Assembly: GCA_002269645.1 (NCBI GenBank)
Contig: NIVC01000084.1
Coordinates: 1,054,001-1,118,000, forward strand
Reading direction: 5' to 3'
Source: Macrostomum lignano
Lineage: Eukaryota
DNA: 64,000 nucleotides
The notes beneath the pieces were generated by a model. It had not been told where the DNA came from. It searched no databases and worked only from the letters and a program-made list of their open reading frames with translations. Shown piece by piece: positions 1 through 64,000 of this stretch (position 1 is its first letter; each line of letters opens with the position of its first letter). The position numbers were made by a program, and so were the translations under genes.

Positions 1-12126: not shown

Positions 12127-12684
12127 CGACTTGTCCTATTAATAGTTACTGCGAGTCTGAAGCTGCGTCCGTTTGAAAAATTTGATTTAAAGCAGACCAA
12201 ACAGAAGCTACAGACCAGAAACCGGTTTTGCAAACTATTCCTAAGCCGACCAACAATGCTAAAGACAATTTATTCAAACGCAAAAATCCAACTTTATCCA
12301 GCAGGAAAACTAACTATATATGGCTGTAAATCAAATTCTCAGATAGTTTCAGTTTTACGATTTATCAACGATACTATTAATTGTGTAGATTTTGATTCAG
12401 TAAAAATTCAGAGCAGTACCTATGTCGGCTTTATTGGTCATCTTTGGCCAAAATTCGGTTTCTCTAGTCTAAAAAGATATGCAGGCTACTATTCGAATTA
12501 TCTGGTTGGATACGATGCAGAAAATTTCCCACAAGCAGTTTCTGTTAGATCAAAATCAAAACCAAGACTTTTTTGTAACATATTTTTTTCGAAAAAGTTT
12601 GTTATTATGGGCGTTCAAAACACTCATGAATTGAATAATATTCTTAACCATGTCAAGGATTTTTTAATCTCTGTTAATAACTAA
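12127..12684 (+). CDS. Divergent TATA-binding protein (TBP)-like protein, ~185 aa two-repeat core
   Basis: AKIQLYPAGKLTIYGCKS matches TBP TALIFSSGKMVCTGAKS; VKIQSSTYV matches FKIQNMVG; YDAENFPQ...KPRLFCNIFFSKKFVIMG matches YEPELFPG...KPRIVLLIFVSGKVVLTG. The frame is open 43 codons upstream of ATG 12256 (LLIVTASLKL..FDLKQ matches NIVSTVNL..LDLK), back to the acceptor at 12125-12126. Confidence 0.85.
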   Translation, partial: RLVLLIVTASLKLRPFEKFDLKQTKQKLQTRNRFCKLFLSRPTMLKTIYSNAKIQLYPAGKLTIYGCKSNSQIVSVLRFINDTINCVDFDSVKIQSSTYVGFIGHLWPKFGFSSLKRYAGYYSNYLVGYDAENFPQAVSVRSKSKPRLFCNIFFSKKFVIMGVQNTHELNNILNHVKDFLISVNN

Positions 12685-12912
12685 ACTTAACAAGTAAACA
12701 GTTGCTGTCAAATCGCAGTTGCGATGCATTATTTTACAAACATTTTGTCTTGTTTTCATTTCTTTACCAATTGTTTTCTCTAATAGTAAACGTGCCAGCT
12801 ATAACCCAATCTAACTAACCAAATCATCATTTTTCTTACAGCCGCAAATGACAAACCGGATCATCTATTAATATTATGCTCGATACGCTCGTTGTCGAGC
12901 TAGGTGCACACA

Positions 12913-13619
12913 ATGCCGCGTGCACAATGTCAAATCTGCAGAAAAAAGTTCAGCAATCAAGCTGAGCTGCATGCTCACTCGCATGGTGATTGTTTTTCGC
13001 CGGAACGATTACTGGTCGGATCACTGCAAAACCTGATCGAAAACCCACCAGATGGATGGTCCATCACTTTGCGCGAGTCAGCTCATCGTGGTCGGGTAAA
13101 TTTTGTCGAATTTACTCCCACTCTTGAACAACAAGACAGCAGCTCTGGCGAGTTACTTCCTGGCGAGTTGATTGCGTCTTTAAGAGGACTAATATTTAAA
13201 ATATTGGAAAAAATTGGCTCACCTAGTTTATTAATAAGAGTCTGCTTTCACTTGAAAGTGACACTTTTTCGACCGAAAGCAGCAGCAGACGACAACGATG
13301 GCTCGAGCAGCGAAGAAATCATCTCGGTCTATTTTAATACCAACATTGCGACAATATCATTTGATGAGACGATTGCAAACAGTGACATGCTGTTATCTCC
13401 CGAGGCCTACAATGACTGGTTCGCACGCGTTATTAATCAGCTATTAACAAAAATAGACAATTTTCAATCTCGAGGCAGTAATTGGCAATATAGAGCAATC
13501 GAGCAGCTAGACTTGATGCTCTGCATTTATCGCAAAAGCCATGCAACCACACTGTTAACAAATACGTCCCACGATGGTGTGGGAGCGGCGGCGGGGGTGG
13601 TGGTGGTGGTGGTGGTGGT

Positions 13620-13657
<38 letters not shown>

Positions 13658-16600
13658 GCGCGGCGAGTCCGGTCCAGTCCGGTCCGGTCCAGTCCGGTCC
13701 GGTCCGATTAAACAGCGAGCGTTTAAAGTTCCACTCTCAATCGGGCGCAAAGCTGGAGCAGTACTGCTTCTAAAGCCGCACAGAGCAAATCAGTACGACT
13801 GTTTTCGCTACTCAATATTGGCGAGTATATTTCATCCTTGTGTGCAAGATGCGAAAAGGAAAGACAGCTATGTGCAATGGATGAGAGAATTTAATTTTGG
13901 TCGACAAGCTAATGGACCAGCTCGCCATTCAAGTAGATCGTACAAAAAATTCTGCCGACGCAATCCGAGAGTTAGTCTACGAGTATTTGTGTGGGATCAC
14001 GACACCAAGACGAGCACATTATTTTACTCGCACAGAAGCAAATATGATGGCGATCGTTATTTTGCGAGCTGTCTGTTTGTGCCGCGGTATGACGATTTTG
14101 AATTTGGTCATTATTTACCAATTCGCAATTTGAACCGGTTATTGAGCAAGCGAGGTAAACAGCGACGATATTGTCCGGAGTGCACGGCTTCGTTTCCTTG
14201 CTCAACTTCGTGGGACTATATTCTCAAGGAGCATTGCTGTGAAGGTGGTAACGTGTCATCATCATCAGCTTCTAATATTGAATGGAGTTCGGATTTTGTG
14301 CCTCAAATCCGCGAGATTCGCCATCGACCACAAGAAGTAATGCCGAAACCAGAAGACGCAATTTTAAAATTTAAATCACACGAGGCAAAACTGCCTTCGT
14401 TGTATGTCTTGTACGCAGACATGGAATGTCTATGTGCACCTGCAAATAATGAAGCAAATGTAAAAAAGACTTGTAATTCGAAGCCGCTTGAAGTCCACGT
14501 ACCAATTTGTTTGGCCTATCGTCTGATAACTTGCCAAGGTTTGCAACTGACACCAAAACTAGCTGCAGCAGTTGGAATGGGCGACAAAAAACCTTGTGGA
14601 GTAATTTACTCGCAAAAAGATGGTGAGAATTGTGTTCGACTGTTTTTACGCAAACTTCAGACCATTGCCAGCGAGATTTGTCTGCATGCTCAGACTGAGA
14701 CGTTTACTCCCTTGCTACGTGAATATCTCAATATTAAATCCAACAAGAAGCTTCAGCAGACTTGCCAACTATGCAAGCGAGTATTTGACAAGACTGAAAA
14801 AACTGTGCTGGACCATTGTCACTTGACTGGTTTGCCTCGTGGCATAGTTTGCGTCTCGTGTAATCGAAAGTTAAGTTTAAAACGATACCGATTGATTGTC
14901 TACTTTCACAATTTGGCTGCCTACGATGGTAAATTTCTTGTGCGAGAGATTTACAACGTGTTTTCTGGAAACAGTGTTCAACTAAGCGTGCTACCAGAGA
15001 CTCGTGAACGCTTCAAGACGTTTTCGCTAAAGTTTACATTGCCAAGTAATCAACACAAGAATGGCTTTGTGCGGTTTGAGATTTGTTTCAAGGATACTTT
15101 TGCCTATTTATCGACAAGTTTGGCTACTCTAGCCGATCGACTGCTTCCCGAGCAACTAGTGCATACAAAAGAGTTGTTAAAAACGTATCCAAAGTTGGAG
15201 CTGGCAACTCTACGACAAAAGGGAATCTATCCCTACTCTTTTTTGGACTGCGAGGAAAAATTGGACAATGTGACACAGTTACCGCCGAAGGAGAATTTTT
15301 TCAACAAGCTTACAATGTCGCACTGCACGGAAGAAGATTATGGTCGAGCTTGTGTAGCTTGGAATCAGTTCGAGTGTCAAAATCTTCGAGATTATACAAC
15401 AGCCTATTTGTTGCTTGATGTACTGCTGCTATGCGACGTCTTTGAAAATTTTCGTCAGACTGCGCTGCGTGAATATGGTCTCGATCCGACTCACTTTTTG
15501 GGTGCACCGATGTTTAGCATGGTAGCCTGCCTGTTGCGGGTAGACGAGCCAATAAAATTGTTTACCGACGCATCTATGTATGCCGAAGTTGAGTCCTCCA
15601 TTCGAGGCGGTTTCAGTTTTGGAACGCGACATGTAACGACGGCCAATAACCCGAGTGTAGCAGAGTACAGAAGCGAGTTTGATCGACTTGATCCGGACTT
15701 TGAAAGCTTGCGAAAAAATGCACCATATGGAACTTATCTAGCATACTTGGACGCTAATTCGCTCTACTCAAGCTGCATGATTCAACCTTTACCAGTTGGC
15801 GATTTTTTATGGCTATCACGCGATGAAATTGGGAACATTCCAACCGATAGTGCGAGTGCAGACTATTTGGAAAGCCCAAGTGTTAAAAGTCAACTATTGG
15901 ATTGGTTAGACAAGTTTTGTAACGACGAACAAGGAGCAATGTTCACTGTGGATCTATATTATCCTCGCTTCTTGCATGACTCGACAGCAGATCTTCCGCT
16001 TGCAATTGGTCACGAATTAGTTGGCGAAGACCGACTTAGTGAACAGATGAAACTGGACTGGTTTTGCCTTCAAAGAGAACTCAATCCAGATCGTTTTGAA
16101 AACGCAACAAGCTATGGTGATGTGAAAGCTTTCAGCAGCTCGACGCGAAAATTGATTGGGTCTGTGCTTCACAAAAAGAAGTATGTTGTGCATCATCGAG
16201 CTCTTCGATTGTATCTAGAATTGGGAATGCGCGTAACGCGTGTTTACCGCGTAATTCGATTTACAGAACGACCAATTTTGCGATACTATATTGAACACAA
16301 TATTGAGCGGCGTAAAGTAGCAAAAACTGAATTCGAACGCGACTTTTTCAAGTTGCTAAATAATGCTCTTTTCGGAAAGTTTCTGCAACGAGTTCGCGAT
16401 CGACTCAATTTCCGCATGTGTTCAGAAGCTGAAAAATTGGAGAAATATGTTTCTCGAGAAGATTTTCTTGACGTAGTAATTTATAATGAAAGTCTGGCAG
16501 GAGTTAGCCTCGCTCCACGTCGTGTTGCGCTAGACAAACCGATTATAATCGGTGCTGCAATCTTAGACATTGCAAAGACTCTTGTATACGACTTTTATTA

Positions 16601-17149
16601 CAATCATGTTCAGATTCATCATTCACTAGCAAGTGCTCGGGTACTCGCAGGAGATACTGATAGTCTTATGCTGGCTCTAGTTATGCGTAAACCGGACGAG
16701 ACTCCTTACGATACCTTGTTCAAAGATTTGGCAGAAGAAGGTTTGCTAGACACGAGTAACTATTCACCATCGCATGCTCTGTACTCGACAAAGCACAAGG
16801 GTCGACTTTTGGCGTGGAAAGACGAGTTTAAAGGTTGTATACCACTGGAACTGGTATTTTTGCGACCAAAAATTACTCCTTCGTGTATGCCAATGGAACT
16901 ATAGATCAAGTCTCGCGCTGCAAAGGTGTCTGCAAGACTGTAGCACAAAGTTTAAAGCATCAAGACTATTTGAGAGTTTTGCACAAGCGACAACTTGTGT
17001 TTTCGCGCATGCAGTCGATTCGTTCTAGAAAACAGAAAGTTTTTTTAATGCAACAAAGAAAACTTGCACTAAGTTTTTTCGACACGAAGCGATCTTGGAC
17101 AGACTGCATCGATTCGCTGCCCTTTGGTCACTGGCGCTTGACCAATTAA
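12913..17149 (+). CDS. polB: Protein-primed family B DNA polymerase with N-terminal C2H2 finger and Endonuclease VII insert; two frameshifts (~13530-13705 and ~16870)
   Basis: NFQSRGSNW; YDCFRYSILASIFHP; VLYADMEC; CQLC..VLDHCHLTG..RG..C..CN; FHNLAAYDGK; KGIYPYS; YLDANSLYS; KLLNNALFGK; AGDTDS; LRPK/NYS...KGV continues in ORF 16835..17149. Confidence 0.97.
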
Positions 17150-17442
17150 CAATATGCTCTGATCTCTTTTGTTGTACAAAGTATAAATAGCATGCTATAG
17201 AAGACTGTAAGCCATCAATAGTTTTTTCATTGATCATAATTTTACAATAAATAAATGGTGCGTGCATTCATTTAATCTATAATTTTAGCACTTTTTTGTG
17301 CTTAATTATTTGAAAGAGTATAATTTTTTATAGTTAGATTCGTATGACTAGGTTGTAGTGACCGTAAATGTAATTGCTAACGCTCATGTTTCAAGGAAAA
17401 AACTTTTTTAAACTTTCAGCTACAATTGAATCGACAACATGA

Positions 17443-17918
17443 ATGCCGAGCAGCAGCAACAACAACAAGCAGCAGCAGTACCAACTTTTAGTGGAACGCC
17501 TGTACGAATCGGCAACAATTCCGGCCCGAAAAACTGTCGGCTCGATTGGTTACGATCTTTGCGCAGGCGTTGATGGCACTATTCCAGCCTACGAGTCCCG
17601 CAGTGTACGAACCGGACTTAAAGTCCGGTTACCGGCTGGTACGTATGGCAGGATTGCGGCCCGAGCATGGCTCTGCGCGGTATCTTTGTTGGCGGTGGCG
17701 TAATCGACCCCGACTATACAGGGGAAATCTGTATAGTTTTATTCAACTACAGCTCGGAGGATTTTGATTACTACGCCGGGCTAAGTATCGCGCAACTCGT
17801 TCTTGAGCAGGCTGTGCTTGCTTCAGTCTATGCGATTGAAGCCGATAACTCCATTCGGAAGATTGAGCCGCCGACCAAGCGGCGCGGTTTTGGCGGCTTT
17901 GGAAGCACTGGTCAATAA
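17443..17918 (+). CDS. dut: Trimeric dUTPase (one frameshift near 17662)
   Basis: Motifs GSIGYDL, GRIAAR, GGVIDPDYTGEI, IAQLVLE and RGFGGFGSTG split over ORFs 17443..17703 and 17667..17918. Confidence 0.93.
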
Positions 17919-17983
17919 TAATGATAATGATAATAAACTGATTTTTTTTTATTTGGTGATTGGGCACTATGCCTTGTAAATGC

Positions 17984-17992
17984 TATAAGCAA
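17984..17992 (+). promoter_or_regulatory. TATAAGCAA motif upstream of PLA2X
   Basis: 60 nt before ATG 18044; the same motif recurs before other structural-module genes. Confidence 0.6.
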
Positions 17993-18043
17993 TTTTAAAA
18001 TTTATGCCAAAAAAAAAATATATATATATATATATGTTGTAAA

Positions 18044-18463
18044 ATGTCTCCAGCGAAAGATCGAGGTTTTAAAAAGAAAAAGAAGAGCAGTCGTATAAAG
18101 AAGAAATCTATTAGAAAGATTAATAAAAAGCAACAAGGTTTTGGTGTCGTAAATTGGTTAATTAATCATTTACCATTTGAAGCGCATTTACCCGGCGGAT
18201 ATCAGTTTTGTGGTCCAGGTACGCAACTGCAAGCTAGGCTAGCAAAAGGACAACGAGGAATCAATCGACTTGACAATTTGTGCATGCTTCACGACGTGGC
18301 CTATGATAAAAATTCGGACGTGCAAGAGAGATTAAAAGCTGATAAGCTATTAGAATCTGGTGCACGAGAAATTGCCCACGATCCGTCTACTGGTTGGAAA
18401 GAAAAACTAGCTGCGAAGTTGGTTACCAAGGTTATGCAAGTTAAGCAACGCTTTGGTGCTTGA
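18044..18463 (+). CDS. Parvovirus-type phospholipase A2 (PLA2X) with basic N-terminus
   Basis: YQFCGPGT Ca-binding loop and LDNLCMLHDVAY catalytic HD motif. Confidence 0.9.
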   Translation: MSPAKDRGFKKKKKSSRIKKKSIRKINKKQQGFGVVNWLINHLPFEAHLPGGYQFCGPGTQLQARLAKGQRGINRLDNLCMLHDVAYDKNSDVQERLKADKLLESGAREIAHDPSTGWKEKLAAKLVTKVMQVKQRFGA

Positions 18464-18465
18464 AA

Positions 18466-19154
18466 ATGCAGCAGCCATACAATATGCAACTAGCTCACGA
18501 TTCTACATTTATTATTGCTGGACCTTCAAACTCGGGTAAAACTGAATGGACGTTGCGTTTGTTGACTGAACGAAAAGAATTATTTGATGAAAAACCGCGT
18601 CGTCTTGTTTGGTGTCATGGATCAAGTTTGAAACCAGACGATCAACAACGAATTAGAACATGCTGGCAAAAGAGCGGTCTTGACCCTATTGTTTTGTACC
18701 CGAATTCATACCACAGATGATTAATCGTTTTTTACCACACGATTTGGTTGTTGTTGACGACTTGCAAAGCGAGATTGCTAAGTTGCCAGAATTTACTAGT
18801 ATGTTTACAAAGCATGCGCATCATATCCCTTTGACTTGTCTGTATCTTTGTCAAGGTCTTTTTAACAAGTCTGATCCCGAAGCACGCATGCGAAGTTTAT
18901 CAGCTAGTTATATTTGTCTAACTCGTAGTGTGCGCGATCGAACCACAGTTGAGCATCTCGGTCGACAAATGTATCCGCGTAATAGTAGGTTTCTAGTGAA
19001 TGTGTATGAAGACGCAACAAATAACAAACCTTTTTCATATTTATTCATTGACCTGCGACAAATGACACCCGATTTTTTACGATTGAGAACAGGAATCTTT
19101 CCTGGCGATGAGCAAGTTGTCTATACTCGTGAATGTGATGCAAAGTTTGTGTAA
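18466..19154 (+). CDS. A32/FtsK-like genome packaging ATPase (one frameshift near 18700)
   Basis: Walker A GPSNSGKT, Walker B LVVVDDLQ, then FTKHAHH, LGRQMYP and FSYLFIDL. Confidence 0.93.
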
Positions 19155-19160
19155 TATTAT

Positions 19161-19169
19161 TATAAGCAA
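19161..19169 (+). promoter_or_regulatory. TATAAGCAA motif upstream of the minor capsid gene
   Basis: Lies right after the ATPase stop, 51 nt before ATG 19212. Confidence 0.6.
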
Positions 19170-19211
19170 ATTATAAACTGTTGTCAATATTAGTTTGTGT
19201 TTTATTTCAAA

Positions 19212-20198
19212 ATGAGTTTTTACGTTTTTTTGCCGTCAAACGATATCAGTTACGAAACCAACTCGCCTAATGAATTTCGAGTACGACTAACTGAACCAAT
19301 AAATTTATTGAACGGATTCTTCGAGGTTGCACTAGTTGAATTACTTTGCCATGGAGCAATTACGACCCCAAATGCTCATCGTGAGCGTCGATTTGAAGTT
19401 CCATATTTTGCGGACATTGACTCAATAATACGATTAAAGAAAAACTATTGGGGTCGCGTTTGGGCAGAGGCAGACTTGGATGCTTACGTTTCCTGGCAAC
19501 CGTCTGTACAAATGAAAAATTTGCCTGGCTTTTACGAAATTCAGGCGAAAAAACTATTGGATTAGAACTACCGGTTACATTTATGGACGCTTTCAAATTT
19601 GACTCTTGGAAGAAACTTTCTGGACTTGTCTCGGAAAAATTATCAAAACCTACGCTGGTAGTGTACAACCACGGATGGATCATACTTGGATGTGGTAAAA
19701 AGTCTCGACAATACTCTAGCGCTAGTACCTGAGAACTATTATGTTTTTTATTGTGTTCTATCGCCTGGTGAAGCTATACGACTTGTTTCGCATGGAGACT
19801 ATCTTCAAAAAACGGAAGGAGAAGTGTACATCAAATTACACCAATATTGGTTGAGAAATCGTATTTGGCGCATTAACAAAACCTACTTGGATGCTGTGCT
19901 ACCTTCTCCGATGCCTAGTAAAACGGTTTACATGTACTGTTACACAGACATAATCGAGTATCAAGCAGTGGGAAGTACATCAGTACCGTTGCTTCGAGTT
20001 GTGGAACTCCAACAAAAGAAAAATGGAGAACTTGTACGCGATAGCAGTGCATTGCAAACACCCTACTACTTGAAAACAAATCGACAACAAATTCACGAGA
20101 TTTCGATTCGACTATCGGACCAGCGCGGAAAACCATTTAATTTTCATCCGGGAGCACACGTTGTTGTCGTACTGCATTTTAGACACAGGTCAGACTAA
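19212..20198 (+). CDS. Minor capsid (penton-like) protein (two compensating frameshifts)
   Basis: N-terminal SFYVFLPSN..NEFRVRL..EVALVEL and C-terminal YCYTDIIEYQAVG..VPLLRVV...VVLHFR, typical of Polinton pentons; the middle is in ORF 19448..19732. Confidence 0.85.
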
Positions 20199-20200
20199 TT

Positions 20201-20209
20201 TATAAGCAA
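20201..20209 (+). promoter_or_regulatory. TATAAGCAA motif upstream of ORF 20256
   Basis: Lies right after the penton stop, 55 nt before the ATG. Confidence 0.6.
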
Positions 20210-20255
20210 AGATTAATGTGTAAAAAGAAAATTTTGTGAATTTTTTTTTGTAAGA

Positions 20256-20618
20256 ATGAACGAACTAACAGAAAAAGGAAAACGAAATGCTCGCTCATTG
20301 TGTCAGTGTGCTTTTTTACTACAAATTGTTTATCGGCTAAAGCATCCAAAGCAGAGAAAAAGTTTTTTACAAACACTTTCAGAGTCGGAGATACGATGTC
20401 TAGTAGACTTTCTGTTTAATATTATTAGTGGACGTATTAAAATTAGTAACTGTAACAAAAGACGACTTGAGAAGCATCGCAGATATATACGTCAGCTTTT
20501 GGAACAGAAGACTCCAATTACTGCAAAAAGGAAAATACTTGTCCAACACGGAGGATTTTTACCTTTTTTGGCTCCAATTATTGCCGCTCTACCTGCTATA
20601 AGCACTGCGCTTGGATAA
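20256..20618 (+). CDS. Conserved Polinton small basic virion/core protein with a QHGG|FLP protease-site-like motif
   Basis: ILVQHGGFLPFLAPII resembles the QxGG-FL motif of Polinton core proteins and adenain cleavage sites. Confidence 0.7.
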   Translation: MNELTEKGKRNARSLCQCAFLLQIVYRLKHPKQRKSFLQTLSESEIRCLVDFLFNIISGRIKISNCNKRRLEKHRRYIRQLLEQKTPITAKRKILVQHGGFLPFLAPIIAALPAISTALG

Positions 20619-20691
20619 CGTCTGGAGTAGTTGGTACCGCCGCGGGAGCAGCAAATTTAATACGATCAATTCAACGAAAGTAGTAGGAATA

Positions 20692-21380
20692 ATGCGAGCC
20701 AAGGAGAGTAGTAGTTTTCAACGAATGTATCTAGTACCTGAATCTGTGTATCAATCTACATGTCAAGGAGCAGAACAAGGTTCGTCACCAGCTGCTGAGG
20801 TACCTCGAAAAACTGAAGTTTTAGACGCACCGCAAGATGGTCTGGCAAAAAATATGGTGGAAATGAGAGAACAAATGGATAACTTGGACAAGGAAATGGA
20901 GAAGGAGCCAAATTACACAGCTCAATTGAAACGAAGCAGATTGGAAGACAAACTTTTAAAATTACGCAAAGTCTATCGCACTGGAGACGAGGACAATCTG
21001 CCACTTGTTCGCAAAGGGACTAATGTAAGAAGCTCATATGCCAGAGAATCAAGGGAAATTCCTAAAGTTTTTTACCACGTTTCGAAGCTCTCGCTCAAAA
21101 CCTATTTTCGGACATGGACAAGAATGCAGAACCAATGCTGGCTAATTTGACTGATGGCGAGATACAAGATCTCATGGAATATGTTGTTCGAGACAGACCG
21201 CTTAAGCGACACGAGACTCAACCACCTAGTGGACTAAAAACATTTTTAGACTTTCTTCGAAAACGTGGAATCGCAGCAAACCAAATCGGGCGTCATGTAC
21301 GAAACGAGCTAATGCATGCTCCAAAAACTGTTGCAAAGGAGGATCTTAGTCTGTTTGAAAATTATCAAACACTGGCTTAA
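20692..21380 (+). CDS. Conserved Polinton hypothetical protein (one frameshift near 21105)
   Basis: RMYLVPE start motif and helical body in ORF 20611..21150, continuing into ORF 21114..21380. Confidence 0.6.
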
Positions 21381-21417
21381 TTTGTTTTAAATGTTTTAAC
21401 AAAATTGATTCGAGCAC

Positions 21418-21424
21418 TATAAGC
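21418..21424 (+). promoter_or_regulatory. TATAAGC motif upstream of the small ORF and integrase
   Basis: Lies in the intergenic spacer, 61 nt before ATG 21479. Confidence 0.55.
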
Positions 21425-21478
21425 TTTTTAAAAAGGTTAATTTTGTTTATGAAAATATATAGTTTAATAAGACAAACC

Positions 21479-21667
21479 ATGTCATCTATCTGCCAAAAAC
21501 TTTTGATTCGTCTCTGTGAGTTTTTTTGCTTAAAATCCGAATGTGTGCCGTTTCTGGGAGAGGAGCACAACGAGGATACTGACGGAAATTCGATCGAGGC
21601 TTCGTTCTTTTGTTGCAATTGGCATACGAATAGCATCAATCTAACTCATGATGAAGCGAGTGCGTAA
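21479..21667 (+). CDS. Small Cys-containing ORF (62 aa) overlapping the integrase start
   Basis: The ATG sits at the same spacing from TATAAGC as in other genes; no recognisable homology. Confidence 0.35.
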   Translation: MSSICQKLLIRLCEFFCLKSECVPFLGEEHNEDTDGNSIEASFFCCNWHTNSINLTHDEASA

Positions 21668-22808
21668 GGAAATTGAAGAATTTTTGACGGATGCTTTTTT
21701 TAACTTGAACAAACCTACTTCATTTAGTGGTAACAAGACTATACTTGTTCGTGAAGTGCGTAAAAAGTTTCCACAGATTACGAACAAAGTTGCGAAGCGC
21801 GAAGTTGATAATTGGGTGCGATCAACAAATGAGCATCATTTATTTCGAAAAACACGACGAAACTTTCCAACTCCAAAAATTAGTGTACCACCAGTTGCAA
21901 AGTTTCAGTTTCAAATCGATTTGGCAGATTTACCTCGATACAAGACGGAAAATCGAGGTTATCGTTACATACTTGTTCTGATTGACTGTTTTACTAGAGT
22001 TGTACGACTAAGACCATTGCGTACAAAGAAGCCTTCAGAAGTTAGTCAAGTATTACTAGAGATTTTTCGAAGTGGTTTTAAGCCTGTTTATTTACAAGGT
22101 GATGCTGGTATGGAGTTTCTCGGAAGAGCTACACGTCAAATGCTGAAACAGGAAGGAGTTCGATTTTTTGTTAGCCAAAGCAATTACAAGGCAAGCATGG
22201 CTGAACGATTTATCCGCTCGCTAAAGGAGCGTCTATTACGATACTTTCGAGCAAAAAATTTACCTCGATGGTTTGATATTTTGCCACAATTGGAAGATAA
22301 TTTCAACTCTAGTCCTCATCGATCCTTGAGTGGAGAAACACCAAAACGTGTAGAGACAGACCCACATTTACAAGGAATTTTGTGGGACAAAATGTTTGCG
22401 AAGTCGTACACTAAAAAGAATGAGAATAAATTTAAAGTTGGTGATTGGGTTAGAATTACACGACGTCGAGGAACATTTGAAAAAGGATACACTACGAGTT
22501 GGAGTAATTCAAAATATCGCATTCACCGTGTACACTTGACAGAACCGCCAATGTACGAATTAGCGGACCCTGAAGATGGATTTGAAGTGCTGAAAGGAAG
22601 GTTTAACCAAGCGGAACTAATGTTGGTAAACGAGACAGATGAAACACCTAATGAAATTGAAAAAGTTATTGAAACTGATCGATCGAAAAATGGAAGTCGT
22701 CTGTATCTAGTAAAATGGAAAGGTATGCCAATCTCAAGAAGTCAGTGGTTAAACGAAAAGGATCTTGACGCAAAGACTGCTAAACTATTTTCTAAAGTGT
22801 ATAAGTAA
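21648..22808 (+). CDS. Retroviral-like DDE integrase with C-terminal chromodomain
   Basis: FQIDLADL, YILVLIDCFTR, LQGDAGMEF, KASMAERFIRSLKERL; chromodomain IEKVI...YLVKWKG...SQW; intact ORF. Confidence 0.97.
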   Translation: MMKRVRKEIEEFLTDAFFNLNKPTSFSGNKTILVREVRKKFPQITNKVAKREVDNWVRSTNEHHLFRKTRRNFPTPKISVPPVAKFQFQIDLADLPRYKTENRGYRYILVLIDCFTRVVRLRPLRTKKPSEVSQVLLEIFRSGFKPVYLQGDAGMEFLGRATRQMLKQEGVRFFVSQSNYKASMAERFIRSLKERLLRYFRAKNLPRWFDILPQLEDNFNSSPHRSLSGETPKRVETDPHLQGILWDKMFAKSYTKKNENKFKVGDWVRITRRRGTFEKGYTTSWSNSKYRIHRVHLTEPPMYELADPEDGFEVLKGRFNQAELMLVNETDETPNEIEKVIETDRSKNGSRLYLVKWKGMPISRSQWLNEKDLDAKTAKLFSKVYK

Positions 22809-22849
22809 CACATGAATTGGGATTGCATGACGATGAGAAGACTGTTGAA

Positions 22850-23308
22850 ATGGATCCTATTTTTGCTTTTTATTCTGGTCCGAATAGATCTGCTGAAGGT
22901 GGAGGTGGATCTGGCATTCCTGTTTACGAAGGTTACGGTTTTTTGTCAAATTTGGCGGACAGATTGGTGTATCCTGTACTACGCAACGCAAAGAAAGATT
23001 TCTTGGATCGTGGTCTGGAGTATTTGAAAAGTGCGACAGCAAAAATTGGTATGGGTCGGAAGCGTCACTTGGACACAGAATCGAGCGAAGAGATGTTTAA
23101 TACACCTGCAGTCTCGAGACCAAAGCGAAGGAAAAGAACCAGTGGAGTGGCTATAAGCTTAGGAAAGAAGAAACGACAAAAGAAACGACGAACAAGACAG
23201 TGTGGAAAAGGACGCGTGAACAAACGAAAACGCAAGAGGGTAGGTGGTAAAAGAAAACGTCGAACTGCTACTGCAAGCAAGAAACTTTTTAGTCTGTTTG
23301 AAAAGTAG
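22850..23308 (+). CDS. Arg/Lys-rich core (DNA-condensing) protein upstream of the MCP
   Basis: GSGIPVYEGYGFL motif followed by a long basic tract; conserved position before the MCP in Polintons. Confidence 0.7.
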   Translation: MDPIFAFYSGPNRSAEGGGGSGIPVYEGYGFLSNLADRLVYPVLRNAKKDFLDRGLEYLKSATAKIGMGRKRHLDTESSEEMFNTPAVSRPKRRKRTSGVAISLGKKKRQKKRRTRQCGKGRVNKRKRKRVGGKRKRRTATASKKLFSLFEK

Positions 23309-23309
23309 C

Positions 23310-24632
23310 ATGAATCATTTGCTTGGACCTGATATTGCTGCTCTTAAAAGTGAATTGTCGCTATTTGATCAAAGTCCTGTTCAGTTTAGTGTTTTGGATA
23401 ATCGGTATACTAACATTCAACCGCAACATGGTATTACAAAAGGATCACCTATCGAATTTGAGGTTGTGCCTGCAGGCGATTTGTATTTGGATCTACAAGA
23501 AACTGTGCTCACGGTATGCTTCAGCGTTAGTGATAGTGAAGGTGAACCTATAGATGCAACAAAAAATTTTGTTTGTTTGAATAATTTGGCTATTGGAACA
23601 TTGTTTGAAGACGTTCAATTTACTATTGGCGATACTGTAGTTGAAGGTGGTAGTTTTATGTATCCATACAAGGCTATGCTTCTTACATTACTGGAATACG
23701 GACATACAGCTCAGAAGGCTGGTTTACTACCGTGGGGATTTTACAAGGATACAGCTGGTAAAATGAATGCAACAAGTGAAAACGATGGACGAACAAAGAG
23801 GCAGGCGCTTATTGCTAACAATAGGCGGTGCACTGTATCGGGGCCGTTATTCTTGGATTTGTTTCGTCAGCCTCGGTATCTACTATCAAAGACACCACTG
23901 CGGATCAAGCTCATACCGGCAAAAAGTAAATTTGTCCTGAGCGGGTCAACATTAGAAGCTGGTGCGGTATTAAAAGACTATGAGATCAAGTTTTTGCGTG
24001 CAGAACTACGATTGCGGTTTGTTCAACCCTCGCCGAGTGTTATCAGTGCACATGCTCATGGACTTAAAAGTCACAATGCATTATATCCGCACCGAAGTCT
24101 AAGCCTTGGTACGTTTACTATACCCCGAGGATCGTCTAGCCATACGCATGAAAATTTGTTTCCTAGTGGAGTACCACGGCTTTTATTGATGGCAATCGTA
24201 AGCAACAAGGCATTCAATGGAAGCATGGACACTAATCCGTTCAACTTTGAGCATGCAAATGTGAGCAGCATTGGTGTGTTTGTGAATGGAGACTCGGTAC
24301 CATCGCGTCCGCTGCAGACAAACTTTGGAGATGATTGTGTGACAGAGTATAATTTTTTGCTACAACAGCTTGGAATCTATCTACAGGGACGAGATATTGG
24401 ATTTAATATGCTGGATTACGGTAATGGTTACTCAATTTTTGCATTCAGTCTTGGAAGTGAACCTGGTGTCGGACGAGGAGTGCAACTGTATAAGGAAGGA
24501 AATGTAAAACTAGAGTTACGCTTCAATGCTGCAACTAGTACCGTGTACAACGTCATATTTGGAGGTATATTTGACAAGCAACTGCAACTGACTGAACTTC
24601 GCGACATTGTTCCTGGCACAGTATGGAAGTAA
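23310..24632 (+). CDS. Major capsid protein (double jelly-roll)
   Basis: KSELSLF..P.Q, PIEFEV, YLDLQET, GPLFLDLFRQPRYL and NPFNFEH; intact ORF. Confidence 0.95.
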   Translation: MNHLLGPDIAALKSELSLFDQSPVQFSVLDNRYTNIQPQHGITKGSPIEFEVVPAGDLYLDLQETVLTVCFSVSDSEGEPIDATKNFVCLNNLAIGTLFEDVQFTIGDTVVEGGSFMYPYKAMLLTLLEYGHTAQKAGLLPWGFYKDTAGKMNATSENDGRTKRQALIANNRRCTVSGPLFLDLFRQPRYLLSKTPLRIKLIPAKSKFVLSGSTLEAGAVLKDYEIKFLRAELRLRFVQPSPSVISAHAHGLKSHNALYPHRSLSLGTFTIPRGSSSHTHENLFPSGVPRLLLMAIVSNKAFNGSMDTNPFNFEHANVSSIGVFVNGDSVPSRPLQTNFGDDCVTEYNFLLQQLGIYLQGRDIGFNMLDYGNGYSIFAFSLGSEPGVGRGVQLYKEGNVKLELRFNAATSTVYNVIFGGIFDKQLQLTELRDIVPGTVWK

Positions 24633-25186
24633 TTGATTCTATCCTAGATCGTGGAGTAACAGATCGCTTCCTTCGCAATGTTGTATCGAAATTGTGCGCA
24701 CATTTTTTAAATGTTGTATTTCTTGGTGTTTTTCCTCAAAACTTTGTTGGTGGACTTAGACGCTTACCTTTAGACGGTAAAGACTATTTTTTTATCGTTA
24801 ATACTGACGTCTCTAACCTGCCCGGAAAACATTGGGTATGCGTTTGGGTTTATGGTCATCGAGCAGGTCGCGGTAGCAAACGACTTGGTGAATATTTTGA
24901 TTCTCTTGGTCTAGTACCATTGCCAAGAATAGCAAAATGGCTAGGAAAAGAATGTGGAAATTCGAAAAATTGGTGTTATAGTCGCTTTGCTATCCAAGAC
25001 CCGCAGAGTGGAAGTTGTGGATTTTGGGTAATTTTTTATATTTTTCATAAGTTGACTACCAGAGGAAACCTAGAGTGTTTTATTCGAAGCGTTTTTAAAC
25101 GGAATATAATTCGCACTGGTTCGTTTCGATACTTGTATGGTAAATTACGCAATTTTGTTTTACGAGTGCTGCCTCAATATTTGTAA
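24623..25186 (+). CDS. Adenain-like (C5) cysteine maturation protease
   Basis: FLGVFP, IVNTD...GKHWV, YFDSLG, Q...SGSCG; intact ORF. Confidence 0.95.
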   Translation: MEVIDSILDRGVTDRFLRNVVSKLCAHFLNVVFLGVFPQNFVGGLRRLPLDGKDYFFIVNTDVSNLPGKHWVCVWVYGHRAGRGSKRLGEYFDSLGLVPLPRIAKWLGKECGNSKNWCYSRFAIQDPQSGSCGFWVIFYIFHKLTTRGNLECFIRSVFKRNIIRTGSFRYLYGKLRNFVLRVLPQYL

Positions 25187-25422
25187 ACTCGCTAATTTGT
25201 GCGTCAAATTGTGTTTATATCTAGTTGAAATATACAATATACTGCTTGAAAAGAAGAATTTAAATGCGTTAAGTTATACGTGAAATAAGCTTTGTGTCAA
25301 ATTGAATTTTGGTTGGGCTTGTAATTAGCAGCATTCATTGCGGATAGAATTTAGGTGGATAGACAGGTGTTTGCGTAAAAGTGATTCAGCTAATTGGTTA
25401 ATTCATTGCGTAAAAGCTAGTT

Positions 25423-25526
25423 TGCGTGCACGGCAAATTTCAGACTCTGCCATTTTTTTGGGCCTGTACTTACTATGTATTTCGCCATAAGGAAATCGGC
25501 TTTGTGTCAAAAAAACGTATACTACT
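25423..25526 (-). repeat. Right terminal inverted repeat
   Basis: Ends ...ACGTATACTACT; inverted copy of 5945-6048. Confidence 0.97.
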
Positions 25527-25629
25527 GACATCGGCAGAAGACGCTGACTCCAGCTGCTGGCCCCGAGGAGCCGGACTGGGCGAGCGTGGCCGACTGCCTT
25601 CAGCAGGAGGTGAAGGACGTTGAGAAGCT
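25527..25629 (+). pseudogene. Exon-like GC-rich segment abutting the right TIR, apparently truncated
   Basis: Open frame HRQKTLTPAAGPEEPDWASVADCLQQEVKDVEK ends at a GTGAGT donor (25630); no acceptor or ATG before the TIR. Confidence 0.45.
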
Positions 25630-25689
25630 GTGAGTGCCGCTGGCTGGCTTGAATTGTGGTAGAGAATTATTCAGGAAACAGCTCGACAT

Positions 25690-25782
25690 GACTGTGTCTG
25701 TGTTGATGTCTGTCTGTCTGTCTGTCTGCCTGTCTGTCTGTCTGTCTGCCTGTCTGTCTGTCTGCCTGTCTGTCTGTCTGCC

Positions 25783-25823
<41 letters not shown>

Positions 25824-25841
25824 GCCTGTCTGTCTGTCTGC

Positions 25842-25893
<52 letters not shown>

Positions 25894-25906
25894 GTCTCTG
25901 TCTCTC
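25690..25906. repeat. (TGTC)n microsatellite
   Basis: Direct tetranucleotide run between a donor and an acceptor. Confidence 0.95.
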
Positions 25907-26038
25907 TAGCTGTCTGCTAAAAGCCGCTATGTCTACTCACAGCAGTAGCCTGTGCGCATGTTTCCCAATTCATCACAGTAGTTTGGCATTGAGCCAGAGG
26001 CCGTCGATTCCCCATTCAGCTTCCAGGAGCAGTTGGAC

Positions 26039-28959
26039 ATGGAGACTCGAACCGCGGAGATGCAGAATGTGTTCAGTGGGCTGGCAATCAAAGATTGCAA
26101 AGATATCCACCCCTACCTGGTAAGTCAGTGCTGAGCATCATTAGCATTTATTGAGGATTCTCACCATTGCAATTCGCTTATCATAAGATTTACAATAGCT
26201 AATGCCGGTGCACTCACAGGTGTCTCTGCTCACCGAGAAGCTGGGTCTCGAGTATTTCACCAAAGTGCAGGCTGAGACTCTGCCGCTGGTGCTGGCTGGC
26301 AAAGATGTGCTCATCAAGACTCAGACTGGCTCAGGTGAGTCCTGCTGATAAGCTCCATAGAACTGATGTACTCAGAACAGCTCAGTGCGCACTGAGAGTT
26401 CAGCACAGCCACGGTGCATTCAGCACAGCCATGGTGCATTCAGCACAGCCATGGTGCATTCAGCACAGCCATGATGCATTCAGCACAGCCATGGTGCATT
26501 CAGCACAGCCATGATGCATTCAGCACAGCCATGATGCATTCAGCACAGCCATGATGCATTCAGCACAGCCATGACACATTCAGCACAGCCATGATGAATT
26601 CAGCACAGCCATGATGCATTCAGCACAGCCCCACTATCCTGATGCACTCTTATTGCCCCCCCTCCGTCGCAGGCAAGTCTCTCGCCCTTCTGCTCCCGCT
26701 GGTGCAGCAGCTGCAGGCGGTGCAGCCGCCGCTGAGCCGCAGCTCGGGCACGCAGGCGCTGGTGCTGTGCCCCACACACGAGCTGGCAGAGCAGAGCCAC
26801 AGCTTGCTGCAGCAGCTGCTCCGCCCCTTCGTCCGTATCGTCAGCGGCCAGCTGGTCGGCGGGGTGAAGCGCAAGTCGCAGAAGGCGTCGCTGCGCCGCG
26901 GTCTCAACATCCTGGTTGCCACACCGCGCCGCCTGTTGGACCACCTGGAGCGGAGCAGCCGGCTGCACCTGGGCTCCGGCATCCGGATGCTCATCATCGA
27001 CGAGGCAGACCGCCTGGCCGAGCTCGGCTTCGAGCGCGACGTCCGGCGCATCGTTGAGGCCGTCTGCGCCTGCGGCCGCCGCCCACAGACCCTGCTGTGC
27101 TCGGCCACCCTCACTGATGGAGCTGAGGGGCTGGCCGGCCTGGCGCTCAGCCAGCCCAGCTGCGTCTCCGAAGAAGCCGCCCTGCCGGCCAGCGTGCAGC
27201 ACTTTGTGCTGGCCGCCCCCACCCGCATGCGGCTGCGCGCCCTGCTGTCCGCCCTGCGGCCCGCCCTGGCCGCCGGACACAAGGCCGCCCTGTTCCTGCC
27301 TACCCAGGTCTGACTGCCTGCCTGATGTCTTTCTGGCTGTATGTCTGTGTCAGTCTGTCCACCTGTCAGTCTGTCCACCTGTCAGTCTGTCCACCTGTCA
27401 GTCTGTCCACCTGTCAGTCTGTCCACCTGTCAGTCTGTCCACCTGTCAGTCTGTCCACCTGTCAGTCTGTCCACCTGTCAGTCTGTCCACCTGTCAGTCT
27501 GTCCACCTGTCAGTCTGTCCAGCTATCAGTCTGTCCAGCTATCAGTCTGTCCACCTGTCAGTCTGTCCACCTGTCAGTCTGTCCACCTGTCAGTCTGTCC
27601 ACCTGTCAGTCTGTCCACCTGTCAGTCTGTCCAGCTATCAGTCTGTCCAGCTATCAGTCTGTCCACCTGTCAGTCTGTCCACCTGTCAGTCTGTCCACCT
27701 GTCAGTCTGTCCACCTGTCAGTCTGTCCACCTGTCAGTCTGTCCAGCTATCAGTCTGTCCACCTGTCAGTCTGTCCACCTGTCAGTCTGTCCACCTGTCA
27801 GTCTGTCCACCTATCAGTCTGTCCACCTGTCAGTCTGTCCACCTGTCAGTCTTTGTTACTCTGTCCACCTGTCAATCAGTCTGTCCACCTGCCAATCAGT
27901 CTGTCAGTCTGTCCACCTGCCAATCAGTCTGTGTCAGTCTGTCCACCTGCCAATCAGTCTGTGTCAGTCTGTCCACCTGTCAGTCTGTCTGTGTCAGTCT
28001 GTCCACCTGTCAGTCTGTCTGTGTCAGTCTGTCAACCTAACCCTAACCCTAACTCTCCCTCTTCCCAGTCATCAAATTTCTGTAATCTTACTACTCCGTC
28101 TATTGTGCTTCTAATATAAGTTCTCCACTCTCTGTCTATCTCCATCGCTGCTTCCGCGAAGATGAGCTTTCATTTCCATTCACGCCTCAATATCCCCCAG
28201 GCTTCCGTAGACTTTCACCACGGCCTGCTGTCCGCTCTGCTCTCCGACTCCGTGCCGCTGTGCCGTCTCCATGGCAACCTGGCGCACGCGGACCGCATCA
28301 GGGCCTTCCGCGAGTTCGCCAGCCGCGGCGGCTCCGGCCTCCTTGTCACCACCGACGTCAGCGCCCGCGGCCTGGACTTGAGCCGCCTCTCCTGGGTCAT
28401 CCAGGGCCCCGGCGAGCCGCAGCTCTACTGCCACCGCGCCGGCCGCACCGCTCGCCTCGGCCGGCCGGGCCGCTGCCTCCTCCTGCTGGACTCCGCCGAG
28501 GTGGCGCCCTATCTGCGCCTGCTGACAGCCCCGGACAGCCCCGGCCGTAGTCTCCGATTTGCCCCGGTGCCAGCGGGCCGCCTGATGGCCCGCTGCTGTC
28601 CGGAAAACTTCGGCCAGCTCACCCAGCTGGTGGCTGACACCGAGCAGCTCCGGGCGCTGGCTGAGGACGCTTTCGTGTCCACCGTGCGGGCCCGCGCCAC
28701 CTTCGCAGGGGACCTCCGCGCTGCCCTGCCCATGCCGCACCTGGGCCATCTGGCCTCCAGCTTCTGCCTGGCCGACCCGCCCGGCGTCATCGCCGCCAAC
28801 GCCCGCCGGCGGCGGCACCCGGAGGCGGTGGAGGCTGCGGAGGCTGCGGCCGCGTCCGCCAAGACTGAGCGGAGAACTTCGAAGGTTTCGGCCGGACGTC
28901 GGGTTCGGACGGGAGGCGCCGCCGTGGACAGGCTGTCCGAGTTTGCCAGCGGCATCTGA
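26039..28959 (+). CDS. DDX31: DEAD-box RNA helicase, DDX31/Dbp7-like (exons ~25982/26039-26119, 26220-26334, 26673-27307, 28201-28959)
   Basis: All introns are GT-AG and phase-compatible; IHPYL, Q motif TKVQ, TQTGSGKS, PTHELA, IIDEADRL, SAT, LHGN, TDVSARGLD, HRAGRTAR, C-terminal SEFASG. The start codon is uncertain. Confidence 0.85.
26398..26630. repeat. 20-bp intronic minisatellite (CAGCACAGCCATGATGCATT)n
   Basis: About 11 tandem copies in helicase intron 2. Confidence 0.95.
27345..28035. repeat. 16-bp intronic minisatellite (GTCAGTCTGTCCACCT)n
   Basis: About 40 copies in helicase intron 3; the overlapping SLSTCQSVH ORFs are artefacts. Confidence 0.97.
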
Positions 28960-29268
28960 CGCATTCAGTAGCTGCTTGCATCCGGCAATCAAAATCAAAT
29001 AAACTGGCTGAAATCTGCTTTGCTGTGTTTCATTGACTGCACAGCTTTCTTTGATGCGAATTCGCACTGACAGGCTGCCAAGTATTTCTATTTGCACTCT
29101 TATTTTCACTGGATTGAATTGCTGCACTTTGCCAGCCTTGCTTTGAGGCCAGCTTTGAGTAACTGTGGCGACCTGGCCTGAAAAATTGAGACATAAAAAA
29201 TGCAAAAATCTCTCTTTTTGGTCATACAGTCGAAAAATAAAATGCAAGATGCAGGAGCCGAAAGCGCC

Positions 29269-29540
29269 CCTTAAATCGAGTGGCGGAAGCGCCCCTTAAA
29301 TCGAGTGGCGGAAGCGCCCCGAATCGAGTGGGCGGAAGCGCCCAAAATCGAGTGGCGGGAACGCCCCGAATCGAGTGCCGGAAGCGCCCCGAATCGAGTG
29401 GCGGAAGCGCCCCGAATCGAGTGGCGGAAGCGCCCCGAATCGAGTGGCGGGAGCGCCCCGAATCGATTGGCCAGTGCGCGGGGGCGCCCTCAATCTAGTG
29501 ACGGGAGCGCCCCGAATCGAGTGACGGGAGCGCCCCGAAT
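29269..29540. repeat. ~23-bp GC-rich minisatellite (GAATCGAGTGGCGGAAGCGCCCC)n
   Basis: About 11 tandem copies. Confidence 0.93.
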
Positions 29541-30127
29541 TGAGGGTGGGAGCGACCGGAAAAGAGAATCAGGAATGTTTCGATGACGCCAGAACTGCAG
29601 CGGATATTCGGTACGAACTGGCGGTGAGCCCTCAGTAACATGAGGCCGCGGGCCCTGGCCGAACTGACAGCGAATTGATGGCAGCAGGCTGGCTGATCAA
29701 TGCCTCGCTGCTGGCCGGGCCGCCCCCTCACGCCTGACTGGTCGCGGCGGCCAGAGCCGAAATCGATATTCCCGCGTGCTCGATCGCAGATTTATTGCGG
29801 GGCCCGTCGGCCCTCATGCTCGAGTTGAGCGGCAGCTAAGTAGAAAAGCTTGTGAAATTGTGCGGGCTGAGCGGCGCAAACCGAGGGCTGTTAGGAACTT
29901 TTCATTTCACCAGCTACTTGTGCTGCGATGAAAACAAATATTTGAATTATGAGGCCCGCGTGCTCGGGTCAGCTTGAGTGCGCAATGATTAAAGCCTTGA
30001 ACTGGTGAGCTGGAAATAGTCATGAGTCATTACTGTCACTGCGGTCTTGTCGCAGTTTGAACCAAGCGATCTGGACGTGTGAGCGTATTTTATGTACAAG
30101 CAATAAAGCCTATCTTTAACTTTATGA

Positions 30128-34434
<4,307 letters not shown>

Positions 34435-37419
34435 TCCTTGTGCTCTTTTACCTTGGGGTTGCGATAGGGGCCTCGCGGCCTATTCGCGGCGCCTGCGCCC
34501 CCCGTCAGTAGTAAGTAAGTAAGTAAGTAAGTAACTTTATGACCCAGCGGCGGTGGACCCTGAAAAAAGTGAACTTGGCCTTTGAACTTTTTTATGTTGA
34601 ATCAGCGATAAATTCAGTGATGAAATACACTTGTAGACCTGCTGGCCTCAAAGCAACTCTCTGATGCCTCAAAGATCAGCAGCACAATAGTCCTTCAGTC
34701 ATCCGGACTGAACTCAATTCAACTCCTTGCACCTTCGTTCAGCTTTGCTCCCCCCCCCCCACTCTGGCATTCGATTTCGCGCCCGGCCGAGCGCGGCTGA
34801 GGTAGCGAGATCCCCGATCCCTCCTCTCGTCCGCGCCGGGCCGCTTCTATCTGCCTTTAATTGCCCGGCTTAGAAACCGACAGCCACCCCAATTCGCGTG
34901 CCTTTGCCGCCGACGCGCCGAGTTTTGCCAACCGGGCCGCTTGCGGTCGGATTTTGAGCTGCTTTTAACTCGGCGACCTGCTTGAGAAGCAACTCGTCCG
35001 GATTAAAATAACGAACTGCTTCTCCTGGTGCGGAACGGTGAAGAGCAGCTGTGGAGGCCCGCGAAGGCTCAACTTGAAGGCTCGCGTGCCGGCCTTGAAA
35101 ACTTCGCAACGGTCTTTTGGGGAGCAGAAACTTTTCACTGGCTCAGCTGACAGGCTGTGCTTAAAGTTGTTATTGTTTTTGACATTCGAGGCTGCAGTAT
35201 GGAATTGTGAGCGAAGTGGCATAATAAAAATACTGATGGCACCGTTCTCATCATGCACATGGCGTACCTGTAGCGAGAAACGCCAATGAAGGCGCCCCTC
35301 ACCTCACGGCAGTGCTGCTTCGCCCTCCTACGTACAGAGACCTGGCCTCAACGGAGCCCCGAGCCCCTGTGTACTTTCCTGCCCCGCCTGTCCAGGCCTC
35401 CGCCCTTCTGGCCTTGCTCTCAGATTCGGCTAATTAAGAGCCGCCCCCGCCAAAGAGTCACTTTTTATAAAAGCAAGAAACTGTGCGGGTCAACTGCCCT
35501 CTCCCGGCTTTGATGGTCCTGGAAATTTGAGACGCGGGAAGAGAAACTGCCTGGGGCGGATGGGGCCGCATGCGGGAGAGCGCCGGAAGCTGCGAAGGTC
35601 CTGCAGCCAGACAGGCGTTGCGGTATCCGATGGGCCTGTGAATGCAGTGCATTTTATTTACTAATTGGACTCTCATGGGCTTTGCTTGCTGCAGTATTTA
35701 GTAAATGATCTTGCATGCTGCATCCTTCAAAGGTCAATGTACTTGGCTCGCCAATCAAAACCCGGATCTACTGAAAAACGTGCACGCGCTTAGTGGAGAT
35801 GCCACGCAACCAAGTAATCCCCATCAGTTTAGTGACTTCAGATGCATTTCTCTGCCGCGGCATTTTTCAACTTCCAACTATTGAATCTGCGATTTCTTGT
35901 GCAGCTGTTTGTGAAAGTCTGCAGCTCTGCCCCGACTCGATGGCAGATCGATCGCTGAACTGACGCTGCGCTCGCTTCAGGCTTCTGAGGCTGCGTCGCC
36001 CCTGTCTCTCTGGCATTATCTTGATAAGCTGGGGGGGGGGGGGGGGCAGATCTGCACCCGGAGCCCGCAGTGCTGGCCTGATGCGCGCGGGCAGCGGTCG
36101 CAGCTTGCGATTTGCGTGTTGCCGCCTCCATCAGCGAGCTTGCAAAACTATTTCCAAAAGACATTAATTGAATTACGCTGGCTTAATTAAGGACCTCAAG
36201 AGCGGCTTTCAGCGCTCCCTTGATGCGTCCACCGACCCTCCGCCCAGAATCCCGCCACCTTCCCCAACCCCACCGCCGCCATCAGCGCCCTCCTTCCTGC
36301 GATTTCGAGTTTGATTCCCCCGCTGTGCCAAGCTTTAATTAGAGGCCCAGCGATCGAATGGCTCTTAAAAGTTCCCGTCCAAGAGCTTCTTGCAGAACGG
36401 CAGCACAAAGACGGGCACGTCGCCGTCCTTAAGGACGCTGAGCTCAAACAGAAAGCGGCAGTTTTGAGTGCAGCTCTGCGCAAAGAAGGATTCATGTGTA
36501 TTTTTGATCAGCATCGATCTTCAGACAGCTCTGAGCCTGCCGCGCATTGGCAAGTCGCTCCGGGCGCATTCAGTGAAAGAGCAGTTGGGGACCGCCTGAC
36601 GGAACTGCAGAGCACAGATAGGCGAATAGATAACAGACTAGCGGATAGACAGAAACGGACAAGCAGGGGAGTTCGGCTTAAGAGTCATTTTACAAGTCGG
36701 CTTTAGACGCACTTGTAATGCCGCCAGGCAGTGCAGTACTCGGACGGGCATTCTCCAGCATCAGCTGCTCCTCAGAGCCCCTGAAAGTGCAGAGCGATTG
36801 GGATAAGAGTGCGAGTTAAGCGGCATCCCTACCGTGCAATTGAGACAGGCTTGGACAGTTCTGAGACTTCGCTTGGTTCAAATAGTTCATTCGGCCCCCG
36901 GAATCCGGCGGACCCAAAGGCAGAGGGAGACCATCTGGCCCGAGCAATTTCCCCCAGGATCCATAATAAGAAAAAGTGATTGATTTTCTCCTTTTTGCTA
37001 CAAAATCGATGGCCCGGCTTTGCCCCGCGCCCTTTATATTTCTCTCTGTCCGGGCGCAGTGGACAAGAGTTAATTTTGCCGGGAATTCGCACTTCTTCGG
37101 GCCTGCTGCAGGCGGGAATCGCGGCCGGGGCAAACCCTTGCGGGCACATCAGAAGACATTTTCTGCCCGTCTTAAGTCTCTTTGAGGCGGCACGCTAGCT
37201 GTCAGGATGGGATCTGGAACTATTAACTGGGCGCGGAGCGGGAAAATTTGCTTCTAGAGCCAGGTGCGAAGCCTTAATGTGTCAATTACTTCCTCATCAG
37301 CTTTTTAGAGAGCTGCTCAGCAGAAGCTCTTGATCAGATATCGATTTAAAGGGCACCGTGAGCAATCCTTAGCGATAATGTTTTGCGATGGCCCCTAGCT
37401 CCCTTCATTGCCTCTTTGT

Positions 37420-37750
37420 ACCACTCAGTCTCTGAACTGTGTGACCCACTCCCGTACCTCTTATCTCTGTGTGACCCACTCTCGTACCTCTTATCTCTGT
37501 GTGACCCACTCTCGTACCTCTTATCTCTGTGTGACCCACTCCCGTACCTCTTATCTGTATGTGACCCACTCCCGTACCTCTTATCTCTATGTGACCCACT
37601 CTCGTACCTCTTATCTCTGTGTGACCCACTCCCGTACCTCTTATCTCTGTGTGACCCACTCCCGTACCTCTTATCTCTGTGTGACCCACACCCCCTTACC
37701 TCTTATCTCTGTGTGACCCACTCCCATACCTCTTATCTCTGTGTGACCCA
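37420..37750. repeat. 30-bp minisatellite (GTGACCCACTCCCGTACCTCTTATCTCTGT)n
   Basis: About 10 tandem copies. Confidence 0.95.
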
Positions 37751-38734
37751 CATCTGCACTTGTGCCACCTTGTACAGCCCTGCGTTGCAATAACTCCATG
37801 TCTGTCCTACCAAACAACCCTGGAGTTGCCACTTACGCTTAGAACTGACTGGAAAGTTCAGAAAATTCTTCCTTCCCAGCAATTTTGCCCCCATTAGCAA
37901 GTCCAAGAGAATTCCCAGTTTCAACAATGCAGTTCATTCGGGGGCATCGGCAGACCGCGGGTCCAAGACGGGGAGCCTGACGGAATTCACGGGAATTGAT
38001 GCGAGAATTCCGTCTGATGCGGCGGAGTGCGCCCAGCCTCCAGGCGGGGCCCACAGCCTACCAGTTTTCCTCGGTCGCTTTCCCTCTCTCAGGCCCGTCA
38101 ATTTCCCGTGGCTCCCCGCCAGAGTGATGAAGCGCAGAGGCTGCGCGGGCCGACTGGGAGCTCCGGCGGGGGCGGCTGTGGGACGGAGCGCAGCTGGGGC
38201 TTGTCCCCGGTACCTCGCAGCCCCGCCTTATCTCGGCAATCCGCCCCCCCCGAAAGAAAGAAAGGCTGATGTCGCGGATTCAGCCGTCAGTTTTCAGAAT
38301 AATTGGGCTGAAAGGCGCATATCGCTACCGATCGCCCAGCACTGCCACCTCTGCGACTCCCGCCGATGCTGTCCATTGTGCTGCCCTGCTGCACTTTCCT
38401 GCGCAGACTGAGGCATGGGACAAGTTTTGCCGCTGCTACCGGCTCTATGATAATTGATTTCTGCTGCCGGCGCGCCAGCGTATTGCCTGCTCGAGTGCCC
38501 TCTGCCCATAGGGCGCCGGCTCTAACTGCGATTTTCCTCCACTTCGGAGCAGGCAACTCAATAGTGCTGCGTGGCAGCGGTGCAGCTGCAATCAGTACAG
38601 CACACTGATTGCATTAGAAGCTTCTGCTGCTGCTCTGGGGGTCTGCAGGTCTGAGGGGCAATGCTAGATCTGGAGACTCATATGACTCAGGCTCAGGCAG
38701 ATATCACTTACTGCCCCTAGATTGGCATCTGTAC

Positions 38735-39345
38735 TTCTCTCTATGGCCCAATCCTTCATCTGCATCTCTCTATGGCCCCAATCCCTCACCTGCCCCTCTC
38801 TATGGCCCCAATCCCTCACCTGCACCTCTCTATGGCCCAATCCCTCACCTGCCCCTCTCTATGGCCCAATCCCTCACCTGCCCCTCTCTATGGCCCAATC
38901 CCTCACCTGCACCTCTCTATAGCCCCAATCCCTCATCTGCATCTTTCTATGGCCCCAATCCCTCACCTGCCCCTCTCTATGGCCCCAATCCCTCACCTGC
39001 CCCTCTCTATGGCCCCAATCCCTCACCTGCCCATCTCTATGGCTCTAATCCCTCACCTGCATCTCTTTATGGCCCAATCCCTCACCTGCCCCAATCTATG
39101 GCCCCAATCCCTCACCTGCCCCTCTCTATGGCCCAATCCCTCACCTGCCCCTCTCTATGGCCCCAATCCCTCACCTGCCCCTCTCTATGGCCCCAATCCC
39201 TCACCTGCCCATCTCTATGGCTCTAATCCCTCACCTGCATCTCTTTATGGCCCAATCCCTCACCTGCCCCAATCTATGGCCCCAATCCCTCACATGCATC
39301 TTTCTATGGCCCTAATCCCTCACCTGCATCTCTCTATGGCCCCAA
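38735..39345. repeat. 29-30-bp minisatellite (CTCTCTATGGCCCAATCCCTCACCTGCCC)n
   Basis: About 20 tandem copies. Confidence 0.95.
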
Positions 39346-39446
39346 TCCCTAACCCAGTCTCTGAAATGACACCTTGCAGCTCTGATTTGACTGAATGGAC
39401 TTTAATCGCAGAGCAAAGGAGAGCAGTAATGCAGAGCAGAAGCGCT

Positions 39447-42400
39447 TCATCGCTCACCGTGTCCCAGCTGCCGCAGCGTGCGGCGCCTTCGAAACCGGCA
39501 GGTGAGAATTTTCCAGAAAGTGCGTCGAAAATTTACGTTGCACAGCGCGTAGCAGACCGGGTTCATGGTAGAGTTCAGGTAACAGAGCCAGTAGCCTGCG
39601 GGTACAGGGGTTCATGGTAGAGTTCAGGTAGCAGAGCCAGTAGCCTGCGGGTACAGGGGTTCATGGTAGAGTTCAGGTAGCAGAGCCAGTAGCCTGCGGG
39701 TGCAGGGATTCAGGGTTCATGGTAGAGTTCAGGTAGCAGAGCCAGTAAGTTTCGTTCATCCTATTGGGTCAAGGAAAGAGTTGATTAAAATGCAGTTCTA
39801 TTGAAATTCTGTTGAAATGAATGCGAAGAATAGCTTTAATCTTAAAAATCGCCCTCTATATTGAGACGGAGTTCTCAGGCTGAGCAGCAGCCTCAAGGAA
39901 CTTCTTGATCGGCAGGCCGGGGCCAGCCTGAGTTTCTCTCCATATTTTTATCGATTGCCGCCGTTTCCTGCTTGAATTCATTCGCAATTCCCCCTGCCCG
40001 CGCGGCCCCGAGACCATTGAATTGCAGCCATGATGAACGGCTCAGAAATTTGCATTATTATGGCAGATAATTGACGGAGATAAGAAATACCTGATTAATC
40101 AGGGTGAGTGGGCGCCCCTCTCATTCCTACCCCCCCCCGCTATCTCGCCTGGTCCGCCTGCAGAATCTCCTCAAACTTTTCCGAGGCCTGGCGTAGCGGA
40201 AAATTTGATAAATTTATGGAGGTCCCAGCGTCAGAAGCAGCTTAAAGAGGCCGAACCTCCTGCCAGTGGCCATATAGTCCGAGCAGTGACCCGGGGAAAA
40301 ATCCAAAGTCCAAAGCCGAACAAAACTTTAATAGCCATTTAGATTGTTATTAATCTTCCTTATTTTAACATTTTCCTTTGGTTTGGCCATAGACAATTGA
40401 CGCGGGTTGACTATTTGGCACGAATTCAAACCACAACGTGACGCGTAGGCAAGGATTTAATTAAACCCGGAAAAATTATCGCGAATCAAACTGCAATGTT
40501 GCCTAAAAACCCTCTATTGCTAGTCTGAACTTCGGGCGCTGGCAAACCCAATTTGTCTGGCTTTCCCTCTGCATTCCATGGTTAGGTTTAGATGCTTCTC
40601 TGTTCTGGGGCTTGATTGCACTTGCCATTCTCTGGCTGTACGATAAGTGAAGCCTAAGGGAGATGAGGGTTGAGGGCCAGAGCTGGGGAGGCCCAGGACC
40701 ACTGTGTGAGGCATTGCAGGTGTTGCCCTTCCCGCCGAAGACGCAGCTGTGACTCCGCACTGCCGAGCCGCATCTGTCACCCCGTGAGTTCATCGCGCCA
40801 TTCCCGCTGCTCCCCTCGGCCCAGCCCGCCCACACTTCAAGCAACTCGGAGCAACAAAGCTAGCAGGCAGGCAATCTTGCGGAGGTCATCTTGAGGGGCA
40901 TTTTGAGTGCTACTCCTGGCATCTGATTGAGCAGCTCTTCGTAAGGGAATTGCTTTGAGCAGACCTCTGCTTTCCTCTCAGAATTCGTCGACCCAAGCAC
41001 CCTCTCCGGAGTCTCACCGAAGTTGTAGAGAGTGTGCGGAATCAGCGGGCGGTAGAGCTCGTCGGGGCAGTGCGCGCGGTACACCGCCCGGATCAGGGTG
41101 AAAACGCTGTAGGGAATCCACGTGATGATGAACACCAGCAGAATGGCGCTCAGTGTCTTCGCCGCCTTCTGCTCATTCTTGGACTCCTTCTTGCTGTGCT
41201 TCTGAACTTCAGAGACTCGTCTTTGGTTGCTGCGATTTGGCTGCTGTTGGCCGGCTCTCCGCAGACTCGAGCCCTCCCCGATGCTATCGATGCCGCTGTC
41301 AGCCGTGGCGTTTGACTTGGCGCTGTCGAATCGGCCCGCGGATGCCGCCGCGGCTGGCTGGTGCAGCTGCGACTGCGCCGGCTGCTTGAGAAACTGCGGC
41401 TCCGCGGCTGCGTCCGAGAAGCGCTTGGAGCGCAGCTGCACGCGGCCGCGACCGCTGGCGTCCGGCAGCCGGATCCACACGATGTAGCTGGGCTGGTCCT
41501 CCGGCAGCTCGGAGACCAGGTCGTCGGGCAAGGCGTCTGCGAAGTTTTGTAGAGGCAGGGGTGCATTTTGAGGGAAGCGCCTTTCTGGAACATCGTGCAA
41601 TTCGTGAAACCGCCCCGAGCAAGCCCCACCGCGGTGGCTCTGATCCGATCCAGGCTGAGTTTTTCCGAGGGCTTCTCATCATTTCCCACCAGCCGCTACC
41701 GAGAGACACGAAAGCTCTCCCCCAATGAAATTCACCTGGCCCGAGCCTCTGCTTAGCGCGGTCTGCTTGCACACGGTTAATAATTCATAATTCTTCTCAG
41801 CGACCCCGTCTGCACCGCTCTGTCCACTTTGCCTCTTTGTGTTGGCGGGGCGCACCGTCCTACAGCAGCAATCTTCTTCCGCTGATACACAGTACTTCTC
41901 ACCTGCGCCTGCTCCGCACACCCTGGCTTGAGGCGGTGAATTCTTGCTTTTTCAAGCTGATTTGCGCTCGTAAATCAAAAATGACTTCTATGAGCGTATT
42001 TCTATAATAATTGCATCGTCCACTTGCCATCAGGCGTGTGTCCTGACATGTGGTAGTTCCATCAGTCAGACTCGAGACCTGTGGCTACAACTCTTCACTA
42101 AAGACGGCGCGTTGCTTAAATGGAAGCACTCTTTCCCCTGTAGTCAATCCTCAAGGAGGCTTAATGCAAGCGCTACGAATCTGCAAACGATTTTTTGTCG
42201 CCAGAATTTAATTCTGAGGCTTAGCGCCCAAGTGGTCACAAATAAACCTGCCAGCCCAGTCTGCGAACACAGACTGATGCAAGAAGGCGAGGACCTCAAG
42301 TCATGAAGACCTCAGCAATTCTGGCCTAGGCAGTCAATCAGCCAGTCTGGCAGCCGCTCTCTCAGCCAGTCGCTCGCCTACTCGCGCATGCGCAGGCAGA

Positions 42401-44361
42401 CGCACAAGAATACCACTTGACTGGCTTTTGGCAAACTCTCTCAGTGGCTGAGCCAGCAGAGACGGGCCGGGGGCGGGGCGGCCCTGCAGTCAGTCAGGCG
42501 GGGCGGTCGGACCCAGCCTTTCACACCTACCCGCTTCTCCGGTACGTTGGGGATAGAAGAGGCAGTGTCGAATGAATGCCCCGGGAGGGGGCCCCGTCAA
42601 TGCTGCAGGAAGGGAGCTGCAGTTGCTCAGTGTCGCAATTCACACCTGCCCGCTTCGCGCGCGCCCTCGTGCCTGTCTTAGGAGGCAACACGCATCGATT
42701 AGCGGGGATTCTTTTGGACCAATGGGGAAGTGTAGCTGACAAAAGTCCAGCCTGCAGAATCTTCCACCATAGCAGCAGCAGTTTCGCAGCTGCCTATTGC
42801 GAAACAAATAGCCGGAGCTTCACCAAATTTGGATGGCAGCTCAAGAGAGAAGCGCAAGTTGATGAGGCGCTGAGCGACTGTTGATGCGCAATCCGACACA
42901 GGAGGCGGGCTTGAGGCTTAAAAATTAAGAGGGACGCAGTAGGCATCGGACGGATTAAGCAGGCACTATCGCAACCAGGAAGGAATAAACGCATCAGCTG
43001 TAATTTCAAAGGGAGAATTCCCTTTTCAATTCCCTAAGTTTTATTCTGGGGCATCTCGTCGACCAGTCGCGTGACCGTGGGACTTTTCGCGGTGAAATGG
43101 CACTGGTTGACACTCGGTTGACACTGCGTTTGCAAACCTTTTTAATCTCCTCCCACGCACAACAATTCCAAAAGTGAAAACATTGTGTATTGGCGAAATT
43201 TTGCTGATAGTTTGTATGCAAGGGTATTTCAGTCGAACCTAAAAGTGGTAACTCGAAGTGGTATCAAAAATCTGATCTCAACTCACTCAAATCATCCGTG
43301 GCAGTCGACGGAGCCAGCGATGATTCGGCGGGCCTGCCGCGCCTGCCGGCCTGGTAGTTGGCCCGGAAGTAGGAGCTGGAGCGGGGAAAGTGCCGCGTCA
43401 GCACAGGCCGATCCTCCCTCAGCGTCAGGCTGCCGTCCCGCTTCAGCAGGTGGCCGTCGCGACCAAGCGAGTCTGATTCGCCTTCGTCCTCCCCGGCGAC
43501 TCCGTTCTCGTCGTCCTTGTCAACAATGCGACCGAGGCAGCTGTGCAGGTCGCGTCTGCGGTGGCGACCCCGGCGTCGGCCTCGACGGACGGAGGAGCCC
43601 GGTGACTCGATGCTGCCGGCACCGCTGCGGCTGCTACCGCCGGCCTGGAGGTTCTTCAACTCGCGTTGTCGCCGCTTTGTCTCCTGGAAGATGCGCACGT
43701 ACAGCACGGTCATGACGGTGACGGGCAGGAAGAACGCCATGATCGAGGTGAAGAAGGTCAGGTAAGGATTGTCGTTGATGAACTCCACCTGGCAGACAGT
43801 GGCCAGTCGGTCGGTTTTGGTGACGGAGGAGAGCACAATCAGAGGGCTCCAGAGCACGATAGACACGGCCCAGGCGCAGGCGATCATGATCAGCGCTCGG
43901 CGGGGCGTCCGGTGCGCGCGGTAGACCAGCGGGCTGGTGACGGAGCGGTAGCGGTCGATGGAGATGATGAGCAGGCTGGCCACGGAGGCGTTGCACATGG
44001 TGTAGTCAAAGCAGAGGTACAGGTTGCAGGCCACAACACCGAAGGGCCAGTAGTTGACGAGCAGGTACACCGTGTACGTTGGCATGGAAACAAAGCCGAT
44101 GAGCAGATCCGCCACCGCCAGCGACATGAGGAAGTAGTTGCTGACGGAGCGCAGCTGCGGGTCGATGCGGAAGGAAACGAGGACCAGCAGGTTGCCGAAG
44201 CCGGTGACGGCGCTGGCCGCGGCAGCCAGGATTGCGTAGAGGACAATCTCGTACACGGACAGGGACTCCGCATCCGCTGTGGCGTTGGCCGACCAGAGCG
44301 ACAGCGAGCGGTTGAGCAGAGGCTGCGGGGACAGCGGCGGCTCCTTCGGCATGCAGGCCAT
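39447..44361 (-). CDS. Muscarinic acetylcholine receptor-like class A GPCR (exons ~44361-43290, ~41590-41018, 39595-39447)
   Basis: [59 protein letters not shown]; last exon [20 protein letters not shown] joined by a phase-1 intron. The start and middle-exon boundaries are approximate. Confidence 0.88.
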
Positions 44362-45766
44362 GCTGATGTGGCGATGATGGGAGGCTGGGATCCTGAGACA
44401 CGATTCGGCTGAGCTTCTCCCGATTGATGCGCGGCCGAATTTTCCAAATGAAAGGGACAAGAGAACGAGTGGGTTAGGGGGCATCCAATGGCCTGGCGGA
44501 TGTCGCTGATTGGCTGGGAGGCTCTGAATGGGTCTGGCAAGATAACGAATGCCTTTGTCGTCCTTTCAAGTCATCCCTCCTGAAAGGTAGACAGACTTTG
44601 GACGTCTCTACATCTCATTGAAGACTGGAGATTAAAATCAAACGTCTTTTATCTTAGTAGATGATATTCCCATTCAGCCAACCTCGATCGCAGATTTAGA
44701 GTTTCGAGCTTATGAGCCTAATCCCCAAGCCAGTAAGCAGGGAGATGAAGTGACATCAACTGGCCTACGAAAATGACTGACGGGATTTATGACACATCAG
44801 CACAGGAACTGATATGAAAGTTGAGAATATTTTTATTGAGGCCTGTTTCCAGGCAGACTGTCAATGATGGAGAGACAGTGAATTCAGACTGCCAATTAGG
44901 CCTGAATAGCATGGGGTGCAGGTAAGGAGCTGATGGCAGCTGGCAAGCCAGGAAAATTCTAGAGACAATAGCGAGCTGAGTTCCTGGCGCTGAGGATTTT
45001 GCTGTTGGGTTGATTTTACATGGCTAATATAGCACCTGCGCAATATGAGCCACCTGTCTGTTTGCCTTGCCTTCTCGAGCCAGCACTGCAACAGTGCCTG
45101 TTACAGCTCTCCTGAATTTGGCATGACAGAAAGCCAACAGTGTCTGCAAAGGGAACTGGGGCTACATGTAATTCCCATCGGCTGCCTACTGCTACTGTGC
45201 AGTGCACACACAAGACAGTCACTGATTGCCTACTGCTACTGTGCAGTGCACACACAAGACAGTCACTGAATGCATACTGTGCAGTGCACACACAAGACAG
45301 TCACTGAATGCATACTGTGCAGTGCACACACAAGACAGTCACTGATTGCATACTGCTACTGTGCAGTGCACACACAAGACAGTCACTGATTGCCTACTGT
45401 GCAGTGCACACACAAGACAGTCACTGAATGCATACTGCTACTGTGCAGTGCACACACAAGACAGTCACTGATTGCATACTGTGCAGTGCACACACAAGAC
45501 AGTCACTGATTGCATACTGTGCAGTGCGCACACAAGACAGTCACTGAATGCATACTGTGCAGTGCACACACAAGACAGTCACTGAATGCATACTGTGCAG
45601 TGCACACACAAGACAGTCACTGAATGCATACTGTGCAGTGCACACACAAGACAGTCACTGATTGCCTACTGCTACTGTGCAGTGCACACACACGACAGTC
45701 ACTGATTGCATACTGTGCAGTGCACACACAAGACAGTCACTGAATGCATACTGTGCAGTGCACACA

Positions 45767-47945
45767 CAAGGACTACTTAAGTATCGTTTATAGAAGGACG
45801 CTGCACTCGCGGTTCGTGTAATTTTTTTTGAAGGCCAATTTTCGCCGAAAAATACATTAACGAGATACAAAAAATTCACGATTTTCATCTTCAATGGCTT
45901 GCTCAGACTGACTACAACCCTGCTGAAAAGAAAAAACTGCTGAAACTTATCAAAAAGACCTAGTGTATTCGCTCCTCTATTGTATTTCGCCAAGTTAGTG
46001 TCCTTGACACGTTTACTTTTAAATACTTCGTATTTTTTCGAGGGTTTTCAATTCTGTAATGTTAAATGTTAAAGGTTGGATTAAAGTGTTAGTTTCTCTC
46101 AATAATCAGTAGTTTCTTTAGCATTCTATGATGACTGCTTTCTATGTCTTTATTTTTTTGGTAAATTTAAATTAGCTATAGACATTCTATATTAAATGTT
46201 AGTCTATACCCTGGCTATGCCTGATATATAATAATATCTAGGGCCTACTATGCTTTTTTAGCATGTTCTACAAAAATGTTGTGTAGAAAGGACCTACTGA
46301 TTAGTTTATGAGTAGATCGTTATAAAGTATTATTCTTAATTTGAAGGTAGATAGATATTAGATACTTGCATATTGTATAGAAGGTACTAATTTTACTATT
46401 CTGTCAAATATCTGTAGATTAGGCTTCTTAAACGGTTCTACTGGATACAAAAGTTCTATTTTCAGACTTGTCTTGAAACTTTATATTTTATTTAAATGAT
46501 AGGCCTAACAACATATTGAATTTATTTCTGCTGTTTGGAGAGCAGTTTTTTAACCTAGTCTAGTTTAATGGAACCAAGATATATTCAATACTCAGGCCTT
46601 GCATTGAATTTAAAATATAAATATTTATATATAGAAAGTGATTCTAAAGGAAAATGCGTATAATAGACTTTAGAAGACAAATTTTCAACTTTAGTAATAC
46701 TATTGAAGTGATTTAGTATAGAATTGATTATATTGGCCTGTTGGGATAAAAGCAATACAGTATTGTAGCAATTTTTTTACTAGATATAATGTATAGAAGC
46801 TGTATATATTTCTTTTTGTTAGCTTCAGAATTTCTGCAATGCCAATGAAATGCTGTCTTCCAAAGTGTACAAGTAACTACAAATCTGGTGAGAAGGTGAC
46901 AGTGTATAGCTTTCCAAAGGATAAAGAAGACTACAGCATGTGGATCCGAGCTTTGCCACCAAATGTTAAGGTATGGTGCTATTGCTGCTATTGCATATTC
47001 TTGTCTTGCTTAATTCACATGCTAATGGAACATTAGTACAATATGATATAATACTTACTGTTTTAGAGTCCATCTAAATACATGGGCATTTGCCAAAAAC
47101 ATTGGCCAACAAATGCACCAATGTTAAAGGTCAAGCGATTCATGCGCCCTATGGACCCACCAAGTGTATTCCCAAATCTTCCAACAGGCATGTAATTTGA
47201 CCCATAGTCCATGGTTGTCCATGTTTTATACAGACCCAATTCACATTCACGTCATTGAATATGCTTATGCTTTCATAAGTTGGTTTATGCATCTGTTGCT
47301 GCTTTCATAAGTTGGTTTCTGCATTTTACTGCTGTTGCCTACCCAATAGTTGCCACAGTTTCTATACACTATACACTATACACAGTCTTATATTTGCAGC
47401 CTTACATACATATTTGCCTTACTGTAGCTATCAATTGAGATTAAAGTACAATGAGCTGCTGTGCAACAAGCAACCAGTTCAGTTCAACATTTTTTGTTTC
47501 CAGTCCAATAACGATACATCGATTGTTATCAGCACTGGCATTGTGCCAGTTTCTCTGCTTTTGCTCTTTGTTATTTTATTGTTGAAAAGATCAGGGATGG
47601 CTTTTGAAAAGTACAGACTGACGGGCTTCGTTCTTTGTTAATCTCATCTCATTTTAATTGGATTACATTAGCTCAATTGTCGGAATTATCCTTTAAATAT
47701 CCTAGCTTTATTGTTCTATAATAAAGAAGGGGGTAACAGTACCTTGCTGTACATTTCTCGCGAATACATGTAGTTGCAGCCGAAACTGTTCACTCATCTA
47801 AAAGAGGAATAAATTCTGAGCAACCCCGTGAAAAAACTAGACCTCTACATGCAACCATTTAAAAATAACAGCATTTTGAAAAATGGCCTTCAAAAAAATC
47901 CACACCATTCGGGAGTGCAGCGTCCTTCTACTTAAGTAGTCCTTG
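45767..47945 (+). mobile_element. Non-autonomous P-element-superfamily-like DNA transposon (2179 bp)
   Basis: TIRs CAAGGACTACTTAAGTA(+indel)...GAAGGACGCTGCACTC; 8-bp TSD TGCACACA at 45759-45766 and 47946-47953; carries a THAP ORF. Confidence 0.88.
46839..47195 (+). CDS. Spliced THAP-domain-only protein (exons 46839-46970, 47067-47195; ~86 aa)
   Basis: CCLPKC..YSFPKD..W..AL / ICQKHW...PPSVF (C2CH THAP signature); phase-0 GT-AG intron. Confidence 0.8.
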
Positions 47946-48364
47946 TGCACACACAAGACAGTCACTGAATGCATACTGTGCAGTGCACACACAAGACAGT
48001 CACTGATTGCCTACTGCTACTGTGCAGTGCACACACACGACAGTCACTGATTGCATACTGTGCAGTGCACACACAAGACAGTCACTGATTGCCTACTGCT
48101 ACTGTGCAGTGCACACACAAGACAGTCACTGATTGCATAATTGAGGGTTGGAAGTATTTTAAAGCCTAATTCCAAGGTACTCACGCAATTGTCCGGCAAG
48201 ATGCTGTCCTCCAGGCAAGTGCACCTCCGGAAGCCAATCACCATCAGAAAGCTGACAGATTTCGTGACAGGTGGCTTAACTAACAAAGATAAGGCAGCCC
48301 CCTACAGACAAGCTGGTCACATATGTGAGTCGTAGTGATCTGTTCAAGCTGCAGCTTAGCAGCT

Positions 48365-49110
48365 CTGACTCGGTGCCAGGTATCTCTGCTGATCATGTGG
48401 CAATAGCATGGTAGCTCTGACTCGGTGCCAGGTATCTCTGCTGATCATGTGGCAATAGCATGGTAGCTCTGACTCGGTGCCAGGTATCTCTGCTGATCAT
48501 GTGGCAATAGCATGGTAGCTCTGACTCGGTGCCAGGTATCTCTGCTGATCATGTGGCAATAGCATGGTAGCTCTGACTCGGTGCCAGGTATCTCTGCTGA
48601 TCATGTGGCCTCGGTGCCAAGTATCTAGCTGCTGATCATGTGACCTCGGTGCCAGGTATCTCTGCTGATCATGTGACCTCGGTGCCAAGTATCTCTGCTG
48701 ATCATGTGACCTCGGTGCCAGGTATCTCTGCTGATCATGTGGCCTCGGTGCCAAGTATCTCTGCTGATCATGTGGCCTCGGTGCCAAGTATCTCTGCTGA
48801 TCATGTGGCCTCGGTGCCAAGTACTCGTATCTAGCTGCTGATCATGCGACCTCGGTGCCAGGTATCTCTGCTGATCATGTGGCCTCGGTGCCAAGTACTC
48901 GTATCTAGCTGCTGATCATGTGACCTCGGTGCCAGGTATCTCTGCTGATCATGTGGCCTCGGTGCCAAGTACTCGTATCTAGCTGCTGATCATGTGACCT
49001 CGGTGCCAGGTATCTCTGCTGATCATGTGGCCTCGGTGCCAGGTATCTCTGCTGATCATGTGGCCTCGGTGCCAGGTATCTCTGCTGATCATGTGGCCTC
49101 GGTGCCAGGT
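48365..49110. repeat. Minisatellite with related 52-bp and 33-bp units (CTCGGTGCCAGGTATCTCTGCTGATCATGTGGC)
   Basis: Direct tandem copies. Confidence 0.95.
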
Positions 49111-50399
49111 ATATGTGGCAATAGCACGGCAGCTGTATTTGGGTTGCAATGACAATGCAGGTGCAAAGTCAGCACTGTTGAGATGCGCCTGTACAAATTT
49201 GGCTAACGCTCTCTTTAGCATGGAAAGTGAGGCAAGTGAGGATAGTTTGTGCTTTATATAGCAGAATATTTATTTTCCAAAGTCTTCGGTAGATTTGAAC
49301 CTTGCCTTTTTCTCTGCCGCGACTTTCAAGAATGCCTCTGCTGAACATAAATGCAGTCAGCACATCACATGAAGACATCAAATGTACGCATAGTGGTTAG
49401 TGAGGTACAGGCTCTCGCACAGCAGCTGTTTGACTTTGCCGCTTGCCAAATTCGCAAAACTGATAATTTACTCTTTGACGGGGTGGACAGCACCCGAAAC
49501 GAGCTGAAAAATCTTAAGCTGACGGCACGTTTAAAGTTTAGATCCACAAAATTGCATCTAAAAATCGGAATATTTTTATTCCAAAATAACTCGACCGGAA
49601 CTGGGGACTTAGCTCTATTTTTTAAAAGCGTGCCAAGACCATCGTGAGTTTTTCGCAGCTCAACGCAGCTAATGGAGCGAGACCCGCGTGTCTGTCAATG
49701 TTAAACAGCTGCCAAAAACACGAGCGGCCCTGACATGCTCGCATGTTTGAGCTTGAGTGCGTTTTCGATGAATTTGCGTCTCGCAAGCTGACGCAAAGCT
49801 GGTTCATTTTTTAGATAGGAAGATAAGAAAGCGTTCAGTTGGCAAACAGCCGTCTCTTATGCGCGTCACTTGCTACTGCAGCAGTAAGACTATGCAAATG
49901 CGGATAGAATTTACTTAAAGAGATGGATTTTTTCATATGAATATTTTTGAATAGCAAGTTTTGCCAAACAAGAATTGCACGAATGAAGTTGTTAATCCAC
50001 AAATTTGCCAAAGTTTTTGGCGGTTAAATTACAAGTAACATTATAACATTTGTGGACAGAAAATGAAAAGCAGCCCGCTGGCTCAATATAGTTGCAGGGT
50101 CTGTGCTCACTGATTACACGTTCAGATGGCGCAGATAATGCCCCGGAAGCGGCTGCTCCGATTGACAGACTGCAAACATCAGCATCTGTTGCAGTTTCGT
50201 CCTGGATGGAGACTTCATGGCTGAAGTAAATCATGGCTGCTCAAACAGTAGACTAAAAATTGCTGCATTGAGTCTGAGATTGAGCTCAAATAGATTTATC
50301 GCGGAAAAACGCATTTTATTTAGACAAAAATTGTTCAATCTAAGTTCTGCTTTTTGCTTGTGCGAAAGTAGAAGAGGGTGGCGGTGCGGCTGCGTTAAA

Positions 50400-50845
50400 C
50401 GTCCAAAGCTTGCACCAAAGCTGCTGGATTCGATTCCAGAGTGCGGTTACACATCCAAAGCTTGCATCAAAGCTATTGGACTCGATTCCAGAGTGCGGTT
50501 ACACATCCAAATCTTGCACCAAAGCTGTCGGATTCGATTCCAGAGTGCGGTTACACATCCAAAGCTTGCACCAAAGCTGCTGGATTCGATTCCAGAGTGC
50601 GGTTACACATCCAAAGCTTGCACCAAAGCTGTCGGATTCGATTCCAGAGTGCGGTTTCACATCTAAAGCTTGCACCAAAGCTGCTGGATTCGATTCCAGA
50701 GTGCGGTTTCACATCAAAAGCTTGCATCAAAGCTGTTGGACTCGATTCCAGAGTGCGGTTTCACATCCAAAGCTTGCACCATTGGATTCGATTCCAGAGT
50801 GCGGTTACACATCCAAAGCTTGCATCAAAGCTGTCGGATTCGATC
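50400..50845. repeat. 52-bp minisatellite (CACCAAAGCTGCTGGATTCGATTCCAGAGTGCGGTTACACATCCAAAGCTTG)n
   Basis: About 8 tandem copies. Confidence 0.95.
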
Positions 50846-51698
50846 CCATATAAACTTGCGGGTCATGCTCGGGATGCTGGCTTAGGACTTGTGTGACTTA
50901 CGCCAATGAGGAGCTGGTAGAAAAAATATGCAGCTGTGCACAGCGCTGTGAGTGCGTCGGAGCGGGTCTGCAGAATTGCTTGTGCGTCACTACCTACTTA
51001 AAAGTGTTTAACTACCTACTTATTAAGTGTCTTAACTGTTTAAGCGATGAAAAGTATTCAGTGAAACCCGCGCATTGACTGCCCAATCGATGCTGAATCG
51101 ATTCCCAGACTCCGTATTTACAGAGACTGCAAAGCAGCCGGTCGTCGCGGTTTTGAGAGAAAGCAGCTCAGAAATAATTAAACAGTGGGTTGCTGCTTAA
51201 GAAATTAAGCTGAATCAAATCGAAAATATCGTAAAGCCTCCTAGGGACCTTGTTAGTTATGCAACACGCTCGTAAATGCGCAGGGATGCAGAGCTCGGTG
51301 TTTTTCAAAAACAGTTTTTAGCATGAGAGTTTGAGACTTTCCAGATTTCTGCTGCTGAATTGATTCGTTTTGTAACCATTCAGTAGCGCTCGCACCCTAT
51401 GCATTCTAGGGGGCTCTTGAAGGTTTAATTGGGCACTTGAAAATTCATTGTGTACCACTTTTACTGAGAATGGCCACGCAATAAGACTGACTGACGGTTT
51501 CTTGAAAACTTTCACCTTGTCAATATAAAACTCAAGGCGAATGCAGCACAGATTCTTCCCGGGATTTCTACCCTCGAACCATGAGTCGGCAGTTTCCCAC
51601 GCCAGGGTGAGCAAACATTTCCACGTGTTGCCATTGGAAACGGCTCTCAGGGAGATAAAAGGCTGCACTGTCCGCTGTGCAGAACCTAGCAGCTCGAG

Positions 51699-52169
51699 AT
51701 GCTCCTCTTGCCACTGCCGCTTCACTGCCTCTTCTTCTTCGCGGCCGCCTCGGCCGGCCCGACACCCACGGCTGTCTGGCAGTTCGCCCAGCGACCGCGG
51801 CTCTGTCGGTACCCGCCAAAGGCGGCTGCGGACGCTGCTGCCCCCAGCACGGCCGACCTGCTGGCCTGCTCGCGCAAGTGCGCGGCCAAGGCCCGCTGCG
51901 CTGTCTTCCAGCTGCGCCAGGCCGGCGCCAACCTCACCAGCGGCCAAGTCAAGTGCGCGCTCGGCACCGCCTGCGACTTGGACGTTGAGTGGCGCGAGTT
52001 CCCTCCAGCCGCTGCCGACTGCCTGACCTTCGTCAGCGAAGCCCGTCTGCGTGAAGCCGCCTGCGGCAGGTCCTCCGGAGAGCCTGAGCCGCCGCGCCCA
52101 ACTGACGGCTCCGTTTTGTTTGACGAGCGAGGTGAGGCTGCGTTCAGAAGCTCAGCGCTGCACTTTTAG
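51699..52169 (+). CDS. Putative secreted Cys-rich protein (PAN/apple-like), possibly exon 1 of a larger gene
   Basis: Signal-like MLLLPLPLHCLFFFAAASA; CSRKC...C.VF......C spacing; donor GAG|GTGAGG near 52131. Confidence 0.5.
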   Translation: MLLLPLPLHCLFFFAAASAGPTPTAVWQFAQRPRLCRYPPKAAADAAAPSTADLLACSRKCAAKARCAVFQLRQAGANLTSGQVKCALGTACDLDVEWREFPPAAADCLTFVSEARLREAACGRSSGEPEPPRPTDGSVLFDERGEAAFRSSALHF

Positions 52170-52472
52170 GGCAGGATAACTTTTTAGGGGATTTTGTTCA
52201 GCCCGGGGCAGAAATTCTTTGAGAACTCAATGAAGTGCAAATTTAGGTTAGACCTTCAGTCAAGAATGCAAGTAAGTCTCGCGTACGACCCAGACTGATG
52301 CTGAATGAACAAGCCAAGCTCTTGAATGCTCTATACTTAAATCTTGTCCCTGCATTATCCTTTGGAATAATTATTGCTACTCGTCTAGACATGAAAATAG
52401 GCTTGATGTTTAAATTATACCGGTACTAAAGGTTCGCATCTAGTAATAAAACTATTGGCTGAATCTAGAACC

Positions 52473-53369
52473 ATGGCAACCTTCACAGCCCCCCTGGTGT
52501 CCAGAACCGGCGCTGCGAAGCTGCACCGTCTGCCCCCAGACTTGGGCCACCTCTGCTGCCGAATCTCCGCCTGGGGCGGCAGCGGCGGCCGCAGCGGCTT
52601 CGGCTTTCCCGGCGGCCGCGGCGCCTTTATTTCGGGCTGCTTCGAACTCAACGCCGGGGCCAACATCAGCATTGTCGTGGGCAGCGGCGGAGCAGACGCG
52701 GCTTCCGATGGCCTCGGCGGGGGCGGAGGCGGAGGCGGAAGCTTCGTCATGGAGCAGGGCCCGCTTGAGACCAGCCAGTTGCTGTTGGCTGCCGGAGGCG
52801 GCGGCGGCTGCGGCGGAGCAAGTGCCTCTGGGAGTCCATCAGCTGGTGTCGGTGGGACCGACTCCCGCAACGGAACCGCCGCCGCCGAAGCAACTGGCGC
52901 TGCCCGAGGTGATGGCGGCATCGATGGCGCAGGAGCTCCGGCGCCGCCTCCCAGCGGAATTTCCAGGGGCGGTCGGGGCGGCGGCGGCGCCGGCTGCCTC
53001 TCCAAAGGCTGGCACGGCGGCGACACGTCTAGCGGTGGCGACGGCGGCGAAGGCGGCACCATTGGCAGCGACTGGCTCGGCGGCGCCGGCGGCGGCGCCG
53101 GCAGCAGTTTCGGTGGATTCGGCGGCTTCGGCGGCGGGGGCGGAGGCGGGGGGAGCGGCCCCAGTGTCCCGGCGGGAGGCGGTGGTGGAGGCGGCGGCTA
53201 CTCGGGCGGCGGAGTCGGCGGAGATTCCGCGCTGGGTGGCGGCGGCGGAGGCAGCTACGCTTCGGCGGAGGCCAAGAACGTCGTGAGCGCCGATTCAAAT
53301 AACACGGAGGCGAGCGGCCGGGTCCGGGTCGAGCTGGTTGGCTCGGCCAGTGGCGGCTGTTGCATCTGA
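52473..53369 (+). CDS. ALK/LTK-type glycine-rich domain protein
   Basis: ISAWGGSGG, GGRGAFISG.F.L..G..I.IVVG..G, GGGGGGSFV, LLLAAGGGGG and terminal GGGGGSY, the pattern of the ALK/LTK Gly-rich domain. Confidence 0.7.
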   Translation: MATFTAPLVSRTGAAKLHRLPPDLGHLCCRISAWGGSGGRSGFGFPGGRGAFISGCFELNAGANISIVVGSGGADAASDGLGGGGGGGGSFVMEQGPLETSQLLLAAGGGGGCGGASASGSPSAGVGGTDSRNGTAAAEATGAARGDGGIDGAGAPAPPPSGISRGGRGGGGAGCLSKGWHGGDTSSGGDGGEGGTIGSDWLGGAGGGAGSSFGGFGGFGGGGGGGGSGPSVPAGGGGGGGGYSGGGVGGDSALGGGGGGSYASAEAKNVVSADSNNTEASGRVRVELVGSASGGCCI

Positions 53370-54506
53370 GAGAAGCTTCTCCTCCAGCTTTAAAAATGAA
53401 CATCAAAACTTAGTTAACCTGAAAAAATTAACGCTTTATTGACAAAAGTTTTCTGACCTTGCAATTCAGTGCCTCGCTGTGGCCGCTGCTCTCAAAACAT
53501 CTGAACCGTTGAACAGGTGGAAATATCCGTGAAATTTGATTCTTTATGTCATTATACTAATTACTATTAACGAAACGTCTAAACAAGAAAAATGGATAAA
53601 GATGCCAAGCCCTTGTGATCGCATACATTTAGTGAGCAACTTGTCCCGAAGGGAGTTTTCTTGTGTGAAATATTTTAGTGATTGACGCAGTTCCGTCTCA
53701 CCGAGAAACTGGTTTAGAGTCGTATTTTCAGCATTAGCAGCTGATAATCTGTAAGCAAACAGAAAAGTATTGAATACTTTCAAGTCCAGGGCTTGCAACT
53801 CTAAAGGCGTTGTTACCCCTTGTCAGCCTTAGTTTAGCAGCTGATTGGCGCCGAGTCTTCAGTAAGTCGGGCGGGCTCCAGCAGGTGAGGCTGTGAAGAG
53901 AGATCATAGCAGTAGATAACACAGTTCACGTAGTGAAGGCAAAATCATCTTCAAAGTCTCCAAAAATAGAGCCCATTATAAAAAAAACTAACAAAACCAG
54001 CAAGTCAGAAGGAAGTCAGCACCTTTTACCAGAAGTTTTTAGCCTTTTTAGTCTATCGTTTTTTATATACCTACCATCTATTTGCAGACGTTAATTCAGT
54101 GAAGTTATTCATGTAGGATATATGAGCACTGTGAAAAGGATTATTGGGACCCAGATTCCTAAATTGGTTGCTCCATAGACCCCCTTTTGGGCCATAGACA
54201 ATGAAAAACAAGTCTTCAATGGCTTGATTCTCCCAATAAGGATTAAATTGCTTGCTTCTAGGCTCAATTACTGCAATATCACAACCCCGCCTGCCATTGT
54301 GCAGAAACTCTGATGAAAATTCCCAGGCTGTTAGGATTTCACGAGCGTATCTTGTTTCAAAAGTGGCTGAAGTGATCCCCAATTGATTTTTTGTTGAAGT
54401 TCAGTTGAGTTTTACGTATTCGGTAACTCTTAAAAAACGTATTTTTTTAAACCGAACGAGTTACGGGCTGCATTTCGGGTGGTCTCGCTTTTCACATCTC
54501 CAGGGC

Positions 54507-57506
54507 TCACCCCCTAGCGGACAGCACTGGATATTTTGGCTCGTAAACACGCAGACTCACCGATGAGGAAATCAGCTGTACCAGTTTGTCCCGTGTCAGT
54601 CGGTGCTCCGAAATGGTTCGGTGATGTGCCTGGATCAGTTTCACCAGCTGCTTGCGATCTGAGCAGTAGTTTAGCACCATTGCCAGCTCCTGTACGTCAG
54701 CATCCTTGCTGGCCGTCACATCGTCGAACCACTTCTGCGCCAGCATCGGATTCGAACTCGAGCCGTTCAGCTCTAATGTGAGACACTTTCTAAGAGCGTC
54801 AAAATTAACAAAATGGAACATGTTGTAGTTGTTCATCTCGACGGGAAAGGTGGCGCTGAGGAACCCAATCTTTGAGTAGATCACTGGTCTCTGGTGGTGG
54901 TGGAAGAAAAACTTCCAGGCCGAATCAGTTCCTTCCAGCTGCTGCCAAAGCAGCTTCTGCGCGAATTTTTCCGCTTCGATTTGAGTCGTGGTTTCCCGAA
55001 CTTGCGGCTGAAGCCTGCTGAGCTCAACACCGTGGCTCACGTGATGATTCACCATTGACTGCAGAGCTGCCTTCGCTTCTGCATGCCTTTCAAAAAGTAA
55101 ATACGCCAGTGCTCTGAGCGTTTCTCTGGCTGTTAGAGCGCAGTCCGGAACTCTTCCGATGCAGTTGAGCACAGCTTTCAGGCTGCAGCTTCCGCTAGAA
55201 CCCGAAATCTGCATCACAATGTTATGGATGGCATCTTTAGTTCATAGTATTCATACTGCGCAGACTTGGGTTCGAATTTGTACCAGGGGTACGGAATAAT
55301 AAGGAAGGGATGCATGTAGAACCTCTGCTAATCTAGAGGTCTCAGCTGATCCACAAAGCGGCACAAGTGCTTCATCAAGTCGCTAATTGTCCTTTCCACC
55401 TCCACCGCGATGTCGGGCTTGCTGCTGCTCCCAGTCTTCAGGTACACAACTGCATCCCGCAGGAAGAAGTGCCGCATGCAGCCGGGTCCTTCCGACTCAC
55501 TCAGCTCACGCACCAGTCGCCGCAGTGACTTTTCAATCAGCAAGACCAAGTTTTCGGGTCGCCACTCCGTCTCTGGCTCAGATTCCAGCATGTAAAACAG
55601 CAGGCATTTCGCATGGTACGTCTTCAATCCCTTAACGTTTTGCGCAATCACTTTTTTGATTAGATACTTGAGCACAATGAATAGTTGACCTTGTGTGTCA
55701 GTCAGGCTGCGCATGAGATGCCGCTCCAAGAAAGTAGTGCTCACTCTGAGCTGCCTACCAGACTCACCGGGAGGTGCGGTGGTCACTAAGTGACAGCAGG
55801 AATTGCGCAGCTGCTGCCTGAGTGACTCCCGCAGTTTTGGGGGTAAAGAACTGTTCTGCTGGTCAGGCCTCTTTGGCTGGCTACCGACATGTAGATCCGC
55901 AGGATTGGCATCTGCGATTGCTGAGCAGCCGCACTTCCTTCAATGGCTTCAATGTACGGGTAGCTGCAGCACTGGAACGCACTAACAAGATCGAATGCCG
56001 GCATCAAGAATGACCCATTCATCTGCATGGCCGGGTTGTCACCTGGAATTGCAATGTACGAGAGGGGATGGGATTCAAGAACTTTTCCTTTAAAAATGAT
56101 CGATTCGGGAACTGAATAGCAGTTAATAGAACCAATTTTACCTGAACCAGAGTAAATCACATGGCCGTTTCGATAGGGTATCAGCTCAAGTCCTTTGCCA
56201 CTGCACTGGCACCTGCCTTGAATGTGGCACAGTCTGCCAGGGACAAACTCTGTCACGTCAATGTCGGAGTCGGCGTCAGTTCTGCCTCCAAGCTGGCACA
56301 GGCTGTTGCCCCAACCTTCAGAGAAGCTGCCGACAAAAAATATTTCGCTCTTTTTCATTCTTTTCTGCTCAATTTCCTGCATGATGTCCGCCACGGTGGC
56401 CTGCACAGCAGCCATTTTGCTCACGAACCCAGTCTCTCTAAGCCGTCCGCTCAGCTCTGCACTCGCGCTGTTTTAATTGAAAAGAAAATTGTTGATTAGC
56501 ATATTGGTGATAAATTTAGCAGCTTCGTATGTGCTCACCTGATTGGATCCGGCGGCTCCCCTGGATGATTAGAAAACGCAAAGGAACCGCTGGTCGCTGA
56601 AGTGTCCTTGACCTCCGTAAATCCATGCCTCATCAGTAGCTGAGCTGTTTGAGTGCAACCAATCAGATGAGCGATTTGAATTGGAGTGATTGTTGAGTCT
56701 GTCAGTAGCTCAACTACAGCTGGTCGCGAGGTCACCGTCGCAGCAAATATCGGCGTCCACCCGTCCCGATTCTGAAGGTTGACATCGGCACCGGCCTTGA
56801 TTAAACAGTCCACTGTTTTCACATGACCATTCAGCGCTGCAGTGAACAACGGCGACTCCCCGGAGATCGTCTGGAGGTCTATTGAGGCTCCGGAAGCAGC
56901 GAGTGTCTTCACGACATCCACGTGACCGTTGGCAGCGGCAATAGAAAGTGCTGTTTCTCCCGTTCGTCTTTGAAAATCGACATTAACGCCAGATTTGATG
57001 AGCTCTCGAACTACCGGCTCGCGCCCCTTGTCGGCCGCAGCAAACAGTGGAGTCTCGTCCTCGTTTCTGGTCAGGGCGATGTCTGCCGTTGCAGAAATCA
57101 GCGCTTGAACAACTTTTAAGTGGCCGTTCACGCAGGCGATCAGAAGCGGAGTGGTGCCACTCCTCCTTCGGAGATCAACGTCTGCGCCCGCAGAAATCAG
57201 TTCCTCGATCACTTCAAAGTGACCATTCTGCGCGGCCACGTACAGCGGCGAAGACCCAATAGCTGTCTGTCGCAGGTCCAAATCCGCCCGGACTTTTAGC
57301 AACAGCTTGACCAGCCGAAGGTGACCGTTCTGGCAGGCTGCAAACAGCGGAGTGATCCCGGAGCTGCTGCGCCGGTTCACCCTGGCCCCGGCCTCGATCA
57401 GCCGGTTGGCCTCCTCCACATGGCCCGTTCGGGCGGCAACGTGCAGCAGCCTCGGATTTTCTTTGTCGCTGGCTGCTGACAACGCATCTTCATGTGGCTG
57501 GTCCAT
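54507..57506 (-). pseudogene. Ankyrin-repeat / cGAS-like Mab-21 nucleotidyltransferase gene with lesions
   Basis: About 7 ankyrin repeats spliced in frame (intron 56538-56468) to GSFSEG..DSDID NTase, then CHLV..QLRVSTTFLE and LKTYHAKCLLF; frameshift ~55840-55930, in-frame TAG at 55328-55330 and a second shift ~55245. Confidence 0.75.
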
Positions 57507-59329
57507 GCAGTTCGCGGAGCTGTGAAACTGAATTTAAGCAACGAGAAGAGTCAGATTTCCCTGTGACTTCAGTCTGCAAGGAATAAATACTGAACGGAGA
57601 GCCAGGCTTAACCTAGAGAAAACTTCAGTTGGAAAATTTATGCAAAAGCAGAGGATGCAGTTGGACGACGCTGTACAATTTTTGCGCACTATATGGCTGG
57701 GAGAGTGTAACTTTGATCCTCTGTACTATGTGATTGCCTTCTCCCCTATTTTTCCGCGCTAACTCCTGGGAACTGGCTAGGGAAGCGGAGAGGACCCGGA
57801 TGCACTTCCACCTGAAAGTGACTGGCTTTGGTCTGCTGCTGGTCTGCTTTTTGGTCTGCTTCTGCTAACTACTTACGGCTACTAAAACGCTGAAAGGAGT
57901 CACAGAGTAGTTTTTCAGACGGAATTAACTGCTGAAGTCTGTCTTATCCACCGATTAGACCAGTTTTGTCAAGTAGTTCTGTAAGGAGACTTTAGAATCT
58001 GCAAAGGCAATCAGCCAGCCAGTGCTCACAAAATGAGCTTCTGCCCGGAAGTTTTAAAAAACCAATCGGCCCCTGCCTCTGTCTTTTTTGTATCCGCCTT
58101 TCTGCCTCTGAAATTAATGCATCTGATTAGTTTCACCCAAAGTACATCAACAATGTACATGACAATGCTCTGAACTGAGCCGGAGCATTTTCTGTAGAAC
58201 TTCCCAGGTCTCGTTGCTTCTCATAACTTTGACAAAATAATTTCGACTCAAAAGAAACCAAAACCCCGTGAATTCAGTTTCCTCGAGTGTAGAGAGCACA
58301 AAGGCATTTATATTGAGGAACATTTGAAACTGCAGTGTCTGTATATATTTCACGCTCATCTCTAGTAGAGTACACTAGTACAAATTTTGAGTACACTCCC
58401 TGCAGGGCGATCCGAAGAGGGGGGGGCGAGCGCCGTCCATTCCATTCCAAAAGATGCATAGTCCAAGCCCGCAATGTGCGCGTGAGTTTCTCAGACTCAC
58501 GAGCTGCACTGATGCTTCTAACCCTCCGTATCACAATGTACGCATGTACCTTATGCGATAGAGACGCAGAGAAAGCCAATTTCGATTCACTGGGGAAACT
58601 GAAGGATGTATAGCCTCCTTTTTGAATGGTTTGTTAAGGAAAACCGGTGCCCTTTATTTCGCTCCCAAACCGAGAGCTTTGTACCAGCCTTCCTCCTGTG
58701 GAAGACTACTGGAATTTGATGGATACCGATTGCCGTTAGGAACTCATTGAGTGGTTAAGCAGCTTGCCTTGCGTCCTCCAAGGACATTAGATCCGCCAAG
58801 TACAGCCATTTTGATGCTTTTCCCAACTGCAAAATTAAATTGAAGGTTAATACCATTTCCAAGGTACTTGTGTTAGTACAAGGAACGAGTGAGCCTCATC
58901 AACGTGAGTCTTCAAATATCCTGTGTTTAGCACCAGATCTGACATCTGCGGCGGCAGTCAGCTTAGAGCTGAGGACGTCGGTCTAAGCAAGTACTCTGAT
59001 AAAAGCTCGCTCGTAATGCTAAATTCTCAATCCAAGCTAATCGATTCAACGGTTCAATGCAAATCAGTTCAGCTCAACAGACACGCTGTAGATAACATTA
59101 ATGTGCTTCAGCGATAGCTGGCTAGGTAAAAGCTGGAAATCTCTCTGGTTCTCAGGTGTGTCGGCGTGGAAAATAATTTACCTGCGATATGATGTTTCAC
59201 CAATATTCACCAGACACAGCAGCAGTATTCACCAGAAACAGTAGCAGTATTCACTGGACACAGCAGCAGTATTCAGTAGACACAGCGGTAGGCACAAGTG
59301 GTTGGCATATTTACTATGGAAAAGAAAAG

Positions 59330-61417
59330 TCGGGAAGGGCAGCAGAAGAAGCACGAAATTCCAACTTGAATCCAAGGGCCTGCTCTCGCCGGCCCAAGCT
59401 GGGTTCCGCCGCGGACGAAGCACGGAGGAACAACTGGCGCGTGTCTGACAAGACATTTTTGACGGCCTAGAACGCTCCCCGGCCTTCCGAAGCATCCTCA
59501 GCTGCCAGGATTTCAAAAGCGCGTATGAAACCGTCTGGAAAGAGGCCCTGACTTTCAAGATGGTCCAGGTTGGCATCGACGCCCACACGACCAGCTGGAC
59601 AGCCGCTTTCCTTGAAGACTACAGAGCCACGGTGTGCTGGAACGGCCCCTCAGCAGCCAACGCACCTTCCGCGAGGGTCTGCCACAAGGGTCGGTGCTGG
59701 CCCCGACCCTTTGGACAATTTTCGTCAACGATCTTGCCACAGACGTTACTGAAGCATCTCCCAGCTGCGGGTTGAGCCTTTACGCGGACGATTCGGCGCT
59801 TGTGGTCCCTCTACCATCCCTGCCCAAGTGTGTGGAGGTCCTTCAACCAGCCCTGGATGCCGTGACCACCTGGTGCTCCCGCTGGAAGATCGAATTAAGT
59901 ATCCACAGGTGCTGCTACTGTACTTTCACCCTCGCTCCTAAGGAAGTCAACGGGAAGGTCCGGGTCCCGCTCCAGCTCGGCAAAGAGCCTCTCAATTTCG
60001 ACCCGAATCCCAGGTTCCTTGGCCTGGTTCTCGACGGCCAACTCAATTTCACGGCCCACGCTGCTGATTTCCGTAAGTGCATGAGCCAAAGCCGACGAGC
60101 CCTGGCTAGCCTCGCGAGCAGGAAGGCCGGCGCTTCCCAGAAGGTCCTTCGCACTGCCTACCTGGCGACCATCCGAGCCGTCGCCGACTATGGCTGCGGC
60201 ATCTGGGGAGCGAGCGCCGCGCCGAGTACCAAATTGCTGATTGAACAGCAGCAGAACGTCTGTGCGCGCATCATCACCGGATGCCCGCAGCTCACCCACA
60301 CTACGAAACTCCTAGCTGCGGCGAACCTACCGCCATTTGGTCACGTGATCCTTGAGCGCGCCGCTCTCCTCCGCGAACGCGCCCTCCGCCTGCCAGACAA
60401 TGTCCCGGCCCACGGCTCCGCGGGGCGCACCACCCGCAGCAGACTCCTCAACCGCGCACATGAAAGCTTCAACCGGCGACAGGTTGGAGCCGGCCATCAA
60501 CCCACTGCTTTTGAACGACTACCGTCGTCCTTTCCGAGGCTGCTGGCGACGCGTGGCCCTTGAGCTCACTGAGGCCGCCTACCTTGAGGCCCTCCCACGC
60601 GAGCCCTACCCGCCACCGACCCCCGATACCAGCTGCTGGTATAGATGTCTGGACCGACGGGTCCGTCCGAGACGGCACCTCGGATGCCTGGGGTGCCGCC
60701 GTCATCACCACCCGCCTGTGGGGCACCACTATCGCCACTCCCGCCGGCCGGGTCGCATGCTCCTTCCAGGCGGAGATCTGCGCCATACGGGCGGCCCTCG
60801 ACTACACAAAACAGCTGACGCCGGACCATGGTGCGTCGATCCGTATCCACAGCAACTCGCTGGCGGCGCTGACAGCCCTCGAGCACGGCCCCTGCGACCA
60901 ACGCTCGGTGGATGGCAGCCTTTGCTGGTCAACGCTGAGCGCCATTCAACACAGCTGCGAGTTTTTATGGGTCCCGGCGCACTGCGACATCCTGGGAAAC
61001 GAGATGGCCGACCGCCGCGCCAATCGCGCACGTCTGGAACGTCAGCAGGACAGGCCTATCTCATTCCATGCTGCTAAGGCGGCCCTTCACCGTGCGAGAA
61101 CCGCCCTAGACCTCGAGGTGCTGGGGCCATGCTGGCACACCACCCCCCTGCACCTCAGCCGCGCCGAGACAGTCGCCATCAACCAGCTCAGGGCGGGATG
61201 CTCAATGCTGGCTAATTCCACCAGCCACCGTCTCGGCCTCACTGACGATCCGCTCTGCCGCGACAGAAGATCACATTCTTTTCGAGTGCCCGCGCGGCGA
61301 CGGTATCCGCGTTCGCTATGCCAACTGGGACGAGGCCCTAAAACATCCCGAGCAGGTCCTCGCCCTTCTGCGCAGACTGGGGCGCCTCTGAGCGCTCGTC
61401 CACCTCACTGCCTGTAG
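59330..61417 (+). mobile_element. Degraded 5'-truncated LINE (RT-RNase H)
   Basis: AQAGFRRGRSTEEQL, DFKSAYETVW, GLPQGSVLAP, YADD, then DVWTDGS..FQAEI..WVPAH..GNEMAD; several frameshifts and stops. Confidence 0.88.
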
Positions 61418-61701
61418 CAGCTGTGAGGACGGTGGACAAAGAAAGAAACGAAAATCCAATCAATAGACAGCTGTGGAGCAAAAATTAGACTGCAGAGGCA
61501 ATTTATATCACCCTATCCGCCATGTTTAGGCGATTTCACAGGGTTAGGATGGATTGCCAGCAAGTTTCAAATCGAAACTGCAGCTCAGCTAACATTTGAA
61601 CTTTGTCACCAACAGCAATGAATGTCAGTTCTGTAAAGTAGAGCACTGCAGATTCCAAATTAATCCGCAGTTTCCACGTCACCACTGCTCAAACCTTCAG
61701 A

Positions 61702-62646
61702 TTAGCCGGTACTCGGCATCGACTGGCTGGTCGGGCTGGGCTTCGACTTGTTGAAGAGCTTACTGCTCAGAAAATTGTTCCTGTAGAACCTTCTAAACTT
61801 TCTCCCAATCAAATAGGGAACCCATTTGAGTGCCGGATTGAAGTACATCAGAGCGTTCAGCAGAATTTTGGCCTGCTTTTCGGCATTGTCCGTAATGATC
61901 AGAACGCTGTCATTGCTTTCCAGATAGCTCAGAATAGTGTACGGAGCCTCGCAAATGAAGAAGATCAGACTGGTTGTTATGAATATCTTGGACACCGTCA
62001 CTGTCTGGTCCGGGCGATTGGCTCCGAGATCTTTCCCATTCCGGTTGAGATGAACCACAATGACCGCTAGCGTGAGGAGCAGCAGAAGGAACACCGCCAC
62101 CCTGCCAATGAAGAATGTGTACGTCCTGTAGAACTGGTCGATCGAATCTTTTTGAAAGTAGCAACGGTTTCTTTCGAAATTCCAAGCAGCGCTGAAGACT
62201 TTGGCGCAGGGTAGAAGACCCAGCGCGATGAGCAGCAGCTGGTACAGAATGACGTTCCTCTTGCGCAGCAGAGTGTCGCTCTTCAGAGGCGCCAGAGTCG
62301 CGCACAGGGAGTGAAAGCAGAGTCCCAGCCGGATGAAGGGGCTGCCGTGCAGCAGCCAGATGGTGAAAAGATAGTACACAATGCAGACTTCGATGCTGGT
62401 CTGCCGACGGTAGTCTTCAACTCCCAATATGTGGCCCATCACGCTCGGGGCCAGGTGGTGCGTGACAGACTTGCCAGCCGTGAGCAGGAAGTCGAACCAG
62501 CAGCTCACCAGCATGCTGAGCCTCACGGAGAAGGGAAAGCAGTCGGGGTTGCGCAGCAGCACCAGCGCACAGGAGGCATTGCCCCAGACCCCAACCAGCA
62601 TGACGAGGGGGAAGAGCCAGATGAAGACGCGAGACTGGAAGAACAC
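61702..62646 (-). CDS. Divergent rhodopsin-like 7TM receptor; N-terminus probably extends to an acceptor near 62698
   Basis: Seven hydrophobic segments, VGVWGN in TM1, FFICEAPY in TM6, YFNPALKWVPY in TM7; lacks a canonical DRY. Confidence 0.7.
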   Translation of the reverse strand: MFFQSRVFIWLFPLVMLVGVWGNASCALVLLRNPDCFPFSVRLSMLVSCWFDFLLTAGKSVTHHLAPSVMGHILGVEDYRRQTSIEVCIVYYLFTIWLLHGSPFIRLGLCFHSLCATLAPLKSDTLLRKRNVILYQLLLIALGLLPCAKVFSAAWNFERNRCYFQKDSIDQFYRTYTFFIGRVAVFLLLLLTLAVIVVHLNRNGKDLGANRPDQTVTVSKIFITTSLIFFICEAPYTILSYLESNDSVLIITDNAEKQAKILLNALMYFNPALKWVPYLIGRKFRRFYRNNFLSSKLFNKSKPSPTSQSMPSTG

Positions 62647-63736
62647 GTAGCCGGCCTCCGCCCAGTAGGGCTCAGCCGCAGCTGCTGGAGACTCTGCACC
62701 TGATGAACCGTTCTGGAATTTTTGTTGCAGGGTGGATCTGGGCTGTCTGTCAAATCACAAAGCAGGCAACATTTCAATTGAGTTAGTTGGCAGATGTTTG
62801 GGTTCTGGCACCTGTTTTGAAGACACAGGTGAACTGCAGACAACGAGGAGGCAACTGGGCAATCTTATGAGCAGGCATGCGAATGGATTCATACACAAGC
62901 ATGTTCTCAAGTGAAGCCTTGGGAATTTGCTTTTAAATGACCCTCAGCGTTCCGACTGACAACCCGAAATTGGTTTCACGGACTCGAACCTGGGTAGACT
63001 GGCCCGAGACAGAGTGAAAATTTGGCCATGGCAAAGTGACCCAAAAACTTACCATTCTCTCTCAGGGCAGAGTCGAGACAGGTTAGGCCAAGATTCCACC
63101 CAGCTCGGTCTCATATATACTGTAAATGTTGGGAGGGTCCCGCATTGGAAGCGCAGCTGCCTCCCTCTGTGCGATTCTCACAAAACTGCCGCATCTGCAA
63201 TGCAGACCGCATCAAGTCACGCAGTCTTTTTAAGCATCAATTTTTTATCGCGGGAAGACTTTTTGAATTGAGCAGCTGCCTGCTGGTTAAGACCTCCTGC
63301 CCTTCTTTGTGGGCACTGGCCCCATGATTTACAGTGGAATCCTGCCGTGGAGCTGGGCGTTGGCCAAAGTCATCGAATTCACTGTTGGATTTTGCCATGC
63401 ATGCAGTTCTCACAATTTCCATGCTAAACAGGAAATAAGGAATTCTCAATGCTTTTTTGGCTGTACCTAAAGGGATTTGATTCCTCGATTGAAAATGCGT
63501 TGCGACAGGTTGGATTCGGTGCAGCTGCAAGTTCCTGCAGACAAGCTGGTTCGAGCCAATTATATTCGAATGGTGCTGCTTCCCATGCGCCCATGCACAC
63601 CCTGCATAATACACGCAGGCCATGCATTTGTTGTTCCTTTGCATTTCTTTTTTCAGTTTGAAACTCAAAGCTGAAGACTTACTGAACATTCTCTGTACCT
63701 GCAGCAGTTGTACATCTACTGCAGTTGGCTCAGCCG

Positions 63737-64000
63737 TCACTGGAGACCGTCTCGTTCAATAGATACGACGGTGTGAGCGGCCGCCTCTGCATCAGCAGTC
63801 AATTTGTTCTCACTTTCTTGAAGTCGGCCCTTTGCAGCAGCGATCAGCCAGGCCTTCACCACCGCCGAGGTCCGCGCCAGCTGTTCGTGTTCGAACAATG
63901 CAGCAAGTCGGTGAGGGACTGCAGCTGCTCCAGGAGAGGCCGCCTGTTCGCCAAGTACGGATCGAGAGGATTCTACCTTGGAGGATGGCAGATGCCGGCC
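63737..64000 (-). CDS. 3' end of an unidentified ORF running off the window
   Basis: 88 stop-free GC-rich codons ending at TGA (63739-63737); no recognisable motif. Confidence 0.3.
   Translation of the reverse strand, partial: GRHLPSSKVESSRSVLGEQAASPGAAAVPHRLAALFEHEQLARTSAVVKAWLIAAAKGRLQESENKLTADAEAAAHTVVSIERDGLQ

Follow-up and report, generated by a model that had tools for sequence, protein, structure and literature searches.

A divergent TATA-binding protein exon and a TATAAG box before virion genes in a Polinton of Macrostomum lignano

Two questions about animal Polintons are whether they are active viruses and how they could time their capsid genes without an RNA polymerase of their own or a helper virus. 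The locus described here bears on these questions. In the window, a stretch of 64,000 nucleotides of Macrostomum lignano DNA (contig NIVC01000084.1), a Polinton/adintovirus element carries an open frame ahead of its protein-primed DNA polymerase B (pPolB) gene, and the first-pass annotation of the sequence had read this frame as a divergent TATA-binding protein (TBP). A TBP encoded by the element itself and matched to a late box would be a concrete mechanism and, if true, evidence that animal Polintons run an autonomous nuclear programme; it is testable in a laboratory flatworm in which the element is transcribed and present in many near-identical copies. We therefore asked what the frame encodes, how it could be translated, and which promoters it might serve.

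The element and its TBP-like exon

The genes and ends around the exon place it in a Polinton, as first proposed. Inverted repeats of 108 nt with 95% identity (5941-6048 and 25423-25530) and AGTAGT ends provide the terminal repeats expected of a Polinton/Maverick (adintovirus), and the element carries both pPolB (PF03175, E 6e-20) and a retroviral-like integrase (PF00665, E 5e-8), the pair by which Polintons are recognized. The integrase match (rve) is accompanied by a chromodomain, and the other Pfam matches were a PLA2-like domain and protein X (E 6e-5). The P-loop and C5 protease matches of the packaging genes fell below the Pfam cut-off, and the same gene set recurs in metagenomic loci. The capsid and penton labels are ones that we take from the usual Polinton layout. 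No 6-bp target-site duplication was found around the window copy, the flanks at 5939-5944 and 25527-25532 being different, and given this the copy may be recombined or mis-assembled. The ATPase, the penton, and the ORF at 20692 are split across frames in this copy, the splits in neighbouring genes being either mutations or assembly errors, and the TBP frame is intact. The left arm also holds degenerate tandem repeats at 9250-9956 and 6587-6838 (units of about 37 nt and 28 nt). The features are collected in Table 1.

Table 1. Features of the Polinton element, in positions of the window
Feature	Position	Strand	Description
Polinton/adintovirus element	5945..25526	+	19.6 kb; identified genes all on +; ends AGTAGT...ACTACT
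TATAAA box, canonical	10605..10610	+	86 nt 5' of the replication block's first gene; putative early promoter
Upstream gene, two exons	10691-10998, 11089-11917 (10691..11917)	+	378 aa, disordered tail; SSB-like by position
Putative phase-0 splice donor GTRAGY	11777..11782	+	inside the upstream gene; would splice codon 332 onto the TBP exon, removing 350 nt
Splice acceptor	12100..12126	+	AG behind a pyrimidine tract, leading in frame into TBP codon 1
TBP-like exon	12127..12684	+	185 codons, stop to stop; two-lobed saddle; Pfam, PDB profile, AlphaFold2, and structural matches
TBP-like exon, residues (yeast-equivalent numbering)			kept F190, P191, F207, E188; E186D; F116Y; lost F99, N69, N159; invariant L114Q, L205N
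Spliced-leader acceptor of pPolB transcript	12840..12841	+	23-nt loose end in one X10 contig
Protein-primed DNA polymerase B (pPolB)	12913..17149	+	split over three frames in the window copy
Virion/packaging block	18044..25186	+	PLA2X, ATPase, putative penton, protein X, integrase, putative major capsid, protease
Eight TATAAG boxes	17984, 19161, 20201, 20597, 21418, 22800, 23152, 24489 (17984..24494)	+	putative late promoters

The identity of the exon was assessed by profile and structure searches. The frame matched PF00352 in two stretches (E 2e-7; 31.2 bits, the cut-off being 22.9), and a profile built from eight frames related to it, A1, matched 35 PDB sequences, every one of them a TBP or a TBP fusion. 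The 185 residues were modelled by AlphaFold2 with a pLDDT of 89.5 and a pTM of 0.57. When this model was searched with Foldseek, a TBP-containing entry stood in each row listed (ranks 1 to 44), and VIA-align superposed 164-168 of its residues on 38 TBP entries at Z 13.3-15.5, the next fold following at Z 8.2. In the Atlas, the nearest TBP clusters scored 0.94-0.97 and were mostly viral. The two tandem repeats that form the saddle of the PF00352 family are present both in the Pfam alignment and in the model, and the frame thus encodes, far above chance, a divergent TBP fold, in agreement with the two saddle halves first aligned by eye. Compared with cellular TBP (PF00352; yeast 1YTB, human 1CDW, and the host copy L052), the saddle matches over 185 residues (Z about 15, rmsd 3.6), whereas the Polinton TBP has about 20% identity, lacks a start codon of its own, and is not sister to host TBP or to its TRF2-like paralogue.

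To compare residues, yeast-equivalent positions were assigned through the host TBP, the structural register placing model residues 1-185 on yeast residues 66-239, and nine clade rows (six families and three database relatives) were tabulated. The list of DNA-contact positions consists in part of residues that we take to be contacts, the remainder coming from PMC12529657 and PMC7221094. In the second lobe, Phe190, Pro191, Phe207, and Glu188 are invariant in all nine rows, as are basic residues at 196 and 201. Position 186 is Asp in the six families and Asn in the three database relatives, and the C-terminal stirrup accordingly reads D-x-E in 6/6 genomic families and N-x-E in the relatives; the exon thus carries both of the stirrup acids, which are TFIIB-contact residues in the account of PMC7221094. 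The canonical set of four intercalating phenylalanines (99, 116, 190, and 207) is reduced to the last two: Phe116 is Tyr, and Phe99 is gone in 9/9 rows, with Arg-Pro at 98-99 in the window and R/K-P across the clade. Neither of the two canonical central asparagines is present, Asn69 being Leu or Gln in the eight rows that cover it and Asn159 being Ser or Thr. The substitutions L114Q, V122T, V161T, and L205N are invariant in the clade, and Thr124 and Thr215 are also replaced.

These residues largely match what the first-pass annotation had described. The motifs it named (ENFP, NIFF, and the Tyr) were found as stated, and so were the acids of the stirrup; the loss of Phe99 from the first repeat had escaped it, and the first central Asn, replaced on either alignment, falls by the structural register on L4 (VLLI) and not on its LLIV. 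The pattern implies a C-terminal lobe and TFIIB stirrup that have been kept and an N-terminal DNA face rebuilt with fixed polar substitutions. From sequence and model together, we infer that the exon encodes a functional, remodelled TBP, in which the loss of Phe99 and the change of Phe116 to Tyr could weaken DNA binding.

Copies, selection, and relatives of the exon

A genome search with the TBP frame returned 83 matches from 96 scored candidates. Full-length matches at 99-100% numbered 26, the window's included, and other matches include diverged families at 32-46%; the presence of the frame in other copies, on which the original proposal depended, is thus documented by 26 full-length genomic copies and five divergent families. 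The frame is open in 26/26 full-length copies, which represent five haplotypes, the commonest differing from the window by five synonymous and two non-synonymous codons. When the six families A-F were compared, dN/dS was 0.17 (B-C), 0.25 (A-C), 0.27 (A-D), and 0.19 (A-B, near saturation), A-E and A-F being saturated, and the close pair B31-B36 gave 0.50 on 16 changes. By these codon comparisons, the TBP exon is under purifying selection. A deoxynucleoside kinase gene lies directly 3' of the exon in families B, D, E, and F (L031:2602-3300, L032, L033, and L034:1240-2646), and in family F it is read in one frame with the exon; the family of the window has no kinase gene.

Searching the genome with the Pfam TBP model gave 330 candidates, of which 150 were scored and all 150 exceeded the cut-off. 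The sampled loci comprised host TBP, a TRF2-like gene, and otherwise mostly a second Polinton clade, plus a third TBP-like type (L066:2-532, Pfam E 3.5e-18). The TRF2-like paralogue (L053) lacks three of the four intercalating phenylalanines (T99, R116, H190). Clade 2 has a very high copy number (L054-L063, L065, L067, L069, L119, and L120) and differs in layout: its TBP has its own ATG, keeps Asn69, has an E-x-E stirrup, and closes the virion block behind an exonuclease-like gene, pPolB being encoded on the other strand. In this clade, pPolB is adjacent in 5/5 long loci, and integrase, capsid, and ATPase are adjacent in 2/2. One clade-2 gene (L120:630-1355) has a weak PC4 coactivator match below cut-off (E 8e-5). 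A PC4 identity was also considered for the genes upstream of metagenomic TBPs and rejected, as they had no Pfam match.

Beyond this genome, the A1 profile was run against 1.84 billion representatives and gave four close relatives (E <1e-30, on short contigs) and 165 matches to 1e-3, among them a broad family sharing a Y-x-G-R-P-x-M-L first stirrup. A metagenome scan with this broad family identified 44 loci. Polinton hallmark genes accompany the TBP in many of them: at least one in 27/44, at least two in 15/44, and one in 19 of the 21 loci over 3 kb. Judged by this gene context, TBP-like genes are widespread Polinton cargo. Narrower queries gave little: a single-sequence word search with the TBP frame found no relative among 35 candidates, the clade profile found one protein and no locus in metagenome or viral contigs, and neither P0158 nor the wider alignment found anything in the viral contigs.

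Phylogenetic analysis used 39 rows, a subset of 89, and the resulting tree is one in which long branches meet and which contains no named nucleocytovirus TBP. Clade 1, to which the window belongs, had support of 100/99 and joined eight metagenomic Polinton rows and two context-free rows at 100/98. Recent capture from host TBP or from the TRF2-like paralogue was rejected, the corresponding groupings having AU p values of 0.0016 and 0.0004, both subject to the long-branch warning for these 39 rows. A single origin of all Polinton TBPs received 65/47, and clade 1 plus clade 2 had p 0.198, in the same long-branched tree, values that neither establish nor reject it.

The gene had been thought undescribed in Polintons, which does not hold in full: the Fig. 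5 legend of Starrett et al. 2021 (PMC8502044) lists a TBP-like gene in the map of a related MELD virus. As here, the carrier of that gene is a midsize linear dsDNA virus or element and has a PolB of adintovirus type; what the legend offers is a label, without analysis of residues, splicing, or promoters. A literature search, covering sources other than subscription journals, found no analysis of a Polinton TBP, a TATAAG late box, or Polinton trans-splicing, and a term look-up found no mention of TBP in PMC11071308, PMC11131425, PMC11296320, or PMC12220804. Four things appear to be new in the present locus: how broad the family is, how unequally the two lobes have been remodelled, a TATAAG box specific to the clade, and a start that depends on splicing.

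A frame without a start codon

The exon had been described as an ORF lying between the gene for an SSB (a protein that binds single-stranded DNA) and that for pPolB. It does precede pPolB and it is open for 185 codons. However, its only ATG is codon 44, inside lobe 1, whereas structural homology begins at residue 1, and its first codon comes directly after a splice acceptor, so that it is no stand-alone ORF. Met44 was discarded as the initiator, as a start there would remove strand 1 and helix 1 of lobe 1 in the model. The SSB identity of the upstream gene was not confirmed. Its protein had no Pfam, PHROG, or PDB sequence match, and its model (pLDDT 47) had no meaningful fold match; its Atlas neighbours are viral clusters at a weak 0.91-0.93, one with DUF2738 in 10% of members. 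The SSB-like label comes from position and these neighbours.

The splice signals around the exon are conserved. The acceptor stands at the start of the TBP frame in 29/30 family-A loci and is exact in 16/22 further loci spanning families B-F, two of the others being indel-shifted and four lacking the 5' part. In a single copy of family E, an in-frame ATG stands 11 codons 5' of the frame; two sibling copies have not kept it in frame. Within the upstream gene, the GTRAGY donor is found in phase 0 in 6/6 families, a count that does not equal six independent trials as the families share ancestry, and lies 259-618 nt 5' of the acceptor. Its codons form K-x-L-V-S, the sole invariant island of the upstream protein's disordered tail; as background, 15/53 other Val-Ser pairs in these elements are coded as GTRAGY. 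A weak donor at the upstream gene's stop was discarded, being out of phase with the TBP exon.

Contigs from four runs from four studies (4/24 listed), whose RNA nature is guessed, were examined for these junctions; such contigs drop rare forms, and their uncovered parts are uninformative. The GT..AG joint that removes 90 nt within the upstream gene was present in 3/4 of these RNA-like runs. Neither the junction from the donor to 12127 nor that from the leader to 12127 was seen in the contigs of the four runs, and contigs of X1 and X7 run across the TBP acceptor unspliced. At the pPolB acceptor, the loose end in the X10 contig is the 3' part of the published M. lignano spliced leader, which is 35 nt long and ends in ATG (PMC8629364). 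The leader sequence before GT occurs 33 times in the genome, against 0 for the control. The leader on the pPolB contig implies that the element is transcribed and trans-spliced. In having closely spaced same-strand genes with a leader at an internal acceptor, here that of pPolB, the arrangement resembles flatworm spliced-leader operons as described in PMC8629364 and PMC9851317; it differs from them in belonging to a virus-like element and in that no leader was seen on the TBP exon in the four RNA-like runs.

The missing ATG, the conserved acceptor, and the in-phase donor together point to translation either as a spliced fusion or from a spliced-leader AUG. Most likely, and with slightly better than even confidence, alternative cis-splicing would fuse the exon to residues 1-332 of the upstream protein and so allow its translation, a route favoured because the TBP exon has no ATG. 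A possible but more doubtful route, which may coexist with the fusion, is trans-splicing to the host leader, whose 3'-terminal AUG would initiate a free TBP of 186 residues. The acceptor is in phase 0 exactly at the start of homology and the leader ends in ATG, as published; the leader is joined to the next gene, pPolB; and PMC9851317 describes flatworm initiation from leader AUGs. The pPolB frame of family D appears to begin at an acceptor, where the window has an ATG, and, by a loose upstream window, a Met of their own was present in the 24 TBP frames examined from metagenomic Polintons. Against this route, no leader was seen at 12127 in the four RNA-like runs, and the conserved in-phase donor lies a short way upstream, a configuration in which acceptors tend toward cis-splicing according to PMC8629364.

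Other splice signals were noted in the element. A leader AUG at the pPolB acceptor of the window would open a 10-codon frame at 12842-12871 ahead of the pPolB ATG at 12913, possibly a translational brake. A strong acceptor-like site lies at 17419, just 5' of the dUTPase gene, and others lie at 6579-6663, which suggests further spliced or trans-spliced genes.

TATAAG boxes and a candidate late-promoter factor

The first-pass annotation had hinted at TATAAG as a target, and this hexamer does mark the virion genes of the element. All eight plus-strand TATAAG sites sit 50-230 nt 5' of eight of the nine starts in the late block, with none before 17984; in order, they precede PLA2X, the putative penton, protein X, ORF 20692, the integrase, ORF 22850, the putative major capsid, and the protease. 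TATAAG ranked first of the 1322 hexamers with at least six copies in the element, in a ranking that used a window of 40-240 nt set after the sites had been seen. In the late blocks of five of the six families (A, B, D, E, and F), TATAAG occurs 36 times on the plus strand and once on the minus strand; the expected number was 12.2, and 200 shuffles gave at most 23. The box stands before penton, protein X, and capsid in 5/5 families, before PLA2X, integrase, and ORF 22850 in 4/5, before the protease in 3/5, and before the ATPase and ORF 20692 in 1/5. By contrast with this late box, TATAAA or TATATAA lies 5' of the first, upstream gene in all six families.

Other origins of the motif were considered. 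Four of the eight window sites fall in the coding end of the preceding gene, and the protease site, present in 3/5 families, may be a codon effect. A role as poly(A) signal is unlikely, as the capsid site lies inside the coding sequence of the previous gene. In two clade-2 late blocks examined in the same genome, TATAAG was unsystematic (three sites and one), from which it is not a host-wide habit. Among TBP-bearing metagenomic Polintons, L089 and L101 have a near-canonical TATAAACA-like box before most genes and L072-L083 have no obvious box before most genes. The view that TATAAG is a motif of Polintons in general, or of the host, was therefore rejected. A TATA-variant box confined to late genes is a mark of the herpesvirus-type late system; here, TATAAG marks the virion-block genes of five families, which would be the late ones. 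The box common to the capsid and packaging genes suggests a built-in early-to-late transcription switch.

Our proposal, to which we give an even chance, is that the viral TBP acts as the late-promoter factor of the element and uses host TFIIB. Host TBP would start one early unit (upstream gene, TBP exon, and pPolB) at the canonical TATA box, and splicing would resolve this unit and yield the viral TBP. Its C-terminal lobe would then grip the 5' half of the TATA box and dock TFIIB, while the rebuilt N-terminal lobe would read the 3' half and accept TATAAG(C/T)A. So rebuilt, the protein could bring host TFIIB and Pol II to the capsid, packaging, and integrase genes. The orientation of the two lobes on a TATA box is otherwise general background. 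The proline of the second lobe favours T at TATA position 1 (PMC12529657), which would turn the conserved lobe toward the unchanged half of TATAAG. A broader proposal, put forward tentatively and with more doubt than belief, is that an ancient and widespread Polinton TBP family provides a self-encoded early-to-late cascade, which here has co-evolved with TATAAG, relies on host TFIIB, has given up its start codon, and is made by alternative splicing alone, through the fusion, the leader AUG, or both, so that splicing would time the switch. Such a protein would be a minimal natural altered-specificity TBP, and the element would be a virus-like one that ties a transcription factor to host splicing.

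Two viral systems offer comparison. KSHV ORF24 is the late-gene TBP mimic of beta- and gammaherpesviruses and serves TATTWAA promoters (PMC12529657). Like the protein described here, it has a viral TBP fold with a polar DNA face (here Q114 and N205), and the proposed target is a variant TATA box ahead of late genes. In the description of PMC12529657, however, ORF24 has several domains and itself binds Pol II, keeps all four phenylalanines, has no TFIIB acids, and depends on five further viral factors, whereas the Polinton TBP is a minimal core of 185 residues that keeps these acids, and no such factors were detected. None of the marks of a herpesvirus-type viral TBP, that is, a Pol II-binding N-terminal domain, an extra DNA-binding CTD, viral activators, and loss of the TFIIB acids, was found. 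The TBP-like proteins of Nucleocytoviricota are also divergent viral TBPs, and the nearest Atlas clusters and viral fold matches are largely from nucleocytoviruses. These usually have diverged TFIIB-contact residues and a TFIIB of their own (PMC7221094, in whose main text Polinton and Maverick are unmentioned); the Polinton TBP, in contrast, keeps the acids, and no TFIIB gene was found among the 24 frames of the element or on its contig.

Three other roles have to be weighed against that of a late-promoter factor. The protein might have lost useful DNA binding and serve as a decoy or repressor, sequestering TFIIB or Brf or blocking promoters and so damping host or early viral transcription. 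The stirrup acids are indeed its best-kept surface, and Phe99, Asn69, Asn159, Thr124, and Thr215 are all replaced; yet the replacements are themselves invariant (Q114, Y116, T122, T161, and N205), which suits a new specificity better than decay, and the clade-specific TATAAG would be left unexplained, so that we consider this role unlikely. We think it still less probable that the saddle works in replication or packaging and takes no part in transcription start, bending or tethering AT-rich viral DNA for pPolB as a fusion with a protein that binds single-stranded DNA. The conserved in-phase donor, the location ahead of pPolB, and the extension of the family-F frame into the deoxynucleoside kinase would suit such a function, and a divergent Giardia TBP binds single-stranded DNA (PMC12209930). 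It gives no reason, however, for the TFIIB-contact acids to persist, the TBP gene of other Polintons starts at an ATG of its own and stands at a distance from pPolB, and the upstream partner is not confirmed as an SSB.

The TBP might lastly be a generic booster, a regulation-resistant substitute with broad TATA preference, TATAAG being a weak box that host TBP also reads; we rate this as improbable as the replication role. Host-regulator surfaces are generally missing from viral TBPs, as PMC7221094 reports, and the near-canonical boxes of L089 and L101 would agree with a broad preference. The Foldseek rows of the exon also include 1qn5, a wild-type TBP on a G(-26) TATA variant, which we take to be a TATAAG-type box, and from this host TBP might suffice for TATAAG. 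What speaks against the booster is that G at position 6 is strict in the 36 sites, in families whose capsids are 66-81% identical, against TATAAA or TATATAA at the early gene.

Follow-up and report, generated by a model that had tools for sequence, protein, structure and literature searches.

Organisation of the element

The window analysed is a 64,000-nucleotide stretch of contig NIVC01000084.1, and positions are counted from its first letter. It holds a Maverick of Macrostomum lignano, a 19.6-kb integrated element with a replication half, a virion block and its own TBP-like gene. The features are as follows.

5941..6048, + strand: left terminal inverted repeat, 108 nt, 95% complementary to 25423-25530
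10605..10612, + strand: TATAAATA, a canonical TATA box heading the replication unit
10691..11917, + strand: first gene of the replication block; two exons, intron at about 10999-11088
12127..12684, + strand: open frame of 185 aa for the TBP-like protein, immediately preceded by a polypyrimidine-AG acceptor-like site; first ATG at 12256, mid-repeat
12913..16904, + strand: protein-primed DNA polymerase B region, broken up in this copy (PF03175, E 4.6e-20)
17443..17918, + strand: dUTPase, split over two frames (PF00692), with AATAAA afterwards at about 17932
ATG 18044, + strand: PLA2X
ATG 19212, + strand: putative penton
start 20256, + strand: PX-like ORF (Adeno_PX E 4.7e-5, under the cut-off)
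homologous ATG 21479, + strand: small ORF overlapping the integrase start
21648..22808, + strand: retroviral-type integrase with chromodomain (PF00665, E 5e-8; PF00385)
start 22850, + strand: basic core ORF
23310..24632, + strand: putative major capsid protein, labelled from size, position and conservation
24623..25186, + strand: adenovirus-like cysteine protease (Peptidase_C5 E 0.03, under the cut-off)
25423..25530, - strand: right terminal inverted repeat, pairing with the left one

The element begins with AGTAGT and ends with ACTACT, and it carries the terminal inverted repeats, protein-primed polymerase B and retroviral-type integrase of the Mavericks/Polintons. A 6-bp target-site duplication is expected of this group; in the one copy inspected by eye it is absent, as the flanks differ. 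Additionally, the element shares PLA2X with the Mavericks/Polintons (adintoviruses) as described in the available text of Starrett et al. (PMC8502044), and it has candidates for their A32-like ATPase (Pox_A32 E 0.002-0.004, under the cut-off), adenain-like protease and pX-like protein. The putative capsid and penton ORFs had no match in Pfam or among PDB sequences; the putative capsid protein is 66-100% identical within the clade, here called clade A, which consists of five diverged families of the same genome whose DNA is alignable only in part (64-68%). Polymerase B is a single long frame in the other families.

A single canonical TATA box heads the replication genes, which form one spliced unit. 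All six elements compared, drawn from the five families, have such a box (TATAAATA, TATAAAAG, TATAAAAT or TATATAAG) ahead of their first replication gene. The sequence-only reading had assigned TATA words to the replication genes at 10605, 12800 and about 17319; the first of these stands; the other two are not supported as promoters, and the genes there lie behind splice-acceptor-like sites. The first replication gene, whose Atlas look-alikes are unnamed viral proteins, has a visible GT donor and AG acceptor in 5/5 elements, and the GT..AG joint 10997->11088 was seen in contigs from two of the four runs. These runs are contigs that also cover intergenic DNA, and starts, strand and level are not readable from them. 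Another joint, 11872->12105, found in one run, was considered as the splice to the TBP-like exon and rejected: it starts with GT and lands 22 nt short of the TBP-like acceptor, and no such donor is evident in other families. None of the six joints listed is a GT..AG joint inside the virion block, which is a weak null, and there were no RNA records among the holders listed.

A conserved TATA-like box in the virion block

Nine words of the TATAAG type had been listed with their distances to the following genes, and all coordinates and spacings proved exact on recount:

17984..17990, + strand: TATAAGC, 60 nt ahead of the PLA2X ATG; 5/5 families (one TATATGC), 42-68 nt
18341..18347, + strand: GATAAGC, inside PLA2X; not conserved
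19161..19167, + strand: TATAAGC, 51 nt ahead of the putative penton ATG; 5/5 families, 43-54 nt
20201..20207, + strand: TATAAGC, 55 nt ahead of the PX-like ORF; 5/5 families, 43-86 nt
20597..20603, + strand: TATAAGC, inside the PX-like ORF (Ala-Ile-Ser); 1/5 families
21418..21424, + strand: TATAAGC, 61 nt ahead of the small ORF; 5/5 families (one TATATGC), 48-61 nt
22800..22806, + strand: TATAAGT, 50 nt ahead of the core ORF; 4/5 families, 46-51 nt; TTTAAGT in the fifth
23152..23158, + strand: TATAAGC, inside the core ORF, 158 nt ahead of the putative capsid ATG; 5/5 families, 124-165 nt
24489..24495, + strand: TATAAGG, Tyr-Lys-Glu codons of the putative capsid gene

The 7.3-kb virion block (17920-25186) contains six TATAAGC words against 0.35-0.38 expected from shuffles preserving 2-, 3- or 4-mers, and 0 of 600 shuffles in each of the three sets reached six, which bears out the earlier estimate of under one by chance. 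The + strand of the replication half (5941-17919) has no TATAAG, as had been judged by eye, and the - strand has one, at 8224. TATAAGC ranks second to third among the 16,384 heptamers of the virion block, behind a (TA)n run, with a Poisson p of about 2e-6 that becomes about 0.04 once corrected for all heptamers. The excess is local only, since the whole window holds 7 TATAAGC against a chance mean of 7.3, and two TATAAG (2159, 3108) lie in the host flank. The strong evidence for the motif is conservation rather than count.

Orthologous positions were compared for six genes (PLA2X, penton, PX, small-ORF/integrase, core and capsid) in the five families, giving 30 slots. TATA(A/T)G occupies 29 of them, never nearer to the ATG than 42 nt, and the intergenic boxes are kept amid flanks that do not align. 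TATAAGC is within the top six heptamers of every family taken separately. Two boxes overlap coding sequence: the one at 22800 doubles as the final Tyr-Lys-stop codons of the integrase, and the one at 23152 (T-ATA-AGC) uses identical codons in 5/5 families despite saturated synonymous sites, where invariant residues otherwise have identical codons at 0/10 Ile, 4/89 six-fold and 2/119 four-fold sites. The word is also oriented, with 38 sense and 5 antisense sites in 37 kb of virion blocks; the 35 kb of replication-block DNA has 1 and 2, respectively. Four of the six conserved boxes lie at or just past the stop of the upstream gene, AATAAA positions between virion genes are not conserved, and two dUTPase genes have the box or a canonical form of it.

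Comparison with the other families thus upholds the sites at 17984, 19161, 20201, 21418, 22800 and 23152 and drops those at 18341, 20597 and 24489. The proposal that every virion gene has a box upstream is not supported, as three of the assigned sites occur in few of the 5 families (1 for the ATPase, 1 for ORF20692 and 3 for the protease). The word ahead of the ATPase in that one family is at a different position, site 20597 is probably a family-specific coincidence, and site 24489, a Tyr-Lys codon pair whose equivalents in two families read TAC AAA and TAT AAA, is probably a coincidence of coding.

The sixth base sets the box apart from the canonical RNA polymerase II consensus, TATAWAWN as given in the accessible part of PMC1636458. 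Instead of A, clade A has G at this base in 36 of the 43 TATAW words that lie ahead of starts in the virion block; in TATA boxes of host histone and HSP20 genes, read in the first register, G is found in 0/30. Six of these 30 host boxes read TATATAAG, which includes TATAAG, and the penton and PX boxes (NTTATAAG) are a single change from it. Most clade A boxes are unreadable as TATATAAG because the preceding base is mostly C or G (17 of 32 sites) and rarely A (2). An initiator search gave no strong signal, with A mildly raised at +29 to +31, and upstream-ATG depletion varied with the cut-off (p 0.28, 0.09 and 2e-4).

TBP-like proteins of the co-resident clades

The TBP-like frame matches Pfam PF00352 (E 2e-7) and is retained at 32-43% identity in all five families, with the acceptor site at the same place in each (5/6 elements). 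It has no ATG ahead of the first repeat, and an exon supplying one was looked for and not found. An AlphaFold2 model, built on an alignment of 11 rows with host TBP and TRF among them, reached pLDDT 95.7 and pTM 0.83, and its top PDB matches in Foldseek were TBPs (E 1.6e-9, TM about 0.7, about 20% identity). In the comparison with viral TBP clusters the Atlas features gave 0.97, with the recognition score under the tool's mark. As modelled, the element protein is a true TBP fold with a two-repeat saddle.

The DNA-facing residues were compared at the TBP contact positions, given in yeast numbering. F190 and F207 are kept and Y stands at F116; the canonical set of contact residues is not present, as the alignment places P at F99, Q at L114, N at L205 and S/T at N159 in 5/5 families. 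Gln and Asn thus occupy two base-facing Leu positions throughout clade A. A yeast TBP-L114F variant is said to accept TATAAG, which serves as a lead only.

Two other Maverick clades occupy the same genome. Clade B has a different TBP-like protein, and positions of the same kinds carry a different box, YTTAAGAA (5-7 per clade B element vs 0-1 in clade A). The TBP-like gene of clade B sits among the virion genes and has its own box upstream. Clade D, which lacks a polymerase, has the canonical box TATAAATA and a third, much reduced TBP-like frame. It had been considered as a TBP-less control and was rejected when a profile found this weak frame in 6/6 elements (E 6e-7 to 7e-4); in Pfam one of three tested frames scored E 3.6e-4, under the cut-off. 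Outside this genome, neither the capsid protein nor its alignment matched a viral contig, the phage collection gave no relative and a TBP-like word search gave no match. Metagenomes gave four distant loci (29-33%), and one metagenome Maverick (L152) has canonical-looking boxes at like positions. The full profile search added four close TBP-like proteins as sequences without DNA context, so the comparison of the motif covers this genome.

It is conceivable, if somewhat doubtful, that each co-resident clade has a private code in which its own TBP-like protein reads its own box (TATAWGYAA in A, YTTAAGAA in B). The virion programmes would then be orthogonal, viral-TBP late transcription would have arisen independently of herpesviruses, and the polymerase-less clade D, with its reduced frame, would keep a host-readable TATAAATA. 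Clades B and D fit no simple early-factor model, because clade D pairs a TBP-like frame with a canonical box and clade B has its TBP-like gene among the virion genes. A test of co-evolution would need more than three clades.

Candidate readers of the box

The conserved motif very probably acts at the DNA level, as a strand-specific core-promoter element for the virion genes. With odds slightly better than even, the boxes are per-gene core promoters read by the element's candidate TBP and working like the TATT promoters of beta- and gammaherpesviruses; the 29 of 30 slots, the G at the sixth base, the strand and block bias and the minimum spacing of 42 nt over 30 sites favour this, as do the codons kept at 23152, the base preceding the box, the TBP fold with its clade-wide changes, the other boxes of clades B and D and the herpesvirus precedent. 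In this one Maverick clade TATA(A/T)G(C/T)AA would be the core box for virion and integration genes, holding the TATA position in short, gene-by-gene RNA polymerase II promoters. Host TBP would fire first at the single canonical box heading the replication unit, whose spliced transcript would supply polymerase, accessory proteins and the TBP-like protein. The last of these would then turn on about six internal promoters of the virion block, reading the box in place of, or much better than, host TBP. The box-less ATPase, ORF20692 and protease are probably expressed from the upstream gene's transcript. The early/late order of the two blocks is presumed.

The main rival, which we consider unlikely, is that host TBP/TFIID reads the boxes and that G at the sixth base makes a weak TATA box, which would stay off without help from a viral activator, from DNA replication or from the TBP-like protein as cofactor or decoy. 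Host TBP may be the reader, since wild-type TBP has been crystallised on the G(-26) and C(-25) TATA variants, as the entry-level descriptions of PDB 1QN5 and 1QN3 state. The penton and PX boxes are close to the host-common form, and clade D and L152 suggest that gene-by-gene TATA promoters need no variant. However, the canonical A almost never replaces the G in the five families, whose synonymous sites are saturated. The first two positions of YTTAAGAA are unlike TATA, and clades A and B have each retained a TBP-like gene whose DNA-facing side carries changes fixed within the clade. It is improbable that the word is instead an RNA-level or other DNA signal, for 3'-end formation, trans-splicing, packaging or core-protein binding. 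Its frequent place at upstream stops and the unconserved AATAAA would suit such a signal; the capsid site about 150 nt into the core gene, the PLA2X site beyond the dUTPase AATAAA, a spacing that follows the next ATG and the textbook TATAAATA at the same places in clade D argue against it.

Baculovirus late initiation falls within TAAG, and the analogy drawn in the sequence-only reading turned out to be weak. It is highly improbable that the boxes are late promoters of this kind, used by the RNA polymerase of a co-infecting large virus with initiation inside TAAG, in the way that virophages take over the promoters of their helpers. The TAAG core is common to clades A and B, baculovirus late promoters have this core and need the viral polymerase that recognises it (PMC4893493, in the portion available), and virophages and a Polinton-like virus use helper motifs, according to the accessible text of 10.1101/2022.07.28.501842. 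In contrast, 2 of the 29 occupied slots read TATATG, TAAG is missing from clade D, TA at the 5' end never varies in clade A, every site is at least 42 nt from the ATG, splicing points to the nucleus and the scanned element ORFs match no RNA-polymerase family. Chance or a by-product of codon use can hardly be credited: the window-wide count equals chance and sites 20597, 22800, 23152 and 24489 fall in codons, yet the conserved intergenic sites and the per-family heptamer ranks refute it for the six conserved sites, and it accounts only for 18341, 20597 and 24489.

In the accessible parts of PMC4893493, PMC7498053 and PMC6541308, beta- and gammaherpesvirus late promoters are described as having a TATT(WAA) box that is read by a viral TBP-like protein (EBV BcRF1, KSHV/MHV68 ORF24) in the vPIC. 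As in herpesviruses, the variant box is confined to structural genes (38 sense sites in virion against 1 in replication blocks), genes presumed early keep a canonical box, a distant TBP-fold protein is encoded and the promoters look minimal. The Maverick differs in its box (TATAWGYAA, not TATT), its virus lineage and its TBP-like protein, a frame of about 185 aa consisting of the two repeats alone, unlike ORF24 with its Pol II-binding N-terminal domain and five partners. Clade A shows neither the TATT sequence nor homology to the six vPIC proteins; element ORFs matched no herpes transcription-factor family, and none appeared by name in the top 50 viral fold matches. The likeness is a works-like claim only. 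Even in this precedent TBP alone may not confer specificity, because BcRF1 binds TATA and TATT alike in vitro (PMC4893493, same portion).

The Maverick also resembles virophages and Polinton-like viruses with promoters taken from a giant helper virus (PgVV-14T), which in the accessible text of 10.1101/2022.07.28.501842 have a short motif before single genes, all in one direction. Unlike those viruses, whose motif is the helper's (AAAATTGA), it splices and carries its own candidate reader. In the available main text of Starrett et al. (PMC8502044) the word "promoter" is absent and no motif is tied to TBP. Such a promoter motif was not found described for Mavericks in the literature searched, where promoter motifs turned up only for helper-dependent virophages and Polinton-like viruses.

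The box bears on how integrated Mavericks switch on their capsid genes and on whether they have their own viral cycle. The conserved box and the candidate element-encoded reader are a directly testable pair, and three clades in one genome are a built-in cross-specificity matrix. If the element's TBP is the reader, the clade A TBP-like domain is expected to favour TATAAGCA over TATAAAAG or CTTAAGAA. Viral-TBP late transcription would then extend beyond herpesviruses, and Mavericks would offer natural TBP variants with changed sequence preference and natural altered-specificity TBP/TATA pairs.

The Maverick in the window and its motif counts

The window holds a Maverick/Polinton of 19.6 kb (764-Mb assembly). 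Histone, GPCR and ankyrin genes indicate that the host is an animal. Its left part encodes the TBP-like frame, a protein-primed polymerase and a dUTPase, and its right part encodes PLA2X, an ATPase, a putative penton, a pX-like ORF, two unknown ORFs, an integrase, a basic core ORF, a putative major capsid protein and a protease. In this copy, several genes are broken into pieces. The capsid and penton labels are putative assignments based on size, position and conservation, and profile searches gave no confirming match for either ORF. The features of the window are listed below.

5941-6048 and 25423-25530: inverted repeats bounding the Maverick
6560-6870 and 9290-10010: degenerate 28-38-nt repeat arrays that precede the 10605 promoter in the left arm; a possible enhancer or origin
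8387-8940 (minus strand): two short leftward ORFs, one of them with a hydrophobic segment, pointing away from the replication unit
12127-12681: TBP-like frame
12684-12913: interval between the TBP-like gene and the polymerase, where other clade-A families (loci L063, L064, L067) have an extra ORF that the window's family lacks; in L063, the one tested, it is a deoxynucleoside kinase (PF01712, E 4e-19)
13786-16949: joint, present in two runs, that omits 3162 nt; the TBP-to-capsid distance is ~7.9-8.8 kb in many near-identical copies versus 11.05 kb, and the short copies and the joint reflect one internal deletion, shared among copies, within the polymerase region
30613-34434: unbroken LINE-type ORF of 1273 aa with endonuclease, reverse transcriptase and RNase H
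45791-47930: AT-rich stretch of 2.1 kb with 53-nt inverted repeats at its ends (85%), likely a non-autonomous DNA transposon

The sequence-only reading had placed nine motif sites in the virion block (17984, 18341, 19161, 20201, 20597, 21418, 22800, 23152 and 24489), and every coordinate and spacing proved exact. Its claims that TATAAGC exceeds chance in this block and is missing from the replication half were also borne out: six copies were observed in 17920-25186 versus 0.35-0.38 in shuffles, six copies were attained in 0/600 shuffles at each of three word sizes, and none occurs in 5941-17919. Because the p value is only about 0.04 after correction for all heptamers and the window-wide count is at chance level (7 vs 7.3), the enrichment from this single window is suggestive and not decisive alone.

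Conservation of the box in clade A

Four further families in this genome share the gene order of the window's Maverick, with capsid identities of 81, 74, 70 and 67% (best 96 of 473 candidates scored) and DNA that aligns with the window only partially, at 64-68%. Together these five families were surveyed, one element per family, for all TATAW words 38-170 nt upstream of ten starts (50 intervals); four small-gene starts were picked after the region had been viewed, so those slots are not blind. For six genes in five families, TATA(A/T)G filled 29 of the 30 slots (27 TATAAG and 2 TATATG). The earlier claim of one motif per virion gene stood for PLA2X, penton, PX, the small ORF and the capsid gene (five of five families each) and for core (four of five), and it failed for the ATPase and ORF20692 (one of five each) and for the protease (three of five). 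At the protease-upstream site the motif corresponds to a Tyr-Lys codon pair, written TAC AAA or TAT AAA in the remaining two families. Directly upstream of the integrase, TATA(A/T)G was found in none of the five families within the 38-170 nt surveyed.

The sixth base of the TATAW words is G in 36 of 43. Among 32 sites, position 7 is C in 27 and T in 5, A is found at position 8 in 24 and at position 9 in 25, and the flanks carry nearly zero information; the clade-A consensus is TATAWGYAA. The spacing between box and ATG is 42-68 nt in 23 of 30 sites and 86-165 nt in the others (minimum 42), which is compatible with a TATA-position element about 30 nt upstream of the start. The boxes are accompanied by no strong initiator signal (A is only mildly raised at +29 to +31), and the depletion of upstream ATGs varies with the cut-off (p 0.28, 0.09 and 2e-4). 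The box of the capsid gene falls within the core ORF, where it is read T-ATA-AGC in all five families. Since codons at invariant capsid and integrase residues are rarely kept identical in all five (Ile 0/10, six-fold 4/89, four-fold 2/119, two-fold 16/139), the constraint on the capsid box acts at the DNA level.

The replication block, the TBP-like protein and other clades

Virion blocks (37,072 nt in total) contain the variant, counted without a preceding TA, 38 times in sense and 5 times in antisense; replication blocks (34,949 nt) contain it once in sense and twice in antisense. A canonical box lies upstream of the first replication gene in 6/6 elements (TATAAATA at 10605 in the window). 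In contigs of two of four runs, which are guessed to be RNA, 10997 is joined to 11088 across a GT..AG intron, and the donor and acceptor of the first-gene intron are visible in all five elements printed. The TBP homology starts exactly after a polypyrimidine-AG in five families (5/6 elements), and the polymerase is preceded by acceptor-like sites. The replication block looks like one spliced unit. Because of this intron joint and these acceptor-like sites, the words at 12800 and 17319, which had been proposed as separate early promoters, are probably not promoters of their own. For the dUTPase the picture is mixed, with canonical TATATAAG upstream of it in one family and TATAAGT in another.

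The TBP-like frame is predicted to fold as a two-repeat TBP saddle (pLDDT 95.7, with host TBP included in the input alignment), and the predicted structure matches solved TBPs with an E of 1.6e-9 at ~20% identity. The frame is present in the five clade-A families at 32-43% identity, versus 18-20% to host TBP. By alignment, and in yeast numbering, F190 and F207 are kept in all five families, while F99 is replaced by Pro, F116 by Tyr, L114 by Gln and L205 by Asn. The yeast TBP mutant L114F reportedly accepts TATAAG, which is a lead only.

Clade B Mavericks have an integrase that is ~33% identical to that of the window (77-95% within the clade) and a different TBP-like gene, placed at the end of the virion block. 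In an unbiased heptamer scan, TTAAGAA ranked top in four of five clade-B elements and second in the remaining one. YTTAAGAA occurs 5-7 times per element in sense, versus 0-1 in clade A, and TATAWGY occurs 0-1 times in clade-B elements. The clade-B motif is mostly found 33-79 nt upstream of the integrase, penton, ATPase, PX and TBP-like gene, as well as 148 nt upstream of core and 102-109 nt upstream of the capsid gene where present. Clade D elements (loci L051-L062) are ~12 kb with inverted repeats of 450-660 nt; no polymerase match was found in them, and their TBP-like frame is a weak match, much reduced and without an ATG. Canonical TATAAATA lies 34-72 nt upstream of PX, penton, core and capsid in both clade-D elements tabulated, and the head genes of clades B and D have canonical TATATAAG or TATAAAAG. 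Of the indirect evidence that such positions are promoters, the textbook TATA box of clade D at matching places is the strongest, and clade D also shows that a TBP-like frame can occur without the variant box. Clades A and B have different boxes and different TBP-like proteins, which is compatible with cognate pairs; three clades cannot prove co-evolution.

Many further TBP-like copies were found in the genome by Pfam search (150 of 330 candidates scored). TBP-like genes at L085:1689-2285 (behind TATAAAAG), L095:7312-9494 and L083-L084 belong to at least one additional TBP-bearing clade. The head gene of clade B (loci L089-L100 and L073-L081) is PC4-like (PF02229, E 8e-5, under the cut-off), and the opposite strand encodes the polymerase; a 24-nt tandem array with TATAAGCC in it occupies L073:2712-3456 in the polymerase region. 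One clade-D element has a Fic-domain gene (L055:3045-3536). A metagenome Maverick (L152:5400-11900) has the canonical-looking boxes TATATAAC and TATAAAGA upstream of some virion genes, and no TBP-like match was found in the examined part of its contig (all but 2.2 kb).

Candidate transcription scheme

The motif is real, conserved and of promoter type. We lean, by a modest degree, towards a scheme in which host TBP would fire the spliced replication unit first, the element's TBP-like protein would next open about six internal promoters for the virion and integration genes, and the genes without a box would be transcribed as part of upstream transcripts. The main rival, in which host TBP acts on a weak box with the aid of a viral factor, is possible and clearly less probable. 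By their titles, two crystal structures (PDB 1QN5 and 1QN3) show wild-type TBP on the G(-26) and C(-25) TATA variants, which favors this rival. In 41 upstream regions of host histone and HSP20 genes, which are paralogues so that their boxes are not independent, a TATA word was found 75-135 nt before the ATG in 30, none was found in 8 and the start was lacking in 3. None of these 30 host boxes has G at the sixth place, and 6/30 are TATATAAG, in which TATAAG starts after the first two bases. The base preceding the element box is A in just 2/32 sites and C or G in 17/32. A reading as TATATAAG is unlikely at these 17 sites, since wild-type TBP no longer binds when the second TATA position is changed from A to G (PMC1636458). 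Three other explanations fit more poorly: a signal at the RNA level is improbable, a TAAG start of helper-virus or baculovirus type is slightly more so, and occurrence of the motif by chance is very improbable indeed.

Late transcription in beta- and gammaherpesviruses uses a TATT box in place of TATA that is bound by a viral TBP-like protein (PMC4893493, PMC7498053, PMC6541308). The window Maverick would work alike, with a variant box and its own TBP-like protein, for which binding is putative; its box is a different one and no vPIC homologue was seen, which places it outside that system. For related viruses, a figure legend of Starrett et al. names a TBP-like gene, and the word promoter is absent from their main text (PMC8502044). 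Term look-up returned no text on TBP or promoter from PMC11161782, 10.1101/2023.08.22.554363 and PMC11296320. In the literature covered on Polinton/Maverick promoters, TBP and transcription starts, which takes in few subscription journals or supplements, no such motif is described for animal Mavericks. The promoter-type motif together with the TBP-like protein would represent a known viral strategy in a new form, with a putative link between the TBP-like protein and the box.
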